Part shown: one piece after another, positions 1 to 64,000 of the stretch | Numbering within the stretch: position 1 is the first letter of the stretch | Layout: the number at the start of each line of letters is the position of its first letter | DNA from: Pseudomonadota bacterium | Lineage (GTDB): Bacteria > Desulfobacterota > Desulfobacteria > Desulfobacterales > RPRI01 | Assembly: GCA_043825875.1 (NCBI GenBank) | Contig: JBDRRF010000079.1 | Coordinates: 64,001-128,000, forward strand | Length of the DNA: 64,000 bases | Direction of reading: 5' to 3' | Notes under the pieces: generated by a model | Told to the model about the DNA's origin: nothing | What the model saw: the letters and a program-made list of their open reading frames with translations, nothing else | The model's database searches: none | Made by a program: the position numbers and the translations under genes

Positions 1-1
1 A

Positions 2-163
2 ATGCTTCTTTCCGTTCACGATGAGCTTGTTTTTGAAGTACCACCGGAAGAACTTGATATGGTCACTGAACTTGTTAGAGATATAATGGAAAATGTCTGG
101 ACTCTTAAAGTTCCGCTTAAAGTAAATATTTCATCAGGTATAAACTGGGCAAAAGCGCACTAG
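2..163 (+). CDS. polA: DNA polymerase I, C-terminal end (partial, runs off window)
   Basis: Manual translation MLLSVHDELVFEV…LKVPLKVNISSGINWAKAH*; contains Pol I motif C (VHDE) and the typical NW..AH ending. Confidence 0.92.
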   Translation: MLLSVHDELVFEVPPEELDMVTELVRDIMENVWTLKVPLKVNISSGINWAKAH

Positions 164-199
164 AAACAGGATCACATAAAAAAGTTGGTGATCCTATAA

Positions 200-231
200 G
201 GGTTCAAGGGGTCAAGGATTCCAGGATTCAA
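200..231 (+). repeat. 4 x 8-bp degenerate tandem repeat
   Basis: gggttcaa ggggtcaa ggattcca ggattcaa read directly. Confidence 0.7.
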
Positions 232-283
232 GTGGAGTAAGGAAAACTTACAAATACTATAAAGAGGTATTAGTAAAGTTGAA

Positions 284-1060
284 ATGAGACTTTTTTATAT
301 TGAACAATCAGAGCTTGCAGGAACAAATCCCTCAATAAGAGGTGTTGATGCAAGACATATTATAAATGTACTTCGATTAAAACCCGGAGACAGTATAGAG
401 CTTTTTGATGAATCAGGTATAAAATATGAAGCAAAGATTGTTGCTGTCTCTTCTGCAAAAGTTGATGTAAATATTGTAGGACAAAGCAATCATGTTGTTG
501 AATCGTTTCTTGAGATAGTTGTCGCCCAATCCTTTCTTAAAGAAGGCAAAATGGATAATCTTATCCGGCAACTCACAGAACTTGGCATTACAAAATGGAT
601 ACCATTCATATCGGAACGTTCAGTTTCAAGACCGGATGACAAACGCCTGCTTAATCGTACAAAACGATGGGAAGCCATAGCAAAAGAAGCAACCAAGCAG
701 TGTAAACGGGCCAAAAGCCCCAAAATAGGAAAAACTGTTTCCTTTAAAGAAATTTTAGAATCAAAACCAGAATTTGATCTTAAAATAATATTCTGGGAAA
801 ATGAAAAAAACCTTCTTGGGATAAAAGACCTTGGTGGCAAACATGGGGTTATAAACAAAATCCTTGTAATGCTTGGGCCTGAAGGGGGTTTTACAACAAG
901 TGAAGTCGAAAAAGCAAAAGAAAGCGGTTTTTTAACAGCCGGTCTTGGCCCCCGAATCTTAAGAGCTGAAACCGCTAGCCTATCAGCATGCACCCTTATT
1001 CAGTTTCTTTTTGGAGATATTGGGCAAAAAATCCTTGACAAGAATGCAGGCATAAAATAG
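284..1060 (+). CDS. rsmE: 16S rRNA m3U1498 methyltransferase
   Basis: HIINVLRL, ELGI, EATKQCKR, LGPEGGF, LGPRILRAETA SPOUT motifs. Confidence 0.95.
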   Translation: MRLFYIEQSELAGTNPSIRGVDARHIINVLRLKPGDSIELFDESGIKYEAKIVAVSSAKVDVNIVGQSNHVVESFLEIVVAQSFLKEGKMDNLIRQLTELGITKWIPFISERSVSRPDDKRLLNRTKRWEAIAKEATKQCKRAKSPKIGKTVSFKEILESKPEFDLKIIFWENEKNLLGIKDLGGKHGVINKILVMLGPEGGFTTSEVEKAKESGFLTAGLGPRILRAETASLSACTLIQFLFGDIGQKILDKNAGIK

Positions 1061-1082
1061 ATAAGACTTCTGTTTTTAGTAC

Positions 1083-1158
<76 letters not shown>

Positions 1159-1166
1159 ATAAAATC

Positions 1167-1201
1167 AAGCCTTTAAAGCTTATTTGCTTTAAAGGCTTTT
1201 T
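1167..1201 (+). terminator. Intrinsic terminator after tRNA-Phe
   Basis: AAGCCTTTAAAGC / GCTTTAAAGGCTT inverted repeat followed by T tract. Confidence 0.75.
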
Positions 1202-1271
1202 CATTTTAAGGTATTTATGCAAGGCCTTTGCAAGGATTAAAACCATCGTAAAAAAGTTTCTCTTCTGCATT

Positions 1272-1305
1272 AAAAAAGGCGGATAGTCTCTTACCCGCCT
1301 TTTTT
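1272..1305. terminator. Bidirectional intrinsic terminator
   Basis: AAAAAAGGCGG…CCGCCTTTTTT hairpin with A/T tracts. Confidence 0.65.
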
Positions 1306-1325
1306 ATCACTACTGGTTTTATTCC

Positions 1326-1355
1326 TTGACAAGAATTCCTTTAATTAAATATAAT
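1326..1355 (+). promoter_or_regulatory. sigma70-type promoter for hicB/hicA-like pair
   Basis: TTGACA-18 nt-TATAAT, consensus hexamers. Confidence 0.7.
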
Positions 1356-1381
1356 ATTTATCAAATAAAGGAAGGTTAACC

Positions 1382-1759
1382 ATGAACGAAAAAGAAAAAA
1401 ACATGAATGAGGCTGCTTTTTCGGTCAATATTTTAATCAAAAAAAATGATGATTTATTTGTTGCTCATTGCCTTGAATTGGATATTGTTGCAACCGGGAA
1501 AACCATAGCTGAGGTGCAAAGCGAAATAATTTCTTTAATCTCTGCACAAATAGAATACGCTTTCACCAATAACAACCTTGAACATCTATATCATCCTGCT
1601 CCACCTGAAGTATGGAATGAATTCTTTTCCTGCAAAAAACAGATTGAAAGCAAATACAAAATTAAACCCGGATCTTTAGAGTCAGATAAAAAACATAATA
1701 TCCTTCCGCCATGGCTAATTGCAAAAACATGTCAATCCGGGTCCTCCTGTAATGCCTAA
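1382..1759 (+). CDS. HicB-like antitoxin
   Basis: FVAHCLELDIVATGKTIAE resembles the HicB partial RNase H fold; overlaps the downstream small basic ORF. Confidence 0.6.
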   Translation: MNEKEKNMNEAAFSVNILIKKNDDLFVAHCLELDIVATGKTIAEVQSEIISLISAQIEYAFTNNNLEHLYHPAPPEVWNEFFSCKKQIESKYKIKPGSLESDKKHNILPPWLIAKTCQSGSSCNA

Positions 1760-1967
1760 GCGCCCTTATACAATTAGGGAACTTCTAAAAAAACTTAAAA
1801 CATATGGCATTGTAATAATGCCATCAAAACGCGGTAAGGGCTCCGAAGTTATACTATTAAAACCAAACAAACCCGGTTCTAAACAAGGACCGCAAATTCC
1901 AATTAAAAATCATGGCCCTTCAACAGAAATACACTACCCTGTTATCCTGATTGGGGGCATATTTTGA
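1752..1967 (+). CDS. HicA-like toxin, C-terminus probably truncated
   Basis: MPKRPYTIRELLKKLKTYG…RGKGSE…IPIKNHG, small and basic, coupled to the HicB-like gene; ends abruptly in LIGGIF. Confidence 0.5.
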   Translation: MPKRPYTIRELLKKLKTYGIVIMPSKRGKGSEVILLKPNKPGSKQGPQIPIKNHGPSTEIHYPVILIGGIF

Positions 1968-2175
1968 CACTTTTACATACTGTGAAAATCGGTGTTTAAA
2001 AAACCTCTTGATTTGATTTAAGTAAAGTGTTACCGGGATTTAAGCATTGTTGATCATTACATAATTTTAAAAATTGAGCCCAGTAATCGGGCAAAAGGAA
2101 GGATTTCGCAAAGGTCTCAATTTATTATCCCAGTTTAGTAATGCATGTAACCGACAGTGCGGAGCTATGAATTCT

Positions 2176-3696
2176 TTAAAAGTCAAGCGGACTTTTGGCT
2201 TCTTTCAGGGTTGTACTTTTGATGGTATGTGTATAAATCATAGTGGTTCTGACATCACTATGCCCCAGTAATTCCTGAATGGTCCTTATATCATAGTTTG
2301 CCTGCAATAAATGACTGGCAAAGCTGTGGCGAAAGGTATGAGCAGTGGCACGTTTTGTAATCCTTGATTTGTCTACCGCCTTTTTTATGGTTTTTTGAAC
2401 AAGGCTTTCATGCAAATGATAACGTCGGTACTCCCCGCTTTTCTTTTCATAAGTTAATTGCATTGCCGGAAAAAACCACTGCCATATAAAATCCTTTGCT
2501 GCATTTTTATATTTTAACTCTAATGCATTTACCAGAAATACTCCGGCATATTTTCTTTCAATGTCCCGTTTATGCAAATCTTTCAATGTCTCAAGATGAT
2601 TTTTAAGTTCAGAAATGATTTTTTCGGGAAGCGGGACTGTTCTATCCTTTTGGCCTTTACCGTCATGAACTGTTAATATCCCTGCATCAAAATTCATACA
2701 ATGCACACGAAGACCCAGGCATTCAAAAAGTCGAAGTCCGCACCCATAAAGCAATTTCACAACAAGATCAAAGGGAGGTTCCAATAATTTCAGGATATCA
2801 TCAATCTCTTCACGAGATAGGACTACAGGGATATATGGTTTCCTTTTTGCTCTTACAACCCCGTCGAGTTTCCCGAATTCCCTGCGTAGAATATGCCGAT
2901 AAAAAAATAACAGCGAATTAAAAGCCTGGTTCTGAGTGGAAGAAGCTACTTTTCGCTTCACAGCCAAAGAGGTTAAGAATTCTTTAACATCGTCTGCTGA
3001 AAGCAATTCCGGGTTCTTGCTTTTTGTAAAAGTCTGGAATTTTCGAACCCATCCTTTATATGTCCTGAGAGTTTTAGGAGAATAATGCCTTACACTTATT
3101 TCATTCTCCAGGCCTGTGTATTCCTTTACCCATGAAGCACCGGTTGCTTGAACAGCGTACTTCTTATTTACCGGTTTGCTGACGGTTTTTAATGAACCGT
3201 TAAAAGTTGGTGATTCCGTAATAACTCCCGAAACCGTCATGCCGGACTCGATCTGGCATCCAGAATTGTTTATAATTTCAGAATGCTGGCTTTCGCTGGT
3301 ATGATGGGGCAAACTATTATCCTGCTTTGCGGGTCCATTAACAGCCTCACGAACAGAAAAAGCTTTGTGGCTTTTAGAAGGAATATATTCCCGATAATTT
3401 ACAGATTGGGTTACGATTTCCTTGTCTGTGAGACCTTTCATCTCAATTACTTCATAATACAGATTTACTGCAATTATTGCTTGATCTTGCTGCTCTTTAG
3501 TCTGTTTTTTTTCTTGCAGTTTACGGACAAACAGTAACAATTTATCTTTATTCGCTGGTGGGTGGCTATACTTGCCGCAAAAGTCCAAATAATAGCGCAG
3601 CCATTTTTTGTAAGCCACTTGTAAATTATTTGGGATTTTTCTTTTTATTAAAATAGCTTCAAATTGTTCCAGTATTTGGGAAGGGATAGCAAGCAT
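2176..3696 (-). CDS. intI: Integron integrase with N-terminal extension
   Basis: Tyrosine recombinase motifs LLYGCGLR, K in GKGQKDR, HTFRHSFASHLL, LLGHSDVRTTMIYTH, plus the integron-specific insertion ALELKYKNAAKDFIWQWFFPA…RRYHLHE; divergent from an attC array. Confidence 0.95.
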   Translation of the reverse strand: MLAIPSQILEQFEAILIKRKIPNNLQVAYKKWLRYYLDFCGKYSHPPANKDKLLLFVRKLQEKKQTKEQQDQAIIAVNLYYEVIEMKGLTDKEIVTQSVNYREYIPSKSHKAFSVREAVNGPAKQDNSLPHHTSESQHSEIINNSGCQIESGMTVSGVITESPTFNGSLKTVSKPVNKKYAVQATGASWVKEYTGLENEISVRHYSPKTLRTYKGWVRKFQTFTKSKNPELLSADDVKEFLTSLAVKRKVASSTQNQAFNSLLFFYRHILRREFGKLDGVVRAKRKPYIPVVLSREEIDDILKLLEPPFDLVVKLLYGCGLRLFECLGLRVHCMNFDAGILTVHDGKGQKDRTVPLPEKIISELKNHLETLKDLHKRDIERKYAGVFLVNALELKYKNAAKDFIWQWFFPAMQLTYEKKSGEYRRYHLHESLVQKTIKKAVDKSRITKRATAHTFRHSFASHLLQANYDIRTIQELLGHSDVRTTMIYTHTIKSTTLKEAKSPLDF

Positions 3697-3750
3697 ATAA
3701 TCTCCTTCTTCCAGATAGTTTGATAAATAATATGATATCTGGAAAGTTAA

Positions 3751-3779
3751 AAAATATATTATTGCAAATTTCTTGTCAA
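3751..3779 (-). promoter_or_regulatory. Candidate Pint promoter of intI
   Basis: Minus strand TTGACA-17 nt-TATTTT, ~55 nt upstream of the intI start. Confidence 0.55.
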
Positions 3780-3894
3780 TAGATTATATGTAGTTCAAAT
3801 TTAAATCAAAATAACCCTTGGTCATTTTGTAATTTAACTTAAACATTATAGATTTTTTTCTAAAACTTTGTGTTGATCATACGAAATTACAAGA

Positions 3895-3924
3895 TCACCG
3901 GATCTGGTGAATAACTTGTTAGGT
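3895..3924 (+). other. Putative attI site (core GTTAGGT at 3918-3924)
   Basis: GTTRRRY core between divergent intI and the first cassette ORF, not preceded by an attC stem. Confidence 0.7.
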
Positions 3925-3955
3925 GTCCCCCACACAAAGACGAAAGGATATTATT

Positions 3956-4663
3956 ATGGGTTTCTTTAAAAAAATTTTTGGTAAAGAAAACGCTTCACGA
4001 TCATCAAATTCTGATAAAAATGATAAAGAAAGACAAAGTGAAAAGCGAATCACATTACCGGATGTACTTGCTAAAAAAGGTGATATGAACATTAGAGATG
4101 TAATTAAATCCTGTTCATCAAATGAATTACAAAAAATTATCAATGAATTACCTATTGAATCCCTCATATTAGATTCAACCGCATGTTCAGACGTTAGGCT
4201 GAATGACAGGTTGTTTCAAATTTGTATTCAATTTTCATCAGTTCTTGCGAATTATGATAGTATTAGAAATGAAAATCCTGATTTTAAGTTGCCTGTAGAC
4301 TTACCTGCTTTTGAATTATCAAAAAATTTAATCCCAAGATTTGTAGAACAAATAAAGGCTCAAAATACTTCTGATATTTTCCCCGCAGCTGGTCAAGAAA
4401 TATTCATTTTTGCACAAGACCTGATTAAAGGAGGGTGGAATCATGAGGCATTCGATTGTCTTTCAGTATGCGAGAACATCCCAGGTTTAAATAAAAATGA
4501 AGTTGTATTTTGGTCATGGGCATCTCTCCATAACATTGCCACTAAAACTAAGGTTCGTAAAATTATCAAACGTGCTTTGGAAGCTTCGAAAAAAATACCT
4601 GCTGGCCGTCGTGAAGAAGTTGCAAAGGCTATAGAGTGGGAACGTAAACAATTATTTGGCTAA
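3956..4663 (+). CDS. Cassette 1 hypothetical protein
   Basis: AAGGA RBS then ATG 3956 (MGFFKKIFGK); stop codon overlaps attC R'' GGCTAAC. Confidence 0.75.
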   Translation: MGFFKKIFGKENASRSSNSDKNDKERQSEKRITLPDVLAKKGDMNIRDVIKSCSSNELQKIINELPIESLILDSTACSDVRLNDRLFQICIQFSSVLANYDSIRNENPDFKLPVDLPAFELSKNLIPRFVEQIKAQNTSDIFPAAGQEIFIFAQDLIKGGWNHEAFDCLSVCENIPGLNKNEVVFWSWASLHNIATKTKVRKIIKRALEASKKIPAGRREEVAKAIEWERKQLFG

Positions 4664-4712
4664 CAAAAAACAGCTGACGCAAAAAGCCGCACCGCTAATT
4701 TTGACGTAGAAG
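4658..4712 (+). other. Degenerate attC site
   Basis: GGCTAAC…CAGCTGACGCAAAAAGCCGCACCGCTAAT…GTAGAAG; same family as 5441 and 8117 but R' lacks GTT. Confidence 0.65.
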
Positions 4713-4724
4713 GAGGAAACTATT

Positions 4725-5420
4725 ATGGGTTTTTGGGGAAAAATATTTGGTAATAAAAATAATAACGATATAAAAATCGTCAAAAATGGAACTCATCACA
4801 ACTGGTATTTTTCAGAGGATAAAAAACGTGGATTGAACCAAATTGTCTTAAATCTCGATGGTCGTTCAGCAACCAAATCGCAATTTGGTAATTTGATTCT
4901 TAATCGTAATAAGTATGGTCCACTTTTTAGTGACCTTGCTGTTGGCTTTTTTGACCTTGATACAAATCCCGGCCCTTTTTTATTGGTTAAAAATTCTAGA
5001 TATGCCAAAGAACTTGCAAATGAGTCTATTACCATTGCATTTACATTTTGTCACATGCCATCGGGTCCACTATTCGCAATTTTCATGTATCCAAATTCAA
5101 AACAAGAAAGACTTCCTCCAGGAGCTTGCTTTACTGACCAAGTTTACAATATTAATGATTTTAAAGATCTAATTACAGGGTCATTTAAGAAAGATAAAAT
5201 GACTATTGTTTTTGCACAGGGTGGTGGCATGGCTGGTATAGATTGCCTTTTTGATGTGGAATATATTTTTAACAATTCACTTCATGAAAAATTTATAGAA
5301 CAATGGTCTAAACTTATTGAACACGGAAAGTCTGTACGTTCAATTTCTTTTGAAGCAAGTAGAGAAGAACTTTATGCCCGAACTCCAACCAATGAATCTC
5401 CAATTCTTAGGTTAAAATAA
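4725..5420 (+). CDS. Cassette 2 hypothetical protein
   Basis: GGAGG RBS, 231-aa ORF between attC sites. Confidence 0.75.
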   Translation: MGFWGKIFGNKNNNDIKIVKNGTHHNWYFSEDKKRGLNQIVLNLDGRSATKSQFGNLILNRNKYGPLFSDLAVGFFDLDTNPGPFLLVKNSRYAKELANESITIAFTFCHMPSGPLFAIFMYPNSKQERLPPGACFTDQVYNINDFKDLITGSFKKDKMTIVFAQGGGMAGIDCLFDVEYIFNNSLHEKFIEQWSKLIEHGKSVRSISFEASREELYARTPTNESPILRLK

Positions 5421-5440
5421 TGAGCGAGTAGCCCAAGAAC

Positions 5441-5500
5441 ACCTAACCAGGCTAATTCAGCCGACGCAAAAAGCCGCGCGGCTGATTAGCGGCGTTCGGC
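5441..5500 (+). other. attC site
   Basis: ACCTAAC…GCTAATTCAGCCGACGC AAAAA GCCGCGCGGCTGATTAGC…GTTCGGC; imperfect stem with extrahelical bases. Confidence 0.9.
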
Positions 5501-5660
5501 AGGAGGCACTATTCTATTTGGGATTTTTCAGTCAAAAGCCATGTTCGAAGAACTTGAAACATTGAAAAAGAGCTATGACCAAATTAAAGAAAGCAAAATG
5601 GAATGCCTATTATGTATTAGTAGACATTATAAGTTGAACCTGAATTGAGAAAGGAGAAAC

Positions 5661-6209
5661 ATGAGAAAAACAATGGTGGTTTACATGTTGATTTGTTGTT
5701 TGGCGGTTTTAGTTAGCTGTCGACATCAAGGTGCATATGTCCCATACACTCCAGACCCGCAAGAGACATGGAGTTACAGTTCAATAACAAGCCCAGTAGT
5801 CACTAATGATTACACCATATCTATTGTGCCTGAATATTGGGGGAGTTACCGCAGAAATTTCGGATGGCAATGTTTTGCGCTTTCCGTAGAAAATAAGACG
5901 GATAAAAATATCGAAATTGTGTGGGACAAAACCCTTTTTGTAACAAAAGGTTCAACGAGTGGCAGATTTATGTTTGATGGCGTGATTTACAAAGATCGCA
6001 ACAATCCAAAACCCAACGATATTGTATTTGGAAATACCACACTTACCAAGTTAATTTTACCCAATAACCTCTTGGAATATATTAGGGGGTCTTCGATGGG
6101 GTGGCTTCATAATATAATACCACAAGGTGAAACTGGTATATATATTACCATTAAGATAGATGAAAAAGAAATTGGCGAAAAAGTGATAGTTAATATAAGT
6201 AAGGAATAA
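5661..6209 (+). CDS. Cassette 3 putative lipoprotein
   Basis: AAGGAG RBS; hydrophobic N-terminus ending LVSC (lipobox). Confidence 0.75.
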   Translation: MRKTMVVYMLICCLAVLVSCRHQGAYVPYTPDPQETWSYSSITSPVVTNDYTISIVPEYWGSYRRNFGWQCFALSVENKTDKNIEIVWDKTLFVTKGSTSGRFMFDGVIYKDRNNPKPNDIVFGNTTLTKLILPNNLLEYIRGSSMGWLHNIIPQGETGIYITIKIDEKEIGEKVIVNISKE

Positions 6210-6278
6210 AGTAAGTTGCTTACAACCAGACAGTTTGGGAAGAAGCGGGACGTTCCAATGAACAACAAGGCAGAAAGC

Positions 6279-6405
6279 GCCGAACAATTTAATACACACT
6301 GACCCCAAGGAGCTATTTTTTCGGCTGTCATTTCGGCTGTAGTTACCATAGTTTCCTGTGTTGTAGTTTTGTGTTTCCTTGGGGCAGGTGATCATGGCGT
6401 TAGCT
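6279..6405 (+). other. attC site (127 bp)
   Basis: GCCGAAC…CACACTGACCCCAAGGA…TCCTTGGGGCAGGTG…GTTAGCT; R'' is complementary to the GTTCGGC that opens this cassette. Confidence 0.88.
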
Positions 6406-6442
6406 TACGAATGAAAATGAAAACCAGACATCAAAAAAAATA

Positions 6443-6737
6443 GAGTTTTTTGAAGGCAGGCAAAAAAACCCTAAAAAGGAGATTCTTATGGCGGATAAAA
6501 TGAAAGTTGAAACAGGTAGCAATGCTTTTATTATGGAGGCCAGTGATGATACTATGCTTCTTGGCCTGAAGCTTCCGAAATGTCCTCACCCGAAAGGTAC
6601 AATGATTAAAGTTTCTCTTGCTCCCGAAGGAGCAAAAGATGATGGCTCTCTAAAAGGAATATGTTGCGATGGCCTTTGTTGGAGCAACTGATTAAATAAA
6701 CATAAACTAAAAAATTTTGCCTGCCTTCAAAAAACTC
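6443..6737. repeat. Perfect 23-bp inverted repeat (6443-6465 / 6715-6737) enclosing the peptide gene
   Basis: GAGTTTTTTGAAGGCAGGCAAAA and TTTTGCCTGCCTTCAAAAAACTC. Confidence 0.95.
6488..6691 (+). CDS. Putative RiPP precursor peptide (67 aa, C-terminal GICCDGLCWSN)
   Basis: Strong AAGGAG RBS; short ORF directly upstream of a rSAM/SPASM gene in the same cassette; Cys/Trp/Asn-rich C-terminus. Confidence 0.75.
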   Translation: MADKMKVETGSNAFIMEASDDTMLLGLKLPKCPHPKGTMIKVSLAPEGAKDDGSLKGICCDGLCWSN

Positions 6738-6756
6738 GATATATGGAGTAGAGACT

Positions 6757-8076
6757 ATGAAGTCTTCAATGTTTAATCTCGTTTTTGATCATCAAGGAAG
6801 CATCTATTGCTTCAACACTGCTAGCGGTGCTCTTCTTCCAATCTCTGGAGAAACAAAAAAAATAATTAAGGGGAAAAAAATACATACCGATCAATTGAGC
6901 GTTAATTATCCTGATTTAGTGAAAGGTCGATTTTTTGTTCCACCAGAAACGGATGAAATAAAAAAACTCCGATTTAAATATGAATCCCAACGTTTTAATA
7001 CTTCTATCTTAGCACTAACAGTTTGCCCTACTCTTTCATGCAATTTTGCTTGCCCTTACTGCTTCGAATCGCCCAGTATTCAGCAAGGATACATGAGTGA
7101 AGAAACTATCAATTGTTTAATACAGTTCTTGGAGGCACACTTGCCGTCAAAAAAATCTTTACTGTTAACTTGGTTTGGAGGTGAGCCTTTATTAGGGCTG
7201 TCTATAATTGATAGGCTATCAAAAACAATTATTGAACTTTGTGAAAAAAATGAAGTTGAATACAGTTCCTCTATAATCACGAATGGTTATCTTCTTAACC
7301 GTGAAAATGCCGAAACTCTTCTTGCCAATCAAATAACGAGAGTTCAAGTAACCATTGATGGAACAGAAAATGTTCATAATGCAACTCGCTCCCTTAAAAA
7401 CGGAAAAGGAACATTTAACCGCATTATTACTAACGTTCTTTGTTGTAAAGATATTTTAGATGTTGCTATCAGAATAAATTTACACAATAAAAATGCCTAT
7501 GATATGGATAAGCTCATTGCATATTTAGCGGAAAAGGGCTTAGCGAATCAGGCATATGTGGATCGAGTAACAGATGAGGCACATTCTAACAGATGCTTGA
7601 GTTGTGATGACTTTACTTCATTATCGATAGATGACTTTTCAAAATATGAAACAAGAGCGTTAAATGTATTTGCAAACCAAAGAATACTTGACAGGAAGTT
7701 AAAGCCTAAACCAACTTTTTGTGCGGCCACAACTCTATCAATGTTTGTATTAGATCCAGCCGGCAATATTTTTAAATGTTGGCACAGTGTAGGCAATATT
7801 CATGAGTCCATAGGCAATATACACCAAGAGTCAATTGAATTGAATGAGAACCATATAGACTGGCTCTCCTATCTGCCTTATGACGATGATAAATGTTGTA
7901 GTTGTATTTGTCTACCTATTTGTCAGGGCGGTTGCATTTATCAAAAAATATTAGGTGTAAAAGTATTTGGAGAATGTGATTCTATTCGAAGCAACCTGGT
8001 TGATACATTACGGATTGTAATTGATAATGATTTGAATTCTACAAAGCTATCTCATGATAATGTGGTGACTTGTTAA
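6757..8076 (+). CDS. Radical SAM/SPASM domain protein, probable peptide maturase
   Basis: CNFACPYC (CxxxCxxC), WFGGEPLL, SPASM cysteines FC…NIFKCW…CCSCICLPICQGGC…C; ~80-aa N-terminal extension consistent with an RRE-like domain. Confidence 0.9.
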   Translation: MKSSMFNLVFDHQGSIYCFNTASGALLPISGETKKIIKGKKIHTDQLSVNYPDLVKGRFFVPPETDEIKKLRFKYESQRFNTSILALTVCPTLSCNFACPYCFESPSIQQGYMSEETINCLIQFLEAHLPSKKSLLLTWFGGEPLLGLSIIDRLSKTIIELCEKNEVEYSSSIITNGYLLNRENAETLLANQITRVQVTIDGTENVHNATRSLKNGKGTFNRIITNVLCCKDILDVAIRINLHNKNAYDMDKLIAYLAEKGLANQAYVDRVTDEAHSNRCLSCDDFTSLSIDDFSKYETRALNVFANQRILDRKLKPKPTFCAATTLSMFVLDPAGNIFKCWHSVGNIHESIGNIHQESIELNENHIDWLSYLPYDDDKCCSCICLPICQGGCIYQKILGVKVFGECDSIRSNLVDTLRIVIDNDLNSTKLSHDNVVTC

Positions 8077-8116
8077 TCCGCTGTTTTGTATTGTACCAAT
8101 CTGAGATAATTGAAAA

Positions 8117-8174
8117 AGCTAACCAATAAATCCAGCGGACGCAAAAAGCCGCGCCGCTGATTTAATCGTTATAG
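8117..8174 (+). other. attC site
   Basis: AGCTAAC…TAAATCCAGCGGACGC AAAAA GCCGCGCCGCTGATTTA…GTTATAG; R'' is complementary to GTTAGCT at 6399. Confidence 0.92.
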
Positions 8175-8190
8175 CCAAGAGGAGGAAAGA

Positions 8191-8376
8191 ATGAAGAGAA
8201 TCGGAATACTCGTCTTATTACTTTTGATCATTCTGAGTGGTTGCTCAACGCGGTCAATCTCTAATTCAGGATACAGCCCTGAAAGCTACTACCGCCCCCA
8301 AGCCGATAATCCGTTGTACAAGGGTGAGTTGAGTGAATTCGACGGGGCAGTTTGGGGACGCCCTTTACATTTATAG
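8191..8376 (+). pseudogene. Cassette 5 lipoprotein gene, truncated
   Basis: GGAGG RBS, lipobox LSGC; reading frame runs into the RAYT upstream sequence at ~8345; no closing attC. Confidence 0.6.
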
Positions 8377-8411
8377 TTGACAACCTAAATATTTTATATT
8401 AAAAAGATAAC

Positions 8412-9419
8412 ATGCCAAGAAAAGCAAGAGTAGATGCGCCGGGAGCCCTTCATCATATCATTGTGCGGGGAATCGAGCGGGCCAAAATATTCAGGGCCGA
8501 TTCCGATCGTGATGATTTTTTGAACCGGTTTGGAAAACTTATAACCGAAACAAAAAGCCTTTGTTTTGCATGGGCTTTATTATCAAATCATTTTCATTTG
8601 CTGGTAAAAACCGGTAGTGTTCCGGTGTCAACTTTGATGAGGCGGCTGCTTACCGGATATGCGGTTTCATTTAACCGGCGGCATAATCGATCAGGGCATC
8701 TATTTCAGAACCGCTATAAATCCATTTTATGCCAGGAGGATGCTTATCTGCTTGAGCTGGTTCGTTACATTCATCTAAATCCCATCAGGGCAAAGCTTGT
8801 TGAAAATATGGAGGCTTTGGATCATTATATTTATTCCGGGCATAGTAATATCATGGGTAAGATTAAAAGACCATGGCAGGATATAACTGATGTTTTAGAA
8901 TTGTTCGGGAACAAAACAGGAACAGCCCGCAGGCGTTATAAGGCATTTGTTGAAAAAGGTATTTCGGAAGGCACGCGTCCAGATTTGATAGGGGGAGGTT
9001 TGATAAGAAGCAGCGGAGGCTGGGAAGCAGTAAAAGCCATGCGCAAGGCGAAGCTATTCGAGAAATCCGATGAACGCATACTTGGAAACGGAGATTTTGT
9101 TGAGACAGTACTTGCTGAATCAAATGAGAATATGAAACGAAAATATCATTTAAGGTCTAAGGGATTTGATCTTGAAAATGTTGCAGTCAGAGTATCGGAA
9201 CTTACAGGTATTGATAAATCGCAGATATTTCTTTCAGGAAAGGAGCAAAGCCGAGTTATTGCGCGCAGCATATTTTGTTATTTTGCTGTTCGGGAACTTG
9301 GGATAAGCATGTCAGAGCTTTCGAGGAAGATGGATCTTTCTTTATCAGGCGTGAGTTTATCGGTGAAACGTGGTGAGAAAATAGTTGATAAGACAGGTTA
9401 TTGTCTCATTGAAAAATAA
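8412..9419 (+). mobile_element. REP-associated tyrosine (Y1/HUH) transposase with C-terminal HTH
   Basis: MPRKAR…HHIIVRGIER, NHFHLL (HUH), GHLFQNRYKS, RYIHLNP; C-terminal DnaA-like HTH. Confidence 0.9.
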
Positions 9420-9484
9420 AAACTTTGGCTCTAAAGAGCGTTATTTTCACCCAAAAGACGCAAAAAATAAGATCAAGGGTTAAA

Positions 9485-10630
9485 ATGCCAGGATTTTTTT
9501 CCGATTATGATTTTGTTGAAAATGCAATCGAACAGGAATACAGGAAGGCCGAAAAGAAAAAAGGGTTTATAAATCTTACCGTAAGCAACCCGACTCACGA
9601 AGGGCTGATCTTTCCTTTCGAAGTTTTAAGAAATGCCGCAATATCATATCTTTCAAAACGAAGATATGATCCTGATCCGAAAGGTCTGTATTTAGCACGC
9701 CAAGCTGTTTCAGATTATTACAAAAACCGCATACCTTATATTAAAATTCCAACTGATAATATTACTATTACAGCAAGCACAAGTGAATCATACGGTATTT
9801 TATTCTCTCTTCTTGCCGACCCCGGAGACAATATACTTGCACCGAAAATAACTTATCCTCTTTTTGAGCATCTGGCGGCCATTCATCATATCAAACTGCG
9901 TCCTTATGAGCTTGATGAAAATAACAACTGGCAAATCAATGAAAACAGCATACTTTCAGAATATGACTGCCGAACACGTGCAATCATAATTGTTTCACCG
10001 CATAATCCTACGGGAGCAGTTATAAAAGAATCCGTTTCGGTACTTAATCAACTTGGCCTTCCGGTAATATGTGACGAGGTTTTCGCCGAATTCCCATGTA
10101 TGACTGTAAATATTCCACCATTCGGATCGTTGCATCCCGATCTTACGGTTTTTCATCTTAACGGAATTTCAAAGATGTTCGGACTTCCCGATTTAAAGCT
10201 CGGATGGATTGCATTAAGCGGACCTGCTTCAAAAGATTTTGAGAAAAGGCTTGATCTTTTAAACGATACTTATCTTGGAGCAAATTACATGATACAGTCA
10301 ATGCTCCCATCTATTTTTTCAGATGGCTTGGCTTTTGTTAAACAAATGCAAAAACATATCCGCATTGGCATTGATCTTGCCGTTGAATTGCTTTCTATAA
10401 ACCCCAATATAAGTGTAACCCGGCCGGATGGGGGATATTATTTGTTTCCTGAAATAAAAAACTGGAAAGATGAAGAAAAGCTTGTATTATACCTTTTAAA
10501 AAGCAAAAATGTTTTGGTTCATCCCGGTTATTTCTATGACTGTGATAAAAAAGTGCATATTATGATTTCCTGTTTAACGGAAATAAATAAGCTGGCCGAA
10601 GGAATTAAGCGTATTATTGCCGCAATTTGA
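9485..10630 (+). CDS. PLP-dependent aminotransferase, class I/II
   Basis: SPHNPTG, ICDEVF, SKMFGLPDLKLGW (PLP lysine). Confidence 0.88.
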   Translation: MPGFFSDYDFVENAIEQEYRKAEKKKGFINLTVSNPTHEGLIFPFEVLRNAAISYLSKRRYDPDPKGLYLARQAVSDYYKNRIPYIKIPTDNITITASTSESYGILFSLLADPGDNILAPKITYPLFEHLAAIHHIKLRPYELDENNNWQINENSILSEYDCRTRAIIIVSPHNPTGAVIKESVSVLNQLGLPVICDEVFAEFPCMTVNIPPFGSLHPDLTVFHLNGISKMFGLPDLKLGWIALSGPASKDFEKRLDLLNDTYLGANYMIQSMLPSIFSDGLAFVKQMQKHIRIGIDLAVELLSINPNISVTRPDGGYYLFPEIKNWKDEEKLVLYLLKSKNVLVHPGYFYDCDKKVHIMISCLTEINKLAEGIKRIIAAI

Positions 10631-10647
10631 TTTTAGGGGTGGGTTAA

Positions 10648-11775
10648 ATGATAGAAGAGTTTAAGAAGATTTATGACAACAGGCATGAGTATATCGGAGA
10701 ATGGAAAGAAAAAAACCCTGATCGCAAGATAATGGGATATATCTGCACATCCATGCCTGAAGAGATAATCTATGCCGCCAATGTTTTGCCGATCAGAATA
10801 CTTGGGGCACATGAATCCCAGAATTTAAGCCAACAGCATATGATGGGAATGTTTTGCCCTTTTTCCCGTGATGTTTTAGCTCAGGGCCTTTTGGGAAGGT
10901 ACGACTATCTTGATGCCATAGGCATTACTCATACATGCCAACATATCTATCAGGCATATGAAAGCTGGGTTTTGCATAAAAATATAAAAAGCTTTTATAT
11001 ACCAACGCCAAACACTTCACAAACGCCACATGCCCTGCCCTATATGAGAGGCCAGCTAAAGATATTTTTGGAAAAGCTTGAAAGCTGGACCGGCAAAAAG
11101 ATAAGCGAAAACGATTTAAGACATGGTATTAAAGTAGTTGATACAACCCGGCGTTTAATGAGACAAATATATGAAATGCGAAAGTCTGAAACACCACCCA
11201 TATCAGGGCTTGAATCCATGCTTATGGTTGTTGCTGCTCAAATGTCAGACAAGGAAGAATTTAACAAAATACTAGAAAATGTTATAAAGGACGAACTCCC
11301 CGGCCGTAAAGCTAAGGAAAATCGGGGAATCAGGTTAATGCTGGTAGGCAGTGAACATGACGATGTGAAATTTATTGAAATGGTGGAAAATCTTGATGCC
11401 ATTATAGTCATCGATGATCACTGTACCGGCAGCCGTTATTTCTGGAATACTACTGAACAAAAAGAAGATGCGCTAACCGATATAGCCAAACGATATATTA
11501 ATAAACCGCCCTGCCCTACCAAGGATTTTCCTGCACGAAAACGTCCGGCTCATATTATCGATTTAGCCAGGAAATGGAACGTCGCAGGAGTAATAGAGAT
11601 TCAGCAAAAATTCTGCGATCCCCATGAGCTTGATAAGGTTGCCGTTTCCAAGGCTTTGGAAGAAGCAGGTTTTCCAATATTGAACTTGGAAGCTGATGTT
11701 ACAATGCCGGCAGGCCCTTTCAGAATAAGGGTTGAGGCTTTTTTAGAGATGCTTGGTTCCCAAGATTTATTTTAG
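10648..11775 (+). CDS. bzdN: Benzoyl-CoA reductase BzdN-like / 2-hydroxyacyl-CoA dehydratase subunit
   Basis: PEEIIYAANVLPIRILG, MFCPFSRD, DDHCTGSRYFW, QQKFCDPH, RVEAFLEML. Confidence 0.7.
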   Translation: MIEEFKKIYDNRHEYIGEWKEKNPDRKIMGYICTSMPEEIIYAANVLPIRILGAHESQNLSQQHMMGMFCPFSRDVLAQGLLGRYDYLDAIGITHTCQHIYQAYESWVLHKNIKSFYIPTPNTSQTPHALPYMRGQLKIFLEKLESWTGKKISENDLRHGIKVVDTTRRLMRQIYEMRKSETPPISGLESMLMVVAAQMSDKEEFNKILENVIKDELPGRKAKENRGIRLMLVGSEHDDVKFIEMVENLDAIIVIDDHCTGSRYFWNTTEQKEDALTDIAKRYINKPPCPTKDFPARKRPAHIIDLARKWNVAGVIEIQQKFCDPHELDKVAVSKALEEAGFPILNLEADVTMPAGPFRIRVEAFLEMLGSQDLF

Positions 11776-11794
11776 AATATGGAGTACAAATATA

Positions 11795-13123
11795 ATGGCA
11801 AAATATAAAACGGAACCTTTAAAGTGCTGGAATAAGGCAAAAGAGCTTAGAAAAGGGATTTACGATAATATAGCAAAAGCAAGGGATGAAGGCAAAATGA
11901 TAATTGCCGGTGGTACCGAAAGCGCTATTTCACTGCCTGCCGGCTTTGATATGGAGTTTTTCGGCGGGGAACCGTATGTCGCCGGTTGCGCTTTCATGGG
12001 GAAAAATGATTCAAGCATATATATGAAGTATTTTGAGGCTGCCGAAGCAGCAAAATATCCAAGAGATCTTTGTGCTTACATGCGGCTTAGTGTCGGGTCA
12101 TTAATTTGTAACAGCTATGCATTCGGAGGAACATATCCGAAACCTGCTTTTAATCTCCAAACCCATATATGTGATACCCAGGGGAAGTGGTATCAGACAA
12201 TGAGCGAACTTGAAGGTGTGCCATATAATGCCTTAGACTTTATACCTTTTGAATGGGAAAGCGAAAATGAAAGCGAGGAGAGCAAAAATCTTAAACATAA
12301 ATATCTGAAAGACCAGATGCTGGATATCATTGACTGGATGGAGGATGTAGGCGGAAAAAAATATGACGATGAAAAATTTATTAGTGCTCTAAATTATGAA
12401 TGCGAATCGGCAAGCCTCTGGGCTCATTGCTGTATGTTAAACCGCAATATCCCGGCGGTTATGGATGAAAAGATGATGCATTCACTTTATGTTATAGCAA
12501 CTCTTATGAGACATAAAAAAGCATCTGTGGATTTTTATAAGGAGCTGTTAGATGAGCTTAAAGACAGGGCAGAAAGAGGCATAGCTGCTTTTGCCAATGA
12601 ACGGTTAAGATTATTACTAGACGGTATGCCACCCTGGCACTCTCTTGAAATATACCGTTATATGGAGGAATTCGGAGGGGTGAGCATAGGTTCTAATTTT
12701 TCATTCGGTGTTTCAGGAGGATGGGCCTATGACAGCAAGCAAGATACACGGGTTCCGGCAAAACCTCCTAAAGAAGCCGGAGTGGAATTGAAAACAAGAG
12801 AAGATGCATGCTCCTGGTATGCAAAGTGGCTGCTTGAAACCAATACTGTCTTGAGATCACTTAGATTTTCCGGCAATGGCAAAAACAAAAATATTCTTGA
12901 TCTGGTAAAAAAATGGAATGCTGATGGAGTATTAATCCATCTTAACCGGGGTTGTGAAGGAACAGCAATGGGACAGATGGAAATGAGATATTTCTTAGCG
13001 GAAAACGACATCCCTGTAATGGCTTTTGAAGGCAATCATGCCGACATCCGCGAGTTTGATTTGCCACGGATAAAAACAACAATAAATACATTTATGGAAA
13101 CACTTGAAATAAAAAAGCTCTAG
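11795..13123 (+). CDS. bzdO: Benzoyl-CoA reductase BzdO-like / 2-hydroxyacyl-CoA dehydratase subunit
   Basis: MAKYKTEPLKCWNKAKELR start, RDLCAYMR, HICD, HLNRGCEG, FEGNHAD.REFD. Confidence 0.7.
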   Translation: MAKYKTEPLKCWNKAKELRKGIYDNIAKARDEGKMIIAGGTESAISLPAGFDMEFFGGEPYVAGCAFMGKNDSSIYMKYFEAAEAAKYPRDLCAYMRLSVGSLICNSYAFGGTYPKPAFNLQTHICDTQGKWYQTMSELEGVPYNALDFIPFEWESENESEESKNLKHKYLKDQMLDIIDWMEDVGGKKYDDEKFISALNYECESASLWAHCCMLNRNIPAVMDEKMMHSLYVIATLMRHKKASVDFYKELLDELKDRAERGIAAFANERLRLLLDGMPPWHSLEIYRYMEEFGGVSIGSNFSFGVSGGWAYDSKQDTRVPAKPPKEAGVELKTREDACSWYAKWLLETNTVLRSLRFSGNGKNKNILDLVKKWNADGVLIHLNRGCEGTAMGQMEMRYFLAENDIPVMAFEGNHADIREFDLPRIKTTINTFMETLEIKKL

Positions 13124-13806
13124 AAATAGCGGGTTACTCCTATCAAAGCACCGATAGAATTCACACTCGTATTTCGCTCATCACTTCCTCCGTTGGAAAC
13201 ATGGTGAAACATGGCTTCAAAATCTATTGACCAGCTTTTTTCAAACAGATAGCAAACCCCTATACTACCCTGAGGATTATACTCTATATTATTGCCTATT
13301 AAAATCTGTGAGCGATCTTTGTATGCATCGTTATAAACAATCCCGCCTCCTATCTGGATGTAAGGGAATATACGGTCTGTGCTATAAGGAAGATTATATC
13401 TGAACAGGCAAGTTACACCGCTGATTATATTACCAGGGCCCTCAAATATAAAAGAATGGGTCAGCTCAAATATGAACTCCAGATCTCCATTAAGATTGAG
13501 TTTTTGCAAAGTCAGTTCCGGATTCAAACCCCAGATAAAGCGAAGGTCTGCCATGGCATAATTTATTTCCGGCCTGGAGCTTCTTTTATAAACCGGAGAG
13601 TATATGACTCCGGCAATAGTCTGAACCGAAAACCTGTCTTTAACAATTATATCGAACAAAATATTAGGGTTATTCTTATCTTCCCCACCGGTTTGGCCGT
13701 CAGACCGGGCAAAGCCATTTAAAGGCAGAAATAATAATAACAGATAAACAACTATTATTGCAAAAAATACTCTTCTCATGATCTTCTCTCTGCTTCCAAT
13801 CCACAT
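13120..13806 (-). CDS. Acyloxyacyl hydrolase / lipid A 3-O-deacylase-like outer membrane beta-barrel
   Basis: Signal peptide, PYIQIGGG, FHHVSNGG…N motif, terminal aromatic residue. Confidence 0.65.
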   Translation of the reverse strand: MWIGSREKIMRRVFFAIIVVYLLLLFLPLNGFARSDGQTGGEDKNNPNILFDIIVKDRFSVQTIAGVIYSPVYKRSSRPEINYAMADLRFIWGLNPELTLQKLNLNGDLEFIFELTHSFIFEGPGNIISGVTCLFRYNLPYSTDRIFPYIQIGGGIVYNDAYKDRSQILIGNNIEYNPQGSIGVCYLFEKSWSIDFEAMFHHVSNGGSDERNTSVNSIGALIGVTRYF

Positions 13807-13867
13807 AATAACAAAACATTTTTTTATCCGCGCTACTGTTATAATAATTTTTTACAAAAGCAAAAAA

Positions 13868-14440
13868 TTATTTATCTGTCTGCGTTAAAATTTTCCAGTA
13901 AGCTAACAGCTCATCTCTAGTTACTATTGCTGTTACATTATTAATATGCTCTCTTATGTTATCTATGCCACCTTCCTGCCGGTCAACAAGAATTACTGCT
14001 TTAACAACTTCCATACCTTCGGAACGTGCCCGTTCTATGGCTGTAACTGTTGACCCTCCTGTGGTGGCAACATCATCTATTATGGCAACTCTGCTCCCTT
14101 TTTTCAGATCACACTCTATCCATCGGATAATACCATGATCTTTTATGGCTTTTCTTATTGAAAAAGCATTAATCGGTTTTTCTTTCAATCCTGAGACAAA
14201 AGCTGTTGCAACGGCTATGGGATCTGCTCCAAAAGTAAGTCCTCCCACTCCGGCTATATTTGAATCTTTTATTGCATCAAATACCAGATTGCCGATTAAA
14301 AACATACCCCGCGGGTTAAGAGTAACAGGCTTGCAGTTAATATAAAAATTACTCATCTTTCCTGATGCAAGTTTAAACACCGGCTCTTTGGTGTATTGAA
14401 ATGATTTACGGCACAAAAGGTCAATAAGCTCTTGTTTCAT
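13868..14440 (-). CDS. pyrE: Orotate phosphoribosyltransferase
   Basis: [40 protein letters not shown] motif. Confidence 0.95.
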
Positions 14441-14565
14441 AATAAATAAAAATCCTCTAAAATGTTTAAAAGTTAGAGCCCCATGCAGAACATCCGCGCT
14501 GAAGCTTTATGTAAATACTTATTAAAATATCAATAAAATGTTGATTTTAATCTGTTCTTCAGGGT

Positions 14566-14660
14566 ATAAAAAAGCCCCCGCCGAAACGGAAGAAGCTTTT
14601 ATGGGGACTCGGCAGAGGCTTTGAGTAAGGAAAACTCTAATAAAGCATTCCTTCGGACTC
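14566..14660 (-). ncRNA. Candidate sRNA or terminated leader upstream of pyrE
   Basis: Bounded by a consensus promoter and a long hairpin AAAGCCTCTGCCGA…TCGGCGGGGGCTTTTTT; no ORF in the provided track. Confidence 0.45.
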
Positions 14661-14666
14661 GTTTGT

Positions 14667-14695
14667 TGTATAGCAATTAATTTTAATCAGGTCAA
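14667..14695 (-). promoter_or_regulatory. sigma70-type promoter
   Basis: Minus strand TTGACC-17 nt-TATACA, with TG upstream of the -10. Confidence 0.6.
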
Positions 14696-14765
14696 TGAAA
14701 ACTCTATTGTGTGAGATAGAAGGATTTAAGGCAAGTCTTAGCACTATGACTATGGAGCTTATTGA

Positions 14766-15458
14766 ATGGGAAATGGAAACAATGAAAATTATTTAATAAG
14801 AATGTTCCATGTTTACAGGCGATATGGAAACAAGACAGCCCTTTTTGATATTAACCTGGATGTGAGAAAAAATGAATTCATATATGTAACCGGTCCAAGT
14901 GGCGCCGGAAAGACGACTCTTCTTAAACTTCTTTACCTTGGAGAGCCAATGTCTGAAGGACAGATTATCGTAGATGGTGTTAATCTGGCAAGGATAGCAA
15001 AAAATAAAATGCCGCTTCTTCGAAGAAAATTCGGAATAATATTTCAGGAGTTTAAATTAATACCAACAAAAACCGTATTTGAAAATATTGCTCTTGTTCT
15101 GGAAGCAGCTGGAAAACAAAACAGGTTTATACAAAAAAAAGTGGGGAGCATGCTTAGAGCTGTGGGCATGGAAGACAGGCAGAACTCTTTTCCCCTCAGT
15201 CTTTCGGGAGGAGAGCAACAACGTGTTGCAATAGCCCGAGCAATGGCGGGTGATCCAAAAATAATTCTTGCAGATGAGCCAACAGGAAGCCTTGACCCTG
15301 ATTCTTCGGAACAGGTAATAGAACTTATTAAAGGATTTCATGCCCGTGGCTCAACGATAATTATCACGACTCACGATACCAAACTCATAAAAAAAACAGG
15401 CGGCAGGATGATACATTTAAAACAAGGCCGTTTGTGGTTACCATCAAATCAGCGCTGA
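14766..15458 (+). CDS. ftsE: Cell division ATP-binding protein
   Basis: [37 protein letters not shown]; followed by ftsX. Confidence 0.92.
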
Positions 15459-15459
15459 T

Positions 15460-16341
15460 ATGAAACTTCTTTATTTTAAACATGCATTCAATGATATTGT
15501 AAAAAGCAGGTTCTTGCATATCGTTGCAATTATTACACTTGCTTTTTCGGTAATTATTACAAGTTCTATTATTCTTTTTTTCAAAAACACAACCGGCATA
15601 TTTAATATATGGAAAAAAGGAGTAAAGGTAATGGTTTATCTTTCTCCGGAAACAGCCGATGAGGCTATACTTGAAATACAAAAGAAAATTTCAGGAATGT
15701 ATGGCGTTAAGAATGCTATATTCATTCCAAAAGAAGAGGCTCTTAACATACTTAAGCAACAGATGAAAAGGCAACCTTCACTGCTTGAAAATCTCAAAGG
15801 TAATCCGCTTCCCAATGCATTTGAAATACATTTGATTGAATCTTCGGAAGTATGGGAAAAAATAGAAAGCCTTGTTGCTCATCTTGAATTGATACCACAG
15901 GTTGAAGAAGTTGAGTACGGACAAAAGTGGCTGGCCCGATTTGCCGGAATTATTAATATATTCACTTTGTCAGGATATACCCTTGGAATCCTTTTTTTTA
16001 TTGCTTCAGTGTTCATAGTTGCAAACACGGTACGTCTTGTTCTTTATGCAAAACGCGATGAAATAGAAATTATGCGTCTTGTCGGAGCATCTGATAGCTT
16101 TATTAAAACTCCGCTTTATATTGAATGTATTATACAAGGAGCTGCAGGTGGAATTATCGGTCTTGTTCTGCTTTATATTATTTTTACGTCTTTTATCTCA
16201 AATGTTGGCCAGGGCATGACATCAGATCTTATAAATATAAGTTTTTTTTCTTTTAGTGCGTTATCAACAATTTTGATCTGTAGCATGTTTATAGGATGGC
16301 TCGGTTGTTTTCTGTCTTTAAAAAATTTTTTGAAAAATTAG
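15460..16341 (+). CDS. ftsX: Cell division permease
   Basis: NPLPNAF, NTVRL…RDEIEIMRLVGA..FI..P. Confidence 0.92.
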   Translation: MKLLYFKHAFNDIVKSRFLHIVAIITLAFSVIITSSIILFFKNTTGIFNIWKKGVKVMVYLSPETADEAILEIQKKISGMYGVKNAIFIPKEEALNILKQQMKRQPSLLENLKGNPLPNAFEIHLIESSEVWEKIESLVAHLELIPQVEEVEYGQKWLARFAGIINIFTLSGYTLGILFFIASVFIVANTVRLVLYAKRDEIEIMRLVGASDSFIKTPLYIECIIQGAAGGIIGLVLLYIIFTSFISNVGQGMTSDLINISFFSFSALSTILICSMFIGWLGCFLSLKNFLKN

Positions 16342-16451
16342 AGAAGAACAAGGATATCAGAGGCCTGCGGTCAGGGATCAGCTCAAGAATTCAAATGCTT
16401 TTCTTTTTGGCTTTCGGTCTATGTTTCCTATAAAATAGTCTGGATTACGGT

Positions 16452-17702
16452 ATGTTGTTTAATAGAGTATCGCTTATTAAAATTTCTGCTCTTTGTGCCG
16501 CAATATTTTTTCTTGTTTTTCTTGCAGGAGTAAACGGCGGTTCTGTTCCTAAGAAAACAGGATCTGAAGATAAGTCTTCTTTAAAGGATTCAAAAGCAAA
16601 ATTATCCCAAGGCATAGGAAAACTGCAACAGAAGGCAATACTTATTGATAATCAAATCGAGCAAAGCAAAATTGAGATTGAAAGTATCGAAAAGAAAGAA
16701 TCACTGGTTTTACACAACCTGAATGAACAGGATATTGCAATTGATAATATAAGAAAGAATATATCTTCCTTAAGAAAAGAACTCGAAGCTGCAAACAGAC
16801 AAATAGTAAAAATCAAAGGGGTAATAGAAAATCTCGATAATGAAATTAAAGAATCGGAACGCTATATTTCAAAGCGTCTTGTTGCTCTTTATAAACTAAA
16901 CCGGCTTGGCAGGATACATGTTCTTGCATCTGTGGATTCCATTTATGAAATTATTCAGCGTAAAATGTATTTTGAACGAATCCTTGACAGCGATAAAAAA
17001 GAGATTGATAAATTATTTGAAAACAGAGACAGATTATGTCAGTTGCAAATCAATTTAAATGAAAAAAATGCCAGTTATAAATCAGGGGAAAAGTCTCTTG
17101 AAGAAGAGATTGCAAAGATCTCTTTTGAAAGACAAAAACGTGCAAAGTTTCTTGATGAAATCCGAAGCAAAAAAACACTTGAGATAGCAGCAGTAAACGC
17201 TCTTGAGAAAGCTGCAAAACAACTTGATGATGCTATACAAAACTTAAGCGCAGAAAAGGACGGAACTGATTTTTTGCAAAATGCTTCCTTTAAGGACCCT
17301 GCATCATTTAAAGGGTTGATTAACCTGCCTGTCAAAGGTAAAATAGTCTCAAGTTTTGGCACTTACCATAATCATAAATATAATACCACCAATTTTAAGA
17401 GTGGTATTGATATTGAATCTGAAATAGGTGAGCCAATAAGATCGGTTATTCCGGGCAAAATAATATACTCCGGATGGTTTAAAGGATATGGAAACATGAT
17501 TATAGTCGATCATGGCAAAAGTTTTTATACTGTATATGCACATCTTGAAGAAAGGTTTAAATCAAAAGGTGATGTGGTAGAAGCTGATGAAGTAATTGCA
17601 TCAGCCGGTGACACCGGTTCTTTAGCCGGTTCCGGGCTTTATTTCGAAATCAGGCATCATGGGAAACCAATCAATCCTATAAAATGGTTTAAGAAGCAAT
17701 AA
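16452..17702 (+). CDS. envC: Murein hydrolase activator EnvC family (coiled coil + M23)
   Basis: Long coiled coil, GYGNMIIVDHG, YAH, LYFEIR; after ftsEX. Confidence 0.85.
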   Translation: MLFNRVSLIKISALCAAIFFLVFLAGVNGGSVPKKTGSEDKSSLKDSKAKLSQGIGKLQQKAILIDNQIEQSKIEIESIEKKESLVLHNLNEQDIAIDNIRKNISSLRKELEAANRQIVKIKGVIENLDNEIKESERYISKRLVALYKLNRLGRIHVLASVDSIYEIIQRKMYFERILDSDKKEIDKLFENRDRLCQLQINLNEKNASYKSGEKSLEEEIAKISFERQKRAKFLDEIRSKKTLEIAAVNALEKAAKQLDDAIQNLSAEKDGTDFLQNASFKDPASFKGLINLPVKGKIVSSFGTYHNHKYNTTNFKSGIDIESEIGEPIRSVIPGKIIYSGWFKGYGNMIIVDHGKSFYTVYAHLEERFKSKGDVVEADEVIASAGDTGSLAGSGLYFEIRHHGKPINPIKWFKKQ

Positions 17703-17713
17703 AAGGAGAAAAT

Positions 17714-19123
17714 ATGGGCCAGAAAAAAAACAACCATATCAGACTTTGGGTTATGGTTATAATTGCTGTCGGTTTTTTAACCATAGGCGCAGGTTTTTAC
17801 CGTAATCTTTCTGCAAATAATGAAGAAACTTATAAGGGATTGAAAATTTTCAGTGATGTTCTTGAAATAATAGAAAATGATTATGTTGATACTGTTGATA
17901 CAAAAGAACTGGTTCAAAAGGCTATTCAAGGTATGATCAGAGGCCTTGATCCGCATTCCGCACTTCTTCCACCGGAAGCCCTGGAAGATTTGCAGATTGA
18001 TTCCGAAGGAGAATTTCCCGGCATAGGTATTCATATAACACTTTTAAATGATCTTGTTACGGTTATTTCCCCAATTGAAGGAACACCTGCTTTTAAAGCC
18101 GGAATAAAAGCAAAGGATAAAATAATTAAAATAGATGGAGTTACTCCCAAAGATTTAAGGGATGCCGTAAGCAAAATGAGAGGCCCGAAAGGCACATCTG
18201 TTGTTGTAACTATATTTCGTGAAGGAGTTACAGACCCGATTGATTTTACCCTTGTGCGCGAAATAATTCCTGTAAAAAGCATCAAATCCATATCAATTAA
18301 ACCCGGATATGGTTATATATGGATTACCAACTTTACAGGAAATACTACCGATGATTTTGTAAAAGCTCTTGATAAACTTGAGTCAGATTCTGTTCCCTTA
18401 AAAGGTCTTATACTTGACCTTCGTGATAATGGAGGCGGTCTTTTAAAACAGGCTTTAAAGATTTCCGATGTTTTTCTTGAAAAAGGAAAGATTTTATCAA
18501 TTGAGGGAAGACATAAGAAGAATTCAAGAGTTTTTAAAGCTCATGCCAATAAGATAAAGCGTACTTACCCTATAATTATTCTTATTAATGGTGGAAGTGC
18601 AAGTGCTGCTGAAATTGTTGCCGGTGCATTACAGGATCATAAAAGGGCACTGTTATTAGGGACAACTTCATTCGGAAAAGGTTCTGTGCAGAGTGTTGAA
18701 CCTTTAAGAGACGGCTATGCTCTCAAGCTGACAATAGCCAGATACTTCACCCCAAGCGGCCGATCTATACAAGCTAAAGGAATTGAGCCGGATGTAGTGC
18801 TACGGCATAAAACAATTGGTGATGAAAGCACTTATGATGATGGAGGCATGCTGAAAGAAAAGGATTTAAAAAACCATCTTAATGCAAATCCTGATGAAGA
18901 TAAAATTGATGGAGAATCCGATTCGAAAATTATAAAAGATAAAGATCCGAAAATAAAAATGGATGAAGATAAAAAAGAGGGCACAAAGAAAAGAAAAATG
19001 CGCGACTTTGATTACAGACTTGGCCCACTTAGTATAGAAGGTCTCCAGTCCGATAATCAGGTGATGCATGCGCTTGAGATTTTATTAAGTTATGAAATAT
19101 TCAAGGATAGATTGAATAATTAA
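17714..19123 (+). CDS. ctpA: Carboxy-terminal processing protease S41
   Basis: LDPHS, PDZ GIGI, LDLRDNGGG, SASAAE, SFGKGSVQ. Confidence 0.92.
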   Translation: MGQKKNNHIRLWVMVIIAVGFLTIGAGFYRNLSANNEETYKGLKIFSDVLEIIENDYVDTVDTKELVQKAIQGMIRGLDPHSALLPPEALEDLQIDSEGEFPGIGIHITLLNDLVTVISPIEGTPAFKAGIKAKDKIIKIDGVTPKDLRDAVSKMRGPKGTSVVVTIFREGVTDPIDFTLVREIIPVKSIKSISIKPGYGYIWITNFTGNTTDDFVKALDKLESDSVPLKGLILDLRDNGGGLLKQALKISDVFLEKGKILSIEGRHKKNSRVFKAHANKIKRTYPIIILINGGSASAAEIVAGALQDHKRALLLGTTSFGKGSVQSVEPLRDGYALKLTIARYFTPSGRSIQAKGIEPDVVLRHKTIGDESTYDDGGMLKEKDLKNHLNANPDEDKIDGESDSKIIKDKDPKIKMDEDKKEGTKKRKMRDFDYRLGPLSIEGLQSDNQVMHALEILLSYEIFKDRLNN

Positions 19124-19201
19124 TGACAGTTTACTGCGGATTGAAAAATCTAAATAGAATAATACGGTTTATAGATACTGTACGGTGCATTGTTTTAAAT
19201 T

Positions 19202-20185
19202 ATGGCTAAAAGAAAAAAAGCGAAAAAGAAAAAAGCGGGATCGAAAAAAGCGAAAAACTTAAAATCTAATATTTTAAAAGCTTGTGCAGGTTTATTGGTT
19301 TTACTGCTTTTAGTGGTTGGGATCGGTTTTTTATATAATTACTATATTGCAAAAATTAAACCTATTCCTATTCCGGCAAAACAACAGACTCCTTTGAAAA
19401 TAAAAATACAAAAGAAAAAAACCGTATCAAAACCGCCTGTTTTTGAGGTTTATCCAAAAGAAGATAAGACATATGCCAAAATTAAACCAAAAGAAATATT
19501 AATCCCTGACCACCATTTGCCTAATGTGGCAATAATCATTGATGATGTTGGATATCATCCTGATCTTGAAAATAAATTTCTGCATCTTGATGCTATCTTT
19601 ACCTTTTCGGTGTTACCTTTCAGTCCGCACAAAAAAAGCATAATTAAAGCAGCACACAAAAAAGGAAGAGAAATAATGCTCCACCTTCCAATGGAGCCGA
19701 AAGAATATCCGGCAATTTCTCCAGGTCCCGGTGCTCTGCTTACAACCATGAATCCCGACCAGCTTATAAACCAGCTTAATAAAGATATTGATGATGTTCC
19801 TTTTATCAAAGGTGCAAATAATCATATGGGCTCAAAAATGACAGCCTCAGATACTCAGATGTATCAGATTGTATCGGTTCTTAAACAAAGGGGGCTTTAT
19901 TTCATTGACAGCAGAACAGGGCCAAAAACTTATGGCAAAGAATCGGCAAAACTATTTAAAATATCTTTCGCAGAGAGGGATGTATTTATAGATCATAAAC
20001 AGGACAAAGAATTTATAAGAAAACAGATCCATGAACTTATTGATATAGCCAACCGGCATGGCGAAGCTGTTGCAATAATACATCCGTATCCTGTAACATA
20101 TGAGGTAATTTCAGAAATGCTTCCTTATATGAAGAAAAAAATAAACCTTGTACCTGCTTCAGCAATTGTTAAAGATTTAAGTTGA
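19202..20185 (+). CDS. Divergent polysaccharide deacetylase (YibQ family)
   Basis: AIIIDDVG, MLHLPMEP, NNHMGS, FIDSRT, RDVFID. Confidence 0.9.
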   Translation: MAKRKKAKKKKAGSKKAKNLKSNILKACAGLLVLLLLVVGIGFLYNYYIAKIKPIPIPAKQQTPLKIKIQKKKTVSKPPVFEVYPKEDKTYAKIKPKEILIPDHHLPNVAIIIDDVGYHPDLENKFLHLDAIFTFSVLPFSPHKKSIIKAAHKKGREIMLHLPMEPKEYPAISPGPGALLTTMNPDQLINQLNKDIDDVPFIKGANNHMGSKMTASDTQMYQIVSVLKQRGLYFIDSRTGPKTYGKESAKLFKISFAERDVFIDHKQDKEFIRKQIHELIDIANRHGEAVAIIHPYPVTYEVISEMLPYMKKKINLVPASAIVKDLS

Positions 20186-20219
20186 ATTGAGTACAATCCA
20201 ACAACTCCGGGAAAGACTT

Positions 20220-20762
20220 ATGAATATAATTAAAACTGATCTTGAAGATGTTATTTTAATAGAACCACCTGTTTTTTCCGATAACAGAGGGTATTTTACA
20301 GAAGTATACAAGAAGAGCGTATATGACCCTCTTGGTATAGAAAGAAATTTCGTGCAGGATAACCTTTCCTGTTCTTCAAAAGATGTTTTAAGAGGTTTAC
20401 ACTATCAGATAAAACAAAAACAGGCAAAACTGGTTCAGGTTATTAAAGGGGAAATATTTGATGTTGCTGTTGATCTAAGGCCACATTCAAAAACCTTCGG
20501 CAAGTGGGAAGGTTTTATTCTTTCGGGCAAAAACAACCGCCGACTTTTTATACCTGAAGATTTCGCCCACGGCTTCTGCGTTTTAAGCGATACAGCTTAT
20601 CTATTATACAAGTGCTCAAAGTATTATGCCCCTGGTGATGAAGGAGGTATAATTTGGTGCGATGATATATTAAATATAAAATGGCCTGTAAAAAACCCCA
20701 TAATATCGGAAAAGGACAAACAACTTCCCTCCTTTTCTGAAGTTTTCGGTAAAATAAAATGA
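20220..20762 (+). CDS. rfbC: dTDP-4-dehydrorhamnose 3,5-epimerase
   Basis: DNRGYF, QDNLS.S, LRGLHYQ, DVAVDLR, FAHGF. Confidence 0.95.
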   Translation: MNIIKTDLEDVILIEPPVFSDNRGYFTEVYKKSVYDPLGIERNFVQDNLSCSSKDVLRGLHYQIKQKQAKLVQVIKGEIFDVAVDLRPHSKTFGKWEGFILSGKNNRRLFIPEDFAHGFCVLSDTAYLLYKCSKYYAPGDEGGIIWCDDILNIKWPVKNPIISEKDKQLPSFSEVFGKIK

Positions 20763-21643
20763 AAATACTTGTAATTGGATCACAAGGACAGCTGGGCTGG
20801 GATTTGTTAAAAGAAGCTAAAGCTTTCGGTTTTGAAGCTACAGGTTTTGATCTTCCGCAAATCGACATAAGGATCAAATCGGATGTAGAACAAATTATAA
20901 GCGATTTTAGTCCAACTATTGTTGTAAATGCCGCGGCTTATACAAATGTGGATAAAGCTGAAGAAGAAAGGGACGTCTGTTTTGCCGCAAACTGTTTTGG
21001 TCCGGAAAACATTGCTGCTGTTTGCAATAGTCTTTCAATTCCGCTGATTCATATTTCAACCGATTATGTTTTTGATGGAAGCGCAAATACTCCTTACACT
21101 GAAACAGATAAAATATCCCCGATAAATGTATATGGTAAAAGCAAGGCAGAAGGCGAAATTTTGGTAAGAAATATTATAGAAAAGCATATAATAATAAGAA
21201 CTTCATGGCTTTACGGCATACACGGAAATAATTTTGTTAAAACTATTTTAAGACTTGGAAAAGAAAAAGAAGTAATCAGTGTTGTATCCGATCAGTATGG
21301 CTCCCCGACTTTTGCCACTGATCTTTCAAATGCTGTATTAACTATTTCTTCTCAGATCAAAAACGGTAACAGCAATATCTGGGGAACTTACAATTTTTGC
21401 GGCGCAGGAATAACCACCTGGCATGGATTTGCAGAAAAGATAATAGAAGAAGCAAAACAATACATGCAAATAAAAACAACCATGGTAAAACCGATTGCAT
21501 CAAAAGATTATCCTGTAAAAGCCGGAAGGCCTTCTTATTCTGCTCTTGATTGCAGTCTGATTAAAAGGCAATTCGGGATATCTCCAAAACCCTGGCAGGA
21601 AAGCCTGAAAGCCTCAATAAAAATAATTTGCAGTAATACATGA
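20759..21643 (+). CDS. rfbD: dTDP-4-dehydrorhamnose reductase
   Basis: GSQGQLG, NAAAYTNVDKAE, HISTDYVFDG, YGKSK, DQYGSPT. Confidence 0.95.
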   Translation: MKILVIGSQGQLGWDLLKEAKAFGFEATGFDLPQIDIRIKSDVEQIISDFSPTIVVNAAAYTNVDKAEEERDVCFAANCFGPENIAAVCNSLSIPLIHISTDYVFDGSANTPYTETDKISPINVYGKSKAEGEILVRNIIEKHIIIRTSWLYGIHGNNFVKTILRLGKEKEVISVVSDQYGSPTFATDLSNAVLTISSQIKNGNSNIWGTYNFCGAGITTWHGFAEKIIEEAKQYMQIKTTMVKPIASKDYPVKAGRPSYSALDCSLIKRQFGISPKPWQESLKASIKIICSNT

Positions 21644-21670
21644 AAGAATTTTCTGCCACGACTCAAGCCC

Positions 21671-22900
21671 ATGTCTAATAAGGTAAACAAAAAAATCGAA
21701 CTCCTTGCCCCGGCCGGGAATTTTGAAAAGCTTGAAATTGCCATCCATTACGGTGCTGATGCGATTTATTTGGCAGGAAAAGACTTTTCTTTAAGAAACT
21801 TTTCAGTAAATTTTACAATTGATGAACTAAACGAAGCTGTCCGGTTTGCCGGTAAAGCCGGCGTAAAAGTGTATGTTGCATGCAATATATTTTCAAGAAA
21901 CAATGAGCAAAAAGCTATAAAAGATTATTTAAAGAGCCTTTCAAAAATCGCACCGGATGCAGTAATTATTGCAGATCCCGGCATATTGCTTGAGGCAAAA
22001 AACATAATGCCTGATATGCCTATACATTTAAGCACACAGGCAAACACCACAAGTTATAAGGCAGCTTTGTTCTGGAAAAATATGGGTGTTTCAAGAATAA
22101 ATACGGCCCGTGAGCTTTCCTTAAAAGAAATTAAAGAAATAGCTTCATTGGGTGAAGTTGAAATAGAAGCTTTTGTTCACGGTGCAATGTGCATTTCATA
22201 TTCGGGGCGCTGTTTGTTAAGCAATTTTATGGAAAATCGTGACAGCAATCATGGCATGTGCTGCCATCCGTGCAGATTTAGCTATGCGGTTGTAGAACAG
22301 ACAAGACCCGGCGAATATATGCCCATAGGAGAAGACAGCCGTGGCACATATATCTTTAACTCAAAAGATTTGTGCATGATCGGCCACATTCCTGAAATGA
22401 TAGATGCAGGCATATCTTCTTTAAAGATTGAAGGCCGCATGAAGGGAATAAACTATCTTGCTTCAACAGTCAGGGTTTACAGGGAAGCTATCGACTCCTG
22501 GTATGAATCTCCGGCAGATTTTGAAGTAAAAGAAGAATGGATAAAAGAGCTTGACAGAATAAGCAACAGAGACTACTGCACAGGCTTCTACTTTGGTAAT
22601 ACGAGAGAAACTGTGCCGAATTATCTTGATATAAAGCCTGCAACCAAACGCACATTTATAGGTAAAGTCATTGGATCTGAAAATGGAAACACGGCAATTA
22701 CACAAGTGCGAAATAAATTATTTTTAAACGACAAGGTTGATATACTTGGCATTAAAGGCCCGGCAAAACATGATACAATAAGAAGAATAACGGATACAAA
22801 TGGAAAACAACTTGATTTTGCCCAACCCGGAAGTATTGTAAATATTCTGTTTGACAACAAATGTGAAATAAATGATCTTGTAAGAAAGATAGAACAATAA
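21671..22900 (+). CDS. U32 family protein (TrhP-like tRNA hydroxylation)
   Basis: ELLAPAG, HLSTQAN, HGAMCISYSGRCLLS, LKIEGR. Confidence 0.88.
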   Translation: MSNKVNKKIELLAPAGNFEKLEIAIHYGADAIYLAGKDFSLRNFSVNFTIDELNEAVRFAGKAGVKVYVACNIFSRNNEQKAIKDYLKSLSKIAPDAVIIADPGILLEAKNIMPDMPIHLSTQANTTSYKAALFWKNMGVSRINTARELSLKEIKEIASLGEVEIEAFVHGAMCISYSGRCLLSNFMENRDSNHGMCCHPCRFSYAVVEQTRPGEYMPIGEDSRGTYIFNSKDLCMIGHIPEMIDAGISSLKIEGRMKGINYLASTVRVYREAIDSWYESPADFEVKEEWIKELDRISNRDYCTGFYFGNTRETVPNYLDIKPATKRTFIGKVIGSENGNTAITQVRNKLFLNDKVDILGIKGPAKHDTIRRITDTNGKQLDFAQPGSIVNILFDNKCEINDLVRKIEQ

Positions 22901-22916
22901 CCATTGGAGGGAAAAC

Positions 22917-23432
22917 ATGAAAGGTTATATCCAGGTATATACCGGAAACGGGAAAGGAAAGACAACAGCGGCATTGGGCCTGTCAATTAGAGCTGCAGGA
23001 GCCGGTCTGAAGGTTTATATAGCTCAGTTTATCAAGATGGGCCTTTACAGCGAAATAAAAGCCCTTAAAAAGTTTTCCGATCAGATAACAGTAGAACAAT
23101 TCGGACTTGGGCGATTTATTAAAGGCAAACCTTCTAAAGAAGATATTGAAGCTGCCCATAAAGGAATTGCAAAAATAAAGAACTTAATGAGTTCATCTAA
23201 ATACGATATAATAGTTCTTGAAGAAGCAAATTCAGCTTCTTCATGCGGCGTTATATCTGTTGAAGATATCCTTGATCTTATAGCATTAAAACCTGATAAT
23301 ATTGAACTTGTCATAACAGGCCGGGGAGCAGATCCAAAAGTAATTGAAAAAGCCGACCTTGTGACGGAAATGAAAGAAATCAAACATTACTACAATAACG
23401 GGGTACCGGCGAGAGTTGGAATAGAAAAGTAA
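22917..23432 (+). CDS. cobO: Cob(I)yrinic acid a,c-diamide adenosyltransferase
   Basis: YTGNGKGKTTAALG, QFIK, ELVITGR, ADLVTEM. Confidence 0.9.
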   Translation: MKGYIQVYTGNGKGKTTAALGLSIRAAGAGLKVYIAQFIKMGLYSEIKALKKFSDQITVEQFGLGRFIKGKPSKEDIEAAHKGIAKIKNLMSSSKYDIIVLEEANSASSCGVISVEDILDLIALKPDNIELVITGRGADPKVIEKADLVTEMKEIKHYYNNGVPARVGIEK

Positions 23433-23447
23433 TAAATAACAGGACAT

Positions 23448-24713
23448 ATGTCTATGAACAAAAAAATAACGATAATTGCTGTTTCTTTCATCATTATTAT
23501 TAATTCTCTTATTTTTGTCTTAGTTAGTAATAAATCAAAAACTCCTAACAGGATAGATGAAAAGGATTTGACTGCTATTGGTGGACAGCTTTCGGAGGGA
23601 GAGGTACTTAGCAATGTCCTGGCAAAACAGGGAGTAGAGCTATTAGATGTTCGTTTAATAACAAATGCGTTGAATAAGGTTTTTAATCTTAGAAAATGTA
23701 ATGTAGGGGACAAGTGGAAACTTTATCTTGATAGTAAAGGTAATTTTAATAAATTCGAATATTATGACGGGCCCATGGAATTTTATGTAGTGGAACCGGA
23801 TATTAATAATAACACATATATTGCTTCTACACATGAAATAAAAGCCAAAAAAATAATAAGGGGGGCCCGGGGGAAAATAGCAAGTTCATTGTATGAAAGC
23901 ATGACTTCTTTAAATGTTCATTCTGAAGTGGTTGTGCAATTTGCTGAAATCTTCGCTTCTACAATAGATTTTTTTACTGACTGCCGCCCGGATGACGAAT
24001 TCAGCATTCTGTGGGATTCCTATGTTGATAAAGATGGGGTTGTTTTAAAAGATATAAATATATTGGCTGCTTCCTATACAAGATCAGGCTATACATATAA
24101 TGCCTTTTATTATAAAACACCTGATGGAAACGGTAAATATTATGATGAAAACGGGGAAAGTGTTGAAGCGGCATTTTTAAAAGCTCCTCTTAACTACAGA
24201 AGAATATCTTCCTATTTTACCCGCAAAAGATATCATCCCATATTAAAAAAATACCGCCCTCATCTTGGGATTGACTACGCAGCACCGAGGGGCACCCCTA
24301 TTTCTTCCATAGGTGATGGTGTCGTTACTGCGGCTGGAAGAAGAAGAGACGGGCTTGGTATAGCGGTAATAGTAAAGCATCCAAATAATTATAAGTCCTG
24401 GTATGGGCATCTTTCCAGAATAGCAAAAGGTGTCTCAAAGGGCTCCCGTGTAAAAAAAGGCCAGGTTATAGGATATGTGGGAGCAACAGGTCTTGCTACC
24501 GGCCCTCATCTTGACTTCCGTGTGCAAAAGGGCAAGACGTTTGTTAATTTTCTTGCGCTGAAGTTACCCCCTTCTCATCCTCTACCGGACAAGTATCAGA
24601 AAAAATATGAGGTCGCAAAAAATATGTTTATGGAAACAACAGACAATCTAAAACCTGGAGAAGTTACTGTTTTTCAGAATAAAGAGGCAAGAAAACTGTA
24701 TTCGCTGTATTGA
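23448..24713 (+). CDS. M23 peptidoglycan DD-endopeptidase (MepM-like)
   Basis: RISS.F, HLGIDYAAP.GTP, YGHL, TGPHLDF. Confidence 0.9.
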   Translation: MSMNKKITIIAVSFIIIINSLIFVLVSNKSKTPNRIDEKDLTAIGGQLSEGEVLSNVLAKQGVELLDVRLITNALNKVFNLRKCNVGDKWKLYLDSKGNFNKFEYYDGPMEFYVVEPDINNNTYIASTHEIKAKKIIRGARGKIASSLYESMTSLNVHSEVVVQFAEIFASTIDFFTDCRPDDEFSILWDSYVDKDGVVLKDINILAASYTRSGYTYNAFYYKTPDGNGKYYDENGESVEAAFLKAPLNYRRISSYFTRKRYHPILKKYRPHLGIDYAAPRGTPISSIGDGVVTAAGRRRDGLGIAVIVKHPNNYKSWYGHLSRIAKGVSKGSRVKKGQVIGYVGATGLATGPHLDFRVQKGKTFVNFLALKLPPSHPLPDKYQKKYEVAKNMFMETTDNLKPGEVTVFQNKEARKLYSLY

Positions 24714-24776
24714 GATATGTATAGCAATATTGCCAATATCCTGAATTTCTCTTATATTAAAAGCCTTATGATATCA

Positions 24777-27110
24777 TTATTTTTGTTTATCAATTTTTGC
24801 CCGATATATCTTGGCAATGATTGCCGAAAGGCCTATTACCATTTCAACTCCGTTATCCCGTTCTGAAAATTCAAGCAATACGCGACCAATTACCTCCGGA
24901 TCAAACCCGGAAGCAAGAACCTTGTTTATAGCTTGATCGAGTGTCAATGGCTGCTTTATTTCTGTAGCAAGCTTTGTTTCCAGTTCTTTATCAACATCAG
25001 ATAGTGTTTCTTGAACAACCTCAACAAAAGTAACTTTCGATGGTTCTTTTTCAACCTTTGGCGTTAAATCTTTTGAAGAAACTGTTTCTGCTTCCTTTGC
25101 AGATTGATCTGGTGTCAATGCCGGTTTTTGCGGGGCGACAGGTTTGGCTTCCTGTTCTTTAAAAGTATCAGGTACTTTTTCTTGAGTAATACCAGAAGAA
25201 GAATCTTCAGATTTTTCTTTTTCTATCTCAGGCGCTAAATGTGTTGAAGAAATAGTATTGGCTTCTTTCGCGGCTTCATCGGGTATAATTGTCTGTTTTT
25301 GTGAAGCAACAGCTTTGCTTTCCTGTTCTTTACCTACATCATGCGGCACTTCCTTTCTAACCTCAGCAGGAGTAACTTTCGATGCTTCTTTTTCAACCTT
25401 TGGGGCTAAATCTTTTGAAGAAACTGTATCTGCTTCCTTTGCAGATTGATCGAGTGCCATTGTCGGTTTTTGCGGGGCAACAGGTTTGACTTCCTGTTCT
25501 TTACTTACATCGTGCAGCACTTCCTTTCTGATCTCAACGGAAGTAACTTTCGATATTTCTTTTTCAACCTTCGGGGCTAAATGTGTTAAAGAAGCTTCAG
25601 ACTCTTTTACAGGCTGATCAGATATCAATGGTTGTTTTTCTGGGGAAACAGGTTTGACTTCTTGTTTTTTTCCGGCATCATTTTCTGTTTCTTGAATAAT
25701 CTTTGAAGAAGAAACTTCAGATTTTTCTTTTTCTACCCCAGGCGCTAAATGTGTTGAAGAAATAACATCCGGATTCAAACGCCGTTTAGCCAGAATTTTT
25801 TGACCAATATTTAATTGCAACCATTGCCAGCCAATCTCATCATCAGCTTTTAGTTTGTAAAGTTCTCCGACTGCATTGGCATGGCCAAGGCCGGAAACAA
25901 CCAAGCGATCACCATCTATTTTAACAAAATCCGATTGCACAGAACCAACATCCCAGCTGAATAAATCAGGATAAATAAAACTTTCCGTCTTCAAACCGTT
26001 ACTTATAGCACTCATACGAAAAGCTTCTTCTTCAATGTAGGTTTCATCACAAATTTCTCCCGGCGGGTCATAGTCAGCAACAGAGCCTATAATTGCTCCT
26101 GCCATAGATGAAATACTATCCGTGTCGCTTCCCAGCAGATTAGACCCGACTTCGATTGCTCCGCGCGGGTTGATTTTAAACATCCATGACAAAACAACAG
26201 CTAAGATAGCAGTTTTTGTTCCGGCCCCCCGGTATTCATCCGACATCGCGCCGATTTCTCTGGCCATAGTGGCATATTGTACATCTGAACTGCTTTTCGC
26301 AGTATCGCGGATTAGCTGGATTACCCCTATATCTTTCAGACATTCGTCAGCTAAAGCTCTGCAAGATAATTTAATATTACTTTCTGCGATTTTATCCCAT
26401 GTTGGCAACCAATAATCGCTAAGTTCCGGGATCTTACGGATCATTTCGGGAATCTTGTAAAACATATCAATAAAATTGCGCCACTCATCCGGGCCTGGTA
26501 TTTTCTTGTAATACAGCGCATGAGCAAGACATAATGAATGAAATACCGCCCCTAAAATTCCCCGTGGATGACCATGAGTGCAGATAGCATTGCTTAAGAC
26601 ATCAGGCAAGAAGGCTCCACCTTTCAAGTCACAAGAGGACCAAACATGAGGTTGAATTCTTATGGCGGCACCATTTCCACCGCAATCAACATAACGAGAG
26701 GTCTTGGTATCGAAAAAATTATTGGCCCATGTAGTATCTTTGCGAGTCATTGATACTGCTGCTGATTTAGTTCCTCTGCCGGCACCAAGCGCATACGATA
26801 ACCAAACGGGCAATTCGACTTTGGCAAACGCCTCAACATCAAATTTGCCATCTCCCCGAATGGCTCTACAGGTTGCAAGACGCAATTGTGTATCATCAGA
26901 ATAACACCCGGCTGGCAATTCGACTGTCACTCCTAATTGACCACCAACTTTTCGATTCCAGGGTATAGTTGTAATAATACGAGATTTATCTGTTCTCAAT
27001 TTGAGGCTTTTCTTATCAGCAAGTTCAGTAATAAAACCCAAAGCATCACCATAAGCAGCCCATAACGCCGACTTTCTGATCGCCTCCTGTCTATCTAAAC
27101 CATCATTCAC
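24777..27110 (-). CDS. ADP-ribosylglycohydrolase family protein with internal repeat region
   Basis: AAYGDALG, YSDDTQL, GNGAAIRI, THGHPRG, GSDTDSI..MAGA motifs. Confidence 0.88.
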   Translation of the reverse strand: MNDGLDRQEAIRKSALWAAYGDALGFITELADKKSLKLRTDKSRIITTIPWNRKVGGQLGVTVELPAGCYSDDTQLRLATCRAIRGDGKFDVEAFAKVELPVWLSYALGAGRGTKSAAVSMTRKDTTWANNFFDTKTSRYVDCGGNGAAIRIQPHVWSSCDLKGGAFLPDVLSNAICTHGHPRGILGAVFHSLCLAHALYYKKIPGPDEWRNFIDMFYKIPEMIRKIPELSDYWLPTWDKIAESNIKLSCRALADECLKDIGVIQLIRDTAKSSSDVQYATMAREIGAMSDEYRGAGTKTAILAVVLSWMFKINPRGAIEVGSNLLGSDTDSISSMAGAIIGSVADYDPPGEICDETYIEEEAFRMSAISNGLKTESFIYPDLFSWDVGSVQSDFVKIDGDRLVVSGLGHANAVGELYKLKADDEIGWQWLQLNIGQKILAKRRLNPDVISSTHLAPGVEKEKSEVSSSKIIQETENDAGKKQEVKPVSPEKQPLISDQPVKESEASLTHLAPKVEKEISKVTSVEIRKEVLHDVSKEQEVKPVAPQKPTMALDQSAKEADTVSSKDLAPKVEKEASKVTPAEVRKEVPHDVGKEQESKAVASQKQTIIPDEAAKEANTISSTHLAPEIEKEKSEDSSSGITQEKVPDTFKEQEAKPVAPQKPALTPDQSAKEAETVSSKDLTPKVEKEPSKVTFVEVVQETLSDVDKELETKLATEIKQPLTLDQAINKVLASGFDPEVIGRVLLEFSERDNGVEMVIGLSAIIAKIYRAKIDKQK
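24933..25766 (-). repeat. Five ~171-bp (56-57 aa) intragenic tandem repeats
   Basis: Units begin THLAP/KDL(A/T)P.VEKE and end DQ.AKEA.TVSS; visible in both protein and DNA. Confidence 0.9.
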
Positions 27111-27112
27111 GT

Positions 27113-27679
27113 TTAATCTCCTTTCAGTATTTCTCTGAGGTCAAATAGATTACAAAGCGCTGTAAAAGCCAGCGAATGACGAAATCGACCCGAAGCAATC
27201 TCTTGTCCTATCTCCTTTATACTCATAACGCCAACTACCACGTGCTCACCATCATCAAGCTCAGGGAGCATTGTCTGCTGCACGTTTCTTGCCACCCAAT
27301 GATAACAGCGGTTGTTCAAAAAGGCCGGGTTGGGCTCAACATATCCTAAATACTCCCATTCTTCACTCGTGTAACCTGTTTCTTCTTTCAACTCACGGAT
27401 AGCCGCTTCTTTTGATGTTTCTCCTGATTCAACGATTCCTGCGGGAAGCTCAGTTGTTGTTTCACCAGTTCCAAAACGATGCTGATAAACAACCACCAAT
27501 TCATTCTCTGGGGTCAGCGCTATCACATTTACCCAATCAGAAGATTCGAGAACTGTGGCTTTAACCGTATGAGCATTCCTTGGGTTTCTCATCCAATCAA
27601 ATCTTACGCGAAAAAGCTTTAAGTCAGGTCCTGTCTCAGTTTGAATGCATTCCCAATCTGTCTGTTTTTTGTCGCTCAT
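27113..27679 (-). CDS. Nudix hydrolase (ADP-ribose pyrophosphatase-like)
   Basis: Nudix box ELPAGIVESGETSKEAAIRELKEETGY. Confidence 0.9.
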   Translation of the reverse strand: MSDKKQTDWECIQTETGPDLKLFRVRFDWMRNPRNAHTVKATVLESSDWVNVIALTPENELVVVYQHRFGTGETTTELPAGIVESGETSKEAAIRELKEETGYTSEEWEYLGYVEPNPAFLNNRCYHWVARNVQQTMLPELDDGEHVVVGVMSIKEIGQEIASGRFRHSLAFTALCNLFDLREILKGD

Positions 27680-27722
27680 AAGTATTCTCCAAAGTTTAGG
27701 CAATTATAGCAAATGGCATAAA

Positions 27723-29483
27723 TTAAGTTCCGTTAGATTTTGAACGATCCATCAGCACCTGCATATCGCTCTTGATGAAATCTTCTCCAATATATGTGCT
27801 TCCGCCTATGGCTTTGATCATGGAGAGTCCATCCAGCAAGGGATTGATGCCCAAATCGACTATCTTTGTGGCTTTCTCCACTTTGTCTCTTTGAGCTATA
27901 GCCATCCAGCTTATGCCCCAGGAGATTAATTTGCGGGTCTTGATAATCATTTCTTCGGTGTTCAAATAAAAGATCTGGTTGTTTTCAGCAGTCATCTCCT
28001 TTCCAAGAGCTTTGAAGTTGGAGTTGCTGCCAAGACTTTTTTTATCAGGCGCATCTATCATACTTTTAAGCAGATTGCGGTTGATAGTCAGGGCAAAATA
28101 TTCTTCTATAAAAGCATAAGCCGGGCTCATATTAGCTCCGGTTGGCAGCATGACGTATTGGACATCGGTTTTCCGGTAAGTCTCATGCTGTATGGGCATA
28201 TTTAATTTCTTTATTTGTTGTTTGATCAATTGACTGACAACATCGGGTTGTTTTACTTCAATAAAAAGAGCAAGTTCAGGAAATGGAAACGGCCCATCCA
28301 TATTGATATCTTTGACCAGCATTCCAGCCTGAGTACCGAAAGCATCCAGAAGAGATTCTATTTCCATACCTGTTTCCTTAACAAAGCTTTGCTTTATCTT
28401 TGACACGGCTTCAGGTGTTATTTCCGGATGATGCTGAATCTCATCCCAATAGACTTTCAGATCAAAGGTATTCTGCCAGTTATAGATCAATGAATCAACC
28501 GGAATATACTTTAAGGTGTGGTTGGCAGCAGGATCAATATCGGTAATACTTTTTAGCCTGTGAGACATCTTTGTTCTGTCGATTCCTGCAATTATTTTTG
28601 AACGTACCAGGGGGCTGCCGTCATCATATTGCACAAAGTTGATGGTCTCAATTCCCTGTAAATTTTGGAACTGATTTATAAGCTGTTTCATACTGGGATC
28701 ATTCTTGGCCTTGTGGCTGAAAGCCTCCTGAAAAAATGTAATAAAATGATCGGCATTTGCAAAGGCAAGAAAATCCGTCTGGCCTGACTTATAAAGATCG
28801 GCACAATGGCGTTGATAGATCTCTGACTGTAACAAAGAAGTACTATCATCTAATGACTGTTTAAGGCAGCGTTTTACAGGCGCTATTGAAAAACCGGCTA
28901 TCATCAGTTCGTTAGTCAACGCATAGTAAACCGGCCGACCGTTTTCCAGAAAGAACTCGCTTATCTCCCATTGTTGATATTTTTGGGTTTTCACGGAAAG
29001 TGTTGAGCCAAACATACTGCTAAGGCTCTCTATAACTTTAACAGACTGTTTGGGCCTTGCCACCAATACTATTGAATCAAGAAGAGTTTCAGGATCAACG
29101 GATTCCAGTTGCCGGGGGTCAAGATTTATATTTAACATTGCAAAAGAAACATCCTGACCCAAAAAGGCATCAAACCAGGAACTGTTAACAGCGGTTTTAA
29201 AATTTGCCACGGCATGTGTGATCTCTGTTCGCTGCTTAGGCGGTATCTCCATAGCAGCCATTAGCTGCGGCAAATCAATACCGCCAAGAGATTGCCCCAT
29301 GCGGCCTTTACCAAATCGCTCGATCTGCTTTTTCAGTTCACATACCCTGATCATGCCTAAAGTATCTTTTGGCAACACAGCTTCAATGGCAGTTTGCCGG
29401 GCAAGTGGTTTATAGAAATAATAATAGGCCCCGGCTGAAATCACCAGAGCAATAATCACCAACACAATAATTGTTTTGCGCAT
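27723..29483 (-). CDS. Membrane-anchored hypothetical protein (DUF3352-like)
   Basis: 586-aa ORF with N-terminal TM segment; two-fold internal pattern; family by resemblance only. Confidence 0.55.
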   Translation of the reverse strand: MRKTIIVLVIIALVISAGAYYYFYKPLARQTAIEAVLPKDTLGMIRVCELKKQIERFGKGRMGQSLGGIDLPQLMAAMEIPPKQRTEITHAVANFKTAVNSSWFDAFLGQDVSFAMLNINLDPRQLESVDPETLLDSIVLVARPKQSVKVIESLSSMFGSTLSVKTQKYQQWEISEFFLENGRPVYYALTNELMIAGFSIAPVKRCLKQSLDDSTSLLQSEIYQRHCADLYKSGQTDFLAFANADHFITFFQEAFSHKAKNDPSMKQLINQFQNLQGIETINFVQYDDGSPLVRSKIIAGIDRTKMSHRLKSITDIDPAANHTLKYIPVDSLIYNWQNTFDLKVYWDEIQHHPEITPEAVSKIKQSFVKETGMEIESLLDAFGTQAGMLVKDINMDGPFPFPELALFIEVKQPDVVSQLIKQQIKKLNMPIQHETYRKTDVQYVMLPTGANMSPAYAFIEEYFALTINRNLLKSMIDAPDKKSLGSNSNFKALGKEMTAENNQIFYLNTEEMIIKTRKLISWGISWMAIAQRDKVEKATKIVDLGINPLLDGLSMIKAIGGSTYIGEDFIKSDMQVLMDRSKSNGT

Positions 29484-29556
29484 AAAGACCTCTCTAAAAG
29501 TAAATTATCTATTTCCAAATGCCGGAAAAGTCTATGGGGTTTTGTGGGGCATATTG

Positions 29557-29586
29557 TGTAGGGGCGTATTGCAATACGCCCTTACA
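29557..29586. repeat. GTAG-type REP palindrome
   Basis: TGTAGGGGCGTATTGCAATACGCCCTTACA. Confidence 0.85.
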
Positions 29587-29634
29587 ACTTTCCATCTTTC
29601 CATCGCATTTCATTTAATTTCAAATTCGGATATT

Positions 29635-29955
29635 TTATTTATAATATTTGTCTGTTAACCATTTTAATGGGTTAGTTCTTACATATTCGGATATTTGACA
29701 ATAAGATTTTTCATCACGGATGATATGTTCATAATAATTGCGTTGCCAAACGGAAACGCCGGGTTTGTTCCGCAAAATATTTATTTGTTTGGTCACAGAC
29801 GTTTTATAACCGCGAATAATTGCCCCGATTGTTTGTGATGGCGACCGGAATTTAGTTTTGTTTTCCGAATTCATTGTACCCGTCGTAGGGGCGTATTGCA
29901 ATACGCCCCTACGATCATGTATCGTGCCTGTCGTATCATCATACATCGTACCCAT
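29635..29955 (-). pseudogene. RAYT transposase C-terminal fragment
   Basis: SPSQTIGAIIRGYKTSVTK, VWQRNYYEHIIR, YVRTNPLKW; N-terminal HUH part missing. Confidence 0.8.
29883..29914. repeat. GTAG-type REP palindrome (perfect)
   Basis: TCGTAGGGGCGTATTGCAATACGCCCCTACGA. Confidence 0.9.
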
Positions 29956-30433
29956 ACGGTTGATTTTAACATCTGCTCCCCGAAATTCCGCTCCGTTTCG
30001 TTCGCTTATACACCGCCAGCGAAGCTTCGGCAGCTATTCGCTCTCTGCACTACTCGAAAAGCTTTTGTAAAGGGCTCAAGTTATGAGAAAAAGGAACATA
30101 TAACCTGAACCAACCCACCCCATCACAATATTCCTGGTGTCCGATCCGATCTTCTTCTGCGATACTATCCGGCACAACTAACATGGAAGTATTGGTTTCT
30201 TTTTTGTGGGCATGTTGGAGACCACCTGATTCTCCTTATAGAGTTTTAAATGTATAACTGGCTAAACCACAAATGAAAAATCTTTTTATACAATATTTGT
30301 ATATAAAATAAGGCATTGCTCGTCAAGGAATTTGAGATTTAATTAATCGGAACAAGCTGATATAAATGTTTACTATGATGACCCATACCATATAGACATT
30401 TGTATAGACATTAAAACCGAAAAGTTTGATAAT

Positions 30434-30925
30434 ATGCTTGTGGATGAGCTAATTATATTTACAGATGGAAGTGTGAATACTAAGTTAAAGGTTGGATACG
30501 GGGCTTACCTCGCTGTATCTGAACCTGGCCTTTCGTTGAATGCTTTAAGAAAGCAAGTAAAAGTTAGGCGCTTTGAACATACTTCTTCAACAAAACTGGA
30601 ATTACAGACTTTATTGTGGGCGTTAAGCGATATTCAGGTAATGGTGAACAACGTAATTATATATACGGATTCCCAAAACATCATGGGTTTGCCGGGAAGG
30701 CATGAGCGGTTAGAAAAATATAATTATTGTTCAAAGAAAAACAGGCGTATAAACAATTATGAGCTGTATCAGGAGTTTTATAGAATAACCGATCAGATAA
30801 ATTGTAAATTTGTTAAAGTTCATGGACATCAGGCATCAAATAAAAAAGATACTATAGACAGGCTTTTTACACTTGTGGATAGAGCTTCAAGGAATGCGTT
30901 GAGAAAAGATATCGGGGAGCAGTAA
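30434..30925 (+). CDS. Ribonuclease HI family protein
   Basis: IFTDGS, ELQ, IYTDSQ, VKVHGH, VDR.SR acidic catalytic pattern. Confidence 0.82.
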   Translation: MLVDELIIFTDGSVNTKLKVGYGAYLAVSEPGLSLNALRKQVKVRRFEHTSSTKLELQTLLWALSDIQVMVNNVIIYTDSQNIMGLPGRHERLEKYNYCSKKNRRINNYELYQEFYRITDQINCKFVKVHGHQASNKKDTIDRLFTLVDRASRNALRKDIGEQ

Positions 30926-31012
30926 GTTTAAACCCGGCTCTCTTGCAATAAATGGATTTTTCATGATAGTATTGTGCAAATTATATTTTTATAGAAATAG
31001 AGGAAATGTTGA

Positions 31013-31204
31013 ATGAATGGAAATAACCGCGCTAATATAAAAGTGGGCGCGCAAGTAAAAGTTGTGCAAAAGCAGGATCAGCGTACAGGCAATCTGACCG
31101 AAGGTATTGTGAAGAATATTCTTACAAAATCAGGTACCCATCCGCACGGGATCAAGGTACGCCTGGAAAGCGGTATAGTGGGACGTGTCAAAGAAATTAC
31201 CTGA
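31013..31204 (+). CDS. YwbE family small protein
   Basis: KQDQRTGNLTEGIVKNILT…HPHGIKVRL..G.VGRV. Confidence 0.85.
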   Translation: MNGNNRANIKVGAQVKVVQKQDQRTGNLTEGIVKNILTKSGTHPHGIKVRLESGIVGRVKEIT

Positions 31205-31233
31205 GCCAATTACAAAACGTCCCATCTTGGCTG
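31203..31233 (+). repeat. Isolated degenerate end of the 142-bp MITE family
   Basis: GAGCCAATTACAAAACGTCCCATCTTGGCTG versus GAGCCAGTTTCAAAACGCCCCATTTTGGCCG at 38167. Confidence 0.55.
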
Positions 31234-31324
31234 TTGACGGGCAAGCAAAACACCATGAAAGTCTGATTAATTGCCGCATTGCGGCTAAATTGAACCAAAG
31301 GATGCAGAGGAGGTCATACATATT

Positions 31325-31537
31325 ATGAAGACAATAAAGCAGGTTCTTGTTTTGACAATCAGTATTTCCTTGGTGCTGATCGTTGTACAAAACACAGCTC
31401 CCATCCAGGCTCGATTCCTATGGTTTACCACAGAAATGCCGGTAATACTACTGCTGTTTCTTACGGCTGCTGGAGGTTTTATATTAGGGTTAATTGTGGC
31501 GCTACTTTCTAAAAGCGGTACTAAATTTAAATCATAA
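31325..31537 (+). CDS. LapA-like small membrane protein
   Basis: Two TM segments with QNT…FLW…P..LLL…G..LG pattern. Confidence 0.7.
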   Translation: MKTIKQVLVLTISISLVLIVVQNTAPIQARFLWFTTEMPVILLLFLTAAGGFILGLIVALLSKSGTKFKS

Positions 31538-31551
31538 AAAAGGAGAATAAA

Positions 31552-32148
31552 ATGTCTATTATACTACCCGATCTTCCTTACAAAAATGATGCACTTGAAC
31601 CATATATCAGTTCGGAAACTTTGGATTTTCATTATGGAAAACACCATAATGCTTATGTTACAAACCTCAACAAGCTTATTGAGGGTACTGATCTGGCCGG
31701 CAAGACATTAGAGGATATCATTAAAACAACTGCAAATACTGCTGACAAAATCGGTATTTTCAACAATGCCGCTCAGGTCTTAAACCATACCTTTTACTGG
31801 CAATCTATGAAACCAAATTGTGGGGGCTTACCTACAGGGAATATCGCAGAAAAAATCAACTCTGATTTTGGAAGCTACGACAACTTTATTAAAGAGCTAA
31901 AGAATGCCGGTCTTACACAATTCGGCAGCGGATGGGCATGGCTGGTGTTGAAAGATAACAAGCTGGAGATTATGAAAACATCAAACGCTGATACTCCTAT
32001 AGCTCACGGTTTAAAGCCATTGATGACGGTGGACGTATGGGAACATGCTTATTATCTTGATTATCAAAACAAACGTAATGAATACCTTGACGCATTCATC
32101 GAAAACTTTATCAACTGGGATTTTGTCAACTCTAATCTCGATAGTTAG
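31552..32148 (+). CDS. sodB: Fe superoxide dismutase
   Basis: HYGKHH.AYV, FNNAAQ..NHTFYW, QFGSGWAW, DVWEHAYY. Confidence 0.95.
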   Translation: MSIILPDLPYKNDALEPYISSETLDFHYGKHHNAYVTNLNKLIEGTDLAGKTLEDIIKTTANTADKIGIFNNAAQVLNHTFYWQSMKPNCGGLPTGNIAEKINSDFGSYDNFIKELKNAGLTQFGSGWAWLVLKDNKLEIMKTSNADTPIAHGLKPLMTVDVWEHAYYLDYQNKRNEYLDAFIENFINWDFVNSNLDS

Positions 32149-32293
32149 TGTCCGGCCAGAAATGGTAGATTGCGGTTCAGATCAAGGCCGCAGTGTTTTT
32201 GAAAACTCAGGCGTAACGGGGGCTTACGTCGAGTATTTCAAAAACGCGAGAACGCAGATATGTGTCGCAAGATGCCGTTTATGGATGGATACT
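32147..32293. mobile_element. MITE-like element family A, copy 1
   Basis: AGTGTCC…GGATACT terminal IR, flanked by AGTT/AGTT; near-identical inverted copy at 36048. Confidence 0.8.
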
Positions 32294-32338
32294 AGTTAGT
32301 TACAAGATTTATAGCAACATTGAGGAGGCCTGCTGCTA

Positions 32339-32800
32339 ATGAATGACAGTATAATATGTTTTACCCTTGGATTAACACAAACGGATATACAGGCCGGAAT
32401 GGCGGCCTTTTCTGAAATGACACAGGGATCAAACGTACTGGAAGTAATCCCTGTCACAGAAGATTTGTTTGCCAAAACCGTAGGCGATGTGATTGAAGAA
32501 AAGGTTAAGATATTATCTGAAAACAAAGCAGCAAAGCCTTCTGCCGATTGCAACCGCAAAACTCCAGCATCCGGCAATTACCGTATGGTACTGATAAATT
32601 CGGAAGATAAAGAGCAGGTAATACAGATCCTAAGAAGTTATAAACAGGTGTTGCCTGATCCGCAGGATGTGATTATTGCTATGATCACAGAAACAGCCCG
32701 AACATGGAAATTTATAGATTATCTTATGCACCTTGATAAAGAACACGAATACAGAATAACCCATCCTCCACAAAATGACCCGGATATGAAACGGATGTAA
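32339..32800 (+). CDS. Hypothetical protein (DUF3783-like C-terminus)
   Basis: GAGGAGG RBS; AMITET…W….L..EHE motif. Confidence 0.6.
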   Translation: MNDSIICFTLGLTQTDIQAGMAAFSEMTQGSNVLEVIPVTEDLFAKTVGDVIEEKVKILSENKAAKPSADCNRKTPASGNYRMVLINSEDKEQVIQILRSYKQVLPDPQDVIIAMITETARTWKFIDYLMHLDKEHEYRITHPPQNDPDMKRM

Positions 32801-32834
32801 AATCCACGCAAAAGACAGAAAAGGATATTACGCT

Positions 32835-33833
32835 CTATTCGAAATAAATAACAAATTCCATATCCGGTGTTTTGTTATATGAAGCAGGTTTGTCTTTCCA
32901 GAACCAGACCACAGCCTTGGCCGGCCAGCCTGTGATACTGATATCATCTGTTGGCGGAGTGCTTGGGCTAACATTATTGCATCCTCCGGGATACCCACAA
33001 CTACCTCCTCTGTGTATAAAATGCTTTATAGCAACAGGCTCATTGGGCTTATTCTCTTTTGAGATATTAGTTGAATTATCATACGAAACATAAACATAGT
33101 TGAGGTTAAAGTCCCTGGCATTGTAAAATAAAAAGCTGAATTGTTGTTTATAGCTAAGTTGAGCGCATTCTTTATTATAGTATACTTCCGCTTTCTTAAG
33201 CGCAGGATACCATCGCAGATCATGAGGTTCACAGTAAACAGGGAATTTATCGCTTCCCAGTTCTTCTTCGGGAACAACCGCCATATTCCATGAATGCAAA
33301 AGATCAGGTACTGCCAGAAGATATGGATTAAGTATGGAAAGTGACTGCGCTGATGGGCCTTCAATACTTCTATCGCCCTTGCCATATGAAAATCCATTAA
33401 ATCCCCACCATGGTCTTCCGTCTTCAATCTGACCAAAAACTGTCCGTGAAGGAATATAGTCGCCTTCAATGAGTTCCGGATATTGATCAACAGCATCTGT
33501 CCTCAGGTTATATACTTCCGATTTGGACATAAAATCCAGATCCATAACAGGATTCAGATTTATATATATTTCTTCTTCTGATGCAAAGTCGCCAATGGCA
33601 AGCTGATTTGTGGTTTTCTGAATTTTAGCAAGAGCATTTTTACTTGCAGCAGGTGTTTTTTGAATTACAGCAGAAACAGATTCTTGTTCGGCCGGATGCT
33701 TCCGTAGTAATGGGTAAGCAATTACCGCCAATACAACAAGAGCGATAAATAATATTAAAGTAACAATGCTCATACCGCTTTGGCCAGACGATTCAACTCG
33801 CTTTGCATTCGTTTTTACAGGATATATATCCAT
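32835..33833 (-). CDS. Membrane-anchored hypothetical protein
   Basis: Long ORF with one TM segment; HRGGSCGYPGGCNNVSP motif; function unknown. Confidence 0.65.
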   Translation of the reverse strand: MDIYPVKTNAKRVESSGQSGMSIVTLILFIALVVLAVIAYPLLRKHPAEQESVSAVIQKTPAASKNALAKIQKTTNQLAIGDFASEEEIYINLNPVMDLDFMSKSEVYNLRTDAVDQYPELIEGDYIPSRTVFGQIEDGRPWWGFNGFSYGKGDRSIEGPSAQSLSILNPYLLAVPDLLHSWNMAVVPEEELGSDKFPVYCEPHDLRWYPALKKAEVYYNKECAQLSYKQQFSFLFYNARDFNLNYVYVSYDNSTNISKENKPNEPVAIKHFIHRGGSCGYPGGCNNVSPSTPPTDDISITGWPAKAVVWFWKDKPASYNKTPDMEFVIYFE

Positions 33834-33965
33834 ATTGTCATCTCTCCCTACAAGGCAAACCACATAAATTAATGAAGTCAAAAATGCTCTACTTGGCATC
33901 CCAGCAATAACCCAGAATCAACCCAACATGAAAACCTCCCGCATTACGATTTTCATCGTATAAAT

Positions 33966-34520
33966 TTATTTTTGCATCAGAGGCAAATCCATTCCCACAT
34001 TGAAATGACGGCCAAAGGTTTTGTATATTCCCAAAGCCCCCCAGTATCCAAATCCCGCGTCATCTTCATCATCTGTATCCCGATAATAACCACTAAGATT
34101 ATCTTCTCTTGTTATCTCAACGCCGCCATAGATTACAGCGCCACCCCCGGCCACATAAATATTCCAGTTTTTGGGAAGAAGCCATATTTTTTTCAGCCCA
34201 AGATTTAATTCGGCAGTATAACCTTCTTCAGCATAATAAGTGTATCTATAGCGGTCGTCTCTCCAGGAGTCATCATAATCTGAAGTACTGTCACTTGAAT
34301 AAAACAGGTTGGCAACCAGGCTGACAGGCCAATCTTTTTGCCTGGCATCAGCCATAATTCCTATCTCAAATTGTTCATCAAACTTGCCCCAGTCATTTTC
34401 TTCCAGAAATTTCCCACCTAATACGGCATTTACATTAAACGACCATTGCTGTGCCATCAGGCTATGCGGAACCAATAATAAAGATAAAACTAAAAAACCT
34501 GCATATAATATTTTTTTCAT
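33966..34520 (-). CDS. Outer membrane beta-barrel protein, C-terminus possibly truncated
   Basis: GGAG RBS, signal peptide, alternating beta-strand pattern; lacks the usual terminal aromatic strand. Confidence 0.55.
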   Translation of the reverse strand: MKKILYAGFLVLSLLLVPHSLMAQQWSFNVNAVLGGKFLEENDWGKFDEQFEIGIMADARQKDWPVSLVANLFYSSDSTSDYDDSWRDDRYRYTYYAEEGYTAELNLGLKKIWLLPKNWNIYVAGGGAVIYGGVEITREDNLSGYYRDTDDEDDAGFGYWGALGIYKTFGRHFNVGMDLPLMQK

Positions 34521-34539
34521 GTTTATATCTCCCGATGTT

Positions 34540-34740
34540 TTATTCTTTTCTTTGTACCAAGGCATCTTTAATATCTTGCAACTCTTTTAATAACGTTTTT
34601 GTGGTTATGTTATTTTTATACGCCATTATAATCAGTTTTACAGAAACAAGAAACACACCAGCTTCCAAAAGCAAATCGTGAGTAAGGCCTTTGGTAAACA
34701 ATGCCAATACAAAAAGCACAAAAGTAATCGCTATAATCAC
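34540..34740 (-). CDS. Small membrane hypothetical protein (5' end uncertain)
   Basis: Two hydrophobic segments, TKGLTHDLLLEAGVFLVSVKLI. Confidence 0.5.
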   Translation of the reverse strand: MIIAITFVLFVLALFTKGLTHDLLLEAGVFLVSVKLIIMAYKNNITTKTLLKELQDIKDALVQRKE

Positions 34741-35047
34741 TGAAGATCCGGTAATCAGAATTATATTTTGACAAAAGCTCTAAAGGCCAGAAACAAAGAG
34801 TACAATTTATTACTATTGCATTGTATCTTTCTCATTTGTTTTTAATAATTCCTGCCTTTCCTTTTTATACTGATCATACGTGGGAAGCTCTTTGCCAGGT
34901 GGTGGCGCTGCATTGACGCGCTTTGTTTCTTGTAATTTATTTGCCCCTTCATAGACACCTCTGTAAACTCCTTCACGAACCTTTGTATTTTTTGTACAAG
35001 AAATAAAGAAGCAAATTAAATGGTAATTAAAAATATCAATACTCTTT

Positions 35048-35518
35048 TCATAATAGATATCCTTTTTTATAAATCTTTTCCATATATAGAATTTCTATAT
35101 GGTCGCAATCATAACCACCCGTTTTATAGATAGTATAACCTAATTTTTGATAAAGATGTATATTATTATCGCTTTTAGAACCTACAAAAAGCTCAAATCT
35201 TTTTGGGGTAAAATGCTTTTCAATTTCTTTCATTAAAGTTGCTCCGATACCTTGGTTTTGCATATCAGGAAGCACTGCTAACTTGCCGACATAACACGTT
35301 CCATCTTCTTCATACGCTCTTACAGTTCCGATAATTTGTTGTTCAGAAACAGCTTTTAAAATTATATGTGTATTAAATTGTTCTTTTATTTCAGCAACTG
35401 TCTGTTTAAGGGGAGGTATATTATAATCGTTATAGCGTTTGGCCTCAATTTGATAAGCCAATTTCTGCAATTTCAATACTTCTTCTGCATCAGTAATTTT
35501 TGCTTGTAAGATTTCCAT
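35048..35518 (-). CDS. GNAT family N-acetyltransferase
   Basis: LAVLPDMQNQGIGATLM (motif A), NIHLYQKLGY (motif B). Confidence 0.9.
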   Translation of the reverse strand: MEILQAKITDAEEVLKLQKLAYQIEAKRYNDYNIPPLKQTVAEIKEQFNTHIILKAVSEQQIIGTVRAYEEDGTCYVGKLAVLPDMQNQGIGATLMKEIEKHFTPKRFELFVGSKSDNNIHLYQKLGYTIYKTGGYDCDHIEILYMEKIYKKGYLL

Positions 35519-35530
35519 ATAAATAGCCCG

Positions 35531-35555
35531 GACTAACTCAACCGTTTTGTTCGGC
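35531..35555 (-). other. Collapsed attC remnant
   Basis: Minus strand GCCGAAC-11 nt-GTTAGTC at the brnA/GNAT junction; central stem absent. Confidence 0.45.
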
Positions 35556-35777
35556 ATTTTCAGTTTGCCATTTCATTTGCAGTTTTCTTTGATTAACAGA
35601 GCAATCTCGAAGATAAAGGTTTATTAAGTTTTGGTAAGGAATGCCCAAATCTTCCGACATAGACTTGAAATATGAGATGGTATCACGATCAAGCCGAATA
35701 GTTACCGGTTGTTTTAAATGTTTTATATAGGGATTTTTACGGCCCTTCATTTTGGAAAAATCATAATGGTCTCTCAT
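35538..35777 (-). CDS. brnA: BrnA-family antitoxin
   Basis: MRDHYDFS…NPY…VTIRLD…YFK…GIPYQ.LIN.YLR. Confidence 0.85.
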   Translation of the reverse strand: MRDHYDFSKMKGRKNPYIKHLKQPVTIRLDRDTISYFKSMSEDLGIPYQNLINLYLRDCSVNQRKLQMKWQTENAEQNG

Positions 35778-35899
35778 TTTCTGTATCTCCAATAATCTTT
35801 TTCTTCATCGCCATCCGCTTTTCTGGCAGATATAATTCTAAACTTTTTAATTTTAGCCTTTTCTTTCTGTTTATTCCATTAAAAACGTAGCTCAGCTAT
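35774..35899 (-). pseudogene. brnT: BrnT toxin pseudogene
   Basis: Manual translation (ATA)AELRF*WNKQKEKAKIKK|FRIISARKA…YRK*; lost start, in-frame stop, internal deletion; stop overlaps brnA ATG. Confidence 0.8.
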
Positions 35900-36047
35900 A
35901 TGTACATTGTACTTATAATTATGAAAATGTAAAGATTGAAGATTCCCAGTTGAAGCAACGGGATTAGGACTCGTTTTTGCGGTACAAGTTTAATCCGAAC
36001 ATGCCGGTTTTCTTTTCCCATTATCTTCCAAAATTCACTTTATAACT

Positions 36048-36192
36048 AGTGCCCACCCATAAACGGCATCTTGCGACCCATATCTGCGTTCTCGCATTTT
36101 TGAAATACTCGACGTAAGCCCATTACGCCTGCGTTTTCAAAAATGCTGCGGCCTTGATCTGAACCGCAATCTACCCTTTCCGGATGGACACT
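36048..36192. mobile_element. MITE-like element family A, copy 2 (inverted)
   Basis: Reverse complement of 32147-32293 with few differences; flanks AACT/AACG. Confidence 0.8.
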
Positions 36193-36359
36193 AACGATCA
36201 GATTCATTAAAAGTATCATTATGGAATCACATATAGAGAAAAATTAATATTTGATAAAACAGGACAATATGAGTTATAGTTTTATGAAAGTGATTTTTGA
36301 GCAACATTTTTTAAATGTCTTTGAATCCAAACAAATGCAATAGAAAGGGGAAGGTAACT

Positions 36360-37412
36360 ATGCAAAGAGAAGCTATGAGCGATGTGCAGTTGTCTGAGGA
36401 CTTAAACCATGATGTTGACATGCCACAAGGTGACTATATGGAAGATTTTGCTCAACTTGTTATAGCAGAGTCAGAAGATTATGACCTTTGCTTCATACCT
36501 AATTTATGGCATGTCGGCGGAGGAAAGAGCGGCTATTGGCAAGTTGATAAGGCATTGATGATCCAGACAACTTTTATGATGATCCCCAAAAACAAACGTG
36601 GCAAAATACATAACAACGAATTTATAGGCAACCGCTTAGATCCCAAAGATTGGGCCGACACAGATTTTTCAATCAAGCAGGTCGGAGATTCAATAGTCTG
36701 GAACACAAAAAAAATGGAATTTATTTCCCGACCTCCCTATTGGGAAATTAAGGGCGATCACATGGGCATTCAGTACAATATGCTTTTTGGAGGTATTGGC
36801 AAAGCAATCAGAAGTGGCGGCCTTTGGGAAGACTTGCCTAAGACGCTTCGCGCCGGTTATGATCATTTCTGTTGGGTTGAAGGTGATATAACCGTCGGAG
36901 GCAAGAAACATGTTCTAAAAAATGCTTATGGGCTTCATGAAAGATTAACATTCGGAAAAACATATGACCCGGTTACATCAATGCGTAAACCATACAACTG
37001 GGTTTTGGGTATGAATGACAAATATCGTATATACTTCTTCGTTTTACCGGGAGAGGAAAAAATAGGGCAAGGTCAAATCTCTATCAATGATGAAAAGCTT
37101 ACATTCGGCCTGGGAGATATTTCGGTAAAGGATTTGGAATTGTGGATAGATCCGCTTACAGGGATGCAGGTTCCTTGCAGATGGGAATTCAAGCTGAACT
37201 CTAAAGATGGCAAAGTAAACCTGGAAATTGCAGCAGGAGGAAGAAGCATATTTACTGTAACATCACACACAGGAACTACTGTTCGCTATGCATATTCATG
37301 TATAATCAACGGCCAGGCAATTTTTGCAGATGGCCGCAAAGCTGATATCAATGATGTCATGGCATATATGGAATGGGGGAAATCGTCTTTCCCACTTCAG
37401 GCCGGTATTTAA
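36360..37412 (+). CDS. Hypothetical protein (possible AttH/lipocalin-like beta fold)
   Basis: Long ORF with GGAAGG RBS; W.DP.TG..VP..W pattern. Confidence 0.55.
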   Translation: MQREAMSDVQLSEDLNHDVDMPQGDYMEDFAQLVIAESEDYDLCFIPNLWHVGGGKSGYWQVDKALMIQTTFMMIPKNKRGKIHNNEFIGNRLDPKDWADTDFSIKQVGDSIVWNTKKMEFISRPPYWEIKGDHMGIQYNMLFGGIGKAIRSGGLWEDLPKTLRAGYDHFCWVEGDITVGGKKHVLKNAYGLHERLTFGKTYDPVTSMRKPYNWVLGMNDKYRIYFFVLPGEEKIGQGQISINDEKLTFGLGDISVKDLELWIDPLTGMQVPCRWEFKLNSKDGKVNLEIAAGGRSIFTVTSHTGTTVRYAYSCIINGQAIFADGRKADINDVMAYMEWGKSSFPLQAGI

Positions 37413-37470
37413 TGAGCACATAGATGTTGCGTATGAGAATATAGTTTATAACGGTATTATAAATTTTCAA

Positions 37471-37803
37471 TTACTTCGCTTTATAGCGATCAGACTCATT
37501 AAAAAAAGTAATGTCCGCATATCCGGCATAGATTTTTCCCGAATGTTTTGTATTTTCGGGAATGAAGTAAATATCACCCTTACTATACTCTCTTTTGACT
37601 CCATCTATTGTTAATTCAATTTTTCCGCTAAGAACGAATCCTACCTGGGCAGCATGAGAGTGCTCAGGTAGATTTGCATCTTTTTCAAACTGCATAAATA
37701 TCAACTGATGATTAGAAGCCTGCGATAAATACGCCTTGATACCATCGATTGGTATATCAGCTTCCGGTAAATTTATTATTGGTTCTGGAAATATGTTTTT
37801 CAT
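37471..37803 (-). CDS. Cupin domain protein (probable cassette gene)
   Basis: PEHSH…G.VLSG…GDIYFIP..TKH. Confidence 0.85.
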   Translation of the reverse strand: MKNIFPEPIINLPEADIPIDGIKAYLSQASNHQLIFMQFEKDANLPEHSHAAQVGFVLSGKIELTIDGVKREYSKGDIYFIPENTKHSGKIYAGYADITFFNESDRYKAK

Positions 37804-37815
37804 TTTAACCCTCTT

Positions 37816-37885
37816 TCACAACTTACCCTTCGCCTTTGCAAAGGAATGAAGTACGGGCTCCAATAGATGGAGTAGTTGGTTATCT
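37816..37885 (-). other. Degenerate attC site
   Basis: Minus strand AGATAAC just after the stop codon…GTTGTGA before the next RBS; stem decayed. Confidence 0.5.
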
Positions 37886-37894
37886 GACTTTTTA

Positions 37895-38499
37895 TTAGAA
37901 CCCGGACCGTTTGCCGGTCATACTTGTGACTTCAATTTTAATCACAGATGTTTTATCGATAGTACTATCTGTGAATTGGAATAAGTTTTCCGAATATTGG
38001 CTCATAATAATGTTTAATGCTTTTCTTTTCTGCTCGTGATTATCAATAATAAATGCTTTACCAAAGCCAATTACACTCTGATATTTCATGCCCCACTCGC
38101 AGGTATTTTTGCCTTTTACAACCTCAACATCTATATCAAATTCAAAACAAATATTATTATTTTTCCGAGCCAGTTTCAAAACGCCCCATTTTGGCCGATC
38201 TCTGCGTTGGGCTTAAATTTCAATCCTCGAAATACTCAATGTATTCCTGTGGTTGAAATTTTCTCCCGCCTTGAGCTTGACCAAACTGAAACGTTTTGAA
38301 AGTGGCTCTTCCGTAAAATATTTATTTTCTTTCCTTTCAAAGAACCATGGACATAAATCGTATTGTCCCGGTATCCAAAGCATAAGGGCACAATATACGG
38401 AATGTTATCATCGGCCAATCCAACACGACAAACAATCAATCTATGAATAACAGCTTCGATTTCCGATTTATCAGTAATTTCTTTTTCTTTTCTTCTCAT
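37895..38499 (-). pseudogene. Pyridoxamine 5'-phosphate oxidase/NimA-family gene interrupted by a MITE
   Basis: MRRKEKEI…PYIVPLCFGY…GKKINILR | KNNNICFEFD…YQSVIGFG; frame is restored by removing 38167-38308 plus one TTCC. Confidence 0.9.
38167..38308. mobile_element. MITE-like element family B, copy 1 (142 bp)
   Basis: TIR GAGCCAGTTTCAAAACG / CGTTTTGAAAGTGGCTC; TTCC target duplication. Confidence 0.92.
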
Positions 38500-38520
38500 G
38501 GTTTTTTGTTCTCATTTGGC

Positions 38521-38619
38521 AGATAATATGCGGCCTCCTTCAAAGGCACGTTAACTCCACATTGTGCTTGAGACATAGCGGCCCCGACCCTGCAAATCCG
38601 GTGGTTGGTGTGGTTATAG
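38521..38619 (-). other. Degenerate attC site
   Basis: Minus strand CTATAAC just after the lepB-like stop…ATTATCT; right arm decayed. Confidence 0.45.
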
Positions 38620-38622
38620 ATA

Positions 38623-39150
38623 TTATTCAATACTTCCGATTCTATTTATAGGCCAATACCTTTTTGTAACTTTAGCAATAATATTTTCTTTAGGTAAAAA
38701 ACCCCAATAACGACTATCTAATGATCTTGTGCTATTATCTCCCAAAACAAAATAATTGTTCTCTGGAACTAATATAGTCTTTCCGATAGCACCATATTCA
38801 CCTGCATTAGTATATGAAATATTTTTAATGTTATCTTGTTCAATTGCCTTTCCATCAATGAACACCGATCCATTCTTAATTTCAATGGTTTCACCACCTA
38901 AAGCTAAAATTCTTTTCACCCAATGCTTTTCAGGATCTTTGGGATAACGGAATACTATTATATCGCCTCTTTTGGGAATATTATCTTTATAATACATAAA
39001 ATCAGCTATTATGCGATCACCCTTATTTATTGTAGGTTGCATCGATGATGCGGCCATTTTATATGGCTTTACATTCAATGGATTATTGCATCCAATAATT
39101 GCCATTAAAACGATTGGTAATAAAACTAATTTAGCTGCTTTAAGATTCAT
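38623..39150 (-). CDS. lepB: Signal peptidase I (cassette-borne, lipobox-like N-terminus)
   Basis: SSMQPT (Ser), RGDIIVF, WVKRI (Lys), LGDN…SLDSRYWG. Confidence 0.88.
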   Translation of the reverse strand: MNLKAAKLVLLPIVLMAIIGCNNPLNVKPYKMAASSMQPTINKGDRIIADFMYYKDNIPKRGDIIVFRYPKDPEKHWVKRILALGGETIEIKNGSVFIDGKAIEQDNIKNISYTNAGEYGAIGKTILVPENNYFVLGDNSTRSLDSRYWGFLPKENIIAKVTKRYWPINRIGSIE

Positions 39151-39273
39151 AAGTAACGCTCAAAATCACCAGTGGCAAGGTTGAAACTGAATTTCGTGGT
39201 GCCAAACTCCGATAAAGGTGATGTACATGAAGGAAACCGGCTTATTGCCATCTGTTGCATTGTGTTGTTATCT
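39151..39273 (-). other. attC site (123 bp)
   Basis: Minus strand AGATAAC…CAACAGATGGCAA…TTGCCACTGGTG…GTTACTT. Confidence 0.78.
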
Positions 39274-39287
39274 GCCGTTTGGCAGTA

Positions 39288-39629
39288 TCATTCATTATTA
39301 ATTATACATGTCGAGCAGTGCGGACACTGTCTACTATTTATTACTTCAAGACCATATTTATATGACAATATTTTATTACATTTTGGACATTTTAATGTAC
39401 TAATCTTTTCATGAAATTTTGTAATAATTAGATAAACAGCAATTTCAGTACCAATGAAAATGCCCGTTTGATAACCTTGGAATATTTCACCTATAGAAGT
39501 TACAAAAAATAATATTGCTTGAAAAGCTAATATAGCAAGAAAAACTATTGTAATTAAAGTATGCCTTTTTTGAAATGAAACATATTTTTCTTTGAAAGAT
39601 TCAATGCTTTCGAATTTCAAAATTTCCAT
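39288..39629 (-). CDS. Cassette membrane protein with C-terminal zinc ribbon
   Basis: Two TM segments, CPKC…CPHC. Confidence 0.7.
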   Translation of the reverse strand: MEILKFESIESFKEKYVSFQKRHTLITIVFLAILAFQAILFFVTSIGEIFQGYQTGIFIGTEIAVYLIITKFHEKISTLKCPKCNKILSYKYGLEVINSRQCPHCSTCIINNE

Positions 39630-39641
39630 TCCTTATTTAGT

Positions 39642-39696
39642 TGATAATCAAGCTGTGGGGCGGCATGCTGTTTGCCGTCCACACGACATGTTCGGC
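39642..39696 (-). other. Short, partly degenerate attC site
   Basis: Minus strand GCCGAAC…GTGGACGGCA…TGCCGCCCCAC…ATTATCA. Confidence 0.65.
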
Positions 39697-39739
39697 GGTT
39701 CATAATCACCTTAATGTATCTGAGCTATTACACTTTGAA

Positions 39740-40597
39740 TCACTCAATATTGGTAAAGCCCGATGTTTGAACAACTATTGGGTTTAACCAAAGAGGGACT
39801 ACAGCTCTATTCTTTGCAAGTTTTTTCAGTGGAGACCAATCCCCATCAGATGGAACGGGTGCCAATGTTAGCGTGTCCCGATCAGGAATAAGAGCAACTA
39901 TACTCTCTTCCGGCTTCAAAAAACTGGGTAGAATAAGAATTCTTGATGCGTCATATGTATCCATGGTCTTGACTACGTTAATTGTATCATTAGATATCAT
40001 CTGGTGTATTGATTCTTCTGGAATAGTTTTTCTAAGATTATCTTTGGCAATTTCAAAGGCTTCTTCTTTAGTAAGCCCCATTTTTGTAAGTGACTCATCA
40101 TCAACATATGCGACACTATTTTCTCTATCAATTACGAGTACTGCATATAGCCCAGAAATACCGAATGAAATTGATGGGATTTTTGTTTTGTTTTGAGACA
40201 CGATATTATCGAGATCAGCCTCTTGCAATAACCGTGGACGCAATCGCTCAACAACCTGTTCTGGATCCAGTTCAATATCGATATTTTTTTCCTTATAAGT
40301 ATTTAGCAATATTTCATATTGTTTCTTCCGTTCTTCTTTATTATCTTCTTTTATTGTAGAAACTTGTTGTAAAAGGTTGTGAAGGAATAAGGTTGATTCA
40401 TCTCCAGTGGCATTATCTCGAATAAGTAACTCTCGTTCGCCCTGAACATCAATAGTTAATTCAGGTTCGTGTTCTTTGAAGAAATCGATAAGTTCCTGTC
40501 GGATCATCTTTCGATATGACTTTGCAGCTCTTGATAGAATGTAAATAATACCTGAGACAGCTAAAAGAATCCAACTCCACCATGGAAAATTCATCAC
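39740..40597 (-). CDS. Cassette hypothetical protein (DUF1444-like)
   Basis: N-terminal TM; A..NL, YDASRILIL, IPDRDTL pattern. Confidence 0.65.
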   Translation of the reverse strand: MMNFPWWSWILLAVSGIIYILSRAAKSYRKMIRQELIDFFKEHEPELTIDVQGERELLIRDNATGDESTLFLHNLLQQVSTIKEDNKEERKKQYEILLNTYKEKNIDIELDPEQVVERLRPRLLQEADLDNIVSQNKTKIPSISFGISGLYAVLVIDRENSVAYVDDESLTKMGLTKEEAFEIAKDNLRKTIPEESIHQMISNDTINVVKTMDTYDASRILILPSFLKPEESIVALIPDRDTLTLAPVPSDGDWSPLKKLAKNRAVVPLWLNPIVVQTSGFTNIE

Positions 40598-40629
40598 GAG
40601 TTCCTATTTTTATCTAAATCTGTTCATAT

Positions 40630-40756
40630 GCCGAACGCCTAAACTGTGCTGACATGAAGGGTAACAAGATGCTCTAAAGAAAAGAAATAACGCAAATCAA
40701 GGAATAGCTTGTAAAGTCGCACGCCCCTTCATGTCAGCACAGTTTCTTTGTTAGGT
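40630..40756 (-). other. attC site (127 bp) with perfect 21-bp stem
   Basis: Minus strand ACCTAAC…AAACTGTGCTGACATGAAGGG…CCCTTCATGTCAGCACAGTTT…GTTCGGC. Confidence 0.88.
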
Positions 40757-41358
40757 TTCCTTTTTACGTTTAATAGCAATATAATAAAAAAAATAATGGA
40801 TACGAAATTGATAGCGCAAGTTGATTCGCTGAACTTTATTCCTGCTGTAAAATTAATCAGATTACCAAAATAATACGTGAAATCCGGAGTGGAAATATTT
40901 ATAACACTTGCAGCTTGAGAGAGCATAGATAGATACACTCCAATCTTGAAATTCCTTACTAAAAGATAGCCTGAGCTAAAAATGATAAATGAGAGGATAA
41001 ATATGATTGCATTTAAAAATGTGAATTCATATGCAATCAGAATCCATGAAGTTATGCAGGCATAGACTACACCACTTACCACTTCAACATATCCTATAAA
41101 CCCAACTATTTTTTCATATCTTTCAAATTTTACGGTTAATAAAGAAACACTTTCAGACGGTTTTATATATTTTTTTAATAGATTCTCAGAAAAGTATAAA
41201 AACAGTGCAAATAATAAAATTACAATCGGTAAGAGGAAAAAAAATATCGCTACAATACCCTCCCACTTGGTTGGCCCAGCAATCAATCGCACGCTTGTTG
41301 CACAAACGATCGTTGTGAGAAATGCTGAAATACAGACTGACATAATATATCTACTCAA
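40729..41358 (-). CDS. Cassette multi-pass membrane protein
   Basis: AGGAG RBS, multiple TM segments; reads into the attC. Confidence 0.7.
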   Translation of the reverse strand: MSRYIMSVCISAFLTTIVCATSVRLIAGPTKWEGIVAIFFFLLPIVILLFALFLYFSENLLKKYIKPSESVSLLTVKFERYEKIVGFIGYVEVVSGVVYACITSWILIAYEFTFLNAIIFILSFIIFSSGYLLVRNFKIGVYLSMLSQAASVINISTPDFTYYFGNLINFTAGIKFSESTCAINFVSIIFFIILLLNVKRKPNKETVLT

Positions 41359-41381
41359 CCTATTCTCCTGATTTTACGCAA

Positions 41382-41410
41382 ACCTAACCATTGATTACCA
41401 GGTCAATTTG
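41382..41410 (-). other. Putative attI-like site of second array (core GTTAGGT 41388-41382)
   Basis: GACCTGGTAATCAATG-GTTAGGT resembles GATCTGGTGAATAACTT-GTTAGGT at the first integron; complementary to ACCTAAC of the next attC. Confidence 0.6.
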
Positions 41411-41690
41411 CCCTGACATTAAGATATTGACGGGGTTTTCGGGCTCTTTCTCCCTATGCTAATATAAATCTTTGTTTTAAAATAATTTGCAAATAAATAC
41501 TTAAAAACACGAAACAGAAATAAGATACTAAAATCATTGAATAGGCTTGAAATAAAACATTTTATTGTGAATATGTCAATACGAAAAGGATACAAGGTTA
41601 ATGGATAAAAATCAGGATATTAATCACTTATTGCGACCTGAAAGAATCTGGCAGATAGGAAACACGAGATTGAGTTGTTTAGATATGTTT

Positions 41691-42005
41691 CTATCTACTT
41701 GCATTCAATGATTGAGTAGGAACCGGTTTTACTAGTTGCCAGGAACCGGAGGTATTTTCTGCCTGCCATAAGTCATAATTTTTTTGCAGGTTCATCCACA
41801 AGACGGGTGAAGTATCAAAAGCACGCGATAGACGAAGAGCCATGTCAGGAGTTATCGCCCCTCTCTCATTTATGATTTTAGATAATGTCTTTCTTGATAC
41901 ACCAAGAATCGAAGCCAATTCAGTAACAGTGATGGAAAGCGTAACTAAATAGTCTTCTTTAATAATTTTGCCTGGGTGTGTTGGCTGTCTGGTCATTTTT
42001 TTCAT
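41691..42005 (-). CDS. higA: HigA family antitoxin
   Basis: PTHPGKII.EDYL, HTH, ITPDMALRLSRAF, WMNLQ..YDL. Confidence 0.92.
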   Translation of the reverse strand: MKKMTRQPTHPGKIIKEDYLVTLSITVTELASILGVSRKTLSKIINERGAITPDMALRLSRAFDTSPVLWMNLQKNYDLWQAENTSGSWQLVKPVPTQSLNASR

Positions 42006-42018
42006 GTTACTCACCTTA

Positions 42019-42297
42019 TTAATGGTAATCCCCATAATCTACTATGTAAGCATCGCCGTCAACAAATTCAAAGAATATTCTCCAGTTGCCGGACACCTTC
42101 ACAGCATATTGCCCTTTTTTCTCTCCTGTTAATTTGTGAAGGTTTGATCCCGGATAATTCATATCTCGTATTTCGTTAGACGCATTCAGACGGTCAAGAA
42201 TTATCTCCAGCCTGGTAGCTTGTTCAGGCTTTATGCCTTTCTTATTTCCGGAATAGAAAAAATCTTCAAGGCCTTTGTGTTTGAATGATTTAATCAT
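42019..42297 (-). CDS. higB: HigB/RelE-family toxin (plasmid killer type)
   Basis: MIKSFKHKGL, LHKLTG, VSGNWRI.F.F, DYGDYH. Confidence 0.92.
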   Translation of the reverse strand: MIKSFKHKGLEDFFYSGNKKGIKPEQATRLEIILDRLNASNEIRDMNYPGSNLHKLTGEKKGQYAVKVSGNWRIFFEFVDGDAYIVDYGDYH

Positions 42298-42422
42298 GCG
42301 CTGACCGTAACCTCAAGGGTTCCATTTGTCAAGCTATTTTTTGGCTCCATTGGTTGTATTATTGCCTTCTTGATAATCAGTGCTTATTATAAAAATATAA
42401 TACAAAAAAGGGGGTTTCGACT

Positions 42423-43532
42423 ATGAAAATCTTCATGGTAATTATTTTTTCTTTTTTAGCTATTACCGGATACATTTTATTTAACGGCGACCAAAGCAAG
42501 GCTGGTGACAAAATGACAAAAGAAAATAAAAATATCGAAATGGCTACTTTTGCAGGCGGATGTTTCTGGTGTTCGGAAGCAGACTTTGAAAAAGTTAAAG
42601 GCGTAACAAAAGTTATCTCCGGTTACACAGGGGGTAAAGAAGAAAATCCGACTTATGAACAAGTATGCAGCGGGACAACAGGGCATCTGGAAGCAGCACA
42701 GGTTTTTTATGACCCTTCGGTAGTTACTTACAAAGAACTTTTACAGGTTTTCTGGCGACATATCAATCCAACTGATGCAGGCGGCCAGTTTGCCGACCGC
42801 GGAAGACAATATAAGTCTGCAATTTTTTATCATAATGAAAAACAAAAAGAACTGGCTCAGGTTTCCAAAGAAGAACTGGATAAATCCGGAAAGTATGCAA
42901 AACCTGTTGTAACAAAGATTATACCCTTTACAAAGTTTTATAATGCAGAAGATTATCATCAGGAGTATTACAAGAAAAACCCTTCTCATTATAAAGCTTA
43001 CCGGAAAGGATCGGGCAGAGACTGGTTTATAAACGAAGTATGGGGGGAAAATGAGGGCGGCAAATTTTGTCCTTTGCCGGCATTGAAAAAAGCTAAATCT
43101 GATTTTGAAGCCAATAAAAAAAAGCTTACTCCTTTGCAATATAAAGTAACACAGGAAGAAGGCACGGAACCTCCTTTTAAAAATGAATACTGGGACAATA
43201 AAAAAGAAGGAATATATGTTGATATAGTATCGGGAGAACCATTGTTTAGCTCAAAGGATAAGTATAAATCGGGAACCGGATGGCCAAGCTTTACAAAGCC
43301 TCTTGAGCCGAATAATATTGTTGAAAAAGAAGATGTAAGCTTTTTTTCCTTACGTACCGAAGTAAGAAGTAAAGAGGGCAATTCCCATCTGGGACATGTA
43401 TTTCCTGACGGGCCACAGCCAACCGGCAACAGATACTGCATGAACTCAGCAGCATTAAGATTTATTCCTAAAGAAGATCTTGAAAAGGAAGGTTATTGTG
43501 AATATATGAAGTTATTTGAAGATACAAAATAA
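42423..43532 (+). CDS. msrAB: Peptide methionine sulfoxide reductase MsrA/MsrB fusion with signal sequence
   Basis: [43 protein letters not shown]. Confidence 0.95.
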
Positions 43533-43558
43533 TAAGCCGGAAGCCTTTGAGATAGAAC

Positions 43559-45754
43559 TTAATTTGTTAAACTTTCCTTGATTGTCGATCCTAGCTTTTC
43601 AAGCATATAGGGCTTCTGTATATAAGCGCTTACACCCAGTTTTTTAGCCTTGCAAACTCGATCAGTCTCTGATAAACCACTGACTATTATAGCTTTTTGT
43701 TTTGTACGGATGTTAAGAATATTCTTGTATGTATCCAGTCCGTCCATGCCTGGATTCATGATCATATCAAGTAATATCAGGTCTGCTTTTTCTCCTCTTT
43801 TCAGATATCCTACCGCTTCTTCGCCGCTTGGAAAAGTCATTACATTATAATTAAGGCTGGCAAGCATGCTGGCGGCCATCTCACGCTGTTCCTTAATGTC
43901 ATCAACTACTATTATTGACTCCCCATGACCCATATATTCGGATACAGATATGGATGTAGTCTCGCTGCTTATCTCCTTTTGTGTTGACGGGAAATAAAGG
44001 TTAAAAGTTGTACCTTTATTTAAATCGCTTTTAATATCAATATGCCCGTTGTAATCCTTTATAGTCCCCCAGACAACGGAAAGCCCTAATCCGGTTCCGC
44101 TTTTCCCCATAATTTTTTTCGTATAAAAAGGTTCGAAAATATGTTTTAAATCCCCATTCGATATACCTTCGCCAGTATCTGAAATAGAAACAATCACATA
44201 ATCCCCCACACTAATTTCCTCATATCCTTGTATCGAGCTTTCTACACATTTATAGTCCGTTTTGATAGTCAAAGTTCCACCCTTTGGCATGGCTTCGGCG
44301 GCATTGGAAACAAGATTCATAATCGTCTTACCAAAATGAACGGGAGACCCTAAAACATTTGGCAAATCCGGTTTGAGTTGAGTATTTACCAGGATGTTGG
44401 GGTTAAAGGACAACAATTTCTGGTATTCAGGTGTGCTCTGATATTCCATTATTGCAGTATTGAGATTTAATACTTTTTCAGTATGAACTCCCCTTCTTGC
44501 CAAAGTTAGCATATCATAAACAATAGCAGCAGCCCTTTCACCGCTTTTAATAATAGTCATAAGCCGGGATTTTATATCGTCTGATGCATCTATCTCTTTA
44601 TATGTAAGAAGCAATTCCGCATATCCTATCACAACTCCGATAACATTATTAAGATCATGAGCAACTCCGCCTGCCAATATGCCTATAGCTTCCATTTTTT
44701 CCGCACGCTGCAGCTTTGTTTCCAATTCCCGGCGCTTTTCTTCTAACCGCCTGCGTACTGTCATATCCCTCACTATATATGTTACTATCAAGGAGCCTTC
44801 TCTTTTATATGCAGATACTGTAAGTTCAAGAGGCACAAATATACCTTCTTTGGTCCGTCCTTCAAGGGAAACGGTATTTCCTGTATATTTTGATAAATCA
44901 GATAAAACAGAATCTATATCCTGGTTAAAAATACTTATATGTTCATCAAAATATTTCTCAGGAACAATAATATTAGAAGACTTGCCTATAATTTCTTCTT
45001 GTTTATAACCAAATATTCTTGAAGCGGCACTGTTCCATTGAATTATTTCCGTTTTACCATTTGTTGTTATTATAGCATCCGTAGATGTCTCAACCAGCGC
45101 ACGATATTGTTCTTCACTTCTTCGCAACGCTTCATGCGTCAATTTATGCTTTTTCACTTCCGCCAGCAGAGTTTTATTAGTTTTTCTTAGTTCAGCAGTA
45201 CGTTCTTCTACTGTTTTTTCCATTTTAATATAGGATTGTTTAAGCGCCTTTTCTATACGGGATATTGCCCGTATCGGCATAATTCGCAATGCTATAAATG
45301 CCCCAAGGCCAAAGGGTATTATCAACAAAGCTATTAAACCGGCATTGTTTATAACAGGTCGCAGTGATCGATAAACCTTTATTTTGCCCGCAACAAGACC
45401 TGAGTCCATGATATCATATGACCTCATAATAACAGGAGAAACTAAATCACCAACACTCTCTGCAACAATCTCATTTTTATTATTTGTTATTTTTCGTATT
45501 TCCTGAATTCCATTTTTTGGACGTATAGACAGGCATTCATACAATCTGGCTTTTTCGAATTGCCAGTATTCCGGATTTGCATTTATTATTTTTTGGGCTA
45601 TGTTTGCATTAAGCTCTGCATCGATTTTAAGAGCAGATGACATGTCAAGATAAGAAATATAAAAATATCCAAGGGGAAATATAATTACAAGTAATGAGGT
45701 AACAATTACTGTCAAACAGGTAATAACTAAGGTTACATTCTTTTTGGGTAGCAT
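43559..45754 (-). CDS. Hybrid sensor histidine kinase (PAS, HisKA, HATPase, REC)
   Basis: GGVAHDLNN, NLVSNA, DTGEG, FEPFYTKK, GTGLGL, VVDD…LLDMIM. Confidence 0.93.
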   Translation of the reverse strand: MLPKKNVTLVITCLTVIVTSLLVIIFPLGYFYISYLDMSSALKIDAELNANIAQKIINANPEYWQFEKARLYECLSIRPKNGIQEIRKITNNKNEIVAESVGDLVSPVIMRSYDIMDSGLVAGKIKVYRSLRPVINNAGLIALLIIPFGLGAFIALRIMPIRAISRIEKALKQSYIKMEKTVEERTAELRKTNKTLLAEVKKHKLTHEALRRSEEQYRALVETSTDAIITTNGKTEIIQWNSAASRIFGYKQEEIIGKSSNIIVPEKYFDEHISIFNQDIDSVLSDLSKYTGNTVSLEGRTKEGIFVPLELTVSAYKREGSLIVTYIVRDMTVRRRLEEKRRELETKLQRAEKMEAIGILAGGVAHDLNNVIGVVIGYAELLLTYKEIDASDDIKSRLMTIIKSGERAAAIVYDMLTLARRGVHTEKVLNLNTAIMEYQSTPEYQKLLSFNPNILVNTQLKPDLPNVLGSPVHFGKTIMNLVSNAAEAMPKGGTLTIKTDYKCVESSIQGYEEISVGDYVIVSISDTGEGISNGDLKHIFEPFYTKKIMGKSGTGLGLSVVWGTIKDYNGHIDIKSDLNKGTTFNLYFPSTQKEISSETTSISVSEYMGHGESIIVVDDIKEQREMAASMLASLNYNVMTFPSGEEAVGYLKRGEKADLILLDMIMNPGMDGLDTYKNILNIRTKQKAIIVSGLSETDRVCKAKKLGVSAYIQKPYMLEKLGSTIKESLTN

Positions 45755-45770
45755 ATACCACCTCTTTATT

Positions 45771-46607
45771 TTATTTTAGAATAACCAAATTCCCCGTATC
45801 TTCCAGTATATCCTTGCCTTGCTGTGTTTTCATAAAATTTATAAATTTATGTACAGAAACAGAGCTGTCTTTATTTATTACAATCGAAAGCTGTTTTGAT
45901 AAATTATAGGACCCATTTGTGAGGTTTTCAGTATTAGGCGTTACATCATTAAAGGAGAGTATTTTGATTCCCGAACGTTTTTCGGCTATAAACTGAGTTA
46001 AAGTAAACGTTCCGAATGCTCCTGGAATACTTTCGATTTTATCAGCGTTTTCCTGGTCGGTAAGAGCTACCTGCATTCCTAAGCTGGATTTAGAAATATC
46101 AACGGCATTATTTACTTCGGAAGATATTTTGCGTAATATAAGCGTGTCGGCCTCTTCGTTTGGGCGAAGTATAAGGCGGATACGTCTTCCATCAAACCAA
46201 TGTTGTTTTTCACCTTTGTATATTTTTATAATTTCGCTGGTATCAGTATCCGATATACTTACATCTTTATTTGCAACAAAAATAAAAGGTGTTTTTGCAT
46301 ATTCAATAACCGTTAAACCAAGATTTTTTTCATTTTCTTTTAAGGGCCTGCCACAAAGCCCGATATCTATTGCGCGGCTTGATATGGCTCTTATGGCTCC
46401 ATCGCTTCCTATACTCGGCAATACGATAACTTTTATATCAGGATATGCTTTCTCAAAATCTTTCGATATTATTTTTATTGCTCCAAGAGCACAGCCGGTA
46501 CCTCCGATTTTTATAGTATGCTGTGCGAAAGCAGGTGATGGTAAAATGAAACTATATATTGCAATTATAAGCAGAATCTTTGAGAGTATCTTTTGATATT
46601 TCTTCAA
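45771..46607 (-). CDS. PstS-like periplasmic substrate-binding protein
   Basis: Signal peptide, IGGTG, SIGSDGAI, IDIG…RPL. Confidence 0.75.
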   Translation of the reverse strand: MKKYQKILSKILLIIAIYSFILPSPAFAQHTIKIGGTGCALGAIKIISKDFEKAYPDIKVIVLPSIGSDGAIRAISSRAIDIGLCGRPLKENEKNLGLTVIEYAKTPFIFVANKDVSISDTDTSEIIKIYKGEKQHWFDGRRIRLILRPNEEADTLILRKISSEVNNAVDISKSSLGMQVALTDQENADKIESIPGAFGTFTLTQFIAEKRSGIKILSFNDVTPNTENLTNGSYNLSKQLSIVINKDSSVSVHKFINFMKTQQGKDILEDTGNLVILK

Positions 46608-46759
46608 ACCCGCAACAGTCCCCTTTTTATCCTAATCAAAATACAGGTCATGAAAGATAAACAGGCAGAAAATCCCTATCAGTTACTTGATGGAAACGCT
46701 TATTACTATATCGGCACAAAAAAGTAAAGTATTAACTTTCTTTTTAAAAACTTTTTTTT

Positions 46760-48607
46760 CTATCCCCAAAGAGCATCATTTAGCCCGGATGTTCTTTGAG
46801 TTTTTCTTAAGATTGCAGTTCTTAGTATGCTCTCGGTTCCGACTATAGTCAATTTTCCCGTGGTTCTTGTAATGCCTGTATATATCAGTTCCCTTGTCAA
46901 CACTGGGTAATCTTTTTCCGGAAGGACTACTACAACATTGTCAAATTCGGAGCCCTGGCTTTTATGAACGGTCATTGCATAAGCTGTTTCATGTTTGGGG
47001 AGAATACCGGGTTTGAACTTTCTTTTTGCTTCCATATTACTGTCAAAATATGCATACAGGTTATCATCTTCATCTCGTGCCGGCATAATTAAACCCATAT
47101 CACCGTTAAACAGCCCAAGGTTATAGCTGTTTTCCTTTATAAGAACCGGCCTTCCCCTGTACCATTGACTTGAAATATCAATAAGCCTTTTTTTTCTCAG
47201 CACTGATTCAGCAAGAGAGTTTATACCATCAATGCCAAAAGGCCCACTGTTTACGGCACACAGAATTTTAAAGCAACCAAGCAAATTAAGGGCGGATATA
47301 GGATCATCAATATTAAGATAGGAAGAATATCCTTCAATTATCTTTTCTTCAAGAACGCGATAAAGTTCTTTTTGATTATTAGCCTCTTCCCAGCATATTC
47401 CATCATCATTTTTCTCTTTTAAAATTTCGATAGCATATTCTGCTTCACCTTTATTTACAGCCACACTCAACCGGCCTATCCTGCTGTCTTCCGAAAAACG
47501 GTAATTTTTTTTAAGAACCACGATACAGTCATTTAAGCTGTTTTTATCAGATATAACATCCATGTTATCTTGAATTTCTGCATATAATTTTTTATATGAC
47601 TTAATCGGATATCCGGTTATATCACTTCTGTTGCAAATATCTCCCAGTACCGACCCGGCTTGAACAGAAGCAAGCTGGTCTTTATCTCCTGCAAGGATGA
47701 GCCTGGCATCATCCGGCAAAGCTTCAACAAGTTTTGCAAGCAACGCAAGATCAACCATGGATGCCTCATCAATAACAACTATATCTGCGGGAAGTTTATT
47801 GTCGGCATTATAATGAAAACCGGAAGAACGGGAAATAGTTTTTAACATCCTGTGAATCGTATAGGCGTCCTGGGGTATCAAATTCTTTATTTCATCCGAA
47901 CAATCAATATTTTTCTTTGTATTTCTGATGGATTCGGAAAGCTTTGCAGCAGCTTTTCCTGTTGGAGCACACAAATAAATCTTTTGTTTATCACCGGATT
48001 CAACTTCTATCAAAACAGCAAGAATTTTTCCTATTGCTGTTGTTTTTCCCGTGCCGGGGCCACCTGACATAATGCATAATCTTTTATATACACATACAAG
48101 AGAGGCAAGCTTCTGGAGGTTTATCCTTTCACCGGCAACATCGGGGAAATATTTATCAAGAAGCTTTCTTACATGATTTTCATCAAGTTTTGTATCAGGC
48201 CAGGTTATATCATCGTCTGCTTTATTCTTTATGGCTTTTGAAAGAGTATTTTCGTAATACCAAAATTTGTGCAAATAAAGCCTGTTCTTATCATCAAGTA
48301 TCAGAGGCCTGTAATCACCGGGTTTACCAACAACATTTGTTATTTTCAACTTTTCTATCCAGATATCAAGCAAAGGGCATGCAAGCCTTTTATAGTCTTC
48401 CCCTTTTTCAAGAATTACTTTTCCTGCAAAAGCCTTAAGATCAAGGCATACATCACCATTTCCGGCAGCATTACTTACAAGAGCTGCGGCAAGAAAAAGA
48501 TCGGAATCATCAGCATTTTCGAGTTCATTGATAAACTTAGCAAAATGCAAATCAATATTTGTAAATATATTTTTGTTATATAATGATTTTATATAGCTTT
48601 TATTCAT
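46760..48607 (-). CDS. recD: Exodeoxyribonuclease V alpha subunit
   Basis: SGGPGTGKTT, APTGKAA, TIHRML, DEASM, GDKDQLASV, TVHKSQGSEF, YTGITR. Confidence 0.95.
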   Translation of the reverse strand: MNKSYIKSLYNKNIFTNIDLHFAKFINELENADDSDLFLAAALVSNAAGNGDVCLDLKAFAGKVILEKGEDYKRLACPLLDIWIEKLKITNVVGKPGDYRPLILDDKNRLYLHKFWYYENTLSKAIKNKADDDITWPDTKLDENHVRKLLDKYFPDVAGERINLQKLASLVCVYKRLCIMSGGPGTGKTTAIGKILAVLIEVESGDKQKIYLCAPTGKAAAKLSESIRNTKKNIDCSDEIKNLIPQDAYTIHRMLKTISRSSGFHYNADNKLPADIVVIDEASMVDLALLAKLVEALPDDARLILAGDKDQLASVQAGSVLGDICNRSDITGYPIKSYKKLYAEIQDNMDVISDKNSLNDCIVVLKKNYRFSEDSRIGRLSVAVNKGEAEYAIEILKEKNDDGICWEEANNQKELYRVLEEKIIEGYSSYLNIDDPISALNLLGCFKILCAVNSGPFGIDGINSLAESVLRKKRLIDISSQWYRGRPVLIKENSYNLGLFNGDMGLIMPARDEDDNLYAYFDSNMEAKRKFKPGILPKHETAYAMTVHKSQGSEFDNVVVVLPEKDYPVLTRELIYTGITRTTGKLTIVGTESILRTAILRKTQRTSGLNDALWG

Positions 48608-48616
48608 AGTTGATAA

Positions 48617-51600
48617 TCAATAATCCGGTATCATCGCTTTTCCAAGTGCATCAATTAAAGATATATCCGGCAAATCGTAAAATATCCCCGAACCAGGGGC
48701 TATAGAGTCGTTTACTCCGCGTAAGAAAATATAAAATACTCCACCAAACGAATCACTATAATTATAATCTTTGTATTTAATTCTCAAATACTGGTGGAGA
48801 GCAAGCGAATATAAATGGTACTGGAGTATATATGATTCTTTGTCCATTACTTTGGCAAGATTTGATTTTTGATAATTAAGAAGACTGCCGCCAAGATAAT
48901 TTGATTTCCAGTCAACAATATAAATTTTATCATTGGAGTAAAAGACCATGTCTATATAGCCTTTCATAAAACCTTTTGACGGAGAAAAAGAAAGATTTTC
49001 TATCCAGCCGGGATATTCATCATTTATTTTAATGTTTCCGTGGTCATGAAAGATTTTTCTGATTATTTGAGGACTAATCATTTTTAAGGGAAAATAAAAT
49101 TCCATTTCATTAATTCTTTGTTTAATATCTACTTCCGACAATTTAACTGATTTCTCATTATCATCATAAGGAAAATAAGCATTCAAACCGGCTCCAAGTA
49201 CTTTCTTTATCATGTCGCATACAGTGTTTTTCCATTTTGTCTCAAATCCATATTCTATAAGCTTATCGTCAACAAGTTTTTCTCTATCCTTATAATCTGA
49301 ATCAAGAAAACTCATATTCTCAAAAAGATCATGAAAAAAAGTACCGGGGCTTGCTCCTCTTGGAAATGAAAATATATCCGTTTGATCGGTATTTGCTTGC
49401 TTTTCTAAAAACTCTTCAACAAAGCTTCTTGCATCAGAATCTATATCTCTGCCATCATGAACAGTATAACTGCTTACTACAAGAGATGAATAGCTTGAGA
49501 TTCTATGGATATCATCAATTTTTCCGGTAAATACTCTGGCAAAACACTGCTCAACATTTTTTTCACAAGGAAAGTATTTGCCGGTGTCTGAAGGAGGAAT
49601 AACAGAAACATCAATTGCCCCACCTGCTTTTTTTGAAATTTCTTCCAGATCATAAAGAAGTTTTGCAGTATCCTGACTTTTGAAATAATCCTTTACAGCT
49701 AAAGTAATTTCTTTATCACCATTATATTCATTGCTGCGGGCATAATGAAGAAGATAAGCCAGTGCGGATGATTCTGCTTTATTTATTCGCCCCCATACAA
49801 GATAGCATTTTTCTTTTGCTCTCGTTAAGGCGACATATAAAAGTCTTAAGTTTTCAGAAAGCAGCTCTTTTCCCGCAAGAAATATGCTGTTATCATTTCT
49901 TTCAAGATCAAGCACCAGATTCCTGTCACTGCTTTGCTCATGAAACAGTATTTCCTCATCCCGAACTTCGGACCCATGCCAGTTAAAAGGACAAAAAACA
50001 ATGCGAAATTCAAGTCCTTTGCTTTTATGTATTGTAACAATCTTTACAGCATCATCATCTGTTTCAAGGCGCAGCAAATGTTCTTCCTGAGTTTGCCTTA
50101 AAATATCCCTTTGTTCTGCAAACCATCTTATAAGTCCGGCAATGCCCGGTTTTTTTTCTATCGATACCTTATGCAAAATATCCGAAAGGTGAAGTATGTT
50201 TGTTATTCGCCTATCCCCGTCATAAAATAAAGCAAGGTGCTCTTTAATTCTTTCTTTCTTCATCAAATAACCAAACATCTTAATAAAGCTGTATTTATTC
50301 CATAAACGTTGACATTCAATGAATAAAGATTGCCATTTCTCCAGTAACACAGGGTTATATTCATAAGAATTTATCTCTTCGCCTGTAACACCAAAGATAT
50401 CGGTTATGATGGCTGATTTAACTTTACTTTCATTAGATGGATCAGAAACAGCAGCCAAAACTCTTCCAAGTTCCATAGCTTCATCGGAGTCAAAGACATT
50501 ATCAATACTGTATATTACAGAATGAATCCTTCTTTTGGAAAGTGAATTTTTCACCATCCTGGCCTGTGTGTTTGTTCTTACAAGTATGGCGATATCACTT
50601 TGCTTAACAGTTTCCGCTTTTTCGCTATACGCTGATTTCAGAAGGCGTAAAATCTCTGATGCTACAGATTCCGAAATTATTTTTTCAGCATTATTCTTCG
50701 TGATAGCCTTGTTGTTTTGAGTATAGTCATCGGAGAAAAGATGCCACAGAGTTAAAGGCGCACCGGATAAGCAGAACTTGTTTTCGCTGATGCATTTTTC
50801 CCTATGCCCTGGTATGCCTTTTATAAAGGAGATCTCTTCAAATACAAACGGGTGTTTTACACCTGAAAATATCGCATTTACAGCCTCAATCAAACCCGGA
50901 GAAGATCTCCAGTTTTCTATAAGAGTATTTTTTTTATCCGATTTTTTAGCTGCTTTGATGTATGAGAATATATCTGCTCCGCGAAAGCTGTATATAGACT
51001 GTTTAGGATCTCCGATAATAAAAAGAACACTTTCTTTAGAATCAAAAAGATTGTAAAAAATTTCATACTGTATAATATCGGTATCCTGAAACTCGTCAAT
51101 TAGCGCTGCCTTGTATTTTTTACGGATCGATGCAGCAAGGTTATTGCTGTCATGACTTAAAATGGCATCTTTTACTTTGGTTAAAAGATCATCATAATAT
51201 TGGATGTTCTTGCTTTGTTTCTTTTTTTCAAGCTCTTTATCTGCAAACGTTATAAATGCCTTCTTAAGATAAATGATGTATCTGTCAAACTCAGCTTTTA
51301 CTTCATTACTTGTTTCTAATAGTTTTTCGCAAAGATCAAAAAATTTATGGGAAGGGCTTGTCTGTTTTGCCTTTGTTGATTTTTTGATTTTTTCCGAACA
51401 AAAGTATTCAAATTTATCATATAGAGGAAAGCTAACATGCCTGTCATCTAAAAATCTTTCCATCCCGGAAAGCATAGACTGTATTTTAATCTCTCTTTTA
51501 GACAATCCGTTTCCTGCAGGCTCTATGGTTCCATATATATTTCCTTTTAAAACAGGATCAGAAAGCAAAACCAAAATTTCATCTTTAGAAGCTACCCATA

Positions 51601-52300
51601 TTCTTTTTACCTCTTTAATAATACTTCGAAATTCGGAAAGCTTTTCAAATACAGGCTTTTTAATTTCGGGTATTATCCTTATCCGATGAAATATCTGTTT
51701 TGAAGCAAGTCTTGAAAAATAATGCGGCCCGGATATCTGCTTTAAACTGTAGTTTATAAATTCAGGCTCTGACCTGTAGAAATTAATTCTCCAGAAATCT
51801 TCTGCAATTTCTAATATCAAATCGGTCTGGTCGGTAACAAGTTCGGTATCAAACAAATTTCCTGTTTCAAAAGAATAATCGGAAAGGATTCTTGCGCAAA
51901 AGCCATGAATGGTAAATATTGCAGCCTCGTTGAAATTAATAAGTGCGTTACTTAACAAATCAGAGACAAGAGCGTGATTTTCATATTTTTCACAAAGAGC
52001 TTCAATTAATGCATCATCTGACTTCTTATCTTTTGTCTCGGCAGAAAAAGCTTCTTTCGCCTTTGTGAGTTTGCTTCTGATTCTTTCTTTTAAATTTTCA
52101 GTAGCTGCTTTCGTAAATGTTACAACTAAAATTTGATCTATTGTAAGCTTATTTTCAATAATAAGCCTTACAAAAAGACTTTCTATCGTATAAGTTTTAC
52201 CTGTTCCTGCACCTGCCTCTATAAGGTTAGTTCCGTTTAGCTGTGCATTAATTAGATCAAACTGTTTCATAGGTTTGCTGGCTCTTATGTTTTTATTCAA
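48617..52300 (-). CDS. recB: Exodeoxyribonuclease V beta subunit
   Basis: EAGAGTGKT, DEFQDT, GDPKQSIY.FRGAD, TIHKSKGLEF, YVALTRA, nuclease GYID…VDWKSN. Confidence 0.95.
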   Translation of the reverse strand: MNKNIRASKPMKQFDLINAQLNGTNLIEAGAGTGKTYTIESLFVRLIIENKLTIDQILVVTFTKAATENLKERIRSKLTKAKEAFSAETKDKKSDDALIEALCEKYENHALVSDLLSNALINFNEAAIFTIHGFCARILSDYSFETGNLFDTELVTDQTDLILEIAEDFWRINFYRSEPEFINYSLKQISGPHYFSRLASKQIFHRIRIIPEIKKPVFEKLSEFRSIIKEVKRIWVASKDEILVLLSDPVLKGNIYGTIEPAGNGLSKREIKIQSMLSGMERFLDDRHVSFPLYDKFEYFCSEKIKKSTKAKQTSPSHKFFDLCEKLLETSNEVKAEFDRYIIYLKKAFITFADKELEKKKQSKNIQYYDDLLTKVKDAILSHDSNNLAASIRKKYKAALIDEFQDTDIIQYEIFYNLFDSKESVLFIIGDPKQSIYSFRGADIFSYIKAAKKSDKKNTLIENWRSSPGLIEAVNAIFSGVKHPFVFEEISFIKGIPGHREKCISENKFCLSGAPLTLWHLFSDDYTQNNKAITKNNAEKIISESVASEILRLLKSAYSEKAETVKQSDIAILVRTNTQARMVKNSLSKRRIHSVIYSIDNVFDSDEAMELGRVLAAVSDPSNESKVKSAIITDIFGVTGEEINSYEYNPVLLEKWQSLFIECQRLWNKYSFIKMFGYLMKKERIKEHLALFYDGDRRITNILHLSDILHKVSIEKKPGIAGLIRWFAEQRDILRQTQEEHLLRLETDDDAVKIVTIHKSKGLEFRIVFCPFNWHGSEVRDEEILFHEQSSDRNLVLDLERNDNSIFLAGKELLSENLRLLYVALTRAKEKCYLVWGRINKAESSALAYLLHYARSNEYNGDKEITLAVKDYFKSQDTAKLLYDLEEISKKAGGAIDVSVIPPSDTGKYFPCEKNVEQCFARVFTGKIDDIHRISSYSSLVVSSYTVHDGRDIDSDARSFVEEFLEKQANTDQTDIFSFPRGASPGTFFHDLFENMSFLDSDYKDREKLVDDKLIEYGFETKWKNTVCDMIKKVLGAGLNAYFPYDDNEKSVKLSEVDIKQRINEMEFYFPLKMISPQIIRKIFHDHGNIKINDEYPGWIENLSFSPSKGFMKGYIDMVFYSNDKIYIVDWKSNYLGGSLLNYQKSNLAKVMDKESYILQYHLYSLALHQYLRIKYKDYNYSDSFGGVFYIFLRGVNDSIAPGSGIFYDLPDISLIDALGKAMIPDY

Positions 52301-52886
52301 CAGGATCTTTGTAATAGCAGTTTAAAATCGAAACCATTTCTTCTTTTCCGTTTGCAATCCGGCAACATTTATCCCATAAATCTACACTTATAAATTCAAA
52401 CAATGGCTGATCGACATTTTTAATTTTCTTAAAAGCGGAAAGTAATTTCTTATCCCATGATTGGTAGTATTTAGCCAAATCATCAGGATAAACTATCTTT
52501 CTCCGTTTACCTTCATCATTTGGCCTGAAAGATCTGATTATATTAAAACACCCATAGTCATTTGTTATTTGCTCGCCTGCTTTAATATCTCTTATGGATA
52601 TTTCAAAATCAAAGGCAGTAATCATACAATTAGGATCGAAGCTATGATTTACGAATTTGGTATTGTCCCAGCACAGAACATAGCGTCCGGAATTATTTCT
52701 AAAGCAGTATTTGCTCACAGCATCTAAAAACTCCTTCGGGAATTCTTCTATTTCCGAAGGAGAGAAAACGCGATCCAGTTTATCAAGAACCCAGGTTACC
52801 GTACCTTCAGGAATAAATCTGGTGGCTACTACTCCGTAACCAAGCTCATCGTTTATAAAATGTAATTTGGTATCGGGATGAATCAA
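52293..52886 (-). CDS. SET domain protein
   Basis: GYGVVAT, FVNHSFDPN, RDIKAGEQITNDY. Confidence 0.88.
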   Translation of the reverse strand: MIHPDTKLHFINDELGYGVVATRFIPEGTVTWVLDKLDRVFSPSEIEEFPKEFLDAVSKYCFRNNSGRYVLCWDNTKFVNHSFDPNCMITAFDFEISIRDIKAGEQITNDYGCFNIIRSFRPNDEGKRRKIVYPDDLAKYYQSWDKKLLSAFKKIKNVDQPLFEFISVDLWDKCCRIANGKEEMVSILNCYYKDPVE

Positions 52887-52897
52887 TGCTTATCTCC

Positions 52898-54301
52898 TCA
52901 ATCGGATTTATTGAATATTTTTAATATCTCCGATATATCAGCGATTTCTTCCAAATCATTAATATCTGCTATGACTTTTTGAGTCTCTTGCTCATCTAAA
53001 AGCAAACGTGTATTACTTTTAAACTTATCAATAATATCATCATCTGCCATTTCATATTTTGCAGAAATGCCTGACTTGGCATAAGTCTTTTTGCCTGTCC
53101 CATTATGCACCATAACTTCAATTTCCGGCCTTAAACCGGCATTATCATCAAGATCGGTAATCAATTTTATTTTTTTCATAAACTCATGAATACGCCTATC
53201 CTCAAGAGTTTCATTTAACTGCCAGGCAGGGCCTGTCTCTATACTGTGTGCTGCAACCGAGAAAACAAAAGGTACGCTGAATTGCGCTTGCACATTAGTT
53301 TTAACATCTCTTGTTTTCCATAAAGGGAAATCAGCCAGGCTGCTAAGTTTAACGGTAATTTCCATTATATCTTCGGGCAATATATTATTTGCCGTGATAA
53401 TTTCTTCCAAATGGCATAGCGCATTCTGCATCACACCGCAACAGGGATATCTTTTATAAAACAGCCTTTCCGGAAATACCCATTTATTTCCCAATCCCTG
53501 AGTAATGTATTCGGGCATCCACTGGTCACAACCAAAAGCCCTCCAAAAACCATGATCACCATCCAATACTTCAACATCTCCAGTCGATCCCATTTCGGCG
53601 GACATCACAGCAACTACTTGTGCCAGAGATAAAAACCCGGAAGACATATACTTAGGATCGGAAACGCAAGCAGAACTTACAAATTTACCTACCATAGGAA
53701 CTGGTGCATGATAACCGGCTATCCCCATTGCATGGGCTATTTTATCTGCATCAAGCCCCAAAAGCCTGCCTGCGGCTGCAGCTCCGCCAAAAGCACACAA
53801 ACCATATCCGGGTGTAGGTAAAGGCATTGCAATTTTTCTATCGGGAAGCTCCACAGAAAACCTTCGCCCAAAAACCATTGCAGATGCAATTCTTGTTGCA
53901 AGTTCATGAGCAATTGCGGAAGCAACAATCAATTGCTTTCCGGATACTTTTTTTATTTCACCTATTGTAAGAGGAGCGGCAAGTATATAGGGTGTGGCAT
54001 GTGCGGGCGGAGAAAGCAATGCTTCATAATCTAAGGCATTCATCAACTCGCCTATGGCGTATGCAGCCTGTGCCGCACCCACTCTCTCACTTGTACCCCA
54101 AAGACAGCTTTCTGCCTGTCCTCCCAGCATACGCGCCAGACGAATTGCAGCATCGCCTTTTTGTGTTTTTATTCCACCTATAGCACATCCAATAGTATCA
54201 AGAAGAAGTTTTTTGGTTTCAGAAACAACAAAAGACGGTAAATTTTCGTATTTTATTTCCGCTGCAAAGCGGGCTATTTCTGCTGTTACACCCATATACA
54301 T
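52898..54301 (-). CDS. MmgE/PrpD family protein
   Basis: LLDTIGCAIGG, ALDYE, YKRYPCC, AQFSVPF. Confidence 0.85.
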   Translation of the reverse strand: MYMGVTAEIARFAAEIKYENLPSFVVSETKKLLLDTIGCAIGGIKTQKGDAAIRLARMLGGQAESCLWGTSERVGAAQAAYAIGELMNALDYEALLSPPAHATPYILAAPLTIGEIKKVSGKQLIVASAIAHELATRIASAMVFGRRFSVELPDRKIAMPLPTPGYGLCAFGGAAAAGRLLGLDADKIAHAMGIAGYHAPVPMVGKFVSSACVSDPKYMSSGFLSLAQVVAVMSAEMGSTGDVEVLDGDHGFWRAFGCDQWMPEYITQGLGNKWVFPERLFYKRYPCCGVMQNALCHLEEIITANNILPEDIMEITVKLSSLADFPLWKTRDVKTNVQAQFSVPFVFSVAAHSIETGPAWQLNETLEDRRIHEFMKKIKLITDLDDNAGLRPEIEVMVHNGTGKKTYAKSGISAKYEMADDDIIDKFKSNTRLLLDEQETQKVIADINDLEEIADISEILKIFNKSD

Positions 54302-54313
54302 ACCATAAAAATA

Positions 54314-55318
54314 TCAAGTTTTGGAAAAATGAACTTCATCACCGTCCTTATAACGATATATTTTTGATTCATTTTCAAGTTTTTCAATATGTGTAAGTAC
54401 TATTCCAAGACATCTTGCAAGCACAATAACACTGTCTAACGAGGGATAAACAACTTTCATTAAATCCATCAGTGTGTGGTCTTTATCAGATATAGCTTTA
54501 AATATCTTATCTTCTCTGCTTTTTACAATAGAAAGCACAGGATCTGTAAGCCCAGAGCAGGATTTTATTGAAGGCCCGTGAGAAGGAAATACTTCTTTTG
54601 TCTTATCAAGATATTGATTTATCTTTTTTAAAGACGATTCATACGATATCAGGTCAGAGCCAAAATTATTCAAACCTCCTGTTAGTGTAGAGCTTTTGCC
54701 AAGAAGAAAATCACCTGAAAAAAGTAAAGATTTTGTTTCTTCCCATAAACTTATATCCCAGGGGCTATGACCGGGCGTTAAAACAATTCTGAACTTAAGC
54801 TTTCCTGTACTGATTAAATCACCATCATCCAGTTCTTCATCTATCCCTATTTCACCATATGTGGGATTCCAGAAATGATCTATTACATCAAAATAGATAT
54901 CTTTTACTTCAGGATGCAAAAATAATTGCTCTGAAAAAATGTTTTTTGCAATTGTTTTTACCAAACTTACATATTCACCATATTTTTCTGCCCATTGTTT
55001 TGCTTTGTGGTATGCACAATGTCTGATTTTTGTATATTCGCCAAGGCCTATTCCTCCACCCATATGATCGGGATGCGCATGTGTATATACAATTCTTGAT
55101 ATATCTTTTATATCAAAACCTACCTGATTAAGGGCATATAAAAGTTTTTCACTTTTGCTGTCTGTAAAAGGACCAGTATCAATTAGCATCAACTCATCAT
55201 CAATAATCAGAAAAACATTGGCAAAAGCCTTTTCATTGCCGGAAGAAAAATAAGGGATTCTGAATACGGCAAGATACGGATATAATCTTTCTACATGTAC
55301 ATCATCAAATTTATTCAT
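54314..55318 (-). CDS. MBL-fold metallo-hydrolase
   Basis: LIDTG, THAHPDHMGG, TPGHS, SGD, PSHG. Confidence 0.88.
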   Translation of the reverse strand: MNKFDDVHVERLYPYLAVFRIPYFSSGNEKAFANVFLIIDDELMLIDTGPFTDSKSEKLLYALNQVGFDIKDISRIVYTHAHPDHMGGGIGLGEYTKIRHCAYHKAKQWAEKYGEYVSLVKTIAKNIFSEQLFLHPEVKDIYFDVIDHFWNPTYGEIGIDEELDDGDLISTGKLKFRIVLTPGHSPWDISLWEETKSLLFSGDFLLGKSSTLTGGLNNFGSDLISYESSLKKINQYLDKTKEVFPSHGPSIKSCSGLTDPVLSIVKSREDKIFKAISDKDHTLMDLMKVVYPSLDSVIVLARCLGIVLTHIEKLENESKIYRYKDGDEVHFSKT

Positions 55319-55362
55319 AAAATTCCAAAAAAGGGCAGGCACCATAAAAAGCTTATATAGTT

Positions 55363-55505
55363 GAGCCACTTTCAAAACGTTTCAGTTTGGTCAAGCTCAA
55401 GGCGGGAGAAAATTTCAACCGCAGGAATACATTGAGTATTTCGAGGATTGAAATTTGAGCCCAACGCTTAAGATCGGCCAAAATGGGGCGTTTTGAAACT
55501 GGCTC
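55363..55505. mobile_element. MITE-like element family B, copy 2 (143 bp)
   Basis: Near-identical to 38167-38308 (inverted); flanks AGTT/AGCT. Confidence 0.9.
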
Positions 55506-55641
55506 AGCTTTATAATACCGCCACTTCATACTCCATTTATTTGTTTTGGTTCCATATAAAAACGATATTAATATTTCATCTAAATTTCTAAAGGTAAAGA
55601 GTTTTTTTAGGCTTTATGTGCTTTGTGATTTTATTAGAATT

Positions 55642-56670
55642 TTAATACCAGACAACAGACGAGATGGGATAAGTGATATAAATACTCTGACCGGGATAAT
55701 AATTATTTTCTTTGGCTTTCTCCAAAGGAATTCGAAGAGTAAATACCTGGCTGCCTATACGTATGGAAACCATAACTGTATGTTTTGCAGGTTCAAATGA
55801 AAGCTGGGATAGAACACCTTTTAGCAAATGTTCATCCGGCCCAAGACCCGGCAGCTTTGAGCTTATGGCAATATTGGTATGCGGAATAATAGCCGCACAA
55901 GTCGGTAAAGGAGAGTCCCCTTTCACAAGAATACGCTGCCCATCATCAAGGAGCTTTTCAAACAACCCTGTTGAAACCTGATTCCATGGGCCAAAAATTA
56001 TGTTTTCAAGACCTTTTCCAACAATCTTTCCTTTAAACATCTGTATGACATTATCACAGATTTCATGAAGCCATTTCCAATCATGGCCGGCAATAATAAG
56101 AGTCGTGCCCCATTCCTTAGAAGCCATAAACGCACTGTCCATAATCTGCTGAGCACTGGCAGCATCCACACCGGCTGTAGGTTCATCCAAAATAAGAACT
56201 TCCGGTTTTAATGCAAGCCTGGCCGCCAGAGCAACCCTATGTGCCTCTCCCCCCGAAAGCTGATACCATTTGCGGCCGGAAAATTCTGTTGGAGAAAGCC
56301 CTACCAGCATTAAAGCATCATTCACCTTTTTCAAATACTGCGATTTATTAAAGCCTCTTAAGTTTAATCCATATACAATATTTTCAAAAACCGTTCGTTT
56401 AAGCAAAAAAGGTTCCTGGGGCAACAGACTTACACGGAAACGGACTGCTTCGGAAAAGGGATGGGCTTTTTGGCCTTTATATAATATTGTACCTTCTGAC
56501 GGGCTGTTCACAAAAGCAAGCATGCTTAAAAGAGTGCTCTTGCCGCTCCCGTTAGGACCAACAACCCCGGTTATAGAACCGGCAACAAGCGTTAATTCTT
56601 TGATATCAACCGCCGTATGCCGGTTATAATACTTTTTAATATTCGATAGCTGATAAGCAGGTGTTTGCAT
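55642..56670 (-). CDS. tupC: Tungstate ABC transporter ATPase
   Basis: GPNGSGKST, LSGGE, LDEPT; downstream of tupAB. Confidence 0.82.
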   Translation of the reverse strand: MQTPAYQLSNIKKYYNRHTAVDIKELTLVAGSITGVVGPNGSGKSTLLSMLAFVNSPSEGTILYKGQKAHPFSEAVRFRVSLLPQEPFLLKRTVFENIVYGLNLRGFNKSQYLKKVNDALMLVGLSPTEFSGRKWYQLSGGEAHRVALAARLALKPEVLILDEPTAGVDAASAQQIMDSAFMASKEWGTTLIIAGHDWKWLHEICDNVIQMFKGKIVGKGLENIIFGPWNQVSTGLFEKLLDDGQRILVKGDSPLPTCAAIIPHTNIAISSKLPGLGPDEHLLKGVLSQLSFEPAKHTVMVSIRIGSQVFTLRIPLEKAKENNYYPGQSIYITYPISSVVWY

Positions 56671-56675
56671 GATTA

Positions 56676-57362
56676 TTAACGATTTCTTAGAAATGAAAGA
56701 GAATAATTAACAATAACTGCTATAGCCATCAGGACAAGTCCCAGCGCGACTCCCATGACAAACTCACCCTTGTTTGTTTCAAGCGCAATGGCAGTGGTAA
56801 TGGTTCGGGTATTCCATTTTATATTTCCGCCTACAATCATGGCAATTCCAACCTCTGTAAGCACTCTGCCATAGGCATTCATACAGGCAGACAATATACT
56901 GTAACGCGCTTCCCAAAGAGTTGAAAAAAGGATTTGCCTGGGATTGGCTCCAAGAGATATAAACGTTACCCGCAACTTATCATCTATGCTTTCAACAGCC
57001 GCTGCTGTGAGCGCAACTACAATAGGCAGGGCAAGAACCGTTTGGCCTATGGCTACACCTTCCAAAGTAAAGAGAAGCCCATATTGCCCAAGCGGCCCTC
57101 TATAAGTTAAAAGCGCATAAACCAAAAGCCCTATCAGCACTGTGGGCAAAGACATCAGGGTATCCACAAAGGTTCTTACATGCTTTTTCCATAAAAAATC
57201 ATGATGGCCAAGCAAAAAACCAAGCGGCATGCCTATCAGCAGACTGGCCACCATAGAATATGTGGATACTTTCAGTGTAGCAAATACGGCTGAATAAGTT
57301 TCTCCGTCTCCGCTGGCTAATAATCGAATAGCCTGGAGCAGAGCTTCAATAAGAAAATTCAT
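56676..57362 (-). CDS. tupB: Tungstate ABC transporter permease
   Basis: LPTVLIGL…GPLG..GLLFT, EVGIAMIVGGNI…TRTITTAIALET.KG. Confidence 0.9.
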   Translation of the reverse strand: MNFLIEALLQAIRLLASGDGETYSAVFATLKVSTYSMVASLLIGMPLGFLLGHHDFLWKKHVRTFVDTLMSLPTVLIGLLVYALLTYRGPLGQYGLLFTLEGVAIGQTVLALPIVVALTAAAVESIDDKLRVTFISLGANPRQILFSTLWEARYSILSACMNAYGRVLTEVGIAMIVGGNIKWNTRTITTAIALETNKGEFVMGVALGLVLMAIAVIVNYSLSFLRNR

Positions 57363-57379
57363 TTTTGACCTTAATTAAC

Positions 57380-57521
57380 GAGCCACTTTCAAAACGTTTC
57401 AGTTTGGTCAAGCTCAAGGCGGGAGAAAATTTCAACCGCAGGAATACATTGAGTATTTCGAGGATTGAAATTTGAGCCCAACGCTGAGATCGGCCAAAAT
57501 GGGACGTTTTGAAACTGGCTC
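57380..57521. mobile_element. MITE-like element family B, copy 3 (142 bp)
   Basis: Near-identical to the other copies; TAAC/TAAC target duplication; between tupA and tupB. Confidence 0.92.
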
Positions 57522-57544
57522 TAACGAATAACAAAAAGCCTATC

Positions 57545-58384
57545 TTACTTTGAAAACCCATAAAAAAGTTGTTTTCCTGAAAGCTTGAAATCATTAATCA
57601 GCTTTTGAGTAGACGGCTTTGACATCCAGTTTGAGAATTTTGCGGCCAGATCCGATTTAACATTACTGCATCTTTGTGGATTCACCTCGATAACGCTGTA
57701 AATATTTTTAAGCAACTCATCGCCTTCAACAAGAATTTTTAACGGAGGATTTCCCTTCATTGTGTCTTCGTATTTTATATAGGTTCCACGATCCGTAAGA
57801 GTATATCCGTTTAATTCCGCCGCCATATTTATAGAAGAAAGCATCCCCTGGCCCGACTGTACATACCAGCTTTCTTTATCAGGAACTACAAGCTTGCTTT
57901 CTTTCCATAATTTCTTTTCAGCCTTATGTGTTCCCGATTGATCACCTCGGCTCACAAACTTTTGCGTTTTTTCTAAAATCGCATTCAAAGCTTCCTTAAC
58001 ACTTTTACCCGTGATGCCTGCCGGATCCGATGCAGGACCAATTATTACAAAGTCATTATACATAACAACATTGCGATTTATGCCAAAACCATCGGCTACA
58101 TATTTTTTTTCAGCATCAGGCGCATGAACAAGAAGTACATCCGCATCGCAGTTTTCACCAAGCTTGAGCGCTTTGCCGGTCCCGGTTGCAACCCACTCAA
58201 TATCAATTCCTGTCTCTTTCTCAAAATATGGTTTCAGGTAGTCTAACAAACCCGTATTATCGGTGCTTGTGGTTGTGGCCAAGCGCAGCATGCTGGCATC
58301 TTTTCCCATAACAGGACTGCAAAATACAAGAGAAAAAACAGCAATTGTTGCGATCAAAAAAACTCCAAAATTACGTTTCATCAA
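57545..58384 (-). CDS. tupA: Tungstate ABC transporter substrate-binding protein
   Basis: ATTTSTDNTGLL, GTGKAL, VHAP, MYNDF, SRGDQSGTH, DRGTY. Confidence 0.92.
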   Translation of the reverse strand: MMKRNFGVFLIATIAVFSLVFCSPVMGKDASMLRLATTTSTDNTGLLDYLKPYFEKETGIDIEWVATGTGKALKLGENCDADVLLVHAPDAEKKYVADGFGINRNVVMYNDFVIIGPASDPAGITGKSVKEALNAILEKTQKFVSRGDQSGTHKAEKKLWKESKLVVPDKESWYVQSGQGMLSSINMAAELNGYTLTDRGTYIKYEDTMKGNPPLKILVEGDELLKNIYSVIEVNPQRCSNVKSDLAAKFSNWMSKPSTQKLINDFKLSGKQLFYGFSK

Positions 58385-58430
58385 AATCCTCCTTAATAGT
58401 GTTTTTATTGTTCAAACTAAAAATCTATGC

Positions 58431-59342
58431 CTAACTTTCTATAGGAAATACCATTTTCCCACTTAAGCTTGTATCGTAACCTTCAAACTGATTTGCAGCC
58501 TCCCGGAATGAATCTTCATGCAATAAACCTAAAAACAGTTGTACCCCCTTATCAAAAAATCTTTCCTTTCGAATAAGAAGATCATAGCGTTCCCACCGAA
58601 GTGGAATAAAATCAAGTCCCAAAAGAGAAGCCACAGATCGGATGCAGGCAGCAGCATCAGCCCGCCCCGTCAATACTTCAATGCCAGCATCAATATGTCT
58701 CGATACCTCATTATCGTACCCTTTAATTTTCCCACAATCTATACCGGCTTTGCTTAACTCCCGATCAAAAAGCAGTCTTGTACCGGTTCCAAGAGGCCGG
58801 TTTACAATACAAACTTTAGGCATTGCAAGATCAGCTATTTTTGAGATTCCTTTAGGATTTCCCTTTTGAATTACAAGCCCCTGCTCACGCCTGCAAAAAT
58901 TACAAACAGCAGGCATATCACCAAGTTCCTTGGATGCAAAATTAAAATTATAGTCATTTTCATTTTCTTCAAGCAGATGACTTGAAGCAATGTGGCACAT
59001 ATTTTGCCGAAGGGCTCTAAGCCCCCCCATGCTGCCAAGGTTTCCAAAAACGGCCACATTATCAGGATAAAATTTATTGAAAAGCACTAAAGATTTATCC
59101 AAAAGCAGGTCATTACTCCCTGATACTATTAGCAGTCCATGGTAAGGAGGAAGGGTATTGGCAGGCTCCGGATAGTTAATTGTACTGTTTTCTACCCACT
59201 GTTCTACAAGATGCTTGGGAAAGAGCCATTTGCCTGTTATTTTTGTAGCCGGAAGCCCTTTTTCAGTAATGAGAGCATAAACCATCTTCTCATTAATTCC
59301 AAGAAATTTGGCTATTTCTTTTGTTGATATCAGTTCTTTCAT
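58431..59342 (-). CDS. Excisionase-type HTH + PBP-domain regulator (molybdate/tungstate, TaoR-like)
   Basis: N-terminal STKEIAKFL…LPATKITGKWLF; GSND, GSMGGL, REQGL, NRPLGTGTR, ERYDL; heads the tup operon. Confidence 0.75.
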   Translation of the reverse strand: MKELISTKEIAKFLGINEKMVYALITEKGLPATKITGKWLFPKHLVEQWVENSTINYPEPANTLPPYHGLLIVSGSNDLLLDKSLVLFNKFYPDNVAVFGNLGSMGGLRALRQNMCHIASSHLLEENENDYNFNFASKELGDMPAVCNFCRREQGLVIQKGNPKGISKIADLAMPKVCIVNRPLGTGTRLLFDRELSKAGIDCGKIKGYDNEVSRHIDAGIEVLTGRADAAACIRSVASLLGLDFIPLRWERYDLLIRKERFFDKGVQLFLGLLHEDSFREAANQFEGYDTSLSGKMVFPIES

Positions 59343-59365
59343 ACAAGATGCCCTCCTTATAGTAA

Positions 59366-59396
59366 CTATAAATTACCCAAAATGGCTATAAATTAC
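59366..59396. promoter_or_regulatory. Direct repeat CTATAAATTAC x2 (20-bp period), candidate operator
   Basis: Exact 11-bp repeats at 59366 and 59386, just upstream of the regulator RBS. Confidence 0.5.
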
Positions 59397-59506
59397 ATCT
59401 ATTGCCTTAGCTGTTATAAGTCAATATTTTTGATACATTGTTTGACTTTTTTCCGGTCTGCTATTATTCTAATATGAAAATAAATTATGGGGAATAATGG
59501 TGAATA

Positions 59507-60019
59507 ATGATAAGTAAAAATACGATATTGGCTGTTGACGATGAATACTTCATGCTTGATTTGATTACACGCTGCCTTGCCAATGAAAAATATAAAATAC
59601 TAACAGCACAAAGCGCTGATGAAGGATTGCGCTTATTAAAAGATAATAACATCCATCTTGTAATAAGCGATCAAAGAATGCCCGGAATGTCCGGATTGAC
59701 TTTTTTAACTAAAATCAAAGCACACTATCCTGATATTATAACTATAATACTAACCGGATATGCTGATATCGAAACAGTACTTGAAGCAATTAATTCAGCC
59801 GGAGTCTATAAGTTTATGGTAAAGCCTATGAATATGCTTGACCTGAAAATAACCGTTCAACGCGCTTTAGAATTAAGACAAATGATTATAGATAAAAATA
59901 TTCTTTCAAATAAAATTATAGCTTACGAAGCAAGGCTAAAAGAGTTAGAAAGGATGCACCCCGGCATAACAAATTACGAAAAAGATCTGGATGGAAATAT
60001 AATTCTTGATTTGGAATAA
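59507..60019 (+). CDS. Response regulator (receiver domain + coiled coil)
   Basis: LAVDDE, VISDQRMPGMSG, LTGY, KP. Confidence 0.92.
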   Translation: MISKNTILAVDDEYFMLDLITRCLANEKYKILTAQSADEGLRLLKDNNIHLVISDQRMPGMSGLTFLTKIKAHYPDIITIILTGYADIETVLEAINSAGVYKFMVKPMNMLDLKITVQRALELRQMIIDKNILSNKIIAYEARLKELERMHPGITNYEKDLDGNIILDLE

Positions 60020-60032
60020 ATCATTAGATATA

Positions 60033-61139
60033 TCAGTTAATTAATAGCTTTCTTATCATCTTGCCGGGCAAAGTTTCAACTGCCTTTAAAGCTCCTTCAG
60101 GACAAACCTCAACACAGCAGTAACATCTGATGCATTTTTCATAATCAAAAGATATTTTCTCTTTGTCATGCAAAATAGATGCAGCCGGACAGTATTTCCA
60201 GCATTCGCCGCATAACTTGCACAAACTGTTATCAGCTAATGGCCTTTGGATAAAATGCCTTCTCATCGTTTTTTGAACAAATCCGGGCCCAATGATCAGC
60301 GGATTGCGGGACGGAAAAACAAAATTGTTTATCGGCTTAAACTCACCTGTAATACTAATATCATTTTCGACCAGTCCCATATCTTTTGCAACTTTATTTG
60401 TAGGAAGAATATCAGGCTCAATGCCAAGCATTTTGCATATTGAAATATCCACGCTAAATGCGCTTTTGCCGCCGGTAAGCATACCTAAATAGCGCGGAGT
60501 ACCGCCTTTTCCAGGCCCCTGCCCTTCCATTCCCAGTATGCCATCAACAATTGTTGCCTGCGGGCCGACCGCTTTGTGTATACGCACAAGAAGAGTTGCA
60601 AACATATCCCTGTCGATCCCACTTCTTAAATGCCATTCCGATTTTTTCATCCCCACTATACATCCGAATAGATTTTTAACACCAAGTGTAAGCAACATCT
60701 GGGCGTGGGCTTTAAGTTTTGCAATATTAATAATATATTCGGCTTCCATTGCATCTTTTGAAATATCTATAAAGCCGAAAGGCTCTCCGATATCAACCTT
60801 TACCGATGTTTTAAAAGCCTTAAACTCTATATCAAGTCCTTCAAAAGCTCTTTTATACCCACCGTCTTTCAATATTTTATCAAACAGGCCCACAGCAGGG
60901 CTGTCCGATATCTGCACCATTGCTCCTTTTTCAAGAATGTACTCTGCTGCAGCTTTTACTACTAAAGGATGAGTGATAATTGCCGTTTCAGGTTTTGCAG
61001 GAGAAAGCATATTTGGTTTTATAAGAACTTTCATGCCTTTTACTATTGATACACCGCATATCGAATCAAGCATATCAAAAACAACAGGCTTTAATATATC
61101 GTAATCATATTCAGCTTTCCTGAAAATGACTTTGTTCAT
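60033..61139 (-). CDS. DUF362 protein with 2x[4Fe-4S] ferredoxin domain
   Basis: VLIKPN, THP, KLKAH, TLGVKNLFG, MEGQGP; CKLCGECWKYCP and CIRCYCCVEVCP. Confidence 0.88.
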   Translation of the reverse strand: MNKVIFRKAEYDYDILKPVVFDMLDSICGVSIVKGMKVLIKPNMLSPAKPETAIITHPLVVKAAAEYILEKGAMVQISDSPAVGLFDKILKDGGYKRAFEGLDIEFKAFKTSVKVDIGEPFGFIDISKDAMEAEYIINIAKLKAHAQMLLTLGVKNLFGCIVGMKKSEWHLRSGIDRDMFATLLVRIHKAVGPQATIVDGILGMEGQGPGKGGTPRYLGMLTGGKSAFSVDISICKMLGIEPDILPTNKVAKDMGLVENDISITGEFKPINNFVFPSRNPLIIGPGFVQKTMRRHFIQRPLADNSLCKLCGECWKYCPAASILHDKEKISFDYEKCIRCYCCVEVCPEGALKAVETLPGKMIRKLLIN

Positions 61140-61248
61140 AGTACAATCCTTCCAAAGAAAAATAACTTCTATTCTTGCTAAATATATCTTTATTTAATAT
61201 AGTTTATACAAACCTTATAGCGCAAACTTTTTTAATCAATTTATTATA

Positions 61249-62187
61249 ATGAAAAAGACTACCCCCCATAAAATTTCAACTCGCGGATATTATTATGTTG
61301 TTATAGCAGCAATTTTATGGGCAATTTCAGGCTCATCATCCAAATATTTGTTCATTTCGGGAATATCTCCTTTTCAGCTTGTTCAGCTTCGCATAACAAT
61401 CTCAACAGGATTTCTTTTTATTGTACTTTTCATCTGGCGTCGCAACCTTTTGCGAATAGCATCAAAAGATTTTTTCTACTTTTTATTCTTAGGCGCTGCT
61501 GCAATGGCTTTAGTCCAGTTTACATATCTTTATACAATAAGTAAAATCAATGTAGCCGCAGCCATACTCATGCAGTATCTTGCGCCTGCTTTTATAACTC
61601 TATATTTAGTTATCTTTGAAAAAGAAAAACTTCACAAAGCAACAGTTATAGCTGTTTTTGGGGCTATAATAGGATGTTATTTTGTAGTCGGAGCTTATAA
61701 CCTTAATCTTTTTGCTTTAAACAAAGCCGGAGTAATATCCGGCATATTGTCTGCCGTTTGTTATGCATGGTATTCGATCTCCGGAGAATACGGAATGCGA
61801 AAATACGACCCGCTAACGGTAGTATTCTATTCGCTTTTTTTTGCCGCAATTACCTGGAATATATTGCATCCGCCTTTTAAAGCTCTTTTCAATGCATATT
61901 CTCCTGGTCAATGGGGATTAATTATTTATATAGGAATCTTTGGTACCGTTATTCCTTTCAGTCTGTATCTTGAAGGAATAAATTTAATCCGATCCACTCG
62001 TGCCGCCATAACCGGTACACTCGAACCCATTACTGCTGCCGGCATTTCATATCTTTTATTAAATGAAACTCTTGATCTATTGCAGATTGCCGGAGGAATA
62101 CTGGTATTAGCTTCTATAGTACTGATGCAATTTAAGGTGCAATATGATGACAAGATTCCGGACCTTATCAGGACAAAGAAGAAGTGA
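61249..62187 (+). CDS. EamA/DMT family transporter
   Basis: Multiple TM segments in two repeats, LQYLAP-like and LEP motifs. Confidence 0.88.
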   Translation: MKKTTPHKISTRGYYYVVIAAILWAISGSSSKYLFISGISPFQLVQLRITISTGFLFIVLFIWRRNLLRIASKDFFYFLFLGAAAMALVQFTYLYTISKINVAAAILMQYLAPAFITLYLVIFEKEKLHKATVIAVFGAIIGCYFVVGAYNLNLFALNKAGVISGILSAVCYAWYSISGEYGMRKYDPLTVVFYSLFFAAITWNILHPPFKALFNAYSPGQWGLIIYIGIFGTVIPFSLYLEGINLIRSTRAAITGTLEPITAAGISYLLLNETLDLLQIAGGILVLASIVLMQFKVQYDDKIPDLIRTKKK

Positions 62188-63401
62188 ATACTATAGAAAG
62201 CACAAATTCTCTTTCAAAACGAATTAAACGGCATGTAACCGGCCGCAAAAAATCTTTTTTCGCATCCACAGCCCCAGGCATTGAATCCGTTTGCCACGCT
62301 GAACTACAAGATGAACTTAAAGATTTTTTATCTCAAAACCTGCCTACACAAAATACCTTTGTTGAAGATAAAGGAGGTATTCATTTTGAGGGTCGCATAC
62401 CGGACTGTTATATCGCAAATCTTTATCTTCGCACAGCAAACAGGATTCTTATGCGGATAGAAGAATTTAAAGCTACAAATTTTATGCAGCTCGAAAAAAA
62501 ACTTTCCCAATTACCATGGGAGCTTTATCTGCCTGCAAGCACAAATTTTCTACCTGAGATAAAAGTATCTGCAAAACAGTCCAGGCTCTATCATAAAGAT
62601 GCCATATCTCAGGTTTTTACAGACAGCATCAGTAAGCGTTTCACGCAAAATACTATATTGCTAAAGGATTCTTTATTAGCGCAAAAAGTTTTTGTACGTG
62701 CTGTAAATGACAGGTTTGAAATATCAATCGATAGCTCCGGAGAACTTCTTTACAAAAGAGGAATAAAAACCCACATGGCAATAGCTCCTTTACGGGAAAC
62801 AATTGCCGCTGCAATTTTAAAATTGTGCGGATATGATGGAAATGAACCCCTGATAGACCCCATGTGCGGCTCCGGCACTTTCTCAATTGAAGCAGCCATG
62901 ATAGCTCAAAACATTCCTGCAGGCATCTTCAGAAATTTTGCTTTCATGGAGTGGCCTTGTTTTACTCCTAAACGCTGGGCATATATAAAACGAGAGGCAG
63001 AATCGAAGATCAATAATATTTCTACCCCTTCTATCTTTGCATCGGATATAAATTCAGAAGCCTGCAATTTATTGTCTTCCTGTATAAAGCAGTATGACTT
63101 TCTTAAAATGGTTGAGGTTGTCCAAAAAGATTTTTTTGATCTTTCTTCTTCTGCTTTCAAAGGACATACAGGTCTTATAGTTATTAATCCGCCATACGGG
63201 AACAGAATAGGAAGCCAAACTGAAGGCATAAAACTATTTCAAAACATGTGCAATAAACTTAAAAAAGATTATTCAGGCTGGAAAACCGGTATCATAGCAT
63301 CAGACATTGATCTTATAAATAACCTCCCTTTCAAACTGAAATCTCAAACTCTACACCATGGCGGCCTTAAAATATACTTGCTTTATGGGAGAATAGTGTG
63401 A
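62184..63401 (+). CDS. THUMP-domain RNA methyltransferase (RlmL-like)
   Basis: LRTANRI, DSSGELLYKRG, APLRETIAA, DPMCGSGT, NPPYG. Confidence 0.88.
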   Translation: MNTIESTNSLSKRIKRHVTGRKKSFFASTAPGIESVCHAELQDELKDFLSQNLPTQNTFVEDKGGIHFEGRIPDCYIANLYLRTANRILMRIEEFKATNFMQLEKKLSQLPWELYLPASTNFLPEIKVSAKQSRLYHKDAISQVFTDSISKRFTQNTILLKDSLLAQKVFVRAVNDRFEISIDSSGELLYKRGIKTHMAIAPLRETIAAAILKLCGYDGNEPLIDPMCGSGTFSIEAAMIAQNIPAGIFRNFAFMEWPCFTPKRWAYIKREAESKINNISTPSIFASDINSEACNLLSSCIKQYDFLKMVEVVQKDFFDLSSSAFKGHTGLIVINPPYGNRIGSQTEGIKLFQNMCNKLKKDYSGWKTGIIASDIDLINNLPFKLKSQTLHHGGLKIYLLYGRIV

Positions 63402-63567
63402 AGAGATGAATACGCACAAAATCCCAGATTTCAAGCATTCACTTGTATTGTTTTATGTTGACACGCTAATAAGAAAATGGTCTTATTTTATACCAAAACT
63501 TATTTTGACACAGTGCGAATCAATTTCATAATCAAAATAAATTGGGCTAAATACTTTTGGAAGCTAA

Positions 63568-64000
63568 GTGCAACTACGATTATTACAAATAACCTTACCG
63601 CATGAGGTTAACTGGGATATCTCGGGCCTTATCTCGGCTAATGATGTTGTTGCCTCCTGGCATGACAACAGCCCTCATAGTCACCTCGTACTCCACCTGA
63701 TTGTCCCTGCAGACCAAACCGAACCGATTATGGAAGAAATCGAAAAAAGGTACGGCTCACATCCTGACTTTCGAGGAATCATTATACCAATAGAAGGCAT
63801 ATGGCCGCGCATCGAACCTGATGCTCCTCCAACCATCAGCGCATTTCAACCAAAGCGCAACTTATTAGGTCAAAGGGTAAGTCGCGAAGAGCTCTATGCT
63901 AATGCCATCGATAGCTGTGATATTACTGCCGGCTTTTTGCTTTTGGTTGCTTTGTCATCCGTGGTTGCAGCAGTTGGCCTCACTCGAGACAACTTAGCCG
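63568..64000 (+). CDS. TIGR00341/DUF389-type membrane protein (partial, runs off window)
   Basis: Manual translation VQLRLLQI…RVSREELY…FLLLVALSSVVAAVGL..DN. Confidence 0.75.
   Translation, partial: MQLRLLQITLPHEVNWDISGLISANDVVASWHDNSPHSHLVLHLIVPADQTEPIMEEIEKRYGSHPDFRGIIIPIEGIWPRIEPDAPPTISAFQPKRNLLGQRVSREELYANAIDSCDITAGFLLLVALSSVVAAVGLTRDNLA

Follow-up and report, generated by a model that had tools for sequence, protein, structure and literature searches.

The window analysed here (the whole stretch of 64,000 nt) carries a complete integron adjoining a tRNA-Phe gene (Table 1). A scan of the window found intI, a probable attI core site and four attC sites, with IntI upstream of the cassette array and divergent from it. 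Cassette 4 holds two genes: one for a probable precursor peptide and, after a gap of 65 nt, one for a radical SAM-SPASM maturase. A 26-nt inverted repeat, perfect over 23 nt, encloses exactly the peptide gene. Each arm lies just upstream of a Shine-Dalgarno sequence, the left arm before that of the peptide gene and the right arm before that of the maturase gene.

Table 1. Features of the integron and of cassette 4 (positions in the window)
Feature	Position	Strand	Details
tRNA-Phe gene	1083-1158		Adjoins integron
Integron integrase IntI, 506 aa	2176..3696	-	TIGR02249 392.2 bits (cut-off 265)
Probable attI core site GTTAGGT	3918..3924	+	Start of cassette array; inferred from position between intI and first cassette ORF
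attC of cassette 2, canonical	5441..5500	+	43.2 bits; bottom-strand hairpin z -2.49
attC of cassette 3, left border of cassette 4	6279..6405	+	Long, degenerate; 19.9 bits, E 0.018
Cassette 4, peptide and maturase genes, 1,769 bp	6400..8168	+	Exactly complementary core sites; no internal attC
5' arm of inverted repeat	6440..6465	+	Perfect part 6443-6465; ends 22 nt before peptide ATG
Shine-Dalgarno AGGAG, peptide gene	6477..6481	+	6 nt before ATG; read from sequence
Probable precursor peptide, 67 aa	6488..6691	+	Cys32, Cys59, Cys60, Cys64; C-terminus GICCDGLCWSN
3' arm of inverted repeat	6715..6740	+	Perfect part 6715-6737; starts 23 nt after peptide stop, ends 19 nt before maturase ATG
Shine-Dalgarno GGAG, maturase gene	6745..6748	+	Predicted mostly paired (unpaired probability 0.01-0.11)
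RRE-radical SAM-SPASM maturase, 439 aa	6757..8076	+	C95/99/102; SPASM C322, C341, C380, C383, C389, C393, C407
attC of cassette 4, canonical	8117..8174	+	R'' AGCTAAC, R' GTTATAG; 31.1 bits, E 3e-5

Cassette borders

attC sites were located with a covariance model trained on 11 attC sites from this genome's other contigs. The window's own sites were absent from the training set, and two training sites closely resemble window sites. Run unfiltered over the whole 64 kb, the model gave six matches at E<=1 (5441-5500, 8117-8174, 39151-39273, 6279-6405, 4658-4711 and one short weak match), including all four array sites, and none between 6405 and 8117. The R' site of the cassette 3 attC, GTTAGCT (6399-6405), is the opening of cassette 4; its exact complement AGCTAAC lies at 8117-8123, and the next core site, GTTATAG, at 8168-8174.

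An earlier reading, made from the sequence only, had described a single cassette with complementary core sites at 6399 and 8117, no attC between its two genes, a 67-aa ORF with a ribosome-binding site and a 439-aa CxxxCxxC/SPASM ORF. These coordinates hold and both ORFs are present. The intact attC that it reported stands for the right border, where the bottom strand of 8117-8174 folds into a canonical hairpin (z -3.67; equally good shuffles 0/200) with both extrahelical bases in place by eye. The left border does not share this property: its L box is mismatched, and shuffled sequences fold as well as 6280-6405 does (z -0.11). Because this left attC is degenerate, excision of cassette 4 alone may be inefficient. 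Alternatively, cassettes 3 and 4 could be excised together via the canonical attC at 5441-5500. A contig assembled from one DNA sequencing run, possibly the source run, covers 5467-8163 with no differing letters and no joint inside the cassette, a match that is uninformative on rare excision or inversion. The sequencing-run search listed no RNA run as carrying the cassette sequence.

Two genes in a cassette had been thought unusual, which does not hold up: in RefSeq integrons, 85,204 cassettes hold 121,711 genes, a mean of about 1.4, according to the accessible part of bioRxiv 10.1101/2024.07.02.601686. The Sucellos and Toutatis systems in the same part of that preprint likewise have two genes in one attC-bounded cassette; they are defence systems, whereas cassette 4 is a biosynthetic pair.

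The maturase

The SPASM model TIGR04085 scores 47.6 bits (cut-off 27), and the maturase has a CxxxCxxC motif and seven SPASM cysteines spaced C-x18-C ... CxxC-x5-C-x3-C. The radical SAM and SPASM cysteines do not vary across 40 aligned sequences (the query and 39 of its best matches). An AF2 model (pLDDT 86) has a helical N-terminal domain with three strands. CteB (5WGG), which is also the best sequence match among solved structures, aligns with residues 4-425 of the model (Z 29.5, rmsd 3.8, 405 aligned), whereas the alignment with anSME starts only at residue 84. Because of this difference in where the two alignments begin, the N-terminal extension is, as modelled, an RRE. SPASM score, cysteine positions and N-terminal domain topology agree with the earlier view of an RRE-rSAM-SPASM enzyme. 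That view was open to refutation if the enzyme were an anaerobic sulfatase maturase, an identity that we rule out: TIGR03942 scores 99.9 bits against a cut-off of 349, and the RRE, which matches CteB, is absent from anSME. An Atlas feature match led to a cluster in which 11% of the members carry PqqD, which we note as a lead only.

None of the NCBIfam equivalog cut-offs is passed. The top match is TIGR04463 (285.7 bits, cut-off 525), followed by Clo7bot TIGR04334 (271.9, cut-off 600), CefB (214, cut-off 600), FlmE/OhkG (198.1), geopeptide TIGR04280 (186.3, cut-off 400) and PapB (144.7, cut-off 340). By these scores the maturase is closest to the Cys-peptide maturase families TIGR04463, Clo7bot and CefB. 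Models of cyclophane-forming enzymes score lower (DynA 96.9, YhhB 60.6, GrrM/OscB 56.7 and AmcB 51.7 bits); for the cyclophane/triceptide families this is 52-61 bits against cut-offs of 310-445.

A search of 5.8 billion proteins found relatives 31-39% identical among the best 120 of 152 matches. Matches at E<=1e-55 occur in 5/401 genomes of the class, and the best foreign match has 35% identity. In a quick tree of 75 rows, the maturase is a long lone branch (end branch 1.17) within a broad Clo7bot/TIGR04463-like radiation, outside the geopeptide clade, and no strongly supported set contains it. Since it falls under every equivalog cut-off and sits on a long lone branch, any chemistry assigned to it is an extrapolation. 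The attC model gave no matches in 86 and in 28 loci of enzyme relatives, a count in which the host-trained model may miss foreign attCs.

By analogy, the nearest experimental anchor for that chemistry is CrpC of Methanococcus voltae, a TIGR04463 member. In the accessible text of PMC13692751, CrpC is reported to install thioethers judged to be ranthionine at four-residue motifs such as CAGM and CPLV, and its SPASM cysteines are C333/352/403 (AuxI) and C390/393/399/422 (AuxII). The cassette enzyme shares with it the best-scoring family, the RRE-rSAM-SPASM architecture, the 3+3+4 Cys spacing and a Cys-bearing C-terminal region encoded in the adjacent gene. The systems differ in substrate, which for CrpC is CrpA, a 298-aa Cys-repeat protein by the same partial source, and here would be a 67-aa peptide with four Cys; the cassette enzyme also falls short of the TIGR04463 cut-off, and its pair is integron-borne. 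Clo7bot (TIGR04334/TIGR04333) and CefB share the broad enzyme clade and a small precursor upstream of the enzyme, but the cassette enzyme is under both cut-offs and has a single precursor with no Cys ladder. CteB/CteA (SCIFF, thermocellin) and PapB are alike in the whole-length structural match of CteB, RRE included, and in an AuxI site that appears open from its spacing; they differ in identity (20-22%), and the cassette peptide has neither a six-Cys nor a CX3D pattern.

The peptide gene

One homologue of the peptide was found (P0002, 80% identity); the ENA contig that encodes it is 658 bp long. Conserved in P0002 are all four Cys, CPHPKG, His34, Trp65 and the entire C-terminal stretch; the two peptides differ by two frame-preserving indels and 13 substitutions. 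As 10/13 substitutions are conservative (BLOSUM-positive; P about 0.001 in a neutral simulation), the 67-aa ORF is a real protein gene, one under purifying selection by this comparison. Residues 28-48 are invariant between the two and beta-rich.

The precursor had been described as belonging to no known family, and we likewise found no Pfam or NCBIfam match and none to TIGR04333 at E<=10. Searches of viral contigs, plasmids and 203 other loci returned no peptide homologue, and in 400 genomes of the order and 400 of the phylum (overlapping sets) the peptide occurs in its own genome only (1/401 each). Two further candidates, the 736-aa repeat protein P0141 and locus L016, look like chance matches and were rejected. 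Five candidates for an N-terminal enzyme fragment possibly sharing the contig of P0002 were considered, none at E<=1e-5. RiPP pairs are usually proven by conserved co-occurrence; in these searches the peptide and enzyme were seen together at this locus alone.

Two other readings of the ORF were rejected. An Rfam whalefall-1 match (6582-6638, minus strand; 28.1 bits, gathering threshold 37) is not taken as a noncoding RNA: shuffled sequences fold as well as the interior of the ORF, and selection is seen at the protein level. Selenocysteine read-through of the peptide TGA was also discarded; the homologue ends at the same Asn.

For its enzyme clade the peptide is Cys-poor (4/67), and the CX3D motif is absent. 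There is no double-glycine cleavage site before the putative core; a C39 peptidase-domain gene lies elsewhere in the host. A small Cys-rich ORF stands beside the enzyme in 17/54 other non-redundant relative loci under a strict filter that itself selects for Cys (from a set of 80, of which 4 had no usable ORF and the others left out were redundant; no control was run, and a few look spurious). Because the candidate peptides beside relatives vary between lineages, a precursor unrelated to them is what one would expect here.

The small protein might instead be a folded metal-binding or regulatory protein, with the enzyme acting on another host or phage protein. Residues 28-48 are more conserved than usual leaders, and a low-confidence model (pLDDT 52) has several strands; CrpC, too, modifies a 298-aa protein and not a short peptide, as far as the available text of PMC13692751 goes. 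Yet the enzyme has an RRE, both genes are packed 65 nt apart in one cassette, three of the four Cys lie close together at the C-terminus, a core-like arrangement, and no confident fold was obtained (ESM Atlas pLDDT 0.43). We regard this alternative as decidedly improbable.

A second alternative keeps the peptide as substrate and changes the bond: a carbon-carbon cyclophane on Trp65-Ser-Asn67 or at His34, with the Cys free or in a disulfide. Triceptides carry three-residue aromatic cross-links, and the C-terminal W-S-N fits their aromatic-X-X pattern. W-S-N and His34 are kept in both peptides, and the maturase fits no family cut-off. Against a cyclophane, models of such enzymes reach 52-97 bits compared with 214-286 for Cys-peptide maturases, and candidate precursors near relatives are Cys-rich, with the caveat that the filter selects for Cys. 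This chemistry seems quite unlikely, and a Cys-directed thioether is the reading we carry forward.

The inverted repeat

The 23-nt perfect repeat is the longest within 3600-9500; it was not part of the sequence-only reading. The arm duplex has a free energy of -38.7 kcal/mol, 21/23 pairs form at probability >=0.98 in a 770-nt context, and the stem folds with z -3.43. None of 600 random genome windows scores as high, and perfect repeats of at least 20 nt at 100-600 nt spacing occur at seven places in the genome.

The repeat is not a family trait. Of 87 enzyme loci given, 83 were scored; none of the 82 others reaches 20 or more (many rows are redundant), and four score 16-18 and look AT-rich or self-folding. 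In 300 genomes of the order, DNA of the repeat region has only short weak matches (20-59 nt), and the arm pattern is absent from the viral contigs searched. The DNA searches gave no homologous repeat for a covariation comparison.

Long-range RNase III stems occur around rRNA. In mRNA, such stems are documented RNase III substrates in B. subtilis (PMC11780869, in the part of the article available). The repeat resembles them in forming a helix of about two turns (23 bp) across hundreds of nucleotides, and the host genome has an RNase III gene (TIGR02191 over its cut-off). It differs in enclosing exactly one RiPP precursor gene and in that cleavage is predicted. Judged from sequence, the repeat is probably an RNase III-type mRNA stem, and we lean towards a role in separating the fates of the precursor and enzyme messages.

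Being perfectly complementary, with no G-U pair, the repeat does not distinguish action as RNA from action as DNA. The arms could bound an invertible segment that turns the precursor on and off, or be miniature-transposon ends that captured the peptide gene. The strongest competing reading of the repeat is a DNA inversion switch, because perfect complementarity gives no clue to the strand. Known invertible switches are of a size comparable to 23-26 bp arms around about 250 bp. A miniature transposon is disfavoured, however, by the lack of a second copy of the arm anywhere in the genome (4.77 Mb, <=4 mismatches allowed); by eye there is no clear target-site duplication, the cassette has no invertase, and both arms end just short of a ribosome-binding site, which suits an RNA role. 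Action on DNA is improbable by our estimate, and an mRNA stem remains the preferred reading.

The host chromosome also carries a geopeptide system (TIGR04280; locus C66), whose maturase paralogue scores 561 bits against that model. Both pairs are minimal, with a G-x-C-C-x-G-like stretch near the precursor C-terminus and strong RNA structure between the genes. The cassette enzyme lies outside the geopeptide clade, the precursors do not align, and the host operon has a local hairpin between its genes (-24.4 kcal/mol) where the cassette has a split long-range stem.

Proposed mechanism and product

Our best explanation, with a probability of about 0.6, sees cassette 4 as a RiPP maturation unit complete in itself, movable by predicted IntI excision, that makes a thioether peptide and carries an mRNA stem. 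A single transcript would cover both genes, probably starting at the integron promoter when the cassette has come close to attI. The two arms would pair in the mRNA as a 23-bp helix, which RNase III would cut or which would shield the ends. The peptide message would then be stable and the enzyme message, now separate, would be translated weakly, leaving precursor in excess of enzyme. The leader at the N-terminus, around MKVETG, would be bound by the RRE, and the radical SAM domain would install ranthionine-type thioethers at Cys. Judged from the four-residue motifs of CrpC, the rings would probably join Cys64 with Asn67 and Cys59/60 with Gly62/Leu63; Cys32 may also take part. The weakest step is the last one, in which host proteases and transporters would release and export the cross-linked C-terminal core.

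By analogy with CrpC and CteB, the product is most likely a ranthipeptide-like thioether peptide. For its role, an exported antagonistic or signalling peptide is our tentative first choice, short of an even chance; a metal or sulfur binder that stays inside the cell is rather unlikely, and an intracellular defence factor more so. The sequence-only reading had made much of the missing transporter and protease, which turn out not to be special to the cassette: the host geopeptide pair also has neither among the six neighbouring ORFs scanned. Its suggestion of a defence or addiction role found no evidence in its favour.

The pair as an intracellular anti-phage or addiction module is nevertheless worth weighing. 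Small one- or two-gene defence systems are enriched in integron cassettes, according to the accessible part of bioRxiv 10.1101/2024.07.02.601686, and the cassette has no exporter. Against this, the only PADLOC match is to viperin models (44 bits) and reflects generic radical SAM similarity, and the host geopeptide pair is equally minimal. We consider such a module unlikely and retain the RiPP maturation unit as the preferred reading.

Novelty and implications

Neither the class of chemistry nor the cassette mechanism is new. The novelty lies in finding together an orphan maturase lineage, a two-member precursor family not described before, a minimal pair packed in a cassette and a stem that brackets the precursor. 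A literature search, with most subscription journals outside its scope, turned up no publication that places a RiPP or radical SAM pathway on an integron cassette, and none on repeat-bracketed precursors or on FlmE. The cassette gene table S3 of bioRxiv 10.1101/2024.07.02.601686 could list such cassettes and falls outside this negative result. In its accessible portion, PMC13500778 mentions cassettes and BGCs in general terms only.

A wider proposal, which we put forward as doubtful, is that integrons shuttle complete, streamlined RiPP pathways. Here the pathway would comprise two genes, the precursor being of a family not described before. The precursor:enzyme ratio would be set by a long-range RNase III stem that has no terminator and would spare transcription of downstream cassettes. 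The product may be a new thioether antagonistic or defence peptide, switchable by IntI through reshuffling.

The cassette peptide is a new candidate substrate for a maturase clade that is large but barely characterised, and the 1.8-kb unit is directly testable by co-expression. It is also a simple case in which to ask if the ratio of precursor to enzyme is set by a long-range mRNA stem. If the best explanation is true, cassette collections would be a source of compact RiPP pairs in which the cassette borders give the substrate, and integron arrays would spread natural-product chemistry as well as resistance and defence genes.

Integron array and its surroundings

The array follows a region holding a tRNA-Phe gene, a 125-aa ORF and a HicA-like ORF, which precede intI (Table). 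The HicA-like ORF has a weak profile match to PF07927 (E 0.0012), and the two ORFs are possibly an island-borne toxin-antitoxin pair.

Cassettes 1 and 2 have a 46-nt 5' repeat in common (78% alike), and their products have similar N-termini (MGFFKKIFG and MGFWGKIFG). Because attC1 is decayed, with a GTA core and a poor fold, and the cassette 2 R'' (ACCTAAC) is the complement of the attI core GTTAGGT, these two cassettes may be mobile together as a single fused cassette.

In cassette 4, the peptide gene carries on its antisense strand a sub-threshold match to the Rfam family whalefall-1 (28.1 bits; gathering threshold 37) that has a UUCG hairpin. Cassette 5 opens with a lipoprotein-like ORF that seems to be truncated near 8345 by a gene resembling a REP-associated tyrosine transposase (NF047646, 65 bits, below the cut-off of 80), where the array terminates.

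Far from the integron, the window has an additional attC-like site (20.9 bits) in AT-rich surroundings, possibly a cassette cluster without an integrase. The host genome contains 16 attC matches and three IntI-like genes besides the window's intI. Partial look-alikes of the intI-attI leader occur on seven of its other contigs.

Coordinates of features in the window and in two genomes
Feature	Position	Strand
tRNA-Phe, 125-aa and HicA-like ORFs	1083-1967	
intI-attI leader	3741-3925	
Region of cassettes 1 and 2	3918-5500	
attC1	4658-4711	
whalefall-1 match	6582-6638	-
Region of cassette 5 and the transposase-like gene	8168-9419	
Lipoprotein-like ORF	8191-8376	
Transposase-like gene	8412-9419	
attC-like site	39151-39273	-
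Host geopeptide system (L120)	G000:C66:23320-24819	
Tandem maturase paralogues	G022:C194:1474-6834	

Related peptide systems

The host has its own geopeptide system (L120), located behind a TonB-dependent receptor: its precursor is 41 aa long, its maturase is of the TIGR04280 type, and a strong hairpin lies between the two genes. Similar precursors are found in genus relatives (L005-L008). A single genome of the same order carries four tandem paralogues of the cassette 4 maturase clade (L002, L124-L126), with a 45-aa Cys-rich ORF at L125. Among loci L127-L148, several viral contigs encode relatives of this maturase adjoining Cys-rich peptides; one example, L137, has four precursors in tandem.
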